Source: Acidobacteriota bacterium
Lineage (GTDB): Bacteria; Acidobacteriota; UBA6911; RPQK01; JADFOI01
Assembly: GCA_963663035.1 (NCBI GenBank)
Contig: OY760074.1
Coordinates: 1,344,001-1,408,000, forward strand
Reading direction: 5' to 3'
DNA: 64,000 bases
In this document: in pieces, positions 1 through 64,000 of the stretch
Layout of the letters: each line of letters starts with the position of its first letter
Position numbering within the stretch: the stretch's first letter is position 1
Notes under the pieces: model-generated
Databases searched by the model: none
What the model was told of the DNA's origin: nothing
Seen by the model: only the letters and a program-made list of their open reading frames with translations
Position numbers and translations under genes: made by a program

Positions 1-880
1 CGGAAACGTGTCTGGACAGGGTCCTGGTTTTGCGGAGCTCCCCCTGATGGGCGCGGGTCAGATAGGGCTGCTGGCTATGGATAAAACGGGTCCATCCTCC
101 TTTAATCTTCCCGTCTGGTGGAGCCTCAATCGAGCCCTGGGCGACACCACTCTGAAGACCTATTTGGAGAGAACGGGAGGCCAGGGAGTGGTCATCGAGA
201 TCTGGGACGTGGAACACCACGAAAGGGTTTTTCTGGACGTGGAGACGGAAGCGCAGAGTATCGAAGAACTCCTGGGAGCTATTGAGAGATTTAATGTCAA
301 GCGCATCTGGAGCAGAACGGCTGAAAAATGGGATCCAGGACGTGTTGGAGCATCTCTGGGAGAAGTCTTGCTGGCGGCCTCAACCGAAAAGCTGGCCGTC
401 ATCACAGGCGGAGAGTATCGGGGCAAGGATGACCCCGTGCTGTTGGCCGTGGAGCCACTTGCTCAGGCGCTGAACCTCTTTATGCGGGACCGCTACTACC
501 TGACTCAGGGAGACGGTCGGGGTTCCCACTACATGTTCCCGACACCACTGGCGTTCCAGGATGCAATTGCCACTATCAATAGCCGGGCCGTGGCCGTGGC
601 AGCCTGCATCACAATTGACTCTTCTGGCGAGATCAGAGGTTTCCGCGACGTCTTCGCCGATCCCAGTTATGAGGCAGCGCGAGACCGCGCTTATGAGCTC
701 AACAAGGCCATCTGGGACGCCCAAGGCGGCAACTTTATCCCGGTCGGGGTGGGAACCGCCAAGGTCGAGCAGTCCTATCCTCTGGCTCAGACTCTGAACC
801 GAATCACTGCCGCTGATTCTGAGTTTGTTTCAAAGCGGACCCTTTCTCACGCTGCGCCTGAAGAACTCGTGGGAACGTAA
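1..880 (+). CDS. fbp: Fructose-1,6-bisphosphate aldolase/phosphatase (class V FBPase), divergent; 5' end outside window
   Basis: The frame is open from base 2. Motifs GNVSGQGPG.AE, DKTGPSSFNLP, GEYRGKDDP (catalytic Tyr/Lys), RGSH and DVFADP match the FBPA/P family. Lies directly upstream of ppdK. Confidence 0.85.
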   Translation, partial: GNVSGQGPGFAELPLMGAGQIGLLAMDKTGPSSFNLPVWWSLNRALGDTTLKTYLERTGGQGVVIEIWDVEHHERVFLDVETEAQSIEELLGAIERFNVKRIWSRTAEKWDPGRVGASLGEVLLAASTEKLAVITGGEYRGKDDPVLLAVEPLAQALNLFMRDRYYLTQGDGRGSHYMFPTPLAFQDAIATINSRAVAVAACITIDSSGEIRGFRDVFADPSYEAARDRAYELNKAIWDAQGGNFIPVGVGTAKVEQSYPLAQTLNRITAADSEFVSKRTLSHAAPEELVGT

Positions 881-905
881 CATCGTTACCCAGGAGAAGA
901 ATCTT

Positions 906-3653
906 ATGAATACGGCCACTGACCTCAGCCGCTCCGACGCCCTCAAATATGTCTATCTTTTCAACCAGGTTGATGAGGTGGAAAAAAAAGTAGGTGGCGA
1001 CTGGGAGAAAGTGCGCTCTCTGCTGGGTGGTAAGGGTGCAGGCCTGGCAGATATGACCCGACTGGGCGTTTCGGTCTGCCCGGGTTTTACCGTCACCACG
1101 GAGGCGTGCACCCTCTATCTGTCTGGAAACGGGTTCCCCAAGGAAGTATGGGAGCAAGAACTGGCAGCTGTGGGGGCCATTGAGGAGGCCACCGGAAAAA
1201 AGTTTGGCGACCCCAGCAACCCGCTGCTGGTTTCCTGTCGCTCAGGTGCCAAGTTCTCCATGCCGGGAATGATGGATACTGTGCTCAACATTGGCTTGAA
1301 CGATGAGGTCGCGGAAAAGTGGGTGGAGCGAGGGGCTGACGCGCGTTTCGTCTATGACTCCTATCGAAGGTTGGTTCAAATGTTCGGCAGCGTGGTGTTG
1401 GACGTTCCCGACGAGTATTTCGAAGCCGTTATCACCGAGTGCCGAAAAGGCGCTGGAGTCACTAGCGACTCCGAACTTTCAGCTCAGAATTGGGGAGATG
1501 CAATCAAAGAGTTCAAGGAGATTGTGAAGAGCTCCACAGGAAATGACTTCCCCACTGACCCCTATCAACAACTGAAGCTGGCAACAGAAGCGGTCTTTCG
1601 GTCCTGGGACGGGAAGCGGGCCATTGCCTATCGCAAGGCAGCTGGCATTCCACATGATCTGGGTACAGCCGTCAATATCCAGACCATGGTCTTTGGCAAC
1701 ATGGGTGAGGACAGCGCCACAGGTGTGGCCATGTCACGCAACGCCTCCAACGGAGAACCCGAGCTTGAAGGGGATTTTCTGATCAACGCACAGGGGGAAG
1801 ACGTAGTGGCAGGTATTCGTCACACCCAGCCCCTGAGCGACCTCAAAAAGCAGATGCCGGAGATGTATGCCGAATTTGAGGAGATCACCCGGAAACTGGA
1901 GAAGCACTACCGCAACATGCAGGATATGGAGTTCACCATTGAAAATCAAAAATTGTGGATTCTGCAGACGCGGGATGGAAAGCGCACCGCCCAGGCCGAG
2001 GTGCGTATCGCGGTGGACATGGTCGAGGAAGGACTCATCAGCAGGAAAGAGGCGGTAGGGCGGGTCCAGCCGGCCCAGGTAGACATCTTCATGCACCCGC
2101 AGTTTGACGCCGCTACCCGTCAAAAGGGCCAGCTCATCGCGCGGGGTCTGAACGTCTCCCCGGGAGCAGCAGTGGGTGTCGTCGCCTTTGACGCCGATAC
2201 AGCCGAAGATTGGGCTGCGAACAAGGGAAAAGATGTCATAATGGTTCGGCCCGAGACCAAACCCGACGATGTGCATGGCATGCTGGCCTCCAAAGGCATT
2301 CTCACCAGCCGAGGCGGCCGTACCAGCCACGCTGCGCTGGTTGCGCGGCAGTTCGGCACACCGGCCGTGGTGGGTGTCAGCGAGTTGGAGATCGATCTTG
2401 ACGCTCGCCAAATGCGCATCGGCGATGAACTCGTGGTGAAAGAGGGAGAGTGGATTTCACTGGACGGGGGCTCAGGCGAAGTTTTCCTGGACAAATTACC
2501 CACCGTTGTTCCCGACTTCAGCAATCCTTATCTCCTGAAAATTCTCGAATGGGCGGATGAAATTCGCACCCTCCAGGTCTGGACCAACGCCGATTACCCT
2601 GGTGACGCCGAGCGAGCTCGTGAATACGGTGCCCAGGGTATCGGTTTGTGTCGAACCGAGCACATGTTCTTCGAGACCAGCCGCCTGCCCATTGTTCAGC
2701 GCATGATCATGGCCACGGACCCGGCCGAGAGACAGGAAGCTATTGACAAGCTGCTGCCGATGCAGCGAGAGGATTTCGAAGGCCTGTTCAAGGCCATGGA
2801 CGGAGCTCCGGTGGTTATCCGACTGCTGGATCCGCCGCTGCACGAATTTTTGCCCTCCTATGAGGAGTTGGTTCAAGACCTGGCGGAGTTGAAGGCTCAG
2901 GTCAAGTACCTGAAGAGCGGCAGCGAGAAGGACAATGCCCTCTCTGAAATTCAGAGTAAATCCGCCTACCTGGAGAGGGTGCAGGCGCTCCGAGAAATGA
3001 ATCCGATGCTGGGTACACGCGGAGTCCGCCTGGGCATCCTCATTCCCGAGCTGACCAAAATGCAGGTTCGAGCCATCTTTGAAGCTGCTTGCAAATGTTC
3101 CCAGGCGGGGATCAAGGTCCAACCGGAAGTCATGATTCCCCTGACCTCTCACGTAAACGAACTGCGGGTCCAGCAAACGGGACTGGAAAGCGTGGCCAAA
3201 GAGGTCATGGCAGAACAAGGCGCCCAAATCCAATACAAGTTCGGCACCATGATCGAGATCCCGCGAGCCGCACTCACGGCCGATGAGATGGCCGAGGTCG
3301 CTGAGTTTTTCTCCTTTGGTACCAATGACCTGACTCAGACTGTTTTTGGCATCTCCCGTGATGATGCCGAGTCCGGCTTCCTGGTGCACTACATCCAGGA
3401 AGGGATTCTGCCCGAGAACCCATTTGCCACCCTGGATGTCGGGGGTGTCGGAAAGTTAATGGAGATGGCCGTCCAGCTGGGTCGAAAGATCAAGCCTGAA
3501 CTGGAGATTGGTATCTGCGGTGAGCATGGTGGAGATCCGGCAAGCATCGCCTTGTGCCACCGGCTTGGTTTTAATTACGTCTCCTGTTCGCCCTTTCGGG
3601 TCCCCATTGCCCGCCTGGCAGCCGCCCACGCCGCACTTGCGGACAAAGAGTGA
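906..3653 (+). CDS. ppdK: Pyruvate, phosphate dikinase
   Basis: LLGGKGAGL, SCRSGAKFSMPGMMDT, GGRTSHAA (phospho-His), GLCRTEHMF, SFGTNDLTQ and GICGEHGG motifs. ATG 906 follows AGGAG. Confidence 0.98.
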   Translation: MNTATDLSRSDALKYVYLFNQVDEVEKKVGGDWEKVRSLLGGKGAGLADMTRLGVSVCPGFTVTTEACTLYLSGNGFPKEVWEQELAAVGAIEEATGKKFGDPSNPLLVSCRSGAKFSMPGMMDTVLNIGLNDEVAEKWVERGADARFVYDSYRRLVQMFGSVVLDVPDEYFEAVITECRKGAGVTSDSELSAQNWGDAIKEFKEIVKSSTGNDFPTDPYQQLKLATEAVFRSWDGKRAIAYRKAAGIPHDLGTAVNIQTMVFGNMGEDSATGVAMSRNASNGEPELEGDFLINAQGEDVVAGIRHTQPLSDLKKQMPEMYAEFEEITRKLEKHYRNMQDMEFTIENQKLWILQTRDGKRTAQAEVRIAVDMVEEGLISRKEAVGRVQPAQVDIFMHPQFDAATRQKGQLIARGLNVSPGAAVGVVAFDADTAEDWAANKGKDVIMVRPETKPDDVHGMLASKGILTSRGGRTSHAALVARQFGTPAVVGVSELEIDLDARQMRIGDELVVKEGEWISLDGGSGEVFLDKLPTVVPDFSNPYLLKILEWADEIRTLQVWTNADYPGDAERAREYGAQGIGLCRTEHMFFETSRLPIVQRMIMATDPAERQEAIDKLLPMQREDFEGLFKAMDGAPVVIRLLDPPLHEFLPSYEELVQDLAELKAQVKYLKSGSEKDNALSEIQSKSAYLERVQALREMNPMLGTRGVRLGILIPELTKMQVRAIFEAACKCSQAGIKVQPEVMIPLTSHVNELRVQQTGLESVAKEVMAEQGAQIQYKFGTMIEIPRAALTADEMAEVAEFFSFGTNDLTQTVFGISRDDAESGFLVHYIQEGILPENPFATLDVGGVGKLMEMAVQLGRKIKPELEIGICGEHGGDPASIALCHRLGFNYVSCSPFRVPIARLAAAHAALADKE

Positions 3654-3665
3654 CTTCGTCCAATG

Positions 3666-3724
3666 TTCGCGGCCTGAGGCCGCTCCCACATTCTCGGAAC
3701 GTGGGAGGCACCTCAGGTGCCGAA
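3666..3724. repeat. REP-like inverted doublet (GTGG-type) between convergent genes
   Basis: GTGGGAGCGGCCTCAGGCCGCGAA on the minus strand faces GTGGGAGGCACCTCAGGTGCCGAA on the plus strand; each has an internal palindrome. Confidence 0.65.
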
Positions 3725-3738
3725 TCCGAAAAACAAAG

Positions 3739-4413
3739 TCAGGGTAAGACTGCCTGGAAGCGCTGGGCAACAAAGGGGAATTTTGGCACCTTGTGGTCAA
3801 ACAGAATGACTTGCGGGTCAACATCCTGCCCGTAAAACTTTCGGATAGCGGTCTCATCCGCCCTCAAGCTGGCCCCGGCCAGGGAAATACCGGCAAAAAG
3901 TCCTTTGGATCTGGCATAAGCGAAAATTTCCGCCTGGAAGGTGATATCCGTATCCGCTTCTACGGTTCTTCCCACCGGACCGGCGGCCACACTGGCGTCT
4001 GCACCCAGCGTGAAGCTGCTCTCCAACAAACCCTTGGCGCTTTTTTCAGTCATCAGGAACAGGACCAGGTCGGAAGCCTGCGCGCCGATTTGAAAGCCGA
4101 AACTGCCTCCCGTCAATTTGACAAAAGAGGGCGGACTCCAACTTCCCTTCTCATCTTTACAACTGGCGATCCCATTCCCACTGCGCCCCCCAAAACCAAA
4201 GGCGGCCTTCACAACGTGAGGAATCACCACGATGCACTGGCATCTCTCCAAAAGGTATTCTGGAACACCGCTGTCCGACGCATTAATCAGCTCCTTGTAC
4301 ACCTCGGTTGAGTTCTCGACCCGGTCGACGAACTTATCCCCTAATAGAGACGGGGTCAGAGCAGTTGCCAGCAGAAAAAGAAAACTGACGGTGGCGAATC
4401 TGTTGTTTTTCAT
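3739..4413 (-). CDS. Lipid-binding SYLF (Ysc84) domain protein, exported
   Basis: Signal peptide from MKNNRF; GGSFGFQIG, LGADASVAAGPVGR and YARSKGLFAGISL motifs. Confidence 0.92.
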   Translation of the reverse strand: MKNNRFATVSFLFLLATALTPSLLGDKFVDRVENSTEVYKELINASDSGVPEYLLERCQCIVVIPHVVKAAFGFGGRSGNGIASCKDEKGSWSPPSFVKLTGGSFGFQIGAQASDLVLFLMTEKSAKGLLESSFTLGADASVAAGPVGRTVEADTDITFQAEIFAYARSKGLFAGISLAGASLRADETAIRKFYGQDVDPQVILFDHKVPKFPFVAQRFQAVLP

Positions 4414-4439
4414 ATCGATTACCAGTATAGCGCACAGTC

Positions 4440-5228
4440 TCATCCGGTGAGCCAGAGCCTCAACGCGAACAGGAGTATCGTTACCGTGACGACTCCTTTG
4501 ACCCAGCGGTGGCCCTTTTTTATCGTAAGCTTCACGCCTACAAGTCCTCCCAGGATCGTGCCAGCCCCTAAGCTCAATCCCAAAGGCCAGTGGACCCTCC
4601 CCTGCCAGGCAAAGATTCCCAGGGCAACCGCACCGAAGCATAGTGCACTGAGCACCTTGACAGCATTGCCCCGCACCAGATCCAGACCCGCTAGAGTGGT
4701 GACGGCAAGAAGCAGGAATCCCACACCCGCCTGGACGAAGCCTCCATAAATTCCCACCAGGAAGAACCCCACCCCTAAGATCGCCGCTTCATTGGGCCTG
4801 GCGGAAAAATCTGCAGTGGAGTGCATCGACTTGAGAGGGTCCCATAGGGTCCACAGAGTCACGGCAACCATCAGGAGAGCCAGGATCTTTTGAAAGTCTT
4901 GATCACTCACCCACAGAGCGGTCCAGGCTCCCAGGACTGCGCCACAACTGGCAGGCAAAGCCGCCCAAAGCAGGTAGCGCCTTCGCATGATTCCATGGCG
5001 GTGGAAACTCCACACGGCTCCCACATTTTGAAAAACAACCCCCACCCGGTTGGTCCCGTTGGCCACCGAGGGTGGTATCCCCAGGAAAATCATGACGGGA
5101 AGGGTCAGGAAGGACCCTCCACCGGCGATCACATTCAACGTGCCCGCTACACAACCCACACAGAAAAGTAAGAGATAACCGCTCAAGTCAACCATGAGAT
5201 TCTTAACAGATTCCGAAACCCGAGCCAT
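4440..5228 (-). CDS. Sulfite exporter TauE/SafE family membrane protein
   Basis: AGGGSFLTLP, ANGTN and GIYGGFVQAGVG motifs with multiple TM segments. The start may be ATG 5195. Confidence 0.9.
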   Translation of the reverse strand: MARVSESVKNLMVDLSGYLLLFCVGCVAGTLNVIAGGGSFLTLPVMIFLGIPPSVANGTNRVGVVFQNVGAVWSFHRHGIMRRRYLLWAALPASCGAVLGAWTALWVSDQDFQKILALLMVAVTLWTLWDPLKSMHSTADFSARPNEAAILGVGFFLVGIYGGFVQAGVGFLLLAVTTLAGLDLVRGNAVKVLSALCFGAVALGIFAWQGRVHWPLGLSLGAGTILGGLVGVKLTIKKGHRWVKGVVTVTILLFALRLWLTG

Positions 5229-5243
5229 TGTAACTGAAACAAG

Positions 5244-5499
5244 CCCGGGTTAGGCAAAGGTTCTCGTCACGAAGTGGCGAAAACGCCGGAAAACAGAGCC
5301 GCAGGCTTTAGCCCACGGGCCCGCAGGCTAAAGCCTGCGGGCCCGACTGGCGCGCGAGGGGTACCCGCCACGGGTCGGCCCCCGCAAACGTACTCTTGAG
5401 TACGTTGAGGAGGCCGAGGGGTACCCGCTTGCGGGTCGCGGAACGCTGGCAGGGCGGATGGTTTCGCCGCTGCAGTAGAGAATTTTTGCCTAATCAGGG
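5244..5499 (-). mobile_element. Non-autonomous element (MITE) with IS1380-like ends, carrying internal REP-like palindromes
   Basis: Both ends align with the 12035-12181 element in reverse orientation and resemble the IS1380 TIRs. Internal GCAGGCTTTAGCC/GGCTAAAGCCTGC palindrome. Confidence 0.65.
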
Positions 5500-5555
5500 C
5501 AAAAGAAGCGATCCGATTTGCTATGATTAAGACCGGTATCGAAAGGAGCTCGCGA

Positions 5556-6026
5556 ATGTCAAAGGACCTAGGAACGACTTTACCGACAGACCTTCTGGAT
5601 TTTCTCTCGAGTAGCGAGCCCGCCTCCAAATTCCAAGAGGTGATCCTTTTTAGCACCGTGGACGAGGACGGTTGGCCCCGCCACGGCTTACTCAGTCCTC
5701 GGGAAGTGGTTGCCAAGGATCCTTCCCGGCTTCTCTTACTCTTGTACAGCAACTCTCGGGGCACTGCCAATGTGGAGCGGGAAGGTAAGATTTCCCTTGT
5801 CCTGGTGAATCCCAATATGAGCTATTATGTGTTCTGCAGCGCTCAGTCTCTCCCCCCCATGGCAGAGGCACCCACCGAGACACTCTTTGAGCTCAAAGTG
5901 GAAAGGGTTTTAGAAGATTCCCTGGCCACCGCCCGCATCTTGACGGGAATCACTTTTGAAGGCTATGACCCGGGCATGACCCAGGAGAATCGCGAGCTGG
6001 TCTTTCAACAGCTTTTGGATAAGTGA
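5556..6026 (+). CDS. Pyridoxamine 5'-phosphate oxidase-like FMN-binding split-barrel protein
   Basis: STVDEDGWP and SRGTANVEREGKISL motifs; RBS GAAAGGAG. Confidence 0.8.
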   Translation: MSKDLGTTLPTDLLDFLSSSEPASKFQEVILFSTVDEDGWPRHGLLSPREVVAKDPSRLLLLLYSNSRGTANVEREGKISLVLVNPNMSYYVFCSAQSLPPMAEAPTETLFELKVERVLEDSLATARILTGITFEGYDPGMTQENRELVFQQLLDK

Positions 6027-6137
6027 GGAGGCAGGAGGTAGGAGTCAGGAGGCAGGAGGTAGGAGTCAGGAGGTAGGAGTCAGGAGGCAGGAGGTAGGAG
6101 TCAGGAGGTAGGAGTCAGGAGGCAGGAGATAGGAATT
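6026..6137 (+). repeat. Heptamer tandem repeat, 16 units of AGGAG(GC/GT/TC)
   Basis: Directly visible 7-bp periodicity; the last two units are degenerate (AGGAGAT, AGGAATT). Confidence 0.95.
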
Positions 6138-6138
6138 A

Positions 6139-6711
6139 GTGAGTTACTTAGGAGGAGGAATTCAGCTGAGGAGATGGCTATTAACCGGTGCTCTTTGCTG
6201 TGCTCTTCTGGGTGCTTCACACGCTCAGGTGGAGCCGCAGGAACCCGAAATCCCCACCTTAACCCTCACCGTGGGTGACACCTCAGGAAAGATCGATGAG
6301 GAAGTTGCCGTTCCCATCGAGGTGACCGCGAATGCCAATCTCAGGGAGCCATTCAAGGTCGTTCTTCGCTTTCCACCCAGCTCGTTACAATACACAAGGT
6401 TGGGTTTCGGCCCGCTGCTAGGCAAAGCAGATTGGAAGCTCGAGTCTGAGTTAAGGACATCTCCAGCAGCGTTCGATATGTCCTTTCTGGAAATCTCCGT
6501 TGAGCCGGGAGAGGGCGATTTTTTCCCTCGGGGGGGTCTTATAGCCTATGCCTATTTTATAATTGTGGCAACGCTTCCAGATCACCTGATAGAACTCTCT
6601 CCCAGTCTACGCATCCTGGATGGAGATTTCCCTGTGCAAGTGGAAACAGCACCGGCCGAGATCATGGCCTTCCCTGAGGCCATGACGGCATGCCTCTTTT
6701 ATATGCACTGA
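6139..6711 (+). CDS. Exported protein with cohesin-like beta-sandwich
   Basis: Signal peptide (..GASHA-Q) and LTVGDTSG..EEVAVPIEV, which resembles a cohesin N-terminus. Start uncertain. Confidence 0.6.
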   Translation: MSYLGGGIQLRRWLLTGALCCALLGASHAQVEPQEPEIPTLTLTVGDTSGKIDEEVAVPIEVTANANLREPFKVVLRFPPSSLQYTRLGFGPLLGKADWKLESELRTSPAAFDMSFLEISVEPGEGDFFPRGGLIAYAYFIIVATLPDHLIELSPSLRILDGDFPVQVETAPAEIMAFPEAMTACLFYMH

Positions 6712-6724
6712 AACAGAAGCGGGT

Positions 6725-7432
6725 TCACCCGGCGGATTCACCGGGCGGCGGGCTGGGTAGATCCCGATCCACCTGCCAGGCAGACGGGTCCTCCAGGTAA
6801 CGGTTCACTTCAGCTAAGGAATCTTCCGAGAGCACACCCATTGCCTGCCCTATCTTCAAACAGGTGGAAAGCCCCACCAGCGAATGGAGTGTGACACCCA
6901 GCTTCTCTAAAGTCTGAGCACCATTTTGCTCACGGTCCACCAAAACCAGACAATCAGAGATAGTGCAGCCGGCCTCTCGAATCCCCTCAATGAACCCAAC
7001 TTTACTTCCTCCATCCGTCATGAGATCTTCAACCAGGAGCACTTTGCCTCTGGGCACTCCTTCCAGGCGCTGACTTTCGCCATAATCCTTTGGCTTCTTT
7101 CGAACGTAGAGCAGCGGTTTATTCAGCTTCTCTGCCAGCCAGGCGGCAAATGGAATGCCGGCCGTTTCGCCGCCCGCGACGCAGTCGCAGTCGAGTTCCC
7201 TTTCCTGGTAAAGGTAGCGGGCGAAGCCGATGAGGATGTCACGGGTGCTGGGAAAGGAAATCAAGAGGCGACAGTTGATATAGATCGGGGCAAAGTCCCC
7301 CGAAGCTAGCCGAAAGGGTTGGCGCTCGTTGACCTGGATCGCCTTGTGGCGCCACAAGAACTGGCCGGCCATCTCAGCAATCTGTCTCTCAATCTCCCCC
7401 CGGAGCTTCTCCTGACTGTCCCGATTCTCCAC
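6725..7432 (-). CDS. pyrE: Orotate phosphoribosyltransferase
   Basis: FRLASG..PIYINCR, GGETAGIP, YVRKKPK and the PRPP loop LLVEDLMTDGGS; adjacent to pyrD. Confidence 0.95.
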   Translation of the reverse strand: MENRDSQEKLRGEIERQIAEMAGQFLWRHKAIQVNERQPFRLASGDFAPIYINCRLLISFPSTRDILIGFARYLYQERELDCDCVAGGETAGIPFAAWLAEKLNKPLLYVRKKPKDYGESQRLEGVPRGKVLLVEDLMTDGGSKVGFIEGIREAGCTISDCLVLVDREQNGAQTLEKLGVTLHSLVGLSTCLKIGQAMGVLSEDSLAEVNRYLEDPSAWQVDRDLPSPPPGESAG

Positions 7433-7447
7433 AGTTGTCCTCGAATG

Positions 7448-8563
7448 TTAACGTGTCCCTAAGAAATCGGCCAGTCTGGCGACGCCGTTTTCTTTCAAAA
7501 TCCTCATCAGTCCCCGGTTGGTCATTGCCGCCAGAACCGGACCTCTGTAAATCAAGCCGGTGAAAACCTGCACCAGCGTGGCTCCCAGTTTCAGGTACTC
7601 CCAGACCTCCTGAGCGGGATGCTTCTCTGGATCACAGCCGACTCCGCCGCAGGCAATAATGGGAAACCGCCCTCCAGTCCGAGCAAAGACTTTCTCTGTC
7701 ATCTGCTGAGTATACTTTTTGAGGGGCCGTCCACTCAGACCGCCCACCGGGAAATCCTCCAGCAGGGCTGGCGGCGTTTTCAGGTTTTCCCGCCTGGCCG
7801 TGGTGTTGCCGATCACAAAGCCGTCGATGGCATACTCCTCGGCCAGCCTCAGGAGACTGTCCAGTGCAGAATCCCCGAGATCTGGAGAAAGCTTCAGCAA
7901 AACAGCCTTCTTCTTGTGGGGATCCTCCAGCTGCGCCCTGATCTCCTTCAGGCCCTTTAAGAAGGGCTCCAAGAGTTCCGGATCCTCAAAGGTCTTTCCC
8001 TCCACCGTATTGGGACAGCTCAAATTCAGAGTTAGGAAATCGGCCTGCGGGTAAAACTTTCTAAAGTTCTCCAGGTACTCCTGGATAGCTTGATCTCCCG
8101 CAATCTCCGGGTCAGCCGTCTTGACCAGATTGATCCCGGTCGGGATCTGGAATTGTAGGTCGCGGAGTCGTCTGTATACGATTTCCGCCCCCTCGCTGTT
8201 GAGACCCAAACGGTTGATCAGACCCCGGTCGCGGGGAAGTCTGAGCAAAGTCGGTGATCGATTTCCTGGCCAGGGGCGAAGGCTGATGGATCCCACCTCC
8301 ATGTGCCCAAAGCCCAGAGCGGCTATCACCTCATGCAGCTGGCCCTGCTTATCAAAGCCGGCCGCCAGACCCAGGGGATTCTTGAAGTCCAATCCCCACA
8401 CTGAGACACTCAAGGCCTCAAACTGGGCGTGATAGATCAGATGCAAGAGACGCCGAGCCAGGGAAGATTTGGAAAGAGTGTGACCTATTCGGAGGGTCTG
8501 CTTGTGGACAAACTCAGGATCCAGAGCAAAGAGGAGGGGGCGCAGAAGGTTATCGTAAAGCAA
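7448..8563 (-). CDS. pyrD: Quinone-dependent dihydroorotate dehydrogenase (class 2)
   Basis: NPLGLAAGFDK, INRLGLNS, NLSCPNT, KLSPD and GGLSG motifs. Confidence 0.95.
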   Translation of the reverse strand: MLYDNLLRPLLFALDPEFVHKQTLRIGHTLSKSSLARRLLHLIYHAQFEALSVSVWGLDFKNPLGLAAGFDKQGQLHEVIAALGFGHMEVGSISLRPWPGNRSPTLLRLPRDRGLINRLGLNSEGAEIVYRRLRDLQFQIPTGINLVKTADPEIAGDQAIQEYLENFRKFYPQADFLTLNLSCPNTVEGKTFEDPELLEPFLKGLKEIRAQLEDPHKKKAVLLKLSPDLGDSALDSLLRLAEEYAIDGFVIGNTTARRENLKTPPALLEDFPVGGLSGRPLKKYTQQMTEKVFARTGGRFPIIACGGVGCDPEKHPAQEVWEYLKLGATLVQVFTGLIYRGPVLAAMTNRGLMRILKENGVARLADFLGTR

Positions 8564-8578
8564 ATCCCCTCCCCCTCC

Positions 8579-10873
8579 TCATCCCAACACCTTCTTCACA
8601 ACCGATTTCACCACACCCTCATACCGTTTCACCATCATCACCGGGACCCGGGCATAGCGGGCAACTTTCTCTGGTATTTCGCCAAAGATAACACTGGAAA
8701 AGAGGCCCTCCTCGGACACACCCAAGATAATGAGATCATAGTTTCCACCTGCCCTGGCCAGGCCGGATGCCACCTTTTCAGACTCGATCAGCGTACGTCT
8801 AACGTTGCTGTCTAACTCCGTTTCCTGGACGGTTTTCTCGATCCAGTCGTAGGCACTTTCCCTCACTTCCTGGGTCGCTCCCCGAGGAACCACATAACAA
8901 CTGGTCACCTGGGTGCCGTATTCCTCCTGATAAATCGCAGCAAATTGAGCGGCCAGTGCGGCATGGAAGCCACCGGCCGTTGGGATCAGGATTCTCTCCA
9001 GTGACAGATCACCCTCGAGCTTCACCGTAATCAAATCACAGGGGGCATGGTTGACAACCTTGTCGGTGACTTCCCCGATGATTCGATCCCGCCTGGTGGT
9101 GTGTCCTTTCCATCCCATGAGAATCAAGGAGGCCTTTTCCGCTTCCGCTGTGCGGAGTATGCCGTCGTAAACGCGGTGGGCTATCCGCAGGGCTGACCGA
9201 GTCGGTACCTGGGCCGTCTTGCAATATTGAAGGGCTTGCTTCAGAAGCGGGGTCTTGTGATGAACAAAGCGCATACCCTCATGAATGGGTAGACTCTGGG
9301 GAACGTCGATCACCCCCAGAGCAATGATCTCTCCGTTATGGGCCTTGGCGATGGGAACGGCAAGCTTCATCAAGGGAATCACGTGATCGGGATTGTGCAG
9401 GGGAATGAGAATCCGGTAGTCGTATTCTGGGGTCTCCTTGGGCAGTCCCACTTCAAGCACCTGGGGCATCTCTGGGGCGGTGACCTTCTCAAAATGAACA
9501 AAGTATATGAAAATCCCCACCAGAAGCCATGCCACAGCGATATACCACGAAAAAGGATCAAACTTATACTGATAAACCGCCAGCACCAGATTGAGCACAA
9601 TGGCAACGATTGGCGTTACCGGATAGAAAGGAACGCGAAAGCCCGCCTTGACCTCGGGAAACTGCCGGCGAAGCGAAATCAAGGAAAGATTCACCAGGCT
9701 GAAAGTCAACAAAAACATGACACTCGCCGCCGATCCAATAATGTGGATGGGAAAAAGCATGGCCATGATGAGCAAAAGGACACCTGTCACGCCCACCGCG
9801 ATGTGGGGAGTGCGCCGAGTCTCATGGATGGCGCCCAGTGCAACGGGCAGCATCTTGTCCCGGCCCATGGAGAAAGCCACCCGTGAGGAAGCCAGGACGG
9901 TGGCGTTGAGCGCCGAAAGGGTTGAAAGCAGTCCTCCAACGATAATGAGCACCACCCCAAATGAGGGCATGAAGTTCTCCGCTGCCTTAACAAAGGCGGT
10001 TTCCTGGTACCTTCCCAAAAACTCCCAGGACGTCCCCGTTTCGGGCTGAATGGCTCCGATGCAGACCACCACAATGAGCAGATAGAAGACTACGGTCACG
10101 GAAAGGGAGATCAACGTGGCCCTGGGAATCGTCTTCTTGGGTTGCTTGATCTCCTCAGCCACGGTAGCGATGAGGTCATACCCTTCAAAAGCGATAAAGG
10201 TGAGTCCCATCGCCAACACAACGCCGCTGAAGCCATTGGGTAAAAAGGGTCTGAAGCTCGATACCGCTGGTGTCGGGATATTCAGAATCTGCTTGAGACC
10301 ATAGAAGATAAAAATAGCCAGGATCACCATCTTGGCGACGGTGAGAAGATTTTCCACCTTCCCCGTTAAAGCGGTGCCACGCATGTTGATGGCAATGACA
10401 GCCACGCCAATGAACAACGTTACCAGCGTGAGCGGGATCTCTTCGCCCAGAAGCCCAAAGACCGCAGCGGAGAGAAGCGGAAAGTAGCTGTGGATAAATT
10501 CCCAGAAGTAACTCCCGAACCCCAAAGCGTAGAGGCTGCAGGCGATGACATAGCAGAACCAGAGCATCCAGCCGGAGACAAAGCCCACCGCGCCCGGAAA
10601 CGCCTTTCTGATATAGGAGTAGCCTCCCCCTGATTCAGGGTAGGTTGAAGCCAGCTCAGCGTAGCTGAGAGCTGTGAGAAGGGTCACAAAGCCATTGAGG
10701 ATAAAAGCCAGGAGTGCGCCTGGGCCCGCTACGCCGGAAGCAATGCCGGTGAGAACGAAAATTCCCGCCCCAATCATGGCCCCCACACCGATCATGGTGG
10801 CGTCAAAAAGGCCAAGATCGCGGGAAAAGGTGACCTCGGGGCTGCGATTGTTATTCTCTTCGGGCTTCTCCAT
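8579..10873 (-). CDS. APC-family amino acid permease with C-terminal tandem USP domains
   Basis: GAMIGAGIF and SYAELAS..P.SGG.Y motifs with ~12 TMs, followed by two USP-like repeats (LILMGW..G.VTDKVV; IILG...FGEIPEKV). Confidence 0.93.
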   Translation of the reverse strand: MEKPEENNNRSPEVTFSRDLGLFDATMIGVGAMIGAGIFVLTGIASGVAGPGALLAFILNGFVTLLTALSYAELASTYPESGGGYSYIRKAFPGAVGFVSGWMLWFCYVIACSLYALGFGSYFWEFIHSYFPLLSAAVFGLLGEEIPLTLVTLFIGVAVIAINMRGTALTGKVENLLTVAKMVILAIFIFYGLKQILNIPTPAVSSFRPFLPNGFSGVVLAMGLTFIAFEGYDLIATVAEEIKQPKKTIPRATLISLSVTVVFYLLIVVVCIGAIQPETGTSWEFLGRYQETAFVKAAENFMPSFGVVLIIVGGLLSTLSALNATVLASSRVAFSMGRDKMLPVALGAIHETRRTPHIAVGVTGVLLLIMAMLFPIHIIGSAASVMFLLTFSLVNLSLISLRRQFPEVKAGFRVPFYPVTPIVAIVLNLVLAVYQYKFDPFSWYIAVAWLLVGIFIYFVHFEKVTAPEMPQVLEVGLPKETPEYDYRILIPLHNPDHVIPLMKLAVPIAKAHNGEIIALGVIDVPQSLPIHEGMRFVHHKTPLLKQALQYCKTAQVPTRSALRIAHRVYDGILRTAEAEKASLILMGWKGHTTRRDRIIGEVTDKVVNHAPCDLITVKLEGDLSLERILIPTAGGFHAALAAQFAAIYQEEYGTQVTSCYVVPRGATQEVRESAYDWIEKTVQETELDSNVRRTLIESEKVASGLARAGGNYDLIILGVSEEGLFSSVIFGEIPEKVARYARVPVMMVKRYEGVVKSVVKKVLG

Positions 10874-10918
10874 ACCGCCTGGAAAGTTTAACAGACCAGA
10901 AAACTTCCAGGCGGCGAC

Positions 10919-10956
10919 TGCTGCACTTCGTCACGAAAACCTCTGCATAATCCCGG
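10919..10956 (+). mobile_element. Solo right end of the IS1380-like MITE family
   Basis: TGCTGCACTTCGTCACGAAAACCTCTGCATAATCCCGG followed by CTAG, nearly identical to 12144-12181. Confidence 0.7.
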
Positions 10957-10979
10957 CTAGCTGGCTTCCGGTGAGGAAC

Positions 10980-11183
10980 TCAACCTTCGTTTGGAAAGTC
11001 CATCTGGGCAAGATAGGCGGTGAGAGCCACCCAATGCTCGTCCAGCTTCCAATTCTCGCTGGCGCTACTGCCGCCTCCAGTTAGGGAACTGGCACGCCCG
11101 ATTCTGGGAGCTCTTACCCCCAAGCGGTTTTTCTGACTCCACGAGTTCCGACTGTGCTTCTCCTGAACTCTTAGATTTTTCAT
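10980..11183 (-). CDS. Putative small hypothetical protein (67 aa)
   Basis: Strong RBS GGAGG 7 nt before the ATG; divergent from the DUF5343 gene. No recognisable homology. Confidence 0.4.
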   Translation of the reverse strand: MKNLRVQEKHSRNSWSQKNRLGVRAPRIGRASSLTGGGSSASENWKLDEHWVALTAYLAQMDFPNEG

Positions 11184-11213
11184 GTCTAAACCTCCATAAT
11201 TGATGCCAAATTG

Positions 11214-11251
11214 TGTCCGACTTTAATTGCATTTGCAAAAAATGTCGGACA
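11214..11251. promoter_or_regulatory. Inverted repeat TGTCCGAC-N22-GTCGGACA in divergent promoter region
   Basis: Perfect 8-bp arms in the AT-rich spacer between divergent ORFs. Confidence 0.45.
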
Positions 11252-11302
11252 TTGATATAAAAATCCAAGAAAGTGATATTTAAACGGTAGATGGAGAGCT
11301 GA

Positions 11303-12013
11303 ATGGGCAGAAGAAAGTCTGAGCGGATACCACCCTATGTCTCTTATCGGACATTCAGCAATTTCCTGGCTGAGCTGCGGGCTCGGGGCATTCCCTCCAG
11401 AATTGACCGGAGCGTCATGGCCCACAAATCGGGCACCATCCAGTCTCAGCTCTTACTGACACTTGCCTACCTGGGTCTGGTGAAGGACTCCGGCCAAATC
11501 ACACCAAGACTGCAAAAACTCCTGGAGAGCGAGGAGGCGGAGAGAAAGGCCCTGCTGCGTGAAATCATCCAGACGTCTTACGACTTTGCCTTTGACAGGA
11601 ACTTCGGCTTGAAGACAGCCACTTCAAATCAGGCCGAGGAAGTTTTTCAGAAAACAGGGGCTTCCGGTGAGACGGTACGCAGGTGCATCGCCTTTTTTCT
11701 GGCGGCTGCCAAAGACAGTGGAATCCCCGTCTCTTCTTACATCAAACCCCATCGACGAAGGAAATCCACCTCCAGTAAGCGGGCTCAGTCCAGCCAGAAC
11801 ACGCCCCCAACAGCCCTCGCCTCAATCGACGATTCTGATGGGGGATGCGAGTCCAGAAAAGTTCAATTGAAAAGCGGGGGAACTCTGAGACTTGAGCTGT
11901 CCATTGACATCTTCGACCTGGACGAAAAGGACCGCGAGTTCATCTTCAGGCTGATCGATGAGCTCAAAGAGTACGAAAAGGATAGCCAAGCGGCCAACCA
12001 GCCTTTACGCTAA
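11303..12013 (+). CDS. DUF5343-like putative DNA-binding protein
   Basis: PPYVSYRTF.NFL, IPSRIDRS and TVRRCIAFFLAAAKDSGI pattern; basic linker. Confidence 0.7.
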   Translation: MGRRKSERIPPYVSYRTFSNFLAELRARGIPSRIDRSVMAHKSGTIQSQLLLTLAYLGLVKDSGQITPRLQKLLESEEAERKALLREIIQTSYDFAFDRNFGLKTATSNQAEEVFQKTGASGETVRRCIAFFLAAAKDSGIPVSSYIKPHRRRKSTSSKRAQSSQNTPPTALASIDDSDGGCESRKVQLKSGGTLRLELSIDIFDLDEKDREFIFRLIDELKEYEKDSQAANQPLR

Positions 12014-12034
12014 ACTCCTCAGGGAAACTAACAG

Positions 12035-12181
12035 CCGGGATTATGCATAAATTATCTACTACAGTGCCGCAATCATCCACGCTGACTGCGTTGTGCGACC
12101 CGCACAAGCGGGTACCCCTTGCACGCCTTGTCATCGCGGCGCCTGCTGCACTTCGTCACGAAAACCTATGCATAACCGCGG
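12035..12181 (+). mobile_element. 147-bp MITE with IS1380-like terminal inverted repeats
   Basis: CCGGGATTATGCATAA ... CTATGCATAACCGCGG followed by CTAG. Compare the IS1380 end TTATGAATAATCCGGG|CTAG at 52978-52997. Confidence 0.75.
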
Positions 12182-12213
12182 CTAGTGCCATGTGATTGTC
12201 TGGAGGAATGACT

Positions 12214-13437
12214 GTGCATACAAGAAATACCGCCATCATTTGCTTCGGTTTTGTTTTCAGCCTGCAGGGAGCTGTCTTCTTGTGGGGCCAGGATCGGGAG
12301 GAACCGGAACCCACGGAATATGTTCAAAATCTGGAACAACGAATCCAGATCCTGGAGCAGACGGTCCAGCTGCTTCAGGAGCAGCTGCAGACGAATACCT
12401 CCGCAAGAGAAGATGCGTCGGGCAGCGCTACCTCTCAGGCCTCCGGGGCACCTGGCCAGCCTTTGGCTCAAGACAGTTCCGCAGACCCACCGGTAGACAT
12501 CAGCGGCTACGCTTTCGGTGATTATTACTGGATGGCAGCCAACCATGACAGCACCCTGGAGGACCGCAATGGATTCCAGTTTCGCCGCATTTATCTGACC
12601 TTCGATAAATCGTTGAGTGCTGCCTTTGATGCTCGTGTACGACTTGAGATGAGGTCGCCGGGTGACTTCACTTCAACGACTAACTTGGATCCGTTTGTCA
12701 AGAATGCTTACCTGCGCTGGAAGCTTTCCAACCGCCATCAGGCCCACATTGGATTGTCCCCTACCCCCACCCTGAATGTGGTGGACGATTTCTGGGGCTA
12801 CCGTTGGGTGGAGAAAACCCTGCTGGATCTGCAAAAGATGGGTACTTCCGCGGACATGGGTTTGGCTCTCAGGGGCAGTCTGGATTCTGGCGAGCAGCTG
12901 CGCTACCACTTGATGGTCAGCAACGGCTCGGGTACGCGAGGTGAATCCGATAAGGGAAAGAAGGTCTTGTTCTCCCTGGGATTGTACCCCAGCGACTCAG
13001 TGATTCTGGAGTTCTACAGCGACTATGAAAGCCGTCCCCTCAATACTAATCGGCGGACCTTTCAAGGCTTCCTGGCTTACCAGGCACGTTGGGGACGTTT
13101 TGGACTTCAGTATGTACATCAGATCCGCCACGGGACCCCGGATCTGCAATTGGATGCTCTCTCACTCTTTGGCGTGGCCAGGCTTTCCCCAGCCGCCTCC
13201 TTTTTCTGGCGCTATGACAGAATGTTTGATCCCAATCCGGATGGAGCCGGAATCTCCTACATTCCCTTTCATCCCGGTGCCAAATCCAACTTTTTTTTGA
13301 CCGGCATCGATCTGAAGGTTCATGAACGGTTTAGCCTGCTGCCCAATCTCGAGGTGGTTCGCTACGATCAATTACAGGACGGCACTCGACCGAAAAGCGA
13401 TCTCATTCCCAGAGTGACTTTCTTTTTCAGATTCTAG
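12214..13437 (+). CDS. Outer-membrane porin-like beta-barrel with N-terminal coiled coil
   Basis: Signal peptide, LEQRIQILEQ coil, GFQFRRIYLTFD, amphipathic strands and C-terminal Phe. Start is ATG 12208 or GTG 12214. Confidence 0.8.
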   Translation: MHTRNTAIICFGFVFSLQGAVFLWGQDREEPEPTEYVQNLEQRIQILEQTVQLLQEQLQTNTSAREDASGSATSQASGAPGQPLAQDSSADPPVDISGYAFGDYYWMAANHDSTLEDRNGFQFRRIYLTFDKSLSAAFDARVRLEMRSPGDFTSTTNLDPFVKNAYLRWKLSNRHQAHIGLSPTPTLNVVDDFWGYRWVEKTLLDLQKMGTSADMGLALRGSLDSGEQLRYHLMVSNGSGTRGESDKGKKVLFSLGLYPSDSVILEFYSDYESRPLNTNRRTFQGFLAYQARWGRFGLQYVHQIRHGTPDLQLDALSLFGVARLSPAASFFWRYDRMFDPNPDGAGISYIPFHPGAKSNFFLTGIDLKVHERFSLLPNLEVVRYDQLQDGTRPKSDLIPRVTFFFRF

Positions 13438-13444
13438 GGGCTAG

Positions 13445-14257
13445 CTACCGCACTTGCAGGTAGATTCTGCTCAAGCGGAAGGTTTCTTCGTCCAGGTTAA
13501 GCTCTTGGCGGAGCTCCTCCATCGACTGGAACTCTTTTCGGGATCTCTGTTGTAGGAGCCGATCAATGTCCCTTCTGGTGAGAAACTCCAATCTTTGAAA
13601 GGCATGGGCAGGGACAAGATTGAGGTCCATGGGGACCTGCGTAATGGGATTATTTTCGCCCGCGTGAAGTGCCAGATAATCAACAATGGGATCGATATCC
13701 TGCTCCGAAATCGGCGCGCTGAATTCGTCGATCATCCAGGTTACAGTGGTGTACCAGGCATCCCAACTTTTCCTGCTCCGTACGATGACGTCCAATCCAT
13801 GGCAGCTGGTGCAGTTGAGCACTACAAAGGCCTTGGCATCGTCCTTGGGGAGCAGCATCGCCCAGTCCACTTCTTCTCCAGCCCCCTCATCGAGGGCCCC
13901 TGGCTGGCGGGCCCAGCCTCCAGTTTCTAGTGGGCTCCAATGCTCACCCAGGTAACTGACAATCTTTTCGATCTCCTCTTCCGAGAGCTGCGCTCCCATC
14001 TCCCCCACCATCTTCCCAATCACAGAAAGCCATTCCTCCTCAGTTTGTCTGAGCATCAAGGCTTTTCCCAAGGTGTGACAGGTTGTACAGAGTGTCTCGA
14101 CGTAGCCTTTTCCATCCCCAGCGGGCAGGACCTGGCCCCAGTTGACATCCTGAGCGGCCAGGTATCCAGGCGGAACAGGCGACTGATTCCAGAGGAAGAC
14201 CACCCCTACTGCCAGCCAGAGCCGTTTCCACGTAAGCCCTTTCATCCCGCTTGGCAC
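13445..14257 (-). CDS. Dihaem c-type cytochrome with C-terminal helix-hairpin-helix-like domain
   Basis: Signal peptide; CTTCH and CTSCH, each followed by W..V..M. The C-terminal MDLN...L...R..KEFQSMEEL segment resembles ComEA/PsbU HhH. Confidence 0.8.
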   Translation of the reverse strand: MPSGMKGLTWKRLWLAVGVVFLWNQSPVPPGYLAAQDVNWGQVLPAGDGKGYVETLCTTCHTLGKALMLRQTEEEWLSVIGKMVGEMGAQLSEEEIEKIVSYLGEHWSPLETGGWARQPGALDEGAGEEVDWAMLLPKDDAKAFVVLNCTSCHGLDVIVRSRKSWDAWYTTVTWMIDEFSAPISEQDIDPIVDYLALHAGENNPITQVPMDLNLVPAHAFQRLEFLTRRDIDRLLQQRSRKEFQSMEELRQELNLDEETFRLSRIYLQVR

Positions 14258-14262
14258 TTGGC

Positions 14263-14976
14263 CTAATCAGAATGCCAGTGGATTTTCATCCATTTGGCAC
14301 GACGCTCCTCTTCTTCTGCCCAACTGAGCGGTCCTGGATAGTTGGCCACGTCCCAACCCGTTACCAGCTCAGAGGTGTTGGGATTGATGATCTGGTGCTC
14401 ATCCCCAGCCGCCAGCACGGGAATTTTCCTCCCATCGCGCGGCACTTTATGCTCTGGAAAGTTTTGATAAAAGACGGTGAAGACCCGCAGGCGCACCAGA
14501 CGAAAGATCTTCTGGACTGTTTCCAGGTCCTCATTTCCAAGCACCTCGACCAGACGCCCGGAGGCGGCGCCGGGATCGATAGGCGCGAAAGAGCCAGTCG
14601 GAAGGCTGCTGGCAACCGATTGCAGAAAATCAGCCCGTTCTGCTTCACCCAGGTCTACAAACGATTTCCCGGCAAAGAACTCTCTGCTGGCCGAATTAAA
14701 GACGTTGAACTCCTGTTGTTCCAAGCCCTGCAATCCTGCCAGGACCTCAGTGGTGATCCCATAGCGCTCTAATCGTCTATAGCCCGGGTAGCCCGCCGCG
14801 GTGGGAATCAGCGTATCCCCCAAGGCTCCTACAAAATCCTCTCGATCAACGGCAGGCACATCACTGGCCGTGGAGCCTTGAGACGCCTGCAGCTGGGACA
14901 TCATTCCACCCAGGGAAAGGGTTCCAACACTCGTTTTCTTGAGAAACCATCGTCGTGATAGCAGTTGAAATTTCAT
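14263..14976 (-). CDS. Tat-exported small subunit (gluconate 2-dehydrogenase subunit 3-like)
   Basis: SRRWFLK Tat motif, DTLIP, FVDL..AERADFL and GW...NYPGP; lies between the GMC and cytochrome genes. Confidence 0.75.
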   Translation of the reverse strand: MKFQLLSRRWFLKKTSVGTLSLGGMMSQLQASQGSTASDVPAVDREDFVGALGDTLIPTAAGYPGYRRLERYGITTEVLAGLQGLEQQEFNVFNSASREFFAGKSFVDLGEAERADFLQSVASSLPTGSFAPIDPGAASGRLVEVLGNEDLETVQKIFRLVRLRVFTVFYQNFPEHKVPRDGRKIPVLAAGDEHQIINPNTSELVTGWDVANYPGPLSWAEEEERRAKWMKIHWHSD

Positions 14977-15009
14977 AAAGCTCTCCTCATTTCGATATCG
15001 TATGAAGGT

Positions 15010-16530
15010 TCAGACCCCCCGCGAGAAGTTATTGGCCACGATTCGCCGGGCCCCAAAAGCGCCCATGAGGGCCGCATAAAAGCCTGAGTAAATGCCGGCC
15101 CTCGGATAGGATCCGGCATCCACCACAAAGAGTCCCTCCACCTCGTGCGATTCGAAGTTCTGGTTAATAACGGAGTTCCTTCTGTCGCTGCCGGCTCGGC
15201 AGGTTCCATTGGTATGTCCTCCCCCTCTTCCCCTGAAGGTGGCAGGAAATCGCGGCGAAATTTCTTGACTTCCGATTCTCTTGGCTAACTCCAGACCAAT
15301 CTCCCTCGCTTCGTTCATGCGCCTGTCAATATAAGGGTCACCAGGATAAGTCCGGGCACCCGTCTGAAGATTGAGCCTTCCCTTAATGTGGGTGGGAGGG
15401 CGATTCACAGAGAGACCAATCGATCCCAGGCGGCTTATAGCGGTCCTCATAAAGTCCATGTGGGCGTGTCCGAAAGCTGGAGCAAACTCGCTTAAAGCGG
15501 CCGTGTGAGGATAGGTGATCTTATTGAGATCGGTACTCCAAATCTTTAAAACGCCGCTGCTGTCCTGATAATCCGGATCCTCATCCAGAAAGTACATGGC
15601 GCCGGTCGTTCCACGCCCGGGCTCTTTAATGGCTTCATCAAACACCACGCCTACCCGATAGGTGGTATCTCCATCCAGATTGCGGCCCACGTTGTTATTT
15701 TCCACGATCAACTTGCTTCCCAACTCGTCTCTGGGGCCATATCCCGATTTCGCCAGGACTACAGGCGTACCCGCATACCCGCAGGACATAACGATTTTCT
15801 CAGCCCGGGCTTCCTGGATTTGACCATCCTTTCTGTAGTACACACCCTTCACGAAACCGCCTGTTCCTCTTTTTTCAATAATCACTTCCTCGATTTCGGC
15901 CTTGTCAATCAGCTCAACTCCATTGGCCTCGGCAATGGGGAGGTACCACAAGGAAGTTCCCTTCGCGTCATATTTGCAGCCATGTCCGCTCCCGATAAAA
16001 CCACAGTAAATACAATTCTTGCGCGGAGAAGGCATTCCCTTGGCGTCGTAGCCCATAGCAATGGCGGCACTTCTGAATAACTTGTCACCCTTAGACCAGG
16101 CTTCTTCCGGAGCCGCGTGAAAATGGTACATGTCCATCACATCATCCACGGCTTCCTGCATGTTCTCCTTGGTCCAGTCAATTCCCATTTCGGAAGACCA
16201 GTTCTCTTGATCCTGGTCGATCGGCAAAACCGCATGCCCGCCCCACCAGACCGAGCTGCCTCCCACCATTTTAGGCCCAAAGCCCCAGGAGAAGCTGTCG
16301 ATCATCTCAAACTCCTCCCAGCCAATCTGCGGCATCAGTCGCCGCCGATTGGGATGCCCATAGCCAGCCCTTCTCTCCCCTTCAAACAGCTGAGCTCCGG
16401 CGTCAATCAAGCCTATCCTCAGCCGATCACCTGTTGCCGGGTTGATTCCTGCTTCTGCGATGCGGGCTGCCACGATGATTCCTGCCGTGCCCGCACCAGC
16501 CACAATGAGATCAAACTCTTTTACAGCCAC
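15010..16530 (-). CDS. GMC-family FAD oxidoreductase
   Basis: GAGTAG, VGGSS, CIYCGF...GC, HTNGTCRAG and LFVVDAG motifs. Confidence 0.92.
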   Translation of the reverse strand: MAVKEFDLIVAGAGTAGIIVAARIAEAGINPATGDRLRIGLIDAGAQLFEGERRAGYGHPNRRRLMPQIGWEEFEMIDSFSWGFGPKMVGGSSVWWGGHAVLPIDQDQENWSSEMGIDWTKENMQEAVDDVMDMYHFHAAPEEAWSKGDKLFRSAAIAMGYDAKGMPSPRKNCIYCGFIGSGHGCKYDAKGTSLWYLPIAEANGVELIDKAEIEEVIIEKRGTGGFVKGVYYRKDGQIQEARAEKIVMSCGYAGTPVVLAKSGYGPRDELGSKLIVENNNVGRNLDGDTTYRVGVVFDEAIKEPGRGTTGAMYFLDEDPDYQDSSGVLKIWSTDLNKITYPHTAALSEFAPAFGHAHMDFMRTAISRLGSIGLSVNRPPTHIKGRLNLQTGARTYPGDPYIDRRMNEAREIGLELAKRIGSQEISPRFPATFRGRGGGHTNGTCRAGSDRRNSVINQNFESHEVEGLFVVDAGSYPRAGIYSGFYAALMGAFGARRIVANNFSRGV

Positions 16531-16816
16531 TTTCCTCCCCCTTTCAAAATTCTGGAGTAACTTCTAATAGTGCCCTCCATGCTAAACCGTGGGAGGGCAA
16601 AAGGCAATGGCGATTATCAGCAGAGAATCCTGCTCGAGTTCAGTGGCGGGTGGGGAAGGGTGTTTTCGTCAGACTCCTCTTTTGAGAACCTTAGATTCGC
16701 TTTAAATCCCTAATTTGCATAAATTAATACTACTGATTTATGCTTATTTTAAAGATATTTACTCTATATTATCTAAGTGTACACCTAATATAATATGCAA
16801 GTAGCCCGGATGATGC

Positions 16817-17155
16817 TTAAGGTGTGGAGAATCCTGCCAGGATGACGCCTATCAGCGTCACAATCAGGGCACCATTGAGAGCAGTGCCCAGTAGGGGAAA
16901 AGTCCTTTTCTGATCTTTCTGGAGGAGGCCGGCAATACCGAGACCTGTGCCAACCAGAAGGATAAAGATTGTGAGAAAGAGAAACATCCCAATGATCACG
17001 GAAGTAAAGGATGTCTCATCCATCCCTCCGGGCGTCGTTGCTTCGTAATAGCCAGCCACGGCCAACAGCATGAACGACTCGATCCAACCAATGATTGAAA
17101 TGATAAATGAGGCTATGCCCAGTCTCGAGTGTTTGTTGGCTTCAGTTTTTTCCAT
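16817..17155 (-). CDS. Small 3-TM membrane protein (DUF4190-like)
   Basis: KHSRLGIASFIISI start followed by three hydrophobic helices. Confidence 0.7.
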   Translation of the reverse strand: MEKTEANKHSRLGIASFIISIIGWIESFMLLAVAGYYEATTPGGMDETSFTSVIIGMFLFLTIFILLVGTGLGIAGLLQKDQKRTFPLLGTALNGALIVTLIGVILAGFSTP

Positions 17156-17183
17156 GGAGCTCTTGAAAGAGACTCCGTCCAGG

Positions 17184-17819
17184 CTAGTTTTCGTCATCCT
17201 GAAATTGAATGGACCAATGTGCTCCATCGCAAAAGGGCTTGTTTTTGGAGGCCCCGCAGCGACAAAGAGCGAAATGTTCTCTGGAGGCACCCTCACCCCA
17301 ACTGACATCAACCAGCTCAGGGCCGCCTGTGGCCAGGTAGGGACCATTCTTTGATACCGTGACTGCGGGTTCTCGAGCCTGGTCTGCTTGCTCCACCTTC
17401 TGGACGGAATAGCTGAGGGCTCCGGAAGGACAGTTCTTGACGACTTCAATGATTTCTGCCGCCTGGGCTGCCTCCGGGTCAATCCATGGCTCGTGTTCCA
17501 GCCGGAAGACCGACGTCAGTTGGTCGCTACACAGGCCGGCGTGGGAGCAAATGCCACGGTTATCGTGCAGGGTAATCTCCTTTCCCACGTAGTCATCTCT
17601 TCTCTCCTCCACCCGTCCTTCCACTTTTTCGTCGGAAAAGCCGATTTTGGCATGTGTCCCATCACAAAAGGGTTTTTTCTTTGAGCCTCCACAGCGGCAA
17701 AGCGCAAGCTTTGGTTGAGTTTCGATCTGCTCGCCCTTGGAGTTCTGAAGATTCTCGAGATTGTCCACTATGAGCGGGCCGTTTTGAGAAAGGGTAATGC
17801 TTGGCTTGCTTGAGCTCAT
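17184..17819 (-). CDS. CDGSH iron-sulfur protein (two CDGSH motifs flanking a divergent ferredoxin domain)
   Basis: LCRCGGSKKKPFCDGTH, CSHAGLC..CPSGAL and LCRCGASKNKPFCDGAH motifs. Confidence 0.93.
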   Translation of the reverse strand: MSSSKPSITLSQNGPLIVDNLENLQNSKGEQIETQPKLALCRCGGSKKKPFCDGTHAKIGFSDEKVEGRVEERRDDYVGKEITLHDNRGICSHAGLCSDQLTSVFRLEHEPWIDPEAAQAAEIIEVVKNCPSGALSYSVQKVEQADQAREPAVTVSKNGPYLATGGPELVDVSWGEGASREHFALCRCGASKNKPFCDGAHWSIQFQDDEN

Positions 17820-18617
17820 GGGACAACCTCCTGGCTCGTGGAATGCGGGTTCGTCACTGGAAACATCGATTCCTATCTTACCCGATAGGGCAATATGGGA
17901 ACAGCCTTGCATCATTGAGGTCTCACGCTCATTTCCTTCTTGTGACGCTGGTCACTGACTGGGTTCTCGGTTACCGCTAGTCTATCGGTTGGAAGAACCA
18001 CCAGCTATCTACCCCTAATGAGCTTTGAGAAATGACCCTCAGTCACAGACCCCCTAATAAGTTTCGTAGACTGAAAAGAAACTGAAAGGAGAAAGCCATC
18101 ATGTATCAAAAGTTTGCAAAGAGTGTTTTCACAATCTTGGGCTTATTCATTGTGTTGAACCTGAGCTCGCTTGCTCTTCTTGCCCAGAACTACAGTATTG
18201 ATCCTCGTAACATCGCCTTGGGCGGAATGGCTAACATCGGTGCCGGCAACCCTGTCTTCGACCTGGTGCCAAAAAAGACCGAGTACAGCACCATCCCGAT
18301 TCCACTGGGTCTAATCCAGGTTTTCGGCAACCTGGACGTCTTTGATGTGAGTGATCCGAACTTTGACCTGTCCCGACTCATCGACTACGCAGGCAATCCT
18401 CTCCATCTGACTGCCGGTCGGGATCAAGGGGCAGAAGGTGAGACCAGTTTTGACTTCTTGGGTGATATTAATGATGCACTCCTCAATCGGGACTTGAATG
18501 CCTACCGTGGATTTACGCCCCCCAAAGAGTTTAAAGCAGAAGGTTTGATTGCACCAGACTGGGGACACACTATCACGGTACCCACGCCGGGCCTTGAATC
18601 CTCTCACGGGATCTTCG

Positions 18618-19997
18618 GAGGTTCCGTCAATAAGTGTGTAAATAGACATCAGGCGGCTTTCTCCTGGGTGACTGGGTTGACTGGAACTCCATTGACATAT
18701 TGGGCTCCTTGGTAGACATCCTTCATCAAGTGGGGAGCCTTCAAACGGCGAAATCTCTTCTCAGCGACCAGCAGCATCTTCCAGATGACAGCCCGTGCGT
18801 TGGCCACTTTCTTGAACCTTCGAGCAGCATCGGTTCGCAGTCGCAGAGCAGAGAAGGGAGACTCCACTGGGTTGGTAGTCCGCAGATGTTGCCACTGCTG
18901 TTTGGGATAGTTGTAAAACGTCACCATCCGCTCCCAGTCCTGGTCGATCAGATCAGCCGCTGCCTCCAGGCCTCTCTTGCTACACCAATGTTGGAATCGT
19001 CCTTTGACTCGCTCGGCTTCCTGCCGTGTTTCTGCATAAGGGATCTGCCGCAACATCAACAAGGCCGCTTTGTGCCGACTCTTGGGGATCTTGGCCAGCA
19101 AGTTGACGATGCGATGATTCCAGCATCTCTGCTCGTCGGCTTCTGGGAACACGTTGCGCAACGCTCCCCAGATCCCCAGATGCCCGTCAGCGATCACCAG
19201 ACGGGGTGGGTTCATCCCCCGCTCTTTGAGATCCCGCAGCACTTCGGACCAGCTCTGGGTCGATTCTCGATAACCACTACTGACGGACACCACCACTTTA
19301 GTGCCATCACTTAAAGCGGCGATCACTACCAGAATCACGGCCTTCTCCTTCTCCAGCCCTGCTTTGATGTACACGCCGTCCGCCCACAAATACACGACTT
19401 CCAGATCATCCAGCCGACGGCTCTGCCAGGCCTCCATTTCTCCCTGCCACTTCTGTTTCAACCGGGCTACGGTGCTGGGGGACAGCGGCGCTTCTTCCCC
19501 TAAAAGCCCTCTCAAGGCCAGATCGAAATCCCCCTCGGCCAGACCATGTAAATAGAGTTCTGGAATCAAGTCTCGTACCTCTCGCGTTCGCTTGGCAAAC
19601 AGCGGCAAGACCCGGCTCTCAAAACGCTCTTCCAGATCCCGCACTCGGGGACGCCGCAGCTTGATCGTTCCGCAACTCATCGTCAGTCGCCGCTCCTTGC
19701 CGTAGCCGTTGCGATAGCCACCGGAGGCGTCCACTTCTCGGCGACGCTCATTCTTTCTTCGTCCCAGCAGCTGTGTCACTTCATCCTCCAGCAGTTCCTG
19801 TACGTAAAACTGGATCTGCTCTCGCACCCACTCTTCCAGCTGTTCAAAGCAGACTCTTGACTCCACACTGTGATCAATGTTCTTCTTGCTCATGGCGGTG
19901 TGACTCCTTCCTTTCGGGCTCTTCCGCCCGGGTTTTTATTTTCACCCGGAAGGATAATCACCGCCTGTGCTATTTACACACCTTTTGAGGGTAGCTC
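18618..19997 (-). mobile_element. IS256-family insertion sequence with 9-bp TSD
   Basis: TIRs GAGGTTCCGTCAATAAGTGTGTAAATAG / GAGCTACCCTCAAAAGGTGTGTAAATAG; TSD GGATCTTCG at 18609-18617 and 19998-20006. Confidence 0.95.
18649..19893 (-). CDS. IS256 (Mutator) family transposase
   Basis: YRNGY..R, YLWADG, IADGHLG, QRCWNH and RTTNPVES motifs. Confidence 0.96.
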   Translation of the reverse strand: MSKKNIDHSVESRVCFEQLEEWVREQIQFYVQELLEDEVTQLLGRRKNERRREVDASGGYRNGYGKERRLTMSCGTIKLRRPRVRDLEERFESRVLPLFAKRTREVRDLIPELYLHGLAEGDFDLALRGLLGEEAPLSPSTVARLKQKWQGEMEAWQSRRLDDLEVVYLWADGVYIKAGLEKEKAVILVVIAALSDGTKVVVSVSSGYRESTQSWSEVLRDLKERGMNPPRLVIADGHLGIWGALRNVFPEADEQRCWNHRIVNLLAKIPKSRHKAALLMLRQIPYAETRQEAERVKGRFQHWCSKRGLEAAADLIDQDWERMVTFYNYPKQQWQHLRTTNPVESPFSALRLRTDAARRFKKVANARAVIWKMLLVAEKRFRRLKAPHLMKDVYQGAQYVNGVPVNPVTQEKAA

Positions 19998-20896
19998 GGA
20001 TCTTCGTGGGTGTTGGACCCTATATTTCAGTGGGTACTCTTTTCGACGTGGATCCTGGGTTGATTACTATTTGGGAAAGTGACGTTGATGTGACTGTCCC
20101 AGCAAGTACAATCTTCCCTATCACCGACGTCACCACCGGACAGCTTGGCATGTCGATCACGGGAGGGTACCGGGGCAGGTATCCGTTGCCAGGCCAGACT
20201 TCCTTTAGTGGGTCGGATCGAAATGGACTCTATTTCTCAGCTGACTACCACTATCTTAAAGGGTTTCGATACGATCAAGTGGATTTTACCCTCAATATTG
20301 AAACAGACGCCGCAGGACTGATCAACCCCCTGCCAACGGAGAGTCCCCTGCTCATTGATCAGTTGACCTCCACCAATGGTTCGGGTTTCGCACTGGATTT
20401 CGGAGTTGCGGCCGTTCAAGACAAGTGGGAGTTTGGATTCGGTGCCACTGGAGTTGGCAACAGGATCAACTGGACGGACTTTAAACTGAGACGATTTGAG
20501 CTTGCCGACATTCTGCTGGGCGGAGGCTTCATCGAGTCGACCCTCGTCCCTCCGACGGGCACCACCCAAGTCACCCTACCGGTCAGATATTCGGGTAATG
20601 TCGCCTATCATGAGGAGAGATGGTCGGTGATGACAGATCTCCAGCAAGGCTTCGATGACTTCACCTTCCATGTGGGTTCAGAGTATCGGCTTAATCGCTT
20701 AGCGCTTCGGGCAGGAGGCAGGCTTGCAAGAGACCGCTTTGAGCCCGCCGGTGGTATCGGGCTGAATCTCACCGAGCGACTTTCCTTTGATTTTGCTATG
20801 TTTAGTAGCAGCGCAAACATCGAAAAGGCGCGGGAGTTCTCAACAGCTCTTGGCCTGCGCATCAATCCAAGCAGAGAGAACTGACATTCCAATTCT

Positions 20897-20935
20897 GAAT
20901 GGTGATTTGTGATTGCCAGTCACAAATCACCATTC
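20897..20935. terminator. Hairpin between convergent genes (probable bidirectional terminator)
   Basis: GAATGGTGATTTGTGA-7 nt loop-TCACAAATCACCATTC, a perfect 16-bp stem. Confidence 0.7.
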
Positions 20936-20954
20936 TCCAGAAAAAACGAAGGTC

Positions 20955-22670
20955 TTAGAAGGCTCCGGAGGCCTCGTAAACGATCTTTCCTCCGACCACG
21001 GTCATCAGCACTGGCATAGTACCGATTTCCTCCTCCGGCCAGGTCATGTAATCGCCTCCGAGTACCACCAGGTCGCCCAGTTTACCCGGCTCAATCGAGC
21101 CCAGGATATTCTGCTCGCCACTGTAGCGGGCCGCCCACAGCGTATACATATAGAGAGCCTCCTGCCGGGAAACGCGCTCCGCAGGATTCCAGATTCGTCC
21201 GTCTTCCGATTTTCGAGTGATGAATCTCTGGATCGAATCCAGTCCTCCTCCGATCTCGATGCTGGGCCTGATCCCGGCATCGATTGCTGACTTGACTGGA
21301 GACATGCCATAGACGGCGTCGGGGCCGTACATGGTAACCAGGCCCGCATTATTCCCGGAAAAAGCCCCGGCATCCATCGACGTATTCATATCCATTTCTT
21401 TGATCAAGTCAAAGTGGCGTTCCGTCAGCCCCTTCTGATGGTCGAATCCAAAGTGGCGCCCAACCAGAGATTTTTCCTGATGGGCTTCGGCGAAAACGTC
21501 CAGCAGCAGATCGTTGCTGGCATCTCCTTCGCTGTGAAGACCCATGATGCTCCAACCATAGCGATTGGCCAGGATGATGGCTCGTCGATCACTGGTGGCC
21601 ACGTTTCCGGTGGACTCCCACTTGTTCCACCCGTAAGGACCATAGGGGTCACCTTCAGCCATCTGGATTTTCGCGAAGGTGAACAACCCTGAACCCGTAC
21701 CTGTGGACCCGTCTACCACCTGCACGGTCGCTCCGATAATCTTCATCCAGTCGTCTCCAAAGTCTGTCAGGTTTCCGATCCGCTTCAGGAACGCTTCGGG
21801 TCGTGCCTGGGAGCGCAGGAACTCATGGGCCAGTCTGACGCGCACAGGAAGTTCCCCCGCCTTCCACAGCTCCAGCAGGATGGAGATGGTCTCACCTTGT
21901 CCTCTTCCCATGAGGGTGGTGATCCCGCGCGGCCCGTGGCGTTTCAGGGCTTCACGTTCTCTGGCGACTGCCCCCTCAAAATCGTCTTGCCCGGGCTTGA
22001 ACTCATAGATCACTATTCCGGCCGGACCACCTCTTATCTGACCCGTGTAGTTTCCCTGCTCATCTTTGAGAATGCCATCCAATCCCTGCGCCACTGGAAG
22101 TAGTTTCTTCAGCATCTGGCTGTTGATGATGACCTGATTGTTGGGACAGCTGATGGAGATCGGGTTGTTGGGAGAAGCGGCATCCAACTCCGCCAGCGTC
22201 ACCTCTATCGTCAGGTATTTGTTGCTGGGTCCCGCCATGTAGATTTCCTCGCCCGGAGGAAGCTCAGCCACCGCAGCCTTGATCTCTTCCAGCCCGCTGG
22301 CCACGTCTTCGAACTGCAACCTAACAGTTCCACTCTTTGAAGCATTGCCGATGTAGCCGTGCTGGTGGGTGGCGATCAGCCCCGGGATGATACCTCGACC
22401 CTCAAGATCGACTCTTCTCGTCTGTGGACCCGCCATGGCCTGGATGGCCTGGCTTTCCCCCACGGCCAGAAACTTCCCGTCTCGGATCGCTACCGCTTCT
22501 CGTATGGAAAAATCCTCGTCGGCGGTAATGACCTGGCCGTTGTAAAATATAATGTCCGCGTACTCGATGACCTCCGACGGCAGGCTCTGGGCGGCCAGAA
22601 ATGCGCTGCAGATCCCCAGCATCAAGCAGGCCAGAAAACCCATTTGAAACTTCTTAATCCACTGGTTCAT
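20955..22670 (-). CDS. Secreted amidohydrolase-3 (YtcJ-like), paralog 1
   Basis: Signal peptide; AVAIRDGKFLAVG, PGLIATHQH, HSEGD, GSIEPGKLGDLVVL and TVVGGKIVY motifs. Confidence 0.9.
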   Translation of the reverse strand: MNQWIKKFQMGFLACLMLGICSAFLAAQSLPSEVIEYADIIFYNGQVITADEDFSIREAVAIRDGKFLAVGESQAIQAMAGPQTRRVDLEGRGIIPGLIATHQHGYIGNASKSGTVRLQFEDVASGLEEIKAAVAELPPGEEIYMAGPSNKYLTIEVTLAELDAASPNNPISISCPNNQVIINSQMLKKLLPVAQGLDGILKDEQGNYTGQIRGGPAGIVIYEFKPGQDDFEGAVAREREALKRHGPRGITTLMGRGQGETISILLELWKAGELPVRVRLAHEFLRSQARPEAFLKRIGNLTDFGDDWMKIIGATVQVVDGSTGTGSGLFTFAKIQMAEGDPYGPYGWNKWESTGNVATSDRRAIILANRYGWSIMGLHSEGDASNDLLLDVFAEAHQEKSLVGRHFGFDHQKGLTERHFDLIKEMDMNTSMDAGAFSGNNAGLVTMYGPDAVYGMSPVKSAIDAGIRPSIEIGGGLDSIQRFITRKSEDGRIWNPAERVSRQEALYMYTLWAARYSGEQNILGSIEPGKLGDLVVLGGDYMTWPEEEIGTMPVLMTVVGGKIVYEASGAF

Positions 22671-23013
22671 TGTAAACCTCCTGTTTTTTGGTTGACTGTG
22701 ATTCCCGGCAAATCCTGAGTTGTTCCCGTATTGAGCGCTTTAGGAGCTGCGCTGTAAGGAAGAATATAAGGGAAGATGAGAACAGTCAACACAATTCACC
22801 ATGGATACTGGTCTGCTCCGATTTTCATCTAGTTGCACTCTATGAAACTATACTTTCGTATAGCAACTAATGAGCTTCTCAAATAATGCGGGTTGGGAAT
22901 TGAAAAGAAGGGACAGTCCCCGAATGCCTTCAATGCCCCCCCGGATCGACACGGACACCAATCCGCGCCGATCCGTGAGGAGACAGAAGAGCTGTCCGGA
23001 GTTCACGAAGATC

Positions 23014-24729
23014 TTAGAAGGCTCCGGAGGCCTCGTAAACGATCTTTCCTCCGACCACGGTCATATGCACTGGCAAAGCGCTGAGTTCATCCTCCGGCCA
23101 GGTCATATAATCGGCTCCGAGTACCACCACGTCGCCCAGTTTACCCACCTCAATCGAGCCCAGGATATCCTGCTCGCCACTGTAGCGGGCCGACCACTGC
23201 GTGTACATATAGAGCGCCTCCTGCTTGGAGACCCGCTCGTCCGCATTCCAGACTCGGCCGTCATCCGTCTTTCGAGTGATGAAGGCCTGGAGCGATTCCA
23301 TTCCATCTCCGATCTCGATGCTGGGCTTGATCCCGGCATCGATAGCTGACTTGACTGGAGACATGTTATATACGGCGTCTGGGCCGTACATGTGAACGAT
23401 GCTCGAATTATCCCCGGAGAAAGGACTTGCATACATAATCGGAGTTATCCCCATCTCCTTGATCAGGTCAAAGTGGCGTTCCCGCAGCCCTGCCTGATGG
23501 TCGAATCCAAAGTGGCGGCCAGCCAGCGATCTTTCCTGATGGGCTTCGGAGAAAGCGTCCAGCAGCACATCGTCGCTGGCATCTCCCGCGCTGTGAAGGC
23601 CCAGGATGCTCCAACCATAGCGGTTGGCCAGGATGATGTTTCGCCGATCACTGGTGGCGATGTCTTCGGTTGCCGCCCATTTGTTCCATCCGTAAGGACC
23701 ATAGGCGTCACCTTCAGCCAGGTTGAGTTTCGCGAAGGTTTGCAAATTTGCACCCGGACCTCCGGACCCGTCTACCACCTGCACGGTAGCTCCGATGATC
23801 TTCAGCCAATCGTCTCCAAAGTCTGTCAGGTTTCCGACCCGCTTCAGGTACGCTTCGGGGCGTGGCTGAGAGCGCAGCATCTCGTGGGCCAGTCTGATGC
23901 GCACAGGAAGTGCCTTCTCCTTCCAGATCTCCCGCAGGATGGTGACAGTCTGACCTTGCCCTCTTCCCATCACGGTGGTGATCCCGCGCGGGCCCCAGCG
24001 CTTCAGTTGTTCCCTTTCTCTGTCGATCGCGGCCTCAAAATCTTCGTGCCAGGGCATGAACTCATAGAGCACGATTCCGGCCGGACCACCTCTTAGCTGA
24101 CCCGTGTAGTTTCCCTGCTCATCCTTGAGAATGCCAAACATCCCCTGCGCCTCTGGAAGGAGTCTGTTCAGCATCAGGCTGTTGACAACAACCTGATTGT
24201 TGGGACAGGTGACCACCAGCGGGTTGTTTGGGGAAGCGGCATCCAGCTGTGCCAGCGTCACATCTATGGTCATGGCGTGGTTGCTGGGTCCCCCCGACCA
24301 GATCTCCTCACCCGGAGCATATTTGGCCACCAGAGCCTTGATTTCCTCCAGACCGCTGGCCACGTCCTTGAACTGCAGCCTCTCGGTCCCGCTCTTTGAA
24401 GAATTGCCCACGTAGCCGTGTTGGTGGGTGGCAATCAGCCCGGGGATGAGGCTTCGACCGTCAAGATCCACTTTTCTCGTCTGTGGACCCGCCATGGCCT
24501 CGATGGCCCGGCTGTCCCCAACGGCCAGAAACTTTCCGTCCCGGATGGCTACAGCTTCTCGTATGGAAAAACCCTCGTCGACGGTAAGGACCTTGCCGTT
24601 GTAAAACACGATGTCCGCATAGTGGATGACCTCCGACGGCAGGCTCTGTGCGACCAGAAATCCGCTACAGATCCCCAGCATCAAGCAGGCCAGAACACCC
24701 ATTTGAAACTTCTTAATCCACTGGTTCAT
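23014..24729 (-). CDS. Secreted amidohydrolase-3 (YtcJ-like), paralog 2
   Basis: Same motifs and the same 1716-nt length when started at MNQWIKK (ATG 24729, RBS AGGAGG). Confidence 0.9.
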   Translation of the reverse strand: MNQWIKKFQMGVLACLMLGICSGFLVAQSLPSEVIHYADIVFYNGKVLTVDEGFSIREAVAIRDGKFLAVGDSRAIEAMAGPQTRKVDLDGRSLIPGLIATHQHGYVGNSSKSGTERLQFKDVASGLEEIKALVAKYAPGEEIWSGGPSNHAMTIDVTLAQLDAASPNNPLVVTCPNNQVVVNSLMLNRLLPEAQGMFGILKDEQGNYTGQLRGGPAGIVLYEFMPWHEDFEAAIDREREQLKRWGPRGITTVMGRGQGQTVTILREIWKEKALPVRIRLAHEMLRSQPRPEAYLKRVGNLTDFGDDWLKIIGATVQVVDGSGGPGANLQTFAKLNLAEGDAYGPYGWNKWAATEDIATSDRRNIILANRYGWSILGLHSAGDASDDVLLDAFSEAHQERSLAGRHFGFDHQAGLRERHFDLIKEMGITPIMYASPFSGDNSSIVHMYGPDAVYNMSPVKSAIDAGIKPSIEIGDGMESLQAFITRKTDDGRVWNADERVSKQEALYMYTQWSARYSGEQDILGSIEVGKLGDVVVLGADYMTWPEDELSALPVHMTVVGGKIVYEASGAF

Positions 24730-24844
24730 TGGAAACCTCCTGTTTTTTGTTAACTGTGATTCCCGGCAAATTCTGAGCACTCCGGGCGAAGAAAACACCC
24801 TCGTTGACTACGCCTCCCGAGTTGTCCCCGAATTCACGAAGATT

Positions 24845-26560
24845 TTAAAAGGCTCCGGAGGCCTCGTAAACGATCTTTCCTCCGACCACGGTCATATGCA
24901 CGGGCAAAGCGCTGAGTTCATCCTCCGGCCAGGTCATATAATCGGCTCCGAGTACCACCACGTCGCCCAGTTTACCCACCTCAATCGAGCCCAGGATATC
25001 CTGCTCGCCACTGTAGCGGGCCGACCACAGCGTGTACATATGGAGCGCCTCCTGCTTGGAGACCCGCTCGTCCGCATTCCAGACTCGGCCGTCATCCGAC
25101 TTTCGAGTGATGAAGGCCTGGAGCGATTCCATGCCTCCGCCGATCTCGATGCTGGGCTTGATCCCGGCATCGATAGCTGACTTGACTGGAGACATGTTAT
25201 ATACGGCGTCGGGGCCGTACATGTGAACCATCCACGCATTATCCCCGGCGAAAGCAGTGGAATACATAACCGGAGTTATGCCCATTTCCTTGATCATTTC
25301 AAAGTGGCGTTCCCGCAGCCCGGCCTGATGGTCGAATCCAAAGTGGCGGCCAGCCAGTGGTCTTTCCTCATTGGCTTCGGCAAAAGCCTCCAGCAGTATA
25401 TCGTCGCTGGCATCTCCCGCGCTGTGAAGGCCCAGGATGCTCCAACCGTAGCGGTTGGCCAGGATGATGTTTCGCCGATCACTGGTGGCGATGTCTCCGG
25501 TTGCCGCCCATTTGTTCCATCCGTAAGGACCATAGGCGTCACCTTCAGCCAGGTTGATTTTCGCGAAGGTTTGCAAATTCGAACCCGTACCTCCGGACCC
25601 GTCTACCACCTGCACGGTGGCTCCGATGATCTTCAGCCAATCGTCTCCAAAGTCTGTCAGGTTTCCGACCCGCTTCAGGTAAGCCTCGGGGCGTGGCTGA
25701 GAGCGCAGCATCTCGTGGGCCAGTCTGATGCGCACAGGAAGTGCCTTCTCTTTCCAGATCTCCCGCAGGATGGTGATGGTCTGACCTTGCCCTCTTCCCA
25801 TCACGGTGGTGATCCCGCGCGGGCCCCAGCGCTTCAGTTGTTCCCTTTCTCTGGCGACTGCGTCCTCAAAATCTGGGTGCCAGGGCATGAACTCATAGAG
25901 CACGATTCCGGCCGGACCACCTCTTAGCTGACCCGTGTAGTTGCCCTGCTCATCCTTGAGAATGCCAAACATCCCCTGCGCCTCTGGAAGGAGTCTGTTC
26001 AGCATCAGGCTGTTGACCACAACCTGATTGTTGGGACAGGTGACCACCAGCGGGTTGTTGGGGGAAGCGGCATCCAGCTGTGCCAGCGTCACATCTATGG
26101 TCATGGCGTGGTTGCTGGGTCCCCCCGACCAGATCTCCTCACCCGGAGCATATTTGGCCACCAGAGCCTTGATTTCCTCCAGACCGCTGGCCACGTCCTT
26201 GAACTGCAGCCTCTCGGTCCCGCTCTTTGAAGAATTGCCCACGTAGCCGTGTTGGTGGGTGGCAATCAGCCCGGGGATGAGGCTTCGACCCTCAAGATCC
26301 ACTTTTCTCGTCTGTGGACCTGCCATGGCTTCGATGGCCTGGCTGTCCCCAACGGCCAGAAACTTCCCGTCCCGGATCGCTACAGCTTCCCGTATGGAAA
26401 AACCCTCGTCGGCGGTAAGGACCTTGCCGTTGTAAAAGACGATGTCCGCATAGTGGATGACCTCCGACGGCAGGCTCTGGGCGGCCAGAAATGCGCTACA
26501 CATCCCCACCATCAAGCAGGCCAGAACACCCATTTCAAACTTCTTAAGCCACTGGTTCAT
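24845..26560 (-). CDS. Secreted amidohydrolase-3 (YtcJ-like), paralog 3
   Basis: Near-identical to paralog 2 over long stretches. Confidence 0.9.
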   Translation of the reverse strand: MNQWLKKFEMGVLACLMVGMCSAFLAAQSLPSEVIHYADIVFYNGKVLTADEGFSIREAVAIRDGKFLAVGDSQAIEAMAGPQTRKVDLEGRSLIPGLIATHQHGYVGNSSKSGTERLQFKDVASGLEEIKALVAKYAPGEEIWSGGPSNHAMTIDVTLAQLDAASPNNPLVVTCPNNQVVVNSLMLNRLLPEAQGMFGILKDEQGNYTGQLRGGPAGIVLYEFMPWHPDFEDAVAREREQLKRWGPRGITTVMGRGQGQTITILREIWKEKALPVRIRLAHEMLRSQPRPEAYLKRVGNLTDFGDDWLKIIGATVQVVDGSGGTGSNLQTFAKINLAEGDAYGPYGWNKWAATGDIATSDRRNIILANRYGWSILGLHSAGDASDDILLEAFAEANEERPLAGRHFGFDHQAGLRERHFEMIKEMGITPVMYSTAFAGDNAWMVHMYGPDAVYNMSPVKSAIDAGIKPSIEIGGGMESLQAFITRKSDDGRVWNADERVSKQEALHMYTLWSARYSGEQDILGSIEVGKLGDVVVLGADYMTWPEDELSALPVHMTVVGGKIVYEASGAF

Positions 26561-26692
26561 TGGAAACCTCCTGTTTTTGTTGACTGTTCATTCGCTCTCC
26601 ACCTCTTGCGCAACAAGAGGGTGTGACAAATCGTTGCATAGAGCCTACCATTTAGCTTTCAGAATGCAAAGATAAGATTTAGCAAATTCCTA

Positions 26693-26911
26693 TTGAAGTC
26701 CTGCCCTCAGATCCTGTCACAGATGCATGCACATCCGGCAAGCGTGGGGGTTTTCCTGACGGACCTTAATGGCCGGTTCACCTATCCAGATGGCAGCTCG
26801 GAGGAAATTCAAGCCAAAGCCGATGACGCTGCCTGGTTCGATGCAGTAGAACACCTCCCGGAAAGTTTGAGCGATCAACCGCTAGAGATTCTCCTTATCG
26901 AGCTGAAGTAA
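26693..26911 (+). pseudogene. 5'-truncated cupin-domain gene fragment
   Basis: MHAHP..V.VFLTD...RFTYPDG..EE..KA..W..EHLPE..PLEILLIELK is a cupin C-terminal half; no N-terminal part or RBS. Confidence 0.6.
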
Positions 26912-27029
26912 GGCTTGAGTGTCTCGTCCCGCATTATCCGGGCTAGACGCCTGATTGATGCGCCTCACCGACGAAGCGTGGCAAATCCTGGAAAAACCGG
27001 AGTAGCTGCCATAGGGAGATATTTGATTC

Positions 27030-27058
27030 TTGACATAAATATTACAAACTTGTAATAA
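27030..27058 (+). promoter_or_regulatory. Sigma70-like promoter with palindromic operator
   Basis: TTGACA at 27030, 17 nt spacer, TAATAA; palindrome TATTACAA-AC-TTGTAATA at 27040-27057. Confidence 0.65.
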
Positions 27059-27075
27059 TACTTTAGGTGGTTAAT

Positions 27076-27759
27076 ATGACTGGGATGCAACTTAGAAAAG
27101 CGCGGAAAGAAAAAGGCTGGAGCCAGCAACAGGCTTCTGCTCGTTTGGGTGTGTCTCAACCGTACCTGTCCTTGCTGGAAAGGAGGCAAAGACGCTTAAC
27201 TCCCCGCCTAGTAGCTCGTGCAACAGGCGTTTTCGATTTGCCTCTCACTTCATTGCCACTGAAGCCGGTTGGCTCGCAGACTCACACACTACAACAGGTG
27301 GCAGAAGAATTGTCTGCTTTGGGGTATCCAGGTTTTGCATACATGCGAACGAGAAAGAGACGTAACCCGGCTGAGGCTTTGGTTGCGGCGCTCAAACAAG
27401 AGAATTTAGAAGCTCGGCTCGCGGAGGCACTTCCTTGGGTTCTTCTCAATTACCCGAACCTTGCTTGGAAATGGCTTCTGGACCAAGCTCGACTACACAA
27501 TCTTCAGAATCGACTGGGCTTCTTGGTTTCCATGGCCCGAACGAAGCTAGAGGAAAAGGGCGAATTGCAGAGCCGTCGTTATAGAACTTTGTGCTACGCC
27601 GAAGAACAGCTGGAAAGCAGCCGTCTTGCACAGGAAGATGCTTTTGGTGAAGCGGCTCTGACTGCTCGGGAACGCGAATGGCTGCGTGAACACCGCCCTG
27701 CATTGGCAGCACGTTGGAATTTACTCTCAGATCTAAGTCCGGAACACCTTCCCTACTGA
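27076..27759 (+). CDS. XRE-family HTH protein with extended C-terminal domain
   Basis: LRKARKEKGWSQQQASARLGVSQPYLSLLE HTH, then EARLAEALPWVL..LQNRLGFL. Confidence 0.85.
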   Translation: MTGMQLRKARKEKGWSQQQASARLGVSQPYLSLLERRQRRLTPRLVARATGVFDLPLTSLPLKPVGSQTHTLQQVAEELSALGYPGFAYMRTRKRRNPAEALVAALKQENLEARLAEALPWVLLNYPNLAWKWLLDQARLHNLQNRLGFLVSMARTKLEEKGELQSRRYRTLCYAEEQLESSRLAQEDAFGEAALTAREREWLREHRPALAARWNLLSDLSPEHLPY

Positions 27760-29687
27760 CGGAACCTCGATTGAGCGGCCACTTCCTCATCTGAAAAATC
27801 GTAGGCAGGTCCAATCCGTGCCATGCCAAACTCATTCGCCAGGGATTCCTGCAACTGGATAATCTCGCCGCCCACCAGCGTCATGGGTACACGAATTTTC
27901 AAAATGTCATCGACCGGAACGGTAAAATAGTCACGGTCCAGGACCACCAGATCTGCGTATTTGCCCACTTCCAGCGTGCCCAGTTCGTCTTCTTTGAGCA
28001 CGTATTCGGATGCCCAGGATGTCCACATCTTCAGGGCATGCACTCGGTCAATTCGCTCGTCGGGTTGGTAGACGACCCCACCTTCTCTGCGAGTCACCGA
28101 TTGCCACTGCATGTTAAACGGTGGCGTACCCCCATGATGCTGGCCGACCAGCTTCACACCCGAATCAATCCAGGTCTTAAAGGGGATAATGAAAGGCTCT
28201 ATCTGGGGGCCATAATCGGCGATCCAGTCTGCTGCCTCGCGGAGATAGTTGATGCCGCAGCTCAGGATGATTCCATAGTCTGTCAGCCTCTGAATGATGT
28301 CCGGTTGCTGTCCGATCAGATTGCAGTGCTCACCGGTCAGCTTCATGTCACGCACCTGCTGCATCGACCAGCCGTTGACTTCGCGGGCCCGATCGATCAT
28401 TTGAGTAAAGGCTCGCACACTTTGGCTGCCGCAGATGTGCACTCCCGCCAGACGCCAGCCGGCGGCAGCGGCATTTTCAAGTGTATCCCAGGGCAGTTCC
28501 CCCGGTACCGGGCAGACCTCTCGAGACTTGATATTGGGTGGGGCGATGGTATCGGGTCCCGTGCACGATTCCGGGTATATCGAATCCCAGCGCTCTGAGG
28601 CCACTCCGTCAATCCACAGGTGATCGTCTCCAATTCCCTGCAGCACCCCGGTCCGCCGATAAATCTGACGGGTCTGCTGGGGATCGGTGGGCATGCGGTG
28701 GATTTCATAGTGAGCTGCGAAACGAATCGGCAGTTGGTCCAATCCGGCAAGAGTGGCATATCCACTCATGATCTTGGGGAACTGAACGCGGCTTGAAAAA
28801 GTGGTGATTCCTTTGGTGGTGGCCTCTTCCGAAATGATCCTGATGGCTTCGGCCAGAGTGGCCAGAGGCAGTTTTTCCAGAAACAGCTCCCAGGTGATCA
28901 CGGACATCTCCTGGCTGCCCACCCATCCGATTTCGGCAATGTCCTCTCCAATCACGTCCCCGTGCATGGTCTCGTGGATGGATTCGGAGTATCCGGGCAG
29001 AAACTCATTCATAATCTCCAGCGCCTGGGAGTTGACCCAGCCCCGCGGGCCGGGTCGTATCAGAACGGGATTATCAGGAGTCCACAAGTCCAGCGTCCTG
29101 CGATTGGTGATGCGTCGCGTAAACCCCCAGAAGCTCGCCTCGCCTGGCGCTTCAGGATTACCCTGAATACTGAGCACCAGCCATTCGCCCGGGTCCACCT
29201 CCTGGACCGCATCCTGGAGTGTCTCCCGCATGATGGCCTGTGTTTTCTCCAGGTCCCGATCTGCCTGCATGGAGAGAAAGCTTACGCCCTCGGGAGGATA
29301 CTTGAAGCCTAACCGGTCCAGATGTCGGGTTGCACCTCCGTACATGTGGCTGTGTGTCTCGATTATGCCGGGAATCAGAGTCCTCCCATTCAGATCAAAA
29401 GTCCGAGTGTCGGGTCCCGCCACCGTCCGGACCTGCTGGTTGGTCCCCAGCTTCATGATCTTCTCGCCTTTGACGGCTATGGCCTGATAGGTGTTCCCCA
29501 CACTGGTGGAACGGGACTTATCGTCCATGCTCACCACCTTGCCGTTGACAAAGATCGTGTCTGCATATCCCGATTGGGCTACTTCTGGAGCCAACTGACC
29601 GAAGGCACTGGTGAGCTGGAAAAGAAGCAGCAGGGCCAGAGCTGGCCAGGCAGCTGGATATTTACTGATCAATTGATAGTCCCTCAT
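27753..29687 (-). CDS. Secreted amidohydrolase-3 family protein (distant paralog 4)
   Basis: PGIIETHSH, GEHC and GTLEVGKYADLVVLDRD motifs; signal peptide; RBS GGGAGG before ATG 29687. Confidence 0.88.
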   Translation of the reverse strand: MRDYQLISKYPAAWPALALLLLFQLTSAFGQLAPEVAQSGYADTIFVNGKVVSMDDKSRSTSVGNTYQAIAVKGEKIMKLGTNQQVRTVAGPDTRTFDLNGRTLIPGIIETHSHMYGGATRHLDRLGFKYPPEGVSFLSMQADRDLEKTQAIMRETLQDAVQEVDPGEWLVLSIQGNPEAPGEASFWGFTRRITNRRTLDLWTPDNPVLIRPGPRGWVNSQALEIMNEFLPGYSESIHETMHGDVIGEDIAEIGWVGSQEMSVITWELFLEKLPLATLAEAIRIISEEATTKGITTFSSRVQFPKIMSGYATLAGLDQLPIRFAAHYEIHRMPTDPQQTRQIYRRTGVLQGIGDDHLWIDGVASERWDSIYPESCTGPDTIAPPNIKSREVCPVPGELPWDTLENAAAAGWRLAGVHICGSQSVRAFTQMIDRAREVNGWSMQQVRDMKLTGEHCNLIGQQPDIIQRLTDYGIILSCGINYLREAADWIADYGPQIEPFIIPFKTWIDSGVKLVGQHHGGTPPFNMQWQSVTRREGGVVYQPDERIDRVHALKMWTSWASEYVLKEDELGTLEVGKYADLVVLDRDYFTVPVDDILKIRVPMTLVGGEIIQLQESLANEFGMARIGPAYDFSDEEVAAQSRFRQ

Positions 29688-29828
29688 GGTTCCTCCCTTG
29701 GTCTTGATGCGGTTGAAAAGGCGATACCTAATCTCAAACTCCTGACTGCAACTGTGCTCAATGGTACGCCTGGCTGTGCTGAAAGGCAATGGAAAAGAGC
29801 TTCCTATTCCCATGTGCACCCGGGATCT

Positions 29829-30560
29829 TTATCCATGGCTGGGCGGGTGTTCTTTCCAATATTCCATGGCCCGCTCCCAGTCGGCCACAGCCTTGGGCCC
29901 GTTGGTATGGAGGTGGGCCACAAATTGATCCCACATGCGAGGCCGAAATCCCAGGAACTCGCAATAATTGGGGCCTACTTTTCGGTTAGCCTGGCGCATC
30001 TCCCTGCGTTTTATCTGATACTCCAAGATAATTCTTAAGGTGTCGCCATCCGTCCAGTCCGCTTTGAACCAGATAAAACGTCTGCCCTTCCCTATGAGAT
30101 ACAGCATGTCGGGAAGGGCTCCATAGGCCCGGTGTGCAGCTCCCTCCAGACTGTCAACGAGGATGGGTCGCTGGATAGCAAATTGAGACTGAAAAGCTCT
30201 CGCTTGATCCAGCTTCTGCTCGAATCGGGTGTGATGGGGTCGGAGTTCTCCCGGATGTGCCTCCCGGGTATAGACAAACACGAATTCGAATCCTTTGTCC
30301 CGGTAATCGCTGGCAAGTTTCTCCATAGCCGGCCCGGCTATGCCACAAAACGGTCAGGTTAAGCTTCCAAATTCAAGAACGACATTGGAATGGACCGTAA
30401 GATCTGACAATCTCACTTTCTTCCCATCCTCAAGACGCGTGGCCTCAAAGTCCGGTGCTTCTGTACCAACCTTCAGCGTCTGCTGAAATCTTGAAAAATC
30501 TCTCTCTTCTTCCTCACCGGGAAGATAACCCTCGTAGTTGTATGGAAGATCCTGAGTCAT
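29829..30560 (-). CDS. Deiodinase-like thioredoxin-fold selenoprotein (Sec at TGA 30354-30356, UPFC)
   Basis: Two track ORFs are in frame across a single TGA, reading APDF..VLEFGSLT-U-PFC..FVYTREAHP (deiodinase signature). A SECIS-like hairpin starts 11 nt downstream. Confidence 0.88.
30324..30342 (-). promoter_or_regulatory. Bacterial SECIS element
   Basis: mRNA reads UGA-CCGUUUUGUGG-CAUAGCCG-GGC-CGGCUAUG: a perfect 8-bp stem with G in the loop, starting 11 nt after UGA. Confidence 0.8.
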
Positions 30561-31101
30561 GATACTGATGAGATTTTACGCTCGGAGCCGCGGAGAAGGC
30601 AATGTGAGATACTTATATCCGCTGATGATTCTTCCATCCAAGCGGATTTCTTGGCTTCTTTGCACCTGGCTTTTCCTGTTGCCATATTGCCGGAGTATGA
30701 AAGAAGCGACGATCGAGAACCTGCAAACCGAAAGCACACTGACTGATTATCAGATGATCTCCCTGACAGGTCGAAGAGATGGTGATCGTCTGCCCGTCCG
30801 ACTCGTTTTTGAAGCCTCCTCTTCGAACTTACGGATGGACTTGCTCTTTCGCATTGGTGTTCCGACCCGTCTGGAGTCTGGTCAGTATCATTGGGAACGG
30901 CAGGATGAAGTTCTGGAGGGACTGGTTCGAGCCAGCTCTGTGACCTTCCTGGGAGGACAGTCCGAGAATCCCAATCTGGGTGGCGTCTTCCAACTTTTCT
31001 CAGCCAGCGGTGTTCCCAGCTATAAAGTCACACTCCCAACCAGCGAGGTGACACGGTCCCGCACACGACCCGGCACTCCATTGGTGGTTCCGTCGCACTG
31101 A
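30559..31101 (+). CDS. Hypothetical exported protein
   Basis: Fills the gap between genes; hydrophobic N-terminal segment with Cys; beta-rich. The start is probably later than 30559. Confidence 0.6.
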   Translation: MILMRFYARSRGEGNVRYLYPLMILPSKRISWLLCTWLFLLPYCRSMKEATIENLQTESTLTDYQMISLTGRRDGDRLPVRLVFEASSSNLRMDLLFRIGVPTRLESGQYHWERQDEVLEGLVRASSVTFLGGQSENPNLGGVFQLFSASGVPSYKVTLPTSEVTRSRTRPGTPLVVPSH

Positions 31102-31235
31102 CTGCTGTCGCCTGGAGCTAGCCCGCATTCCCTCAATCATCACGAATTTAAAAGCCGGTAAGGCTCCTCCCTCAGGTTGCGACAAGCTTTTGAAAGGCGC
31201 ATAATCGCCTCCAAAGAAAAGGGGAGCAATCGACA

Positions 31236-32396
31236 ATGCTGGGTAAAAACGCTATCCGATTCGTGACACTACTGATCGCTTTCCTGCTGGGGACTCCCCT
31301 TCTGGCGCTGGCCCAACAGCCAGGAGCCAGGGAGGACTCGCCCACTGAAGGGACCGGGGAAGCACTGGTGCGCACCCTATGCACCTCCTGTCATTCCGTG
31401 GAGAGGGCCGTGCCTGAGGGAAGAAGCCGCCAGGAATGGAACAGAACGGTCCAGGATATGCTTTCTCGAGGAGCCCAGATTCTCAGCGCAGACGCAGAAG
31501 CCATCATCAACTTTCTGGCTGAGCGCTACCCGGTTGGGGCTGGGCCTATGCTGGAGCAGCGGCTGATGGTCTGGGTCGATCACCAGGGAAATGTGGAACC
31601 GCTGGCAGCACCTCCTCGAAGCTACATGCGGCCGCGACTCTCACCCGACGGCACCCAAGTGGCCGTGGAGGTCTTGTTGGACAAACGCGACATCTGGATC
31701 TTTGACATCCCCACCGGTGAGCTGCGGCGATTGACCTTTGAGGGGAGCAATCGGTCCGTCCTCTGGAGTCCCGACGGCCAGCGGGTGCTGTTTGGCTCCG
31801 ACCGGCACCAGTCCCCTGAAGGAGGACGCTCCTTCCGTGACGATCATGAGGCTTACTGGATGCCAGTCGATGGGAGTGGGGAAGCTGAGCGTCTGACCCA
31901 TGCCGAACTCAATCACGGACCTCAACGGTGGACTCCCGATGGCAAGACGCTCTCTTTCTATGAGATTCACCCCGAGACCGGCCGCGATATCTGGATGCTC
32001 CCCTTTGAGGGAGATCGAACGCCCTGGGTGTTCCTCAACACCCCCGCTCTGGAAGGAGGCATTGCTTTCTCCGCCGATGGACGCTGGCTGGCCTACACCT
32101 CCGATGAGACCGGCCAACGTGAGGTTGTGGTCCGAGCCTTTCCCGAGGCCGAGCCAGCCCATCAGGTTTCCAGGGGTGGAGGAATCGAAGTGGTCTGGCC
32201 TCCCCTCAGCAAAGACCTCTTCTACCGCAACGGGAACAAGCGGATGGCGGTAGAGATCAGCACGACTCCTACCCTGACTATGGGGACCCCTCGAGTCCTG
32301 TTTGAAGGGGACTTTGTCCCCAGTTCCGGCACCCGTTCCAACTGGGACGCCACCCTCGACGGCCAGCGATTCCTCATGCTCAAGAAGGTGGAGTAG
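31236..32396 (+). CDS. Exported cytochrome c domain fused to TolB/PD40 beta-propeller
   Basis: Signal peptide and CTSCH, then SPDG/WTPDG/FSADG propeller repeats. Confidence 0.85.
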   Translation: MLGKNAIRFVTLLIAFLLGTPLLALAQQPGAREDSPTEGTGEALVRTLCTSCHSVERAVPEGRSRQEWNRTVQDMLSRGAQILSADAEAIINFLAERYPVGAGPMLEQRLMVWVDHQGNVEPLAAPPRSYMRPRLSPDGTQVAVEVLLDKRDIWIFDIPTGELRRLTFEGSNRSVLWSPDGQRVLFGSDRHQSPEGGRSFRDDHEAYWMPVDGSGEAERLTHAELNHGPQRWTPDGKTLSFYEIHPETGRDIWMLPFEGDRTPWVFLNTPALEGGIAFSADGRWLAYTSDETGQREVVVRAFPEAEPAHQVSRGGGIEVVWPPLSKDLFYRNGNKRMAVEISTTPTLTMGTPRVLFEGDFVPSSGTRSNWDATLDGQRFLMLKKVE

Positions 32397-32446
32397 GCCA
32401 CAATTGGCCAAATCAAGCCGCGCCTCTCAAGGGACAGCAAGCGTTG

Positions 32447-32935
32447 ATGAGTACTTCAACAGGCAAGTCCAGCACTTCACTTGACTCTCCCAAGAAATTC
32501 ACAGTCAGCACATGGGAGCTGATCGTGGCCTATGGAGTTGGAACTCCTTTTGGATGTCTATTCCTTTATTTCTTTCTCTTTCCTCCCAGAAGCGATCCTT
32601 TCTGGAGCCTGGCTGGCCGGGCAATCGGTCTGTTTTTCGCCTCTTGGATTTTCCATGATCTTTTGTTGGTGGCACTGACGCTCCGAATCACCGATCACGG
32701 TGTCGAGGGAAAGAGCATTCTCAATACTCGAAACATTCCATGGGAAGAGATTCAAAAGATCGATGTCAAAAGGACCTACAGCTCCTACAACAGCGTGAAG
32801 CTGTATATTCATGGCCGCAAGGGAAAGATACGCTTTGACCTGGGTTCAGTTGGAGGTCCTCGCTCCACCAGGGATCTCCCTCTGATTAAGAAAATCTTTG
32901 AGGGTAGAGTTCCAGAGGTGCAAGCCAACTGGTGA
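32447..32935 (+). CDS. Membrane protein with PH-like domain
   Basis: Two TMs, then LRITDHGVE..IPWEEIQKI. Confidence 0.6.
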   Translation: MSTSTGKSSTSLDSPKKFTVSTWELIVAYGVGTPFGCLFLYFFLFPPRSDPFWSLAGRAIGLFFASWIFHDLLLVALTLRITDHGVEGKSILNTRNIPWEEIQKIDVKRTYSSYNSVKLYIHGRKGKIRFDLGSVGGPRSTRDLPLIKKIFEGRVPEVQANW

Positions 32936-32958
32936 GAGCAACCGGAGCAGTCCGGAGC

Positions 32959-34311
32959 TCAACGAATGAAACGATCACCAATCCAATCAGCAGCGTAGTC
33001 AAAGGCCCTCTTGACCGTGTCCCCGAACTCTCCTGGGGTACTTTCGCAGGCTCGGCAGGGCGTCACGCCATGTGAGGCACCCTCAATGAAGATCAAGGTT
33101 TTGTCCTGGCTGGCGGCGTGATCATAGAAAATTTCAGTGGCCACCATCCAGTAATATCCCGTCATTCCCATAATGAGAATGGGAACATGCACACCTTCCA
33201 GGTTAGCCGGGGTGGCGGTGTTTGACGAATTCCAGTCAATACCCTCAATGTCGTCTTCCGTAATAAAGTAGTCTGAGGTGGTGCGAATGGCGTGGGTGCT
33301 GAGAAAGGCTTTGACCGAATTCACCTGGGCCCCTGAAAAAGCCTCGTTACTTTCCGGGTTCAGACTGGGAACCCTCACCGAGCGCGCAATCTCCATCTTC
33401 ACCGAACCGTCCGGCTTCAAGACTGGATGGGCTCGCTTGGTACGCGACACCAGACTGAGGTCCGCCTGCCACATTCGAGCACCGGCACGACCGATGACAA
33501 AAGGTTCGTCGTCTGAATAATCCCCTGCCCCCTTCTCAATCTTCTCGAGCCGCTCCAGGGCCAGCTGAGTCAGGCGGTCCATCCTGTCCGCCTGGGCTCT
33601 AAAAAAGCGACGCTTGAACTCCTCGCTGTAAGTAGCTCCCTTGGGATCATATCCGTTGCTGGGATCAAACAAATCCAGGGAACGATTCACTTCAGCCGGA
33701 CTTTCTTCATCCACCACACTGGGATCAAGCGCCGACAACAGAATACTCCCGTAGCCAAAATGAGGGTCCCGTAAAATGACGCCATCGGCCGCTGGCAGAT
33801 CTGCAAGCTCATCCGTGCATTGCCCAATTCTCCCCGGCACCTGACAGGCCTTGACCCCGTTCTCAGCTACATTTTGATAGAAGGACATGAGAGGACCGCC
33901 CCCACTGCCGCCCAGCAGGAGGACTGTTTCAAGCCCGGGAAGCCGGCGCATGTAAGCCACAGCCGGCTTGACATCCAGTGGAAGCCGCTCCCAGATCATG
34001 TCCTCGCGACTGGAATTGACATACTGACCAGCGATACACAGCGCTCGGAACCCACGCTTTGCAAACTCGATGCAGGCAAGACTGGTGAGACGACTGCCAT
34101 TGGGATGCATGCTGATCAGCCCCACGCTCGATTCCGGACCCATCGTGGTTGGCGTATACAACAGGCCATAGGTCTGCGCTCTGAGAGGCACGTACTCGGT
34201 TGTATATTCGGGAGCTTGGGCCAATCCCACCATCTGGGCAAAGGCAGCCAGGGCCAAGACTACAGCCAACGTTGGAGGGTTCCGCGCAGACGAATTATTT
34301 TTTTTATTCAT
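32959..34311 (-). CDS. Exported alpha/beta hydrolase
   Basis: Signal peptide, GGSGGG nucleophile elbow, C-terminal IEGASH. Confidence 0.8.
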   Translation of the reverse strand: MNKKNNSSARNPPTLAVVLALAAFAQMVGLAQAPEYTTEYVPLRAQTYGLLYTPTTMGPESSVGLISMHPNGSRLTSLACIEFAKRGFRALCIAGQYVNSSREDMIWERLPLDVKPAVAYMRRLPGLETVLLLGGSGGGPLMSFYQNVAENGVKACQVPGRIGQCTDELADLPAADGVILRDPHFGYGSILLSALDPSVVDEESPAEVNRSLDLFDPSNGYDPKGATYSEEFKRRFFRAQADRMDRLTQLALERLEKIEKGAGDYSDDEPFVIGRAGARMWQADLSLVSRTKRAHPVLKPDGSVKMEIARSVRVPSLNPESNEAFSGAQVNSVKAFLSTHAIRTTSDYFITEDDIEGIDWNSSNTATPANLEGVHVPILIMGMTGYYWMVATEIFYDHAASQDKTLIFIEGASHGVTPCRACESTPGEFGDTVKRAFDYAADWIGDRFIR

Positions 34312-34354
34312 TTCTCCTCCAAATTCCCGAAAGGGGCACAAGTGCTTCCGGCGC

Positions 34355-36748
34355 TCACGGTTCAAGGTTCATCCGCCGCAGCAGGTCAGCGAAGCGAGGG
34401 TCGTCGCGGAGGGGGTCCCAGCGGGAGTGGTTTTTAATATAAGGCAAATCTGCCACTCGTGCCTGGTAAGCTCTCTCCAACCATTCAAATGCCTGATCGG
34501 TTTCACCAAGTCCCGCGTAAATCCAGGCAAAAGTGTTTTCTGGGACATATTCTTGTTTCGCTCTTTCGGTCTCGTAAAGAAGCACCCATCGCAAAGCACT
34601 CTCTGCACCTGAGGCAGCTGCATCTGGGAGCCCTGCTAACTCTTCTGGGCTGGCTCCTCCAAGAATCCACTCCCGCTGCCACGCTGCAGCTGCTTCTTGG
34701 TACAGACCCATGTCAACATAGAGTCCCCCCAAACAGCTATAGGCCCGTTGGAAGTTCGGATCCATATCCAATGCTGACTGACAAATTTCAATTCCTTCCT
34801 CGTATCGACGTGCACTGCGAAAATAAAAACCTAACGCAACTGCAGTGGCCAGGTTGAGGGGATCAAGCTGCTGGGCGCGTTTGCCCAGAGCAATGGCCTC
34901 GTCGTGGCGTCCCATCAACGACATGAGCAAGGCGTACCCACGATTCGCCGCGTAAGAACTCGGATCGAGTTCCATGGCCAGCTTAAGTTCTCTTTCGGAT
35001 CCCGCCCAATCCCACTGGGAGAGACGCTTGACATCTCCCATTGTCGCGTGAGCTTCAGCAAGCGTGTTGTCAATCTCTAGTGCCTTCATCGCCAGCTCCT
35101 CCACTTTGGGCATGGTCTCCAGTGCGGGAAGTACTCCAATGGGGAGGATAAGCCTGTAGTAGGATCTGGACAATGCGGAATAGGCTTGAGCATAGTTTGG
35201 ATCTATCTGGATTGCTTCTTCAAAATGCTGAATCGCCTTCATGTGACTGTCTGCGCTATTCTTTGCTTGTTGAAATTTCCCCTGGAGATAGGCTTGGTGC
35301 GCTTCGCTGTTTTCGGTGTAGCGTTTGCTTAGTCTTTCCCCCTCTTCTCCCGTCAACTGGACACCCAAAGCATCGGCAATTTGCTTGCTGAGGGTTTCTT
35401 CCAGTTCAAAAACGGCAGATCGCGGTTCTGTGTAAGTTTCACCCCAGACAGTGCTGTTGTTTTCCCCATCGATCAATTCAACATTGATCCTGATGTTCTC
35501 GCCTAACTGCACCATACTTCCGATCACTACGGCTCGAACATCAACCTCCTGTGCGACCGTCTGTGGGTTGACTTCTTTGTCTTTGTAACCCCTCAACGAT
35601 GCACTGGAGATAACCTTGTTCAGACCAGACAGTTGGGAGAGTCGGTTGATTATGCCCTCGGCAATCCCGTCACTCACATATTCCAACTCAGGATCACCAC
35701 TTCGGTTCTCAAAAGGTAGCACAGCTATAGAATCGATGGGTTCTGCTGGAGGAGCGGCAGTGAAAGGCCAGAACAAGGCCAGAGGCAACAGAACAAGAAC
35801 CACGACTCCTCCAGCCACCACGGGCCATACGTAACTCCGCCTGGCGGAAGTCGCTGCCGCTACGGCTGTGGTGGCGACTGACTCCCCTGAGGTATCTCTT
35901 TTGAGCCGCTTGAGGTCGGTGAACAGATCCTTGGCGGACTGACAACGAATCTCGCTGTCTTTTTCCAGGGACTTGTTGATGATGCGCTCGAGTTCATCCG
36001 GCACATCGGGATTGAGACGCACTGGAGAAGTGGGGGCTTTGGTCAGAATCTCGGTAAACACAATCTCAGTGGTGTTTCCCTGGAAGGGCAAACTCCCCGT
36101 CGCCATCTCATACAACACCACGCCCAGCGAGAACAGATCCGTCCGGGCATCCAGTTCCTCACCCCTGGCCTGCTCAGGAGACATATAAGCCACCGTCCCC
36201 AAAGCCGTCCCTGGGCTGGTGAGAGCCTCCTCCGACACCTGAGCCGTGGGCATCTTCGAGTCCACTTCCGTTGGCTCCTGGGTCAGCTTGGCCAGTCCAA
36301 AGTCCAGCACCTTGGCGTCACCTCCCTGGGTGATGAAGATGTTGCCCGGCTTGATGTCTCTGTGGACGATGCCCTTGGAGTGAGCGGCATCCAGCGCATC
36401 GGCAATTTGAATCCCCAGGTCCAAAAGCTCATCCGTTGGCATGGAGCGGCCCTGGATGCGGTGCTTTAGCGTTTGGCCTTCCAGGAACTCCATCACAATG
36501 AAGGGCTGACCCTCGTGATCGCCGATGTCGTGGATGGTGCAGATGTTGGGATGATTGAGTGCCGATGCTGCTCTGGCCTCTCGCTGGAAACGATCCAATG
36601 CCTGTTGATTCTGGGCAAACTTCTCGGGCAGAAACTTCAGGGCCACATTGCGACCCAACCTGGTGTCCTCGGCCCTGTAGACCACACCCATCCCACCGCC
36701 GCCCAGCTTCTCCAGGATCTTGTAGTGGGATATGGTTTGGCCGATCAT
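34355..36748 (-). CDS. Hanks-type Ser/Thr kinase with TM, TolB_N-like domain and TPRs
   Basis: [34 protein letters not shown] and SIAVLPFEN motifs; TPR tail ending LRDDPRF. Confidence 0.95.
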
Positions 36749-36918
36749 TTTTGGACTCCCCCTCAAGGCGGGTGTGATTCGTCCTAGATGTTAAGCCTTT
36801 AGGGATATGAAGGCAATGGGAGAAAGAAATCAACCTGGATCGACCAAAACTTCTGGGCAAAGAATTGGCTACCAGTGACGAAATAAGATATTAATAGGCC
36901 ACTCGCGAAAGGAGAACT

Positions 36919-39084
36919 ATGGCTTTCAGACCCTCTTTCGTGTCGGGGTTGACGCTTCTTCTGGTATGCCTGCAGTTTTGGCCTCAAGGGCTGGCTGCCG
37001 ATCGAGCGGTTCGCGCCCGCTGGATGGAGGAAACCATCACCCTGGATGGTGTTCTCAGCGAAGCCCCTTGGCAGTTGGCTGAGCCGGCCACCGACTTCAT
37101 CCAGTCTGAACCCAGCCAGGGAGAGCCCTCAAGCCAACGCACCGAGGTCCGCATCCTTTTTGATTCGGATAACCTCTATTTTGGTGTCAACTGTTTTGAC
37201 AGCAACCCTCAGGGGATCGTATCCAACAGCCTCAGACGCGATTTTTCTCCAGGAGATGAGGACACCTTTGAGATTTTGCTGGATACCTTCGCCAGCTCGC
37301 GGGATGGCTTTCTGTTCGTGTTCAATCCCCGCGGTGCCAAGAGAGACGTCCAGATCACCAATGAGGGAAGGGAGAGCAATGTCAGTTGGGACGCCATCTG
37401 GGAAATCAAAACCCACATCAATGAACAGGGCTGGACGGCTGAAATCCTGATTCCCATCAAGACGCTTCGCTACAGCAAGACCCCCCAAGGTGCCTGGCGG
37501 ATAAACTTCGGAAGGCAAATCCGTCGCAACAACGAGAGAAGCTACTGGTCTGAGCTTCCCCGCCGATTCAACATCACGCGGGTTAGTCTGGCCGGAGAGC
37601 TCCTGGGGATGACCCAAAGTGAGATCCAACCCGGTCGCAACCTCTCCCTCGTTCCTTACGTCGCGAGCAACCTGACTCACCAGGATTCCGATACCACTTC
37701 CACTTCCGATGTAGGCGTCGACCTCAAATATGGACTGACCTCCAGTCTGACCCTGGATCTGACCTACAACACAGATTTCTCGCACGTGGAAGTCGATCAA
37801 CAGCAGGTGAATCTGGATCGATTCCGAATCAGCTTCCCCGAGAAGCGAGACTTCTTTCTAGAGAACATGGGGCTTTTTGAAATCGGCAGCGTTAGACTAC
37901 AGACATCGGGAATACCGGACCCGGAGGATATAAAACTCTTTTACAGCCGACGCGTCGGACTGACACTGGCCAGGCGTCCCGTTCCCATTCTGGGCGGAGC
38001 TCGTTTGACGGGTCGAGCGGGTCCCTATGAACTGGGATTTATCAACATTCAGACGGAAGAAGCGCAAGGGCAGGGACCGGAGAATAACTCGGTCCTGAGG
38101 GTGAAGAGGGATATCCTGACGCGTTCCTGGCTGGGGGGCTTTTACCTCAATCGGCAGGGGCGCGACCGTGAAACCAATCAAGTCTACGGAGTGGATGGAC
38201 TGTATCGGCCGCGAGACGATCTCGTTTTGAATTCCTTGTTTGTGCAGACCAAGACTCCCGGCATAGAGGATGATGATTGGGCTTTTCGCGTTGAGGGGCT
38301 CTATGATGCAAGGTGGTTAAGGCTGGGAGGCACTCACGCCACGGTCCAGGATGATTATCGGGATGATCTGGGTTTTGCTGCGCGCACGGGGGTGAATATT
38401 GAACGCCTGGAAACGCGTCCTCGCATTCGTCCCTGGGAAGGCCGGATGATTCGGGAGATCAACCCGGTGCTCAACATTCGCTATATCACGGACTCGCAAG
38501 GCCGGCTCATCACCCGAAAACAGAGCATTGGGCTTGAATTTACCTTCCAGAATGGAACTCTCATACGCTACCGTCACCGCACTTATTTTGATCGGCTGGA
38601 TGAGGATTTTGAAATCCGAAACAACATCATCGTCCCCTTGGCGGATTATAATTACAGCGAAGATGGCCTCGAGTTCACCAGTGACCGAAGTCGCGCCCTC
38701 TCCGGGAGATTCACCTTTTATGATGGAAGCTTCTGGAACGGGGACAAGAAGAGCTTTCTAGCCGACGCTCGATATCGGCCCAATGGTCATGTCAGTACTT
38801 CATTCACTTTTACACGTAGTGACGTGAGCTTGCCGGGAGGAGATTTCCAGGTCGATCAACTTCGCTTCCGGCTCCAATATGCTTTCAATACCCGGACCTT
38901 CCTCGACACGTTTATTCAATACGACAGTGAAGACCGCGAAATCACCTCGAATGTGCGCTTCAACCTGATCCACCATTCTCTGAGTGATCTTTTCATCGTT
39001 TATACGGAGGAGAATCCCACTACCAGCGGGGCCAGCACCGATCGGGTTCTTTCCCTCAAGTACGCACATCTGTTGGGTTTCTAA
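36919..39084 (+). CDS. CBM9-like/DUF5916 outer-membrane protein
   Basis: ITLDGVLSE..W, GWTAEILIP, NTDFSHVEVD and FPEKRDFFLE motifs; C-terminal Phe. Confidence 0.88.
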   Translation: MAFRPSFVSGLTLLLVCLQFWPQGLAADRAVRARWMEETITLDGVLSEAPWQLAEPATDFIQSEPSQGEPSSQRTEVRILFDSDNLYFGVNCFDSNPQGIVSNSLRRDFSPGDEDTFEILLDTFASSRDGFLFVFNPRGAKRDVQITNEGRESNVSWDAIWEIKTHINEQGWTAEILIPIKTLRYSKTPQGAWRINFGRQIRRNNERSYWSELPRRFNITRVSLAGELLGMTQSEIQPGRNLSLVPYVASNLTHQDSDTTSTSDVGVDLKYGLTSSLTLDLTYNTDFSHVEVDQQQVNLDRFRISFPEKRDFFLENMGLFEIGSVRLQTSGIPDPEDIKLFYSRRVGLTLARRPVPILGGARLTGRAGPYELGFINIQTEEAQGQGPENNSVLRVKRDILTRSWLGGFYLNRQGRDRETNQVYGVDGLYRPRDDLVLNSLFVQTKTPGIEDDDWAFRVEGLYDARWLRLGGTHATVQDDYRDDLGFAARTGVNIERLETRPRIRPWEGRMIREINPVLNIRYITDSQGRLITRKQSIGLEFTFQNGTLIRYRHRTYFDRLDEDFEIRNNIIVPLADYNYSEDGLEFTSDRSRALSGRFTFYDGSFWNGDKKSFLADARYRPNGHVSTSFTFTRSDVSLPGGDFQVDQLRFRLQYAFNTRTFLDTFIQYDSEDREITSNVRFNLIHHSLSDLFIVYTEENPTTSGASTDRVLSLKYAHLLGF

Positions 39085-39169
39085 GCCTTGCAAAGGCTGG
39101 TTTCCCCCTCACGCTATCCGGTTTGCCTTTAACCTCCTGCAGGTTTATCATTTAGGGAGATTGAGGTTT

Positions 39170-40624
39170 ATGTCTAAAAGAATCTTAGTATCTGTTTCCA
39201 CTATGGGGATTGCTTTTCTGACCTATGGCCTTGTCACGGCCCTTGCCGTCTCCTCTCCTCTTCAAATGCCAGAAAACAGCGACCTCAACATCAGGCTTCC
39301 TGATGGCGAAGGGAAAGATAACACGGAGGCCAATTGCACGATCTGCCATGATTTAGAGCGCATCGTCAACCAGCGGAAGAGTCCAGAGGCCTGGCAAGCA
39401 ACCGTGTCGGACATGCTGGGAAGGATTGCCGCGGGAATGGACGAGGAAACCGACCTCATCTCCAAATATCTGGCCACCCACTTCGGCGTTGTCACATCGA
39501 GCACTTTGAGCCAGATTGCCTCCCTCTTGAAGCAAAGCGATAGGCTGGCGGCAGAAAGTCTGATTCGAGAAAGCGCTGAACCCCTGGGTGAGGAGTTAAA
39601 CAAGATTCTGGCCGACATGGATCGTGGCTTTGACGAGCTGGGTAGACAAAAAGCCCGTTACGATGTCTTGCTGGAAAAATTCACTCAATTCGAAGCGACA
39701 TGGATGCCCAGTGAAGAGGTGTTTCAGCTCTTCTCCAGGGTTACCGAACAACCCGGCTACTCCCAGCATTTTCAGGCCAAGCGACTGCGCATTGAAGGAG
39801 CGAAACACACGACAACGGCTGATTTTCTCTGGGATCGCCAGGAATATGAAGAAGCGCTTCAAGAGTACAGCGAGGCGATCAGAAAGTTACGATTTGCAAT
39901 TCCCTTAGCAGAAGCCGTCAGCAACCAAAAACTGGTGGCTGCCTGTTTAACCAACATCGGCTACGCTGCAATCTACTCGGGGAACGCTGCTGAAGGCCTG
40001 ACCACCTATTCCCAGGCCCTCAAGATTGCCGAAGAGAGGGAGGACGATCTTTTCAGGGGAATGTACTTGCTGAACCTGGGAACATTCCATTTGTACACGC
40101 TTCAGCCTGAGGAAGCATTGCAGTACGCACTGTCGTCCGCTGAGATGAATCGAAAAACCGGCCGCAGGACCTGGGAATCCAATGCCCTCTTGAATGTGGG
40201 AGTAGCCTATCTAGCCCTGGGTAAGCGTGAAGAGTCTCACAGCTATTTGGATAAGGCTTTACTCAAAGCACAGGAAGCCAAGGATCGCCGCAGCGAGGGA
40301 AGGATTTTGTTCAACTTGGCTCTTGTAACGACACAATCCGACCGATTGGAGGAAGCGGCAAGCTTTACTGAACGAGCCCTGGAATGGTATTCACAGTACC
40401 CTGAAGTGTACAACCAGGCCGAGCACACAATGATTCACTATCATGGCCTGCATCTTCTGAGCAGCCTACACGGGAAACTGAGAAACAGTGAAAAGGCAGC
40501 TGACTATCGGGTCCAGGCCCAAGAACTGGCCAGCAAGGATCCGCTGAAATTCGCCACTTACCTGGCCGATCCCCACCTCAATTTCGCCAAGTGGGACGAA
40601 TTCAAAAAGAAATTCATGGACTAG
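39170..40624 (+). CDS. Exported cytochrome c domain fused to TPR repeats
   Basis: N-terminal hydrophobic segment, LPDGEGK..CTICH..W..TV..M, then TPR helices (LTNIG, LLNLG, LLNVG, LFNLA). Confidence 0.82.
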   Translation: MSKRILVSVSTMGIAFLTYGLVTALAVSSPLQMPENSDLNIRLPDGEGKDNTEANCTICHDLERIVNQRKSPEAWQATVSDMLGRIAAGMDEETDLISKYLATHFGVVTSSTLSQIASLLKQSDRLAAESLIRESAEPLGEELNKILADMDRGFDELGRQKARYDVLLEKFTQFEATWMPSEEVFQLFSRVTEQPGYSQHFQAKRLRIEGAKHTTTADFLWDRQEYEEALQEYSEAIRKLRFAIPLAEAVSNQKLVAACLTNIGYAAIYSGNAAEGLTTYSQALKIAEEREDDLFRGMYLLNLGTFHLYTLQPEEALQYALSSAEMNRKTGRRTWESNALLNVGVAYLALGKREESHSYLDKALLKAQEAKDRRSEGRILFNLALVTTQSDRLEEAASFTERALEWYSQYPEVYNQAEHTMIHYHGLHLLSSLHGKLRNSEKAADYRVQAQELASKDPLKFATYLADPHLNFAKWDEFKKKFMD

Positions 40625-41469
40625 CCGGAGCCTCTGACCAAGAGTTGCTGACGATTTTCGTAGTTTCCGACGCCACTGGCGAAACAGCGGAGCGGGTGGT
40701 TCGATCCGCTCTCGTCCAATTCGAAGAGGCCCACGCCACCGTCATCCGGCGTGGGCGTATTGGCACGCCAGAACAGCTCTGCGCCGTGGTTCAGGAAGCG
40801 GCCGGCCGTGATTCCCTAATTCTTCATACCTTGGTTTCGGACGAACTGCGTCACCTGATACTGGCTGAATCCCGTTCCCAGGGGGTAGATACGATGGACC
40901 TGCTGGGCCCGGTGCTGGATCGTCTGGCCACACACCTGAGGCTGACACCGCAAGAGAAGCCCGGGCTCTTCAAACAGTTGGTCGAGGCCAGGTCGAGACA
41001 GTTCGAGGCGGTGGACTTCGCCTTTCATCACGACGATGGACAGCAGGCGGACGAACTTAGCCATGCGGAAGTCGTCCTGGTCGGTATCTCCCGAACGATG
41101 AAGACGCCAACCACGCTGTACCTCGGCTACCAGGGCTGGTTTGTCGGAAACGTGCCCATTGTCCCCGAGCTCCCTCTCCCCCCGGCGCTGCTATCCTTGC
41201 CCTCCGAACGGGTCATTTGTCTTGTCATGAACCCCAGACGGCTGCTGGAACTACGGCGTGTCCGGGCTGATTACCTGGGGATTCCTGCCGAGCCGTACGC
41301 CTCACTGGAGAGCATCCAGAAAGAGCTTCGACACTCTCAGCAGGTGCGTGTCAGTCACGGCTGGCGACAGATCGACGTTACCGGTAAGTCGGTTGAGGAG
41401 CTGGCCCGAGAGATCGTGGTTCTCCTCCCGGCTGGAGACCAAAGACGCAAGCCTGGATTTCAAGGTTAG
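40591..41469 (+). CDS. ppsR: PPDK/PEP synthase regulatory kinase-pyrophosphorylase (DUF299)
   Basis: FVVSDATGETA, HDDG, LVGISRTMKTP and IDVTGKSVEE motifs. The true start may be TTG 40645. Confidence 0.92.
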   Translation: MGRIQKEIHGLAGASDQELLTIFVVSDATGETAERVVRSALVQFEEAHATVIRRGRIGTPEQLCAVVQEAAGRDSLILHTLVSDELRHLILAESRSQGVDTMDLLGPVLDRLATHLRLTPQEKPGLFKQLVEARSRQFEAVDFAFHHDDGQQADELSHAEVVLVGISRTMKTPTTLYLGYQGWFVGNVPIVPELPLPPALLSLPSERVICLVMNPRRLLELRRVRADYLGIPAEPYASLESIQKELRHSQQVRVSHGWRQIDVTGKSVEELAREIVVLLPAGDQRRKPGFQG

Positions 41470-41536
41470 CCCACGGAAGGAAACGCGTGATCTGTTTTTT
41501 ATCGCTAGAGCAAATGACTAACAGTAGGAGAAAGAA

Positions 41537-41860
41537 ATGCCCCAATACATGATTTCTTACCTGGGCGGCGATAAGCCGTCTAGCCCAGAGGAAGGTAAGC
41601 AACATATGGCGAAATATAGAGCTTGGTTATCTTCATTGGGCGACTCAGCAGTGAGTCCTGCTAATCCGCTTAAGGATACGAGCACAGTAAACTCTGATGG
41701 TTCTGTTACCACTGGAAGCACAACGTCAATGTCTGGTTTCACAATCATTGAAACTGATCCTATGGAGGCGGCACTGCTGATTGCACAGGGTTGCCCTTTT
41801 CTTGATGTTGGCGGTTCACTTGAGGTGTCAGAGTTAATACAGATGCCAGGCCAAAAATAA
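41537..41860 (+). CDS. YciI/YCII-like protein
   Basis: SGFTII...EAALLIAQGCP..GGSLEVSE pattern; RBS AGGAG. Confidence 0.8.
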   Translation: MPQYMISYLGGDKPSSPEEGKQHMAKYRAWLSSLGDSAVSPANPLKDTSTVNSDGSVTTGSTTSMSGFTIIETDPMEAALLIAQGCPFLDVGGSLEVSELIQMPGQK

Positions 41861-41882
41861 ACATACTAATAGGAGGATAGCG

Positions 41883-42188
41883 ATGAAGTACATGATCAGC
41901 TGGTTCGAACGTCCGCAAGGTTCGCCTGTGGAGTACGAGAATGCCCAAAAGCGGATACTTGAGGTGTTCGGTCAATGGAAGGCGCCCGCCGGATTCAAGA
42001 TCGAATTGTTCGTTGTGCGAGTGGGCGAGTGGGGTGGGCACATGTTAGTGGACTGCGACGATCCGTTGGCCGTTCACAAGTTCTGCTCGACGTACCCGGC
42101 CTTCGAATGCCAGGCGCGACCCGTGATTCCCGTCGAAGACGCAGTCCGGGTCGAACTCGAAGCCATCGCCTGGCGCGACGGACTGTAA
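41883..42188 (+). CDS. DUF3303-like small ferredoxin-fold protein
   Basis: MKYMISW..W..P.G..GG..LVDCDD..PVIPVEDA pattern; RBS AGGAGG. Confidence 0.75.
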   Translation: MKYMISWFERPQGSPVEYENAQKRILEVFGQWKAPAGFKIELFVVRVGEWGGHMLVDCDDPLAVHKFCSTYPAFECQARPVIPVEDAVRVELEAIAWRDGL

Positions 42189-42227
42189 CACAGCTAACAT
42201 CCGAGAAAATCACATCGGACAAACGTC

Positions 42228-42905
42228 ATGAGCACGAGCGTTGCGAAGCCCGTTAAGGTGGCGATCATCGGCGCCAGCGGAACCTACGGCGAGGGGATCC
42301 TCGCCCGGGCCGAGGAGATCGGTATCGAGGCGGTGGTGGTCACGCGGTCGCCGCACAAGTTCAAAGACGTGAAGCCGACGACTACAGTGGTCAACGCGCA
42401 GCTGGATGAAGAGGAGAAGTTGAAGGAGGTGCTTGCGGGCTGCGATGGCGTCATCTCGGCACTCGGCGATGACAGGAAGAAGCGTCCGAAGACGCACAAT
42501 CTTCCGCACCTCTGGAACGCCATGAAGGCTGCCGGCGTGACCAAGTATGTCGGCATGGGCTCCGGACCGATGATGATGCCGGGCGAGAAGCGTGGAGGGT
42601 TCCAGCGCACCGTGCACCCCCTGCTGAGCCTAATGAAGCTCTTTGGGGTAGACATGCTGGAACAGAACGAGTGGGAACGCGACAGCCTGCTCATGGGCAA
42701 GAACGGCGCGGACGGCATCACCTGGGTGCTCACCAGACCGGTGCGGCCGACCAAGACGCCCTTTGTCGGAGCCTACGTGCACAAGGACAGGCGCGGCCCC
42801 ATCAACTGCTCGATCTACGACCACGGCGACTTCTGCTTGTACTGCGTGGCCTCGAGCGAGTGGGACAAGCTTGCGCCCCATGTCAGCTCCGGGCCGACTC
42901 CCTAA
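42228..42905 (+). CDS. NAD(P)-binding atypical SDR (flavin reductase/BVR-B-like)
   Basis: IIGASGTYG, GCDGVISALG, AMKAAGV and WVLTRP motifs. Confidence 0.82.
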   Translation: MSTSVAKPVKVAIIGASGTYGEGILARAEEIGIEAVVVTRSPHKFKDVKPTTTVVNAQLDEEEKLKEVLAGCDGVISALGDDRKKRPKTHNLPHLWNAMKAAGVTKYVGMGSGPMMMPGEKRGGFQRTVHPLLSLMKLFGVDMLEQNEWERDSLLMGKNGADGITWVLTRPVRPTKTPFVGAYVHKDRRGPINCSIYDHGDFCLYCVASSEWDKLAPHVSSGPTP

Positions 42906-43007
42906 CAAGCCACTGGCAGGATTTTCTGCTATGTCTGCTTGCGTCTTCTGCGGACAACCAGGATATTATGCTGATCAACATCAACATTCGGGGAAGGAGA
43001 ATTCATC

Positions 43008-43653
43008 GTGTCGGAATTCTATCAACAAACGCGATTCACCGGGGTCTTTTGCGCATCGGTGGTAATGCTGGCGTCATATCCCTATTTCCACGACACCGCA
43101 ACGGGAGCCGCTCTTGGGGGGATAACGGCATTGTTGCTCTTGGGCACCGGCATTTACGCCGTTGGAGCCTGCCGAAAAATCAGGATCGTCGCTGCAGCAC
43201 TAGCATTGATTGCGCTTTCTAATAGCATCTACTCTTTGTTGGTTCAGACCCGCGGCAGCATTTGGACAGAAGCTAGCTTCACTGCCTATTATGGATTCAT
43301 CACCATTGCTATATTCCTCGAAGTCTCGGTTACGTGGCTTCCAGCGAGATTCCATTCTGGGGATCGTGAGCGTCTATCTCCTGATCGGTATAACCTTTGG
43401 ATCACTCTATGATCTTGTCGAGACGATTGAGCCCGGTTCTTTCCGACTTAACTTCGATGGCACCGACGACGCTGTGGGATTCCGACGTTTGTTGTTTTTT
43501 AGCTTCATGACCCTGACATCCATCGGATATGGCGACATCACCCCGGCTACTGATCAAGCCCAATCGCTGGCCATTCTCGAAGGAGTGGCTGGGGTTCTCT
43601 ATGTGGCGGTGCTAGTCGCACGTGTCGTGAATGTTTACCGGAATCTTGACTGA
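43008..43653 (+). pseudogene. Frameshifted potassium-channel (Ion_trans_2) family gene
   Basis: The N-terminal TMs are in one frame and the pore region (FSFMTLTSIGYGDITP) in another; the switch is near 43320-43350. Confidence 0.75.
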
Positions 43654-43672
43654 GTTGGTGAGGGGTCAGTCG

Positions 43673-44050
43673 CTAGGATGAGGCTAGTAACTCGACTAGC
43701 TCAACTTCTATGCCGTCGGAATCAAAGAAGTAAAGACGACGTCCGGGTTTGTAGTCGTGCTCTGCGTGGGTTGACACTCCTAGCTCGGCAAGCCGGGATT
43801 TCATCTCGTCGAGGCTCTCCACCACGAAGCCAAAGTGGTTGAGTCCTACCTCTGTCATATCGATCCTCACCTGCCCCGGACTGGCTGCCTCGAAGAGGGC
43901 AAGATACTGACGGTCATCACCAACATGAGCGGCGAGACGCCCATCGTCGTCGGTTCCCTTCCAGCGGACCTTGAAGCCGAAGAGGCGGGAATAGAAGTCT
44001 ATGGACCTATCAAGGTCCGAAACCGTGAAGTTGACATGCTCTAGGAACAT
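43673..44050 (-). CDS. VOC/glyoxalase family protein
   Basis: EHVNFTVSDLDRSIDFY, NHFGF and YFFDSDGIEVE motifs. Confidence 0.92.
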   Translation of the reverse strand: MFLEHVNFTVSDLDRSIDFYSRLFGFKVRWKGTDDDGRLAAHVGDDRQYLALFEAASPGQVRIDMTEVGLNHFGFVVESLDEMKSRLAELGVSTHAEHDYKPGRRLYFFDSDGIEVELVELLASS

Positions 44051-44135
44051 ATTGCCCTCCTTATACTAATACTGGGGGAAGGTGAAGGCAATGGAAAGGC
44101 CCCTTGAGGGAGATTAGGCCGCGAGGCCCGAAGGG

Positions 44136-44513
44136 CTACAGCGGCACAAGAATAAAGCGCCCGTACGCGACAAAGGCGGCAAGAGCGCTAAGAACTAGAG
44201 GCGGGACCACCATCAGCATTTCAGATCGGCGGAGATGCGTCGCTGCAGCACCGAGCATGACCGCCACGAGCCCTAGTCCGGCGAGCGGAGTCAGAATCGG
44301 TGCGATACCGGTTAGCCCCGGCAACACCAATCCCAGAGCAGCAGCCGACTCGCTTGCACCGATGAACTTCACCAAGCCGCTCGAAAAGTCGTTTGCCCAA
44401 CCCATCTTCGGATCGGCCTTGAGAACATCGTGGCTCTTGAACAACTTCATCGAGCCAGCGCCGATGAATGCGACGGCAAGCAAGCCCTGCACGATCCAAA
44501 GTGCCGTTCCCAT
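44136..44513 (-). CDS. DoxX family membrane protein
   Basis: LWIVQGLLA..F..AG.MK, IG.SE and MLGAAATH motifs. Confidence 0.9.
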   Translation of the reverse strand: MGTALWIVQGLLAVAFIGAGSMKLFKSHDVLKADPKMGWANDFSSGLVKFIGASESAAALGLVLPGLTGIAPILTPLAGLGLVAVMLGAAATHLRRSEMLMVVPPLVLSALAAFVAYGRFILVPL

Positions 44514-44581
44514 ACTTGAGCTCCTAGACGATGCTCATGAGCAGAGAGACCTCCAAGCTACTCCGGAAGGTCGGTAGCGTC

Positions 44582-45070
44582 TTAGCCCCCGCTCGTGGGA
44601 ACCGGGCTATTGAAGTTGAATGTGTCCGAGACAACCTTCCATTGGCCGTCCTCCTGTTTCCTCCACACGGTGGTGTACTTGCCGTTTCTGGTGACAGAGT
44701 TACCTTCGGCATCATCAACTTTAAGCTCGAAGCTTCCAATGGAGTAGCCCAAATCCCCGGCCTGGGACACATCGGCGAAATTTGCACTCCAGCTCAGTGA
44801 GAAACCCGGCAGGGAGAACAACCCAGAAACCCACTTTTGAATATCCTCTCTGCTCAGTACTTCGGGTGCTTCCGGAGGAAGGAAGTGGGCGTCGTCGCTA
44901 AAAAACGAGACAAATGCCTCTACCTCTGGAGGTGTTTCAGACCAGGTTCGATCGGCGTCTAGAATAGCAGCGCGCTCCGCTTCAAGATCGATCGGCTCAC
45001 CACTCTCAGGAGCACATCCAACCAACAAAGTAGTCACAGTGAGTACAATTAGATGAAAAGTTCTTATCAT
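44582..45070 (-). CDS. SnoaL/DUF4440 (NTF2-like) lipoprotein
   Basis: Lipobox LLVGC, AGDLGY and GKYTTVWRKQEDGQWK motifs. Confidence 0.88.
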   Translation of the reverse strand: MIRTFHLIVLTVTTLLVGCAPESGEPIDLEAERAAILDADRTWSETPPEVEAFVSFFSDDAHFLPPEAPEVLSREDIQKWVSGLFSLPGFSLSWSANFADVSQAGDLGYSIGSFELKVDDAEGNSVTRNGKYTTVWRKQEDGQWKVVSDTFNFNSPVPTSGG

Positions 45071-45282
45071 TCGGTCCCCCTCCCCTGCTGGAAACAAACT
45101 CAGAAAAATTTTAGGTTTGTTACAGAATTATCATGTTCTGATTCTAATTAGTCCACTGGGATCAGAAAGTCAAGACGTGGAGGAAGCAGGTGTGGATGAA
45201 GACACCCGAAGGGCCGCCAACGTCACGGCCACGATAACGCCGACTCCGGGGATGGTTTACAGCCAACCGGCGGACACGGGGC

Positions 45283-45522
45283 TTACTCCCTGCTAGACTC
45301 AACCTCACGGATCCAGTCGCACGTGAGCCCTGCCTTTTCATGGTGCTTCTCGACAGCCTCCTTGTTGGGGGCATCGAGGACACACCAGATTTTGTTTGCT
45401 TCCTCACTGAAAATGATATCGTGGTGCGTTACCCCGAATTCATCCGGGGGTGCGTTCTGGGCTTCGCGAAGCTGCTGCGCAGTGAATGGTTTCATTTGAT
45501 GTTCGTCCATGAATTTTGGCAT
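45283..45522 (-). CDS. DUF4242 family small protein
   Basis: MPKFMDEH..CVLDAPNKEAVEKHH..G..CDWIREV pattern; RBS AAGGAG. Confidence 0.8.
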   Translation of the reverse strand: MPKFMDEHQMKPFTAQQLREAQNAPPDEFGVTHHDIIFSEEANKIWCVLDAPNKEAVEKHHEKAGLTCDWIREVESSRE

Positions 45523-45887
45523 TCAGTTTCAACTCCTTCCATACAAGGCTTTGTCATTTCTTATGCGGCCTTCATCTCCAGGCCTTTTTTCCGGAACGAG
45601 ATACTACCATCGAATAATGACGCCTGCAAGCGGGGCTTGGCCCGCCTGTGGGTGAGGAAGCCTACACGCGTATTGCCCCGTCTTTCCTGCTCAATCATCT
45701 ACGTCCTTCTTGTTAGCTGGGTTTCCCTGTTGTTTGGGCGATTCTGTGGTAGAAATGTGGTAGAAAAGCCAGATCAAGGCCGCAGCATTAGTTCGTGGAA
45801 AACTCCTTGGTGAGGTATTTTCTTCTCCTTCTAAAGGTATTACTTTCTTAACTTCCTTCACCGAATCACAGGAAAAATAAAAAAATC

Positions 45888-45919
45888 TTGACCCCGTAGT
45901 ATGGTACAGGGTGCATCAT
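45888..45919 (+). promoter_or_regulatory. MerR-type promoter/operator
   Basis: TTGACC, a long (~20 nt) spacer containing the dyad ACCCCGTA-N6-TACAGGGT, then CATCAT. Confidence 0.8.
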
Positions 45920-45937
45920 AAGGTACTGGAGGTGAAA

Positions 45938-46348
45938 ATGGCGTTGACCATTGGAGAAATAGCCAAACGTGCCGGGATCGGCCTCGAAACCGTCCGGTTC
46001 TATGAGCGCAAAGGACTCATTGAGGAACCACCGCGAACAGATTCGGGTTATCGCCAGTACCCAGAAGATGTGGTAGCTCGGCTCCGCTTCATCAGCCGCG
46101 CAAAGGATCTTGGATTCTCGCTGAAGGAAATTGCAGAGCTATTCTCTCTCCGGGTTGATCCGGACACAACCTGTGCCGATATTAAGAGACGAGCCGAAGC
46201 CAAGATTACAACGATCGAAGAGAAGATTCGTGACATGCAAGGGATTCAGGGTGCACTTTCCAAGTTGGCTGCTTCATGCAGCGGAAGCGGCCCGGCGGGT
46301 GATTGCCCCATCTTAGAAGCACTGGACAGCCAGGAGAAAGACTGGTGA
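45938..46348 (+). CDS. MerR-family heavy-metal-responsive regulator
   Basis: LTIGEIAK..ETVRFYERKGL and GFSLKEI motifs; three Cys (TCAD, SCSG, DCPILEAL). Confidence 0.95.
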   Translation: MALTIGEIAKRAGIGLETVRFYERKGLIEEPPRTDSGYRQYPEDVVARLRFISRAKDLGFSLKEIAELFSLRVDPDTTCADIKRRAEAKITTIEEKIRDMQGIQGALSKLAASCSGSGPAGDCPILEALDSQEKDW

Positions 46349-46366
46349 GAAAGGAGTAATTTAGAC

Positions 46367-46636
46367 ATGACGACAAAACGACGAATCGAAGTTTTCGGTG
46401 CGGGATGTCCCGCTTGTGAGGAAACCATCAGGCTCGTAAAAAGTGTTGCCTGTCCATCCTGTGAAGTCACAGTCCTGGACATGAATGATCCAAGCGTGGC
46501 AAGCCGAGCCAAGAGCTTGGGTATTCACTCGGTTCCATCCGTCGTTATCGACGGACAACTCGCTGATTGCTGCGCGGGTCGCAGTCCAGATGAAGCAACG
46601 CTGCGATCCGCAGGGCTGGGCCAGCCGATTACCTAA
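46367..46636 (+). CDS. Small Cys-rich thioredoxin-like protein
   Basis: IEVFGAGCPAC, CPSC and VPSVVIDG..CC motifs. Confidence 0.85.
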   Translation: MTTKRRIEVFGAGCPACEETIRLVKSVACPSCEVTVLDMNDPSVASRAKSLGIHSVPSVVIDGQLADCCAGRSPDEATLRSAGLGQPIT

Positions 46637-46664
46637 CTCAACACATAGTTAAAGGAGGAAATCC

Positions 46665-47009
46665 ATGGAGACAATCAATATGAAGGTTTTGCTTGGCGTT
46701 GGCACCGTTGTGGCTGCGGTTGGGGCCTCGCTGTGTTGCATCGTACCAGTTGCCGTGGTTTTAGTAGGAGTGGGGTCAGCTGCTCTAGGGGCACAGTTGG
46801 AGCCGGTCCGTCCTTTCTTCCTTGGATTGACACTGCTCCTCGTAGGAATCGCCTTTTATCAAGTTTACAGGCCTGACAAGGACTGCGACCCAGGACAAAG
46901 CTGTGCAACACCCGAAGGCCAGCGGCGACAACGCATCATTGTATGGATAGCGGCAATCCTGGCGGCAGTAGTAGCGGCGTTTCCCTATTACATGGGTTGG
47001 ATCATCTGA
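46665..47009 (+). CDS. merT: MerT-like metal transporter
   Basis: ASLCC in TM1, LEPVRP, loop CDPGQSC and FPY; 3 TMs. Confidence 0.85.
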   Translation: METINMKVLLGVGTVVAAVGASLCCIVPVAVVLVGVGSAALGAQLEPVRPFFLGLTLLLVGIAFYQVYRPDKDCDPGQSCATPEGQRRQRIIVWIAAILAAVVAAFPYYMGWII

Positions 47010-47034
47010 CCAATGAAGTGAATGGATATTGTTA

Positions 47035-47382
47035 ATGGTTAAAGCAATTTTGACGGCTTTTGTATTGGGCGGTCTCGCCCTTGGTATTTGGGCCGGTTCG
47101 GACCTGTGGACTGCAACCTCGGAAATGACGATTGAGGCGATGGGGGAGCAGGAAAAGGCGGTATTTTACGTGACCGGAATGACGTGAAGTGGATGTGACG
47201 CCGCCGTGAAACTAGCGGTAAGAAAATTGGACGGGATTCACCAAGTCGAGGCTTCCTACAAAGAGGGCACAGCCGTCGTAGTTTATGAACCATCTACAGT
47301 ATGTCTGGAGGAAATCAAGGCCGCGATTGACAAAGTTGGCTTCAAGGCCGAACTGCAAAGTGAGGAAGAGCTAACTCAATGA
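47035..47382 (+). CDS. MerP/HMA-domain selenoprotein (GMT-U-SG-C; Sec at TGA 47185-47187), absent from ORF track
   Basis: Manual translation gives MVKAILTAFVLGGLALGIWA...VFYVTGMT*SGCDAAVKLAVRKLDGI..ASYKEGTAVVVYEP..IKAAIDKVGF. The TGA sits exactly at the first Cys of the HMA motif, and the stop overlaps the next ATG (ATGA). Confidence 0.85.
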
Positions 47383-47852
47383 GTGAATCGTGCTGCTCTA
47401 CCTTGCATAGACCACCCGATACACGATCCTGTCCGGTCAGTGACTTTCGTAGTAAACCCGTAGAGTGGTCGACCGTTGCTGCGTTGGCTGCGGGACCTGT
47501 CCCGCAACGGCAATGTTTCTGGTTGTGCGAGGACTCAGATTGCGATGTCGTGTACTTCGGCGAGGACGGAACACTCCTGGGAACCAGTGATGTGCGTGTG
47601 ATCCCCAGTTTCAAGGGAAGTCCAAGCCAAAGCGATCTGGTCTGTTACTGTTTTCTCTACAGCCGCCAAGACATAGCAGACGAGTTGCAAGCAAGTGGAG
47701 ATACAACGATCTTTGACCGTGTGACCGCTGAAGTTAAAGCCGGAAATTGTGCCTGCGAGGCGCGAAATCCTTCAGGCAAATGCTGTCTAGGGGCTGTGAA
47801 AAAGGCTATTCAGGAAACTCGTGAGAAATTGCAGATGAGACAAGAAACATGA
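47379..47852 (+). CDS. CopZ N-terminal-like Zn/[2Fe-2S] (BFD-like) protein
   Basis: CP, FWLCEDSDCDVVYF, VCYCF and CACEARNPSGKCCLG motifs. Confidence 0.85.
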   Translation: MSESCCSTLHRPPDTRSCPVSDFRSKPVEWSTVAALAAGPVPQRQCFWLCEDSDCDVVYFGEDGTLLGTSDVRVIPSFKGSPSQSDLVCYCFLYSRQDIADELQASGDTTIFDRVTAEVKAGNCACEARNPSGKCCLGAVKKAIQETREKLQMRQET

Positions 47853-48239
47853 AGACTAAACTGCCCTTGGACCTAGTCTTTTTGCTTATCCCTTTGGGGC
47901 CTGTATATAGGGTGGCAGCAGCATGGCGTGCAGCTACCATTCTTTCTCGGTATTTCGCAGCCTTCATTCGGTCAGCTTAGTCGTTAGGCTGGGATCGTTG
48001 GGTGAGGAACCCAACAATATGACTCTCCATTCTTGACGTTTTACCAACTTTTCAGGTCGGTTTTCCCAGATTCAGCGTCAATCGTCGAAAGTAAGCTCAT
48101 TATGGTGGGTTTTCTCCTATGTCTGCTTACATCTCATGCGGACAAACGTGACACTAGGCTGATCAGTATATTCATCGTTTGACTGCTACATGTACCATGG
48201 GTGTAGTCACCCTTATCATCCTCGAAAGGAGGTAGCGAC

Positions 48240-49118
48240 ATGATCTGCGTCACCGGAGCAGGTGGGACTGTCAGCAGCGAACTCATCAAACAGCTTGAAT
48301 CAGCAAGTGCGCCGTTCCGCGCGGCCCACTTCTCGAACGAAAAGGCGGAAGCCGCATGTGCACGAGGGATCGATGCCGTCATCATTGACTACAACAGTCC
48401 GGAAATGCTTCAAGCGGCATTTCAGGGATGTGACAAACTGTTCCTTCTCGGGCCAAACGCGCTGAACCAGTCGGAGCTTGAGCAGAACGCCATCGAAGCG
48501 GCGAAGGCGGTCGGTGTGCAGCACATCGTGAAACAGTCCGTCTTCGGAGCCGACGGAGAGGCCTTCAGCCTCGCCCTGGTTCATCGGCCCGTCGAGAAAG
48601 CGATTGAATCAAGCGGCCTGACATGGACGTTTCTCCGCCCGAACAGCTTTATGCAGAACGTCGTAACGTACATGGGCGAGACGATCCGGGCTGAAGCAGC
48701 GTTCTACAGCGCCAGCGGCGAAGCGAAGATCAGCCATGTGGATGTGCGTGACATCGCCGCGGTGGCGGTGAAAGCGCTGACCGAGCCTACCCACGCGGGA
48801 AAGGCCTACGCATTGACCGGGCCCGAGGCGCTGACCTACGACGAGTTTGCGGACGAGTTGTCGAAAGTGCTTGGGCGCCCGATCAGTCACATCAGCCTTC
48901 CCCCTTCGGACTTGAAGCAGGGTATGCTTGCGGTGGGCATGCCCGAGAAGATCGCCGATCAGATGCTTGACCTGGAGCGGTACTATCGTGAGGACCAGGC
49001 GAGTCGCACCACCAATGACATCAAGCAGGTGACAGGGCGAGAGCCGAGACGATTTGCAGACTACGTTCAGGAGACCGCCGCCACGGGAGTCTGGGATGCG
49101 GAAGAGGTCACGAGATGA
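48240..49118 (+). CDS. NmrA-like atypical SDR oxidoreductase
   Basis: VTGAGGTVS, WTFLRPNSFMQN, VDVRDIAAVA and YALTGPEAL motifs. Confidence 0.92.
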   Translation: MICVTGAGGTVSSELIKQLESASAPFRAAHFSNEKAEAACARGIDAVIIDYNSPEMLQAAFQGCDKLFLLGPNALNQSELEQNAIEAAKAVGVQHIVKQSVFGADGEAFSLALVHRPVEKAIESSGLTWTFLRPNSFMQNVVTYMGETIRAEAAFYSASGEAKISHVDVRDIAAVAVKALTEPTHAGKAYALTGPEALTYDEFADELSKVLGRPISHISLPPSDLKQGMLAVGMPEKIADQMLDLERYYREDQASRTTNDIKQVTGREPRRFADYVQETAATGVWDAEEVTR

Positions 49119-49197
49119 GCGACGGAAACGACGCTACCCTATAAGTCGCGGCAGCCAACTCCAGTGGTGCGCCCCGCACTCAAGAGAGGTGATGATC

Positions 49198-49692
49198 ATG
49201 GGAATCTTTCAGATTGCACTGATGTTGGCTACACTTCTGTGTTCCCTGGTGGCAGGCTTTTGTTTTGCTTGGGCCTTAGTGGTAATGCCGGGCATAAGAA
49301 GTTTAAATGACCGGGAGTTTATCCGAGCTTTTCAGGTGATGGATCGCGTTATCCAGAATTATCAGCCGATTTTTATGTTGGTCTGGGTCGGTTCAGTTGT
49401 GGTTTTGGTGACTTCGGCTGCGCTTGGCATTGGGCAATTGGATGGAGCTGGGCGTCTGCTCATAATCTTCGCCGCACTCGCGTATCTTCTCGGCGTCCAA
49501 TTGCCGACCTTCACTATTAACGTACCGCTGAACAACAAACTACAAACTCTGGATGTCGACGCTATGAATGAAACAACGCGAAAAGCAGCTCGTAAAGACT
49601 TCGAACCGCGTTGGAACCTATGGAACTCAGTCAGGACGGCCTTTGCGAGCCTAGCATCTGCCCTGTTAATAATTCTACTATTCAGACTTTGA
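49198..49692 (+). CDS. DUF1772 (anthrone oxygenase-like) membrane protein
   Basis: VVMPG, TINVPLNN and RWNLWNSVRT motifs. Confidence 0.88.
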   Translation: MGIFQIALMLATLLCSLVAGFCFAWALVVMPGIRSLNDREFIRAFQVMDRVIQNYQPIFMLVWVGSVVVLVTSAALGIGQLDGAGRLLIIFAALAYLLGVQLPTFTINVPLNNKLQTLDVDAMNETTRKAARKDFEPRWNLWNSVRTAFASLASALLIILLFRL

Positions 49693-49717
49693 AGAGCGCG
49701 GTGGTGGATAGCAGTGG

Positions 49718-49762
49718 TGGCTCCCCAGGTAGGAGTCGAACCTACAACCCTCCGGTTAACAG
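49718..49762 (-). other. att site: 3' half of tRNA-Asn(GTT), copy 1
   Basis: The minus strand reads CTGTTAACCGGAGGGTTGTAGGTTCGACTCCTACCTGGGGAGCCA (anticodon loop, T arm, CCA); there is no 5' half. Confidence 0.88.
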
Positions 49763-50100
49763 ATCGCCCAGGAAGAACATCACTAAGTGACTTAATTTCA
49801 TGTATTTATAGCTTATGTTCTTTGTAGTCAAAGCCTTACGGCCTTGTTCAATCTGTCAATTATTTCAATTATTTCAATTGTTCCTAACCAATAGTGACCG
49901 CTGAGGTGACACACCTAGTGACACACTCCCGCCGCCACTCAAAATGGCAAACTTGAAGTTGGATTCTCTCCTATTTGCTGCTTGCATCTTATACAGACAA
50001 CCGGCATAGTACGCTAATCAGCACACACATTCTTAGGCGGCGGAGTGGGTAGCTCCAGGAACTCCAGCGAGTCACAACATGCGAGTGACGAGGAAAAGAG

Positions 50101-50748
50101 ATGGCAGTCGCTGACGAGCTACAAGATTTTGTCAAAGACGGGCTGGCACGCGGCCTTTCGCGTGCAGAAATCGAGAAGGCCCTCTTACAGGCCGGCTGAC
50201 CCCAAGAGCACGTAATTGGTGCGCTCGCGGGTTTTGCTGAGATCGAGTTTCCCATTCCTCTCCCAAGACCAAAACCTTATCTCTCCGCGCGCGAGGCCTT
50301 TATGTACCTGGTGCTCTTTAGCACCCTGTACATCAGCGCGTTCAGCCTCGGAAGACTCTTGTTTCAGTTCATCAACCAAGGCTTTCCGGATCCGGCAGCA
50401 TCGCCATTCGTCGTGGAGTCCGTCCGTCGGGCCATTCGGTGGTCAATATCCTCCCTCATTGTGGCGTTTCCAGTATTTCTGTATGTATCCAGATTGACCG
50501 GTAGGGAAACCCGGCTGGACCGGAGAAAGCGCGCTTCGAAGGTCCGCCGATGGTTAACGTATCTAACCCTCTTTGTTGCTGCCAGCGTGCTCATCGGCGA
50601 CGTCACGAGTCTCGTTTACAACCTTCTCAGTGGTGAACTAACCGCCCGCTTCATCTTAAAAGTGATCACGATCGCGCTAATAGCAGGGACGATCTTCGGA
50701 TACTACCTCTGGGATCTTCGGCTGGAAGAAAAAGAGGCCAAACCGTGA
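50101..50748 (+). pseudogene. DUF5671-like membrane protein with premature TGA (50197)
   Basis: MAVADELQDFV..LLQAG*P..FPIPLPRP..SAREAFMYL is continuous in frame. The stop occupies the position of the family's AGW Trp (recalled, not searched). Confidence 0.7.
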
Positions 50749-51170
50749 AGGTGCCAACCGGAACGCACGTCCTCATTGGCCTTGCCATCGGAGTGGTCCT
50801 CGTCGCTGTAGTAGGTGGCCTCATCGTTCTCGGTCCGCCTAGCGAGGAGCGCGCCCGACGGCTGGACAATAGACGAGTGGAAGACCTGCGTGGGATCACA
50901 GGCGTGGTGGATCTTTACTGGACGCGGCACGGGCGCCTACCCTCTTCTTTGGACGACCTCGCGCAGGAATCAGGGGTGAATATCAGCTCTCGTGATCCCG
51001 GCACTGCGCAGGTCTATGATCTCCGCGTTTTGGGCGCGGAGACGTATGAGCTGTGCGCTGATTTTCAACGTAACTCGGCCGACCCAGCCCAGGGCGTGAG
51101 TAAGGGCTTCTGGTCTCACGGCGTTGGCAAGCAGTGCTTTCAGCTGGAAGCTCAAGAGGTTCCCCGGTAG
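50745..51170 (+). CDS. Membrane-anchored hypothetical protein (usual partner of DUF5671 genes)
   Basis: TM, then GPPSEER..RLD.RRVEDL, DPGT..Y, YELCADF and WSHG.G..CF; GTGA overlap with the upstream gene. Confidence 0.75.
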   Translation: MKVPTGTHVLIGLAIGVVLVAVVGGLIVLGPPSEERARRLDNRRVEDLRGITGVVDLYWTRHGRLPSSLDDLAQESGVNISSRDPGTAQVYDLRVLGAETYELCADFQRNSADPAQGVSKGFWSHGVGKQCFQLEAQEVPR

Positions 51171-51266
51171 CGATGCGAAGGCAGACTGTGGATTGCGCAC
51201 CCGCCGTCTAACGCAGGGGAATAAAGGGGAGAAGTTTTCACGAAAGCTGTAAAGGATTGATTTAAT

Positions 51267-51311
51267 TGGCTCCCCAGGTAGGACTCGAACCTACAACCCT
51301 CCGGTTAACAG
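51267..51311 (-). other. att site: 3' half of tRNA-Asn(GTT), copy 2
   Basis: 45-bp direct repeat of 49718-49762 with one mismatch in the T loop; no 5' half. Confidence 0.88.
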
Positions 51312-51354
51312 AATAATGTATTTCTTGTATCTTGTTGGTTCTTCGTGCTTCTAG

Positions 51355-52993
51355 CCGCAATTATTCATAAGTTTGGGGTGAGTGTCGATTTTCTGCGGAA
51401 GTTCAGGGCTGAGAGTGTGTTCAGGTGCGATTACAAGGCGTCCAAGCTTGTTGAGCCGAATAGAGATGAAGCGAGAGCCCCTTCCGGAAACAGCTCGGCC
51501 CGCAGGGGGCTGTATATCTGTGTTGGCGCAGGGAGTCAGGGGACCGTCAGGTGGGACACAGACGGTGCATCAGTAATGCGAAGAGCTTTTGTTCGGGATA
51601 AGACGATGCCAGGTGCACCCAGATGCGACGAGAAGTTTCCCGAACCCGGGCACCGATTTTGAACAGGCGGCGGCGGAGCGTCTCAATCTCCAGGTTGTGC
51701 CAGGGAGTCCCGCACAGGTAATCCCGCAGGCGCAGGATTAAGACATAGGCCAGGGCGTGGATGAAGAGTCGGAACTGGTTGGCCAGGAAACGGTGGCAGC
51801 TCAAGCGATCCATGGCCAGATCTTTTTTGAAAGCTTTCACGAAGTTCTCGCACTGGCCCCGTCCGATGTAGTGGTCATACAGCTGCCCGGCCGTGAGATC
51901 CTGGCGGTTGGTGACCACAAAGCGACGGTTGAACCCGCGCTCGCTCACTTCCACCTTGGCCACCATGCGCCGCTCCCGGTCCCAACTGTCGGCCTGATAG
52001 ACGAGCTCGGTGAACTGGCGTTGCTTTTCTCCTGAGTCGTCATAGTCTGCTTGCACCTGCTCAACCAAGGGCTCGACGGTGGCCGCCAGCCGGGAGTTGC
52101 GGGCAAAGCCCACCACATACTGCAGTTTTTCCTCCTCACAGAACTCGTACAGTGCCGGCGTCGCAAAGCCACTGTCGGCTCGCACTTCGATCGGAACATC
52201 GGATCCCAGAACCTGGCGCATCCGGGCCACCACCCGTTTGAGAACCGCCACCGCGTGGGCGGCCGCCCCCTGGTTGCCGGGCCGCAGTAGCGCACATACC
52301 AGATCGCCCGTCTCGCCATCGAATAGCAGCAGCGGATGATACATGTGCTCGCGATAATAGCCGTGGTAAAAGCTGAACTCCTGCTGCCCATGCGTGACGT
52401 CATCCGTGCTGTCGATGTCCAGGATGATCTTCTCGGGCCGGCTCTTCTTGCGGTGCTTCAAGTAGGTCTCCAGCAGCCACTGTCCCAGGCGAGTGAGATC
52501 CTTCGAGTCCACCGAGTTCTCCAGTCGCGACAGCGTGGGTTGAGAAGCCAGATCCGGATCGCTTTCCGGCAGCCGATCACACACGGTCTTGAAGATGGGA
52601 TCCGAGCGCAAGCTGTCGGCATCGTTGCAGTCCTCATAGCCGGCCACGATCTGAAAGCTGCGCTGGGTGAGCAGTTCGCGAATCTGGTGGCGGACGTAGC
52701 GGCTATCTCGAGCGTCCTTCAGGCAGGAGGCAAAGCCAGCCGTCAGTCCGTGCTGTTGATCCAGGGCGTACAGACACAGCAGCCCGGCATCGGAGGAGAG
52801 CCGGCCTCCATCGAATCGAGCCACCACTTTTCTGTCAGGGTGAGATGGCAAGTTGATCTGGCAGACTGATGCATCGCTGGGCCGTACCTTTTTGGTTTGG
52901 AGTTGTTTCATAACCCCTTTTATATCAAAGAGGTACGGCATCTTTTTGTGCCCTCGATCAGACCCCTTCTTCAGAATTTATGAATAATCCGGG
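51355..52993 (-). mobile_element. IS1380-family insertion sequence with CTAG target duplication
   Basis: Ends CCGCAATTATTCATAA / CCCGGATTATTCATAA (rc), with CTAG on both flanks. Confidence 0.92.
51547..52941 (-). CDS. IS1380 family (DDE_Tnp_1_4) transposase
   Basis: FDGGRLSSDAG, GYEDCND, LASQPTLSRLEN, LDIDST, RADSGF and RGQCEN motifs. Confidence 0.95.
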   Translation of the reverse strand: MPYLFDIKGVMKQLQTKKVRPSDASVCQINLPSHPDRKVVARFDGGRLSSDAGLLCLYALDQQHGLTAGFASCLKDARDSRYVRHQIRELLTQRSFQIVAGYEDCNDADSLRSDPIFKTVCDRLPESDPDLASQPTLSRLENSVDSKDLTRLGQWLLETYLKHRKKSRPEKIILDIDSTDDVTHGQQEFSFYHGYYREHMYHPLLLFDGETGDLVCALLRPGNQGAAAHAVAVLKRVVARMRQVLGSDVPIEVRADSGFATPALYEFCEEEKLQYVVGFARNSRLAATVEPLVEQVQADYDDSGEKQRQFTELVYQADSWDRERRMVAKVEVSERGFNRRFVVTNRQDLTAGQLYDHYIGRGQCENFVKAFKKDLAMDRLSCHRFLANQFRLFIHALAYVLILRLRDYLCGTPWHNLEIETLRRRLFKIGARVRETSRRIWVHLASSYPEQKLFALLMHRLCPT

Positions 52994-53049
52994 CTAGACA
53001 CATTACATCGCCAAATCGAGTTACCGCAAGGCTGAACGTGACAATCCCC

Positions 53050-53382
53050 TCACGGATGCGCTGGCGCCTCCTCAGCGGTCGCGCGCGGACGAACATCGAT
53101 CTGTACGTCTACGTGTTGGCCGAGCTTGTTGAGCACGGTCATCAGACGGTCAATGGTGAAGCGGTCAAGCTGCACGTTGCAAATGCGGGTAAAGTCCGCA
53201 TGACTGACACTGGTGCGATCCTCGGCCCTGTGTGTCGAAAGCCCCTCATCGTCAAGAATGCCAATGATGCGGGCAGCCAGAAGCGCCTTGGTCTGCTGCA
53301 CGTCGGCGTCAGCGCGGCCGAAGTCACGGAAGACATTGCCGCTGCCGTACACCAACTCAAAATCGTCGTCTGTTTTGCTCAT
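53050..53382 (-). CDS. XRE/HigA-like antitoxin (HTH_37 type)
   Basis: GSGNVFRDFG..K..LAARI and FTIDRLM..L..LG motifs. Confidence 0.85.
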   Translation of the reverse strand: MSKTDDDFELVYGSGNVFRDFGRADADVQQTKALLAARIIGILDDEGLSTHRAEDRTSVSHADFTRICNVQLDRFTIDRLMTVLNKLGQHVDVQIDVRPRATAEEAPAHP

Positions 53383-53430
53383 TGTTGTAACTCCTTCTTC
53401 AACCGTTTAAGCCAGGATTTCCTTTTTGGG
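53379..53430 (-). pseudogene. C-terminal remnant of RelE/Gp49-like toxin truncated by IS6
   Basis: ..LKRLKKELQQ* overlaps the antitoxin start (ATGA) and is cut by the IS6 TIR. Confidence 0.5.
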
Positions 53431-54257
53431 GGTTCTGGTGCAGACAGCCAAGGGAATTGGCGATAATGGATTATGGCGCACCGCAAAACTGAACGGAATC
53501 CTCTTTTTGCTGGACGTTGGTTCGAAGACGACATCATTCTCCTCTGCCTTCGCTGGTATTTTCGCTTCAAATTAAGTTACCAGGGCCTGGTTGCGATTTT
53601 AGGTGAGCGGGGTTTATCGATTTGGCACTCCACGATTTTGCGTTGGGTCGTTCGTTATGCGGACACGTGTGAAAAGCGCTGGCGGCGATTCGATCGACCG
53701 GTGGGCGGGAGCTGGCGGGTTGATGAAACGTTCATCAAGATTCGGGGCCAGTTGATGTATCTGTACCGCGCCGTGGATGGACAAGGCAACACCGTGGAGT
53801 TCTGTCTGAGTCGGACACGCGGCATTGCGGCGGCGAAGGCCTTCTTTCGCAAGGCACTGAAGCATCGTCGGGAGCCACACAGCATCACCTTGGATGGCCA
53901 CCGGCCGAGCCATAGCGCCCTGCGGCGCATGGGAATGAACGGTGAGTTCAACTTCCGGGGGCGGAACCCGGTGAAGATTCGTTGCTGTCAATACCTGAAC
54001 AACGTTGTGGAGCAGGACCACCGCCGGGGGAAGGGGCGATTGCGCCCGATGTTGGGATTCAAGACGTTCTACAATGCGCGACGTGTCATTATCGGCATCG
54101 AGCTGGCGCAGAAGATTCACAAACGCCAGTTCGCAATTCCGATCACCTTGCAGTCGAATCCCGCCGTGACCTGGCGTCATGTCATGGCAGCATAGTCCGC
54201 ATCGCCGCGGCGCACTCCTAGTCTTATCGCTCCGACAATCCTATCTGCACCAGAACC
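53431..54257 (+). mobile_element. IS6-family insertion sequence
   Basis: 17-bp TIR GGTTCTGGTGCAGA(C/T)AG at both ends; no TSD. Confidence 0.9.
53473..54195 (+). CDS. IS6 family transposase
   Basis: FAGRWF..II..RWY, WRVDETFIK, YLYRAVD and YLNNVVEQDHR motifs. Confidence 0.95.
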   Translation: MAHRKTERNPLFAGRWFEDDIILLCLRWYFRFKLSYQGLVAILGERGLSIWHSTILRWVVRYADTCEKRWRRFDRPVGGSWRVDETFIKIRGQLMYLYRAVDGQGNTVEFCLSRTRGIAAAKAFFRKALKHRREPHSITLDGHRPSHSALRRMGMNGEFNFRGRNPVKIRCCQYLNNVVEQDHRRGKGRLRPMLGFKTFYNARRVIIGIELAQKIHKRQFAIPITLQSNPAVTWRHVMAA

Positions 54258-54699
54258 CGATGGATTGGCTCTCCTGCATTGTCTTCGTCGGCCAATTACC
54301 GACAGGAAAATCGTCCTTGGATACGGGATTTCCAACCGCATCTTTGGTGAAATACAAGGACTTCACGTGATACCAATCAAGTGCGTCGAATATCCTCTTC
54401 CTTTTGGCGTAAGACAGGTTCGATGTCGTATGGTCCAAGGCAATCCTTAACTGCTTGATCATGAGGTTGTACTGTGCGGCCCGAAGCATATCGCCGGGGA
54501 GGGTTGCATCCATGTTGTGGTTAAAAGTTTCCTTCGCCTCCAGCACTCGCCTCCTGCCGTCCGTCAACACTTCCTGTATTTGCTTGACAGCAAGACGTTG
54601 CAAGTGTTTTTGATAAACCCATTTCGCAACGCCTAAAATAATAGTTGCCACCACCGCGGCAATCAGCCCCGCGACCGCGCTCCCTGCTATATCTTCCAT
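54258..54699 (-). pseudogene. Membrane-anchored hypothetical protein truncated at 3' end by IS6
   Basis: RBS, ATG and N-terminal TM are present; the frame runs into the IS6 TIR. Confidence 0.6.
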
Positions 54700-54919
54700 T
54701 GCCCTCTCTCCTTTCCTGGCTCAAAGAATCACCTCTGACGACCTCTTGGCGAGGTCCGAGTGGTCTGTGTGAGAGTGTCAAACCACTGAAAACCCCTCCC
54801 TGGACCTCTTAACGCGACAGACGCCGCTAGATTGATCCACAGAAGACCCCCCCCCAGAGCAACTATAGCCTTGTGGTGACTCGAATGAGCTACCGAGACA
54901 TCCAACAGACAATCGAGAG

Positions 54920-55051
54920 GGTGCTGTCAAGTTACGGTAGTATTCTAGGGTTTTGGGGGCGGAATCGGTCGGCGCTCGAACGTAAAATCAACAACTTATG
55001 GAGTATCCAGGGCGCTGCGTAGATCCACAAATCGGTTAACTTGACAGTACC
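54920..55051. mobile_element. 132-bp MITE with 15-bp TIRs (IS6-like) and internal IHF-like site
   Basis: GGTGCTGTCAAGTTA / GGTACTGTCAAGTTA (rc); internal AATCAACAACTTA matches WATCAANNNNTTR. Confidence 0.65.
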
Positions 55052-55187
55052 TGCCTGACACTATGCGGTTCTGTTTCATGCGGCGACTTTCACCCTTGTC
55101 GGCGCAGCTCTTCGCCTATTGCGTTGAAGTACTTGATCTCGAGTGATTCTGGATCCTGGTCCAGATGGTGCTCAAGTTTATAGAGCC

Positions 55188-55395
55188 TGACCTGCCCCCA
55201 CCGAGCCCACCCTCTAAGTTAGACCCGGGACTATTTGAAGTCCACTCCAAGGGATAGGCGACCGCGACCTGGGGAGTTGGGCCTCTGGCGCCGGAGGCCG
55301 ATAGGCCAAGGTGCTGTGAGGCCGACGCTGGTTGTATTCCCTGCGCCATCTCTCGGCCAATACCTTCGCCTCCCACAGTGTGTCGAAGACCGTCT
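55188..55395 (-). mobile_element. IS3-family remnant (transposase C-terminus plus right end)
   Basis: FDTLWEAKVLAERWRREYNQRRPHSTLAYRPP and the terminal ..GGGGCAGGTCA. Confidence 0.85.
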
Positions 55396-55398
55396 GAT

Positions 55399-56688
55399 TC
55401 ACTCCACCTTCGAGGGTCCCTGCCGATTGAGCTTTATCCCGAAGCCGCGGCCCTTGACGATGGCGTCGTCCCCGAATTTTTCCCGTACGGCATCCAGCGC
55501 CTTATCGACCTTGCTACCGGTCGGGCCGAATCCGCTGAAGAGGTCGCCCTGGACAACCTGGCCGATCTCGACAAGATCATGGACACCGATGCCGATCAGG
55601 CGGAAGGCCCGGCCATCGGTTTCGTGGACGAGCAGGGGTTCGGCGGCCTGGAACATCTCTTCTTCTGACTGCGTGGCGCTTTTCAGGCGGTTGTTGCGGG
55701 TGACAATGCGAAAGTCGGCGGTCTTGAGTTTTAGCGTGATGCCTTTGCCAGCGAGGTCGGCCTTTTTCAAGCGCCGAGCCACCGTCTCGGTAAGCTGCCA
55801 CAGGATGGGGCGCAGCCGGTCTAGTTCGGCAGTATCCTTGTCGAGGGTGGTTTCGGACGAGATGCTCTTGACCTTGCCCCCGGGATCGACCCGGCGATCG
55901 TCTTCACCTCGTGCGCACAACGACAACCGTCGCCCGATCTTGCCGTAACGCGCGACAAGTTCAGCTTCGTCGATGCGGGCCAACTCTCCGATCCGAATAA
56001 TGCCGTCCTTGCCGAGGCGCTCTTGCATGGCCTTGCCCACGCCCCACAACAGGCTGACTGGCTTGTCGGCGAGGAAGGTCCTGGCCTCGGCCCGGCCAAT
56101 CACGGCGAAGCCGCGCGGCTTGTCCAAGTCCGAGGCGATCTTGGCGAGGAACTTGTTGTAGCTGAGCCCAATGGAAACAGTGATAGAAAGCTCCTCCTCC
56201 ACCCGGCGAGCCAGCGCCGCCAGGGTCGCCGCCGGGCTGGCGCGATGAAGGGCCTCCGTGCCGGCGAGATCCATGAACGCCTCATCGATGGAGAGCGGTT
56301 CCACTAGAGGGGTTAGGTTCTCCATCATCGTCCGGACCTTACGGCCCACCGCGGCATACTTATTCATATCAGGCTTGATGACCGTGGCGTTGGGGCAGGC
56401 TTTCAAGGCCTTGAACATCGGCATGGCCGAGTGCACGCCATGGGCTCGGGCAATGTAACAACACGCGGCCACGACGCCCCGGTGGTGTCTGCCGACGATC
56501 ACTGGAACATCGCGCAACTCCGGCCGGCCGCGTTTCTCTATGGTGGCGTAGAAAGCGTCGCAGTCGAGATGGGCGATGGTGAGGCCATGAAGCTCCTTGT
56601 GCCGCGCGATGTGCGGCGACCCACAGGCCGGGCAGGTTTTGACATCAGGCGGTGGCTGGGAGTCGCAGTCACGGCACAGAGTTTCCAC
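55399..56688 (-). CDS. dinB: DNA polymerase IV with N-terminal Cys4 ribbon (alphaproteobacterial type)
   Basis: HLDCDAFYA, SIDEAF and NKFLAKIASD.DKP motifs; N-terminal CRDC..CPACGS. Start is GTG 56688 or an upstream ATG (56736/56751). Confidence 0.95.
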   Translation of the reverse strand: METLCRDCDSQPPPDVKTCPACGSPHIARHKELHGLTIAHLDCDAFYATIEKRGRPELRDVPVIVGRHHRGVVAACCYIARAHGVHSAMPMFKALKACPNATVIKPDMNKYAAVGRKVRTMMENLTPLVEPLSIDEAFMDLAGTEALHRASPAATLAALARRVEEELSITVSIGLSYNKFLAKIASDLDKPRGFAVIGRAEARTFLADKPVSLLWGVGKAMQERLGKDGIIRIGELARIDEAELVARYGKIGRRLSLCARGEDDRRVDPGGKVKSISSETTLDKDTAELDRLRPILWQLTETVARRLKKADLAGKGITLKLKTADFRIVTRNNRLKSATQSEEEMFQAAEPLLVHETDGRAFRLIGIGVHDLVEIGQVVQGDLFSGFGPTGSKVDKALDAVREKFGDDAIVKGRGFGIKLNRQGPSKVE

Positions 56689-57045
56689 GGCACGATTATA
56701 GGACTCAATGCGTCCCGCGCGAAAAGGTCCGGGCATGGCGTCCTCCTGCATCCAATCTGTCAGGAAGAACTCTATGACCCTGTACAGGATATGTCAATCA
56801 ATCCAAATGAGAACTCTATTCTGACGCCTTAGCGCCCCGTCCCTGACGTTAGGCTAGGGTATGCCTCAACTGTGGACAGAAGCAAGATAATGCGGGGAAA
56901 AGGGCCGTTGTGAGCCACGAGCGGCTATTCGGAGGGTTGGCGTACAATGTTTCCGTTTTGTGAGGTGACCCCCCTTTGAGCCTGACGCCTGCCCGCTGGA
57001 TTATTGCGTAACCCTTCCTTTGCGCAACCCCTTGCCTGTGGACCC

Positions 57046-58011
57046 TCAATCCAAATAATAGCCGGAGCCGATCAGGATCGGCACCCCAAAGGTGACCACC
57101 CGCTTGACGAAGGACACCTTGCGCTGGGGCATCCCGTTGGAGGGGTTGACCGACGTGTAGTACAGAAAGGTTTCCCCGAATGCTTCCGCCACGGCCACGT
57201 CATCCCGGACGGCGATGGTGGTCAACTCCGAAGGGCTTATGCCCATCCCCCAGTTGTAGGGGTTGCCGGTAAAGAGCGTGTTGCCGTACATGTCCACGCC
57301 AAACAGGTAGATCGAGTGGCTCCTCCAGCGCGGATCGGTGGACAAAGAGACGAGGCCGAAGTATCCCGTCGTCTCCAGCTCCATGGCGGCGCAGCGGACA
57401 AATTCCTGCAGCTTTTGGTTGGACGGATGCTCGTGGATCTGGGTGGCGTTGACCTCTTCCCTCCTGCACGTGCCGGGGAGGTCGCGGCGATACACGCCCG
57501 CGCCGATCGTGGCAAGGGCCCCGTCCCAGTCGATGCTCTTGAGGTAAGAAGCCTTCGGCTCATCCCTGCCGGTCGCCGGGTTCGTGAAGGAGTAGTAGAT
57601 CCAGCCCTCGCCGACCTGGTTCACGATACGATGCTGTTCCCGAAACCAGTCATTGCCGAAGATGTCGATCAGCAGGCCCCACGGCTCCCCTTCCCTTGAG
57701 GGGTCAGGCGGGAAGACGAACACTCGAGACATGTCGGACATCGGGGTCGCTTCGGCGACGAAAACATAGATCTGGCCGCTTCTCCAGCGCGCCTCCTCGT
57801 GGAAGGCTCGGCGGGCCTCCTCAAACCCCATTTCCTGGACGAACTCGTAGGCGCATTGAACGAAGGCCTGGATATCCTCCTGTGTGCGCACGGCGCTAGC
57901 AGTGACGGACTTATCCGCGCAAGACAGGGGTTCATCGCCACCGAGAACCGGTGCGGCAATAGGCGCAGCTTCGAGGGCGGGACGAGGGGAGCTGTTCCAG
58001 AAGCCTAACAA
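57046..58011 (-). CDS. Stand-alone tandem Cache-domain protein
   Basis: Two repeats of FV.CA...RWRS..IY.F..Y...NP..G...K.S..K....IG.G.Y; RBS AAGGAGG before TTG. Confidence 0.8.
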   Translation of the reverse strand: MLGFWNSSPRPALEAAPIAAPVLGGDEPLSCADKSVTASAVRTQEDIQAFVQCAYEFVQEMGFEEARRAFHEEARWRSGQIYVFVAEATPMSDMSRVFVFPPDPSREGEPWGLLIDIFGNDWFREQHRIVNQVGEGWIYYSFTNPATGRDEPKASYLKSIDWDGALATIGAGVYRRDLPGTCRREEVNATQIHEHPSNQKLQEFVRCAAMELETTGYFGLVSLSTDPRWRSHSIYLFGVDMYGNTLFTGNPYNWGMGISPSELTTIAVRDDVAVAEAFGETFLYYTSVNPSNGMPQRKVSFVKRVVTFGVPILIGSGYYLD

Positions 58012-58207
58012 ACCCTCCTTTACCTTTACGGAGCCGCGTCCATCGATATCCTTCAGACCATATTCCAGCGGCTGGTATGGCCCACAGGATCGTCCAATTT
58101 ACCGACGGTCATTTCTCCAAAGAGCTGTCGCCCTTGCCCTTGGTATAATCATTGGCGATGATCGAAGATTGCAGACTGATCGGAAATCGCCACCCTGGGA
58201 AACCTCA

Positions 58208-58639
58208 ATGACTTCACCGTTGCGAAGCGTGAATGTTGATCATGTGTCTCGGCTGATGGAAGCCGTCCGTATCGGGGGAGAATTGGACATGGAGAAATTC
58301 CTTCGGGTGGCATCCGATATCGGAGAATATGCGCCTGAAACGGATCTGCGCTACCAACCCAATGGTCTTCCGGGAGCGTCTGACGATACCGAGAGATTCG
58401 AGTGGGTTTCCCGGTGGCTAGGTTTGAAGGATCCAGAAGCCGAAGTCCTGTTCGGTCTCGGCAAACCACGGTACACGCCTTCCGGTATCACGCGTGAGCA
58501 TCTGTTGGCCGTGTTGGAGGCGATCCGCGAAGGTGAGCCGGTGGATCGGGATATCTGGGCCAGGCACGATCCGGATCGGGACCGGAAACTTTCCGGCCTG
58601 CCTCCAAAAACCACGAGCCCACAGGAGGTAGGACCATGA
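58208..58639 (+). CDS. Hypothetical protein
   Basis: ORF is coupled (ATGA) to the next gene; no family recognised. Confidence 0.5.
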   Translation: MTSPLRSVNVDHVSRLMEAVRIGGELDMEKFLRVASDIGEYAPETDLRYQPNGLPGASDDTERFEWVSRWLGLKDPEAEVLFGLGKPRYTPSGITREHLLAVLEAIREGEPVDRDIWARHDPDRDRKLSGLPPKTTSPQEVGP

Positions 58640-58878
58640 ACATGAATATGTACGTCTACCGGGTGACTGAAAAGCCGGATTCTGAAAGCGTCGGCGAGCC
58701 GGGAGAGCCATTCGAGGCGTTCAACTTGAGCGAGGCGAAGCGCATCTCAACGCGACGGCAGAAGGTCAAGGGGAGCGTGCTCGTCCTGGAGGATCTGACC
58801 GGCAGGCCACGCGTTGTCTCAACCAAAGGTGCAAGCGGAAAATGGACGGATGAGGAAGAAGAGGAGACGTCCTACTAA
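58636..58878 (+). CDS. Small hypothetical protein, phage-like
   Basis: Strong RBS AGGAGGT; NLSEAKRISTRRQ..GSVLVL pattern reminiscent of small phage proteins. Confidence 0.6.
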   Translation: MNMNMYVYRVTEKPDSESVGEPGEPFEAFNLSEAKRISTRRQKVKGSVLVLEDLTGRPRVVSTKGASGKWTDEEEEETSY

Positions 58879-59469
58879 AGGGGTGTGCAGGCCACAAGGC
58901 ACCTGTTGCGACCTGCATCTCCGAGGCTCTGGACGCCACTTGGTGAGAGTCATCTGGTCGATGCTCACCCAAGAGCGAGATTATTGAGATGCGAGCCTAA
59001 AAAATGCTTGAAAATTCTCGCGGGATGTTCAAGTTAACTGGTTGCCGAGGGATCAATCCACCATATAGAGTATCCAGGCGTGGTTTTACTACCGATATTT
59101 CGTAGTTGTCTCAGCTTATGATGCGTTAACTTGGCAATGCCCCGGCGAACCGCCACTTTTTGGGTGGGAAGGTTCTCAACCAGTAGCCCAGGTTGGCCAC
59201 CTGGCATGCCGCCTTCACTTCATTCAATCCGCACCCTCACACCAGCACTCCGTGGAGGTCCAGAATGGAAAACTCGAATTCCTTTCCCTTATCCCAGAGT
59301 CCCGTCTGTCTCACCACCCACTCAGTCGCTTCAGCTGGTTCATAGGTACTCCCGCACCAGGGCATCCAGGGATGGAGACAATCGATCGATTCCCGAATGG
59401 CCTCTACCAATTCCGGGGGTGTCCTCCTCCCGGTATCGCTGTAGATTGATCAGGTCGGTGTGCAGTTCT

Positions 59470-60867
59470 TCAATCATTCAAGCGGGTTCCGCAACCATCA
59501 AAATCACTGTTCTCCCGTCCCTGCCGTCTTCGGGTCATCGAGAAGACGGCACCGCCGGCAACGACGGTCATCAGGGCCAAGGTCGACTCCAGAGGCCGTC
59601 CCTGAAAGGCCCAGTACATCATCCAGACAGAAACAGACAGAAAAAGTACGGGGGTGAAAGGATACCCCCAGGCACGAAAGGGCCGCTCCAGGTGGGGGTC
59701 TCTGAGACGCAGAACAATAACACAAGAGACGGCCAAACTGGAGAACAAGACCAGCGTGAACCCGGTATACTGTTGAATCTGATCCACCCGGCCCGCCAGG
59801 ATGATCGCCGAGGTGATGATTCCCTGCAGGCAAAGGGCCGTAACCGGCGCGCCGTTGCTTCTGGTTCGAGCCAAAAATGAAAACTGGTGGAAATCAATAC
59901 CCAGAGCATAGTAAACCCTGGGCCCGGCCACCGTCATGGCCGAGACCGCGGCCAGAAGGGAGACAGAGAGAACGACGTTGACCAGTGTGACCCCCGCCGC
60001 TCCGAATAGCGCTCGAGAGGCCACCAGTCCGACCTCCACCTTGCCAGCCAACTCATCCACGTTGGCACCGTACAGATAGACGGCATTCAAACCCAGATAG
60101 AGGACCAGCACAATACCCGTCCCCATCAGAAGCGCCCGCGGAAGATTCCGTTGAGGATCTTTCATTTCTCCAGCCACATAGGCGGCTGCATTCCAGCCCG
60201 AATAACAGAACATGACGAAGATGAAGGATGTTCCGAGGGCAGTCAGGGTCTCCGTTCTACTCAGCTCATAGAACGAGTCGGAGACTCGGGTCAGATTGGA
60301 AAGGTTCCCATTCCCGACCGCTGCGGCTCCCAGCAGGATGATCAGAATGCCAGCAACCTTGAAAAGGGTTACGGCATCATTAAACCCGAGTCCAGATCGG
60401 ACTCCACCTATATGAACAGAGATCAGAAACCAGACAATCGCTATGGCGATCAGGTCGTTCAAAGAGAGACCAAGGCCCAACACCAACTCCTCGCCCAGGA
60501 CCGGGAAGAAATAGGCCAGGTAGCGGACCAGAGCCTTGGCGGCCGAAGCGATCGGCGCCGAAAACCCCGCAATTAATGACACAAAGGCGCTCATGAACCC
60601 CAGGGCCGGTCCGTAGGTTCTGCGCAAATAGACGTATTCACCTCCGGCCTGCGGCATCAGGGCACCCAGCTCCGCATAACAGAGCGCTCCGAAGAGAGCC
60701 AGTACTCCTCCGCAGATCCACAACACGAATATGTAGACGGGATGTCCCAGATCGGCAGCCTGGAAGCCGGTGGTGGTGAAGATTCCGGCGCCGATCATGT
60801 TGGCCACCACTAGCGCCGTGGCCGACCGGAGTCGAATCTGCCTGAAGAGGCTGTGAGTGTCTGACAT
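59470..60867 (-). CDS. APC-family amino acid permease
   Basis: ANMIGAGIF, YAELG..P.AGGEYVYL, YSGWN, GPRVY and RPFRAWGYP motifs. Confidence 0.93.
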   Translation of the reverse strand: MSDTHSLFRQIRLRSATALVVANMIGAGIFTTTGFQAADLGHPVYIFVLWICGGVLALFGALCYAELGALMPQAGGEYVYLRRTYGPALGFMSAFVSLIAGFSAPIASAAKALVRYLAYFFPVLGEELVLGLGLSLNDLIAIAIVWFLISVHIGGVRSGLGFNDAVTLFKVAGILIILLGAAAVGNGNLSNLTRVSDSFYELSRTETLTALGTSFIFVMFCYSGWNAAAYVAGEMKDPQRNLPRALLMGTGIVLVLYLGLNAVYLYGANVDELAGKVEVGLVASRALFGAAGVTLVNVVLSVSLLAAVSAMTVAGPRVYYALGIDFHQFSFLARTRSNGAPVTALCLQGIITSAIILAGRVDQIQQYTGFTLVLFSSLAVSCVIVLRLRDPHLERPFRAWGYPFTPVLFLSVSVWMMYWAFQGRPLESTLALMTVVAGGAVFSMTRRRQGRENSDFDGCGTRLND

Positions 60868-60955
60868 GGACAGACCGTTCCCTTTGCTGCTCACGGGCCA
60901 AGCTCAAACGGGCTGAATGACTGCCTTCGGTCTGTTCCGCCTGGGGCTGCCCTGC

Positions 60956-61618
60956 CTAGCGTCGTCCGAAGACTAGGAAGAATTTGTCCTCGAAAAGATC
61001 GACCTCTTCGATCAGGGTGAGACCAGCGTCCTTCATCCAAGCCTCCACCTCGTCCTGCGAGATATGCATCTCCGGCTGGTCCTTGTGACCGGCATCGGGA
61101 TGATCCCTGATCATATCGATCACTACTATTCGGCCCTCCGGATTCAGGTAGGAGGCCGTTGCCTTCAGGTAATCCTGCCGGTTCTCGATGTGATGAAGGA
61201 CATCATGAAAAAAGGCGACGTCGAGATCTCTTGTCGGAAGCTTCGGATCTTCATACTCTCCCAGGACTGTACTAATGTTTCCAAGATTTTCCTTGGCCGC
61301 CCGCTCGGCGATGATATCGAGAAGGTCCTGATCCACTTCGACGGCAAAGAGAGTACCCGAGGATCCGATAGCCTTGGCGAATGGTCTCGAGAACACGCCC
61401 GTTCCCGCCCCGATATCCGCAACTGTGTCACCCGGCTTTAGACTTAACCCGGCCACCACCTCCTCGATCTTCAGGCCCTGGACCCGCTCTTCTCTTTCGA
61501 GCCTATCGGCCCACTCCTCGGCCGTGCGGCTTCCCAGTTGAAACGCCCACACCGCTGTCACGGAAGTCAGTACTATCCCAACCACCACCAGATTTCTCTT
61601 TAGCTTTGACATCGTCAT
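60956..61618 (-). CDS. Exported class I SAM-dependent methyltransferase
   Basis: Signal-like N-terminus; VADIGAGTG, DVLHHI and LNPEGRIVVID motifs. Confidence 0.9.
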   Translation of the reverse strand: MTMSKLKRNLVVVGIVLTSVTAVWAFQLGSRTAEEWADRLEREERVQGLKIEEVVAGLSLKPGDTVADIGAGTGVFSRPFAKAIGSSGTLFAVEVDQDLLDIIAERAAKENLGNISTVLGEYEDPKLPTRDLDVAFFHDVLHHIENRQDYLKATASYLNPEGRIVVIDMIRDHPDAGHKDQPEMHISQDEVEAWMKDAGLTLIEEVDLFEDKFFLVFGRR

Positions 61619-61845
61619 CCTCCCTGCTCAGCCAAGAACCAAACACTCACTACTCTCGATTCTGTTAATCCTATTGTGGCAGAGCCTCGTCCCTTTTTAA
61701 AGTCCAGATCTGATTCAAAGACGGATTGCTATCACTGGCGGAAGGATGATCGGCTGACCTGCTCTTGACCGGCTCCAATACCCCAAACTCCGGGTCGATT
61801 TGCCGGCCGCCATGGAACCTGCTACAGGAATATCTAGTCTGCCTG

Positions 61846-62949
61846 GACCTTGTTGCATGGATCATCCCGAAGGATGTCTAATCATGGTTTTTTTCAACAC
61901 TGGGGATAACTTAGATGCCACATAAGTTCAACGCATCCCGACGGCACAAGTTCGATAAGGCGCAGTATCGGGTGATCGACTGGGCGGAATATAACGAGAG
62001 CCTGCGCCAGCGGGGTGATCTGACGATCTGGGTCAGTGAGGAGGCGCAAAGTGTGTGGAGCGCGCCGCGCCGCACGTCACGGGGTGGCCAGTGGAGATAC
62101 TCGGATTTGGCGATCGAGACATGCCTGACGCTGCGCACGACGTATCGGCTTGCGTTGCGGCAAACGCAGGGACTTATGGGCTCCATCGGCACGCTCATGG
62201 GGCTGGATATACGGGTGCCGGATTACTCCACACTGTCGCGTCGCGCAAACGGCTTGAGCATCGCTCAGGCGATGAGGCAAGCCGGGTCTGTGGCTGTCCA
62301 TCTGGTGGTGGACAGTACCGGCCTCAAGATCTTCGGCGAGGGGGAATGGCTCGCCCAGAAGCATAAAATCAAGGGAATACGCAGCCGCTGGCGCAAACTC
62401 CACCTCGGACTGGACCTGGCCAGCGGTGCGATTGTTTGCGCCGATCTGACTCACGATGAGGTTGGAGACAGCACCGCCTTACCCGGGCTCCTGGATCAAC
62501 TCGATGCTCCTGTCACGGGCTTTCTGGCTGACGGCGCCTATGATGGAGCGTCTATACGGGATATGCTGAGGCCGCGGTATGGGGAGACCCTGGATGTGGT
62601 TATACCGCCGCCGAAGAACGCAGTGATCCGACCGCAATCGGCGCGGGATCCAACCGTTCGGGATCGCCATATTGCCCAGATCCGCAGCAACGGCCGCATG
62701 GCCTGGCAAGTGGCCACAGGGTACAACCAACGCAGCCGGATAGAAACGCAGATCGGTCGTTGGAAGAGCGCGATCGGCCCCAAGCTCAAATCTCGCAGCT
62801 TCTCCAGGCAAATCACGGAGATCCAGGTCGGCCAGAAAGTTCTGAACACAATGACCGCACTCGGGCGGCCTGTGTTCCAACGCATCGCCTGACGCTACCG
62901 CTTGGGAAAGGGCGAATTCCATCTCCGCCCCGATCCATGCAACAACGCT
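61846..62949 (+). mobile_element. IS5-family (IS903 group) insertion sequence
   Basis: TIR core TTGTTGCATGGATC at both ends; no TSD seen. Confidence 0.85.
61915..62892 (+). CDS. IS5 family transposase (IS903 group)
   Basis: WAEYNESLRQRG, PDYSTLSRR, VDSTGLK, WRKLH, ADGAYD and GYNQRSRIET motifs. Confidence 0.95.
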   Translation: MPHKFNASRRHKFDKAQYRVIDWAEYNESLRQRGDLTIWVSEEAQSVWSAPRRTSRGGQWRYSDLAIETCLTLRTTYRLALRQTQGLMGSIGTLMGLDIRVPDYSTLSRRANGLSIAQAMRQAGSVAVHLVVDSTGLKIFGEGEWLAQKHKIKGIRSRWRKLHLGLDLASGAIVCADLTHDEVGDSTALPGLLDQLDAPVTGFLADGAYDGASIRDMLRPRYGETLDVVIPPPKNAVIRPQSARDPTVRDRHIAQIRSNGRMAWQVATGYNQRSRIETQIGRWKSAIGPKLKSRSFSRQITEIQVGQKVLNTMTALGRPVFQRIA

Positions 62950-63090
62950 GTAAAACTGAAAGCCCGGATAAGCGATCGTTGGCCGCCTAACACGTCAGGC
63001 ATGTAGTCCTTGGAGAGCCCGCTACCGAGAGTTTATTTGGAAGAAAATGGCCGGGGATTCAGCGAGCTGCTGTTCCAGGTTAGGTGATGG

Positions 63091-63116
63091 TACTTAAAGT
63101 CCGTGGACTTTAAGTC
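63091..63116 (+). promoter_or_regulatory. Dual C-box operator
   Basis: TACT-TAA-AGTC-CGTG-GACT-TTA-AGTC: two GACT-N3-AGTC boxes with a central GT; perfect palindrome at 63092-63115. Confidence 0.8.
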
Positions 63117-63140
63117 ATCAATGGTGATGATATTGGCTCG

Positions 63141-63359
63141 ATGGACAAACAGGCGGAACAGAGTGTCAAAGAGTTGTTTGGCGCCAGACTGCGGCACGTT
63201 CGCCAGGAAAACGGCTTGTCGCAGGAAGCGCTGGCCTTGACTTGTGGCCTGGACAGAACGTACATCGGCGGAGTCGAGCGGGGTGAAAGAAACATCAGTC
63301 TCGTCAACATTCACAAAATCGCGAGGGCTCTGGGCGTATCGGCAAAAGAGTTCTTCTAA
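63141..63359 (+). CDS. Restriction-modification controller (C)-like XRE protein
   Basis: SQEALA..GLDRTYIGGVERGERNISL.NI.KIARAL pattern; preceded by the C-box. Confidence 0.88.
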   Translation: MDKQAEQSVKELFGARLRHVRQENGLSQEALALTCGLDRTYIGGVERGERNISLVNIHKIARALGVSAKEFF

Positions 63360-64000
63360 ATGGCTGACGTTCCCATGGAAGATTGGATCTCCGCCGCGAT
63401 TTCGGAAGAACAGAAGCGCCCTTTCGCTGGCACGAGGGATCGGTCGTCAATCTTGGCTGGCGCGGGTTCAGGAAAGACGAGAACGCTGACTCACCTGCTT
63501 GCCCACGATCTGTGCTCAGGAATTCCTGCATCGGGCATCGTGGCCTTCACATTCACGGAGAAAGCAGCTGAGGAGTTTCTTGCACGGATTCATGTCCTGC
63601 GGAACCAGAAGATGCCGACAGTTGACTTATCGGGTATCTTCATCGGAACGATACATTCGTGGTGCCTTCAGTACATCTACTCGCAGCCGGATTTCTATAA
63701 CATCATGCCTATTGACGAGTTGCATTGTGATGCGCTTGTAGGGCGCCTATACGACGTCTTCAAGCTGGAAGAGATCTACAAGAAACCGTTTCCCAAGGCC
63801 ATTGAGCCGTTTCTGGCGGATATCGAAGTCTTCTACAACGAGCATCTGCCGTTGGGAAAAATCCCTCCGGCTGTTGGGCCAGCACTGACCTCGTTCATAG
63901 GGGTTCTTTCGGCGAATCGGCTTTTGACGTTCGGAGGGATGATCCGATCTGCAACCGAACACCTGGAAGTGAACGGGCCACTCGCAGAGCTGCAATCGCT
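63360..64000 (+). CDS. UvrD/Rep-like SF1 helicase, 5' part (runs out of window; not in ORF track)
   Basis: Manual translation from ATG 63360 gives AGAGSGKT (Walker A), FTFTEKAA (Ia), GTIHSWC (Ib) and LLTFGGM, open to the window end. Confidence 0.9.
   Translation, partial: MADVPMEDWISAAISEEQKRPFAGTRDRSSILAGAGSGKTRTLTHLLAHDLCSGIPASGIVAFTFTEKAAEEFLARIHVLRNQKMPTVDLSGIFIGTIHSWCLQYIYSQPDFYNIMPIDELHCDALVGRLYDVFKLEEIYKKPFPKAIEPFLADIEVFYNEHLPLGKIPPAVGPALTSFIGVLSANRLLTFGGMIRSATEHLEVNGPLAELQS

Follow-up and report, generated by a model that had tools for sequence, protein, structure and literature searches.

merP(U), a probable selenocysteine form of a MerP-like HMA metal-binding protein, encoded in a mer-type cassette of an Acidobacteriota bacterium

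We describe a gene, merP(U), in a 64,000-nucleotide stretch of DNA from an Acidobacteriota bacterium (the window), whose product is very probably a genuine selenoprotein: a MerP-like, probably exported metal binder of the HMA type in which selenocysteine (Sec) stands for the first Cys of the GMT-C-x-x-C motif. A Sec at this position had been proposed in a sequence-only reading of the same DNA. The proposal is supported by a TGA conserved at this codon, by Cys at the same column in remoter orthologues, by other HMA lineages that carry TGA, and by the Sec machinery of the host. The gene and its parts are as follows.

47035-47382, + strand: merP(U), the whole putative selenoprotein gene, 115 residues plus stop; ATG 47035 is the start common to all full-length orthologues
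47035-47094, + strand: N-terminal hydrophobic segment MVKAILTAFVLGGLALGIWA, likely a signal peptide or signal anchor, as read from the sequence
47161-47346, + strand: HMA domain, residues 43-104, matching Pfam PF00403 positions 1-62 of 62
47185-47187, + strand: UGA codon of residue 51, probably decoded as selenocysteine, which would supply the first ligand of the U-x-x-C metal site; Cys orthologues have the invariant first Cys of GMTCxxC in this column
47194-47196, + strand: TGT codon of Cys54, second ligand of the U-x-x-C site; column C54 is invariant
47200-47219, + strand: candidate SECIS hairpin GCCGC-CGUGAAACUA-GCGGU, which starts 12 nt after the UGA and has a 5-bp stem
47380-47382, + strand: terminating TGA, in an ATGA overlap with the ATG (47379-47381) of the next gene

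The sole in-frame interruption of 47035-47382 on the plus strand is the TGA at codon 51, in the context ...VTGMT-U-SGC..., and the read-through product reads MVKAILTAFVLGGLALGIWAGSD...AVFYVTGMT-U-SGCDAAVKLAV.... In the resulting motif, GMT-U-SG-C, the second Cys is kept and the first has become a TGA codon. The sequence-only reading had claimed a complete 115-residue HMA frame, interrupted only by a TGA at the first metal-binding Cys and with its stop coupled to the next start. Its coordinates and motif are correct, the frame matches the whole Pfam HMA model, and both the TGA and the overlapping stop are seen where listed above. The same ATGA-type overlap between an HMA gene and a CopZ-N-terminal gene occurs in the relatives L022, L023, L172, L174, and L175.

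Translation table 11 splits the merP(U) frame into 47029-47187 (52 amino acids, TTG start) and 47206-47382 (58 amino acids), and public gene calls cut it into a 50-residue "hypothetical protein" and a 58-residue piece. We rejected the reading of these as two separate small genes, in which the 58-residue piece would begin within helix 1 of the HMA fold. The TGA is not an assembly error: its site is spanned by Logan contigs from three runs in three studies (X2, X3, and X6), and four runs, of which one may be the source sample, list no difference at 47185-47187.

The read-through protein matches Pfam HMA with an E value of 1.2e-14 and 54.8 bits (cut-off 24.8) over the whole model. An AlphaFold2 model built on nine orthologues predicts a β-α-β-β-α-β fold, with strands at residues 40-47, 68-74, 79-84, and 104-107 and helices at 54-63 and 91-101. 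The pLDDT is above 90 for residues 41-100 and below 50 for residues 1-36. The model puts residue 51 on the β1-α1 loop and has helix 1 begin at Cys54. The top Foldseek matches are solved HMA domains, including MerP (1osd_A; TM 0.95, rmsd 0.9 Å). A profile search of PDB sequences agrees on HMA, with copper ATPase domains and CopZ making up most of the closest solved relatives.

The N-terminus of the product contains one Lys, a 16-residue hydrophobic run, and an acidic flank behind it, and the sequence GIWA is conserved in all seven full-length sequences of the clade described below. Export of the merP(U) product is plausible, judging from this Lys, the hydrophobic run with GIWA, and the acidic flank.

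Two of the six other congeneric genomes (G001 and G003) contain an orthologue, at 84-85% identity, and both have TGA at codon 51; with this query, the remaining four gave only weak P-type-ATPase HMA matches. Metagenome contigs were scanned with a pattern taken from the downstream peptide, which is hence blind to codon 51, and all six contigs returned (83-88% identity) also have TGA there. The TGA is thus common to all nine sequences of this group, the Sec clade, which diverge by 12-17% and contain no stop or indel in the downstream half. Among public gene calls, the N-terminal piece is represented by a 15-member cluster in which 14 members are exactly 50 residues long, and the six members that were read all end in ...VTGMT. 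Between the host (G000) and G003, codons 52-115 comprise 56 identical, 4 synonymous, and 4 nonsynonymous codons, compared with 29, 9, and 12, respectively, for codons 1-50. Since the codons after the TGA are better conserved than those before it and the downstream half is intact, purifying selection acts on the part behind the TGA.

These data bear on the alternative that merP(U) is a pseudogene, in which a nonsense mutation leaves only a 50-residue N-terminal peptide and a dead HMA part. In its favor, the frame is broken under table 11 and callers report a 50-residue "hypothetical protein," the hairpin behind the UGA is weak, and the neighboring merC has decayed in the host. We nevertheless consider a pseudogene extremely unlikely, given a TGA placed exactly on the catalytic Cys, its persistence at this codon in nine diverged sequences whose downstream halves are intact and better conserved, the uniform end of the clustered gene calls, and ten further HMA genes with TGA in the same column.

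Cys occupies column 51 in six remoter orthologues, which belong to this family and order (36-53% identity), and in the three nearest entries of a 5.8-billion-protein collection (50-64% identity); the latter are three matches from eight candidates, a count that is no measure of rarity. One of the six Cys orthologues comes from an unpublished genome, G017 (L027), which also supplies one of the three MerA scores given below and one alignment row.

Across the phylum, 179 of 401 sampled genomes have an HMA match at E ≤ 1e-8; the unpublished genome G083 enters only this tally. Thirteen HMA places flagged with one TGA were fetched, 11 from the 401-genome sample and two from the congeneric-genome search. 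In ten of them, the TGA coincides with the codon for the first Cys of GMTCxxC; the remainder are two Cys-bearing places with TGA elsewhere and one Cys form. The ten further TGA-bearing HMA proteins share 27-37% identity with merP(U), which is below that of its Cys orthologues, and most of them start with lipoprotein-like leaders. A quick tree of 66 columns, in which most forks are open and the deeper branches are unstarred, needs four changes of the Sec label, of which the starred branches force only one. It recovers the window's Sec clade with good support (SH-aLRT 100), nested among Cys MerPs of merTPA operons. A further contig scan, with the Cys codon in its pattern, can return Cys forms only and is silent on the frequency of Sec forms. 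The unpublished genome G202 (L154) contributes one Cys-form row to the fold, stem, tree, and neighbor counts; dropping G017 (L027), G202 (L154), and G083 changes no conclusion. Probably exported HMA proteins of the UxxC type are common in this phylum and are without a curated model. The lipoprotein-like leaders of other Sec-form HMA proteins point the same way on export as the N-terminus of merP(U).

The sequence-only reading had proposed a search for independent homologues with TGA at this codon. Such homologues are both congeneric orthologues and all six metagenome contigs, Cys being confined to remoter relatives. It had also named close homologues with TGC or TGT and no other case of TGA, or a host devoid of Sec machinery, as signs of a simple nonsense mutation. 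In the event, ten of the 13 flagged HMA places have TGA at the first Cys codon, and tRNA-Sec, selA, selB, and selD are all present in the host.

The complete 3.59-Mb host genome contains a tRNA-Sec of 66.1 bits, above the Rfam cut-off and also called by ARAGORN, together with selA (559.3 bits), selB (370.1 bits), and selD (378.4 bits), all above curated cut-offs. There is one copy of selB above the cut-off; the next matches, at 196 bits, cover only model positions 1-262 and are EF-Tu-like. The host selD has an in-frame TGA of its own. Among 51 tRNAs found by ARAGORN, the UCA anticodon occurs only in tRNA-Sec, tRNA-Trp has CCA, and there is a single tRNA-Cys (GCA). Since merT, merP(U), and copZN all end in TGA, the code as a whole is standard. 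An alternative code, with TGA as Trp or Gly, was rejected on these three terminations and on the CCA anticodon of tRNA-Trp.

The UGA could also be recoded not, or not only, as Sec, yielding Cys or Trp instead, or could act as a selenium-dependent termination switch for copZN. The routes to a non-Sec product would be a suppressor, a SelC*-type tRNA-Cys, or near-cognate reading. A passage in PMC5389517 describes tRNA-Sec-like allo-tRNAs of Acidobacteria, possible suppressors, and SelC* tRNA-Cys(UCA) in other phyla. For a switch, recoding competes with termination, as stated in PMC4513850, and the ATGA coupling ties copZN translation to read-through. The sole tRNA with a UCA anticodon being tRNA-Sec, however, speaks against suppressor and SelC*-type tRNAs. 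The single tRNA-Cys, the one selB above the cut-off, and the presence of selA and selD also stand against these readings, which we regard as very unlikely. We infer that selenium is incorporated at residue 51.

The hairpin at 47200-47219 is the weakest element of the Sec reading: it is compatible with a SECIS but is a candidate only. The 12-nt spacing from UGA to hairpin is close to that of the Escherichia coli fdhF element. Its earlier description as a modest hairpin was accurate, with a folding energy of -6.4 kcal/mol and a z score of -0.82; 37 of 200 shuffles fold equally well, and an alternative register exists because GCC is repeated. Longer folds of 61, 91, and 121 nt give z scores of -0.54, +0.26, and +1.10, respectively. 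An outer stem of the 61-nt fold, GUGGAU/AUUCAC, was rejected, being broken by AGU>ACC/ACU in G001 and L175. A scan of 46900-47500 against Rfam, at E values up to 10, returned no family. The hairpin of the host selD is equally unimposing.

The nucleotide sequence around the hairpin is strongly conserved. Codons 53-62 are nucleotide-invariant in the nine Sec-clade sequences, with the exception of codon 55. Among degenerate codons whose amino acid is invariant, the ratio of nucleotide-invariant to variable codons is 9:1 for codons 52-64, 15:9 for codons 1-50, and 16:9 for codons 76-115. This conservation of synonymous sites near the UGA may fit an RNA constraint, although the counts are small and suggestive only. 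In 12 of 13 Sec forms, compared with 44 of 140 Cys forms, a stem of 5 bp or more places its loop over nucleotides +22 to +25 after the codon, where the GUG of a conserved Val codon lies; the Fisher p of 2e-5 exaggerates this difference because the sequences are kin. Over nucleotides +9 to +50, Sec and Cys forms are not told apart by their shuffle z scores (means -0.005 and 0.11, respectively; Mann-Whitney p 0.36). The raw fold energy is lower in the Sec forms, in step with a higher G+C (0.66 versus 0.59). As a SECIS, the hairpin has a suitable position and an identical sequence in all nine clade members, and hence shows no covariation; neither its z score nor Rfam speaks for it.

merP(U) is the fourth gene of a co-directional cassette composed of a regulator, a thioredoxin-like gene, merT, merP(U), and copZN. 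The neighboring features are as follows.

45911-46348, + strand: metal-responsive regulator of the MerR family, with which the cassette begins (Pfam MerR-DNA-bind, MerR_1, and MerR)
46367-46636, + strand: small thioredoxin-like protein with CPAC and no hydrophobic N-terminus (Pfam Thioredoxin_3, E 1.5e-9)
46665-47009, + strand: merT-family membrane transporter (PF02411, 94.2 bits), with CC in the first helix, a CDPGQSC loop, and TGA as stop
47379-47852, + strand: CopZ-N-terminal-type protein, copZN (zf_CopZ PF18423 and BFD-like [2Fe-2S] PF04324), with an N-terminal CC
47886-47954, + strand: frameshifted merC remnant, matching by tblastn residues 51-73 of the MerC encoded by the intact G003 gene at 69.6% identity

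The regulator scores 135.3 bits against the NCBIfam MerR model TIGR02051, less than the cut-off of 150.85, and the ZntR and CueR models score similarly. The thioredoxin-like protein (TIGR00412, 30.4 bits) and MerT (NF010314, 80.4 bits; cut-off 150) also remain below their cut-offs, whereas copZN exceeds that of NF047645 CopZ_Nterm_CC (113.1 bits; cut-off 100). In the merC remnant, blastn finds 72 of 87 identities with gaps, and the N-terminal portion with its CC motif is gone.

The cassette is conserved in the Sec clade. Each of the nine loci has copZN directly behind merP(U). merT precedes merP(U) in seven, the remaining two being truncated on that side; merC, whole or partial, is present in four. 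Regulation is by MerR accompanied by the thioredoxin-like gene (the host and metagenome locus L172, where this gene is likewise upstream of merT) or by a CsoR-type repressor (G003, L170, and L174). No merA was found in the nine Sec-clade cassettes, and the host genome has no MerA above the cut-off; its best match reaches 391.8 of the 454.45 bits required and belongs to the PRK06370-type FAD oxidoreductases (792.6 bits). An oxidoreductase that follows merC in G003 is without the C-terminal CC of MerA. The nearest Cys orthologues, in contrast, reside in regulator-merT-merP-merA operons (L024, L027, and L028; L025 and L026 on the basis of partial matches). Their MerA proteins score 552.9, 578.6, and 532.4 bits and pass TIGR02053 (cut-off 454.45), and two of these merA-bearing operons also have CsoR-type regulators. 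The Sec clade has exchanged merA for the CopZ-N-terminal Fe-S protein. Over a wider set of loci, copZN adjoins 12 of 19 Sec forms and 32 of 124 Cys forms, and a MerA-like gene adjoins 1 of 19 and 47 of 124, respectively; these counts are descriptive only, as the loci are kin and were gathered in different ways. copZN is also found beside three of six Sec forms of the "ALAVRQ" type.

The metal bound by the merP(U) product would most likely be Hg(II), with Cu(I) as the main alternative. Hg(II) is favored because of the ancestry of the gene and the MerT and MerC families beside it; Cu(I) is a serious alternative because of the CopZ-type partner, the CsoR-type regulators, and the lack of MerA. An unlikely but possible form of the copper reading keeps the selenoprotein and changes its role: a tethered or exported chaperone for Cu(I) or another soft metal that works with copZN as a split CopZ, and not a mercury-uptake MerP. 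Such a role would agree with the missing merA in cassette and host, the contrasting neighbor counts of Sec and Cys forms, and the CsoR-type regulators in G003, L170, and L174. CopZ models, moreover, score the product like the MerP model or better (56.3 and 49.9 versus 35.5 bits), and in the profile search most of the nearest solved structures are copper ATPase domains and CopZ. Against it stand the nearest Cys orthologues, which sit in merT-merP-merA operons with a MerA that passes TIGR02053, two of them with CsoR-type regulators as well. The tree nests the well-supported Sec clade among these orthologues, with its deeper branches unstarred, and both MerT and the MerC remnant belong to mercury-transport families.

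A more specific scenario, which we consider doubtful, sees more in the Sec form than a tuned MerP. Sec-containing MerP, MerT, and the CC-bearing copZN product would form a merA-independent soft-metal relay derived from a classical merTPA operon, with the selenolate at its entry point. Trace amounts of Hg(II), or of some other thiophilic metal, would be taken up there to be sequestered, to enter Hg-Se chemistry, or to be used, and not to be reduced to Hg(0). The gain of Sec would then be functionally linked to the loss of merA.

For the MerP-like selenoprotein that we favor, the following sequence of events can be proposed. With a ribosome at UGA-51, the hairpin 12 nt downstream would recruit SelB with Sec-tRNA(Sec), and Sec would be inserted. 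The second UGA, having no such hairpin, would end translation, and the ATGA overlap would couple it to that of copZN. The N-terminal hydrophobic segment would carry the HMA domain across the inner membrane, where Sec51 and Cys54 on the β1-α1 loop might hold a soft metal ion in two-coordinate Se-M-S fashion. A selenolate in the exposed first ligand position is expected to give tighter and faster capture of thiophilic metals. MerP and MerT are a textbook pair, and the CC pair of the neighboring MerT could be the next to receive the metal. From there it might reach, in the cytoplasm, the CC-bearing CopZ-N-terminal [2Fe-2S] protein, which would stand in the place of merA.

One near counterpart is MerP, the periplasmic mercury binder of mer operons (solved as 1osd and 1afi; TIGR02052), with which the merP(U) product has in common the HMA fold, a GMTCxxC-type site on the β1-α1 loop, an N-terminal hydrophobic leader, and a gene directly behind merT (47009 to 47035). 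It differs from MerP in its Sec as first ligand, in a linker of about 20 residues ahead of the domain, and in an operon without merA, and its 35.5 bits against TIGR02052 are below the equivalog cut-off of 92.55. Cytoplasmic CopZ proteins are leaderless and about 65-70 residues long, whereas the merP(U) product has 42 extra N-terminal residues with a hydrophobic segment. It scores 56.3, 49.9, and 42.7 bits against NF033795, NF033794, and NF047957, below the cut-offs of 91, 95, and 85, respectively.

Two NCBIfam models and one family of ATPases offer comparisons among selenoproteins. NF041115 is the best NCBIfam match of the merP(U) product (69.3 bits) and of all eight other Sec-form HMA proteins scanned, the nine scoring 65.8-84 bits, below the cut-off of 95. 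Both are stand-alone HMA domains with Sec in the metal motif, but the motif of NF041115 is UxxU, whereas the merP(U) product has UxxC with one Sec. NF045683 describes a MerT/CopZ fusion-like selenoprotein of 235 positions, of which MerT aligns with 9-117 and the merP(U) product with 142-229; the pair therefore looks like a split fusion. It differs from that model in that merT and merP(U) are separate genes, whose 90.6 and 34.5 bits fall far short of the required 375, and in the ordinary CC of the neighboring MerT. In UxxC cation-transporting P-type ATPase selenoproteins, the Sec presumably sits in the N-terminal HMA domain. These ATPases, listed in tables of PMC9312934 and PMC13188914, show the same UxxC replacement. 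They are set apart by carrying it in a cytoplasmic domain of an efflux pump, whereas the merP(U) product is small, stand-alone, and probably exported, and is encoded beside an importer.

Sec-containing MerP and HMA proteins have been predicted before, and merP(U) is a further member. A table of the GOS analysis lists "Mercuric transport protein MerP" as a previously described selenoprotein family, in a row with 2 sequences, no motif, and 0 Cys homologues (PMC2398784). The idea of a Sec-containing MerP-type protein, predicted from a TGA, is the same, the comparison being with the table row. Neither the 2022 nor the 2026 review (PMC9312934 and PMC13188914) uses the term "MerP" in its main text (0 occurrences); their tables include MerT selenoproteins, UxxC cation ATPases, NF041115, and a Sec-containing CopZ-type [2Fe-2S] protein. 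In a table of the later review, MerT selenoproteins carry C/SxxU, and NF041115 is a UxxU metal-binding (seleno)protein or "putative mercuric reductase" (PMC13188914); MerT-family selenoproteins with a CU motif are noted in a section of the preprint 10.1101/2022.07.06.499078. Full-text literature searches turned up no functional work on any HMA protein that contains Sec. The statement of the sequence-only reading that such proteins were predicted computationally and, to its knowledge, uncharacterized is thus borne out by the table of PMC2398784 and by this search.

Selenoproteins of the Sec-MerP kind have been catalogued since at least 2008, and the present finding is useful and not surprising. 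merP(U) is missed by ordinary gene calling, and no NCBIfam selenoprotein model reaches its cut-off for merP(U) or for the eight other UxxC HMA proteins of the phylum; mer-type cassettes are therefore annotated with a hole at the metal binder that forms their entry point. The literature searches yielded no published measurement that compares Sec and Cys ligands in an HMA metallochaperone. The Sec clade and its Cys orthologues, which share 36-64% identity with it and mostly lie in merTPA operons, constitute a natural Sec/Cys comparison, which could gauge the effect of a selenolate on affinity, exchange rate, and oxidation resistance in such a protein.

The gene copZN (window 47379–47852), which follows the MerP-like HMA gene merP(U), encodes a CopZ-N-terminal-type [2Fe-2S] protein with an N-terminal CC that is a member of NF047645; NF045877, a sister model of NF047645, represents the CU selenoprotein form. 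A CopZ-N-terminal [2Fe-2S] gene adjoins the HMA gene in 44 of the 143 loci examined, among them L157, L158, and L160, TGA-bearing HMA loci from other genomes of the phylum. Because the two genes are neighbors in these 44 loci, HMA and CopZ-N-terminal proteins encoded as separate genes constitute a recurrent module.

Very close relatives share the merT-merP(U)-copZN cassette but differ in the regulatory module ahead of it, which has been swapped. A MerR gene and a thioredoxin-like gene lie upstream in the genome carrying the window (45911–46636) and at the metagenome locus L172; a CsoR-type repressor occupies this position in the congener G003 (L023) and at the metagenome loci L170 and L174. 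Two bona fide merTPA operons containing Cys orthologues, L024 and L027, likewise have a CsoR-type regulator upstream.

Downstream of copZN, comparison with the intact merC of G003, which encodes 114 amino acids 3' of copZN, revealed a remnant.

Window 47849–47980 (core 47886–47954): frameshifted merC remnant

It lacks the N-terminal part, including the CC motif, and a 43-codon ORF persists there, starting at an ATGA overlap with copZN.

Outside the window, the following genes were noted on the single contig.

3111136–3112059: selD, a selenoprotein gene (...VDCAG-U-ASKL...)
2173–2262: tRNA-Ser(UGA)
3571390–3571479: tRNA-Ser(UGA)

The selD hairpin begins immediately 3' of the UGA and is not stronger than that of merP(U). 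The tRNA genes, identical in Rfam score, lie ∼2 kb from one contig end and ∼23 kb from the opposite end and may represent a repeat close to the assembly ends.

TGA also occupies the first Cys codon in 10 further HMA genes of the phylum (L157–L162, L165, L166, L168, and L169), and their leaders are mostly of the lipoprotein type. All eight of those scanned against NCBIfam scored under every cut-off. The peptide ALAVRQ/PLAVRQ/ALAVSQ is common to six of the 10, and its coding sequence contains a hairpin of the CUGGC-CGUGC-GCCAG type at the same distance from the UGA.
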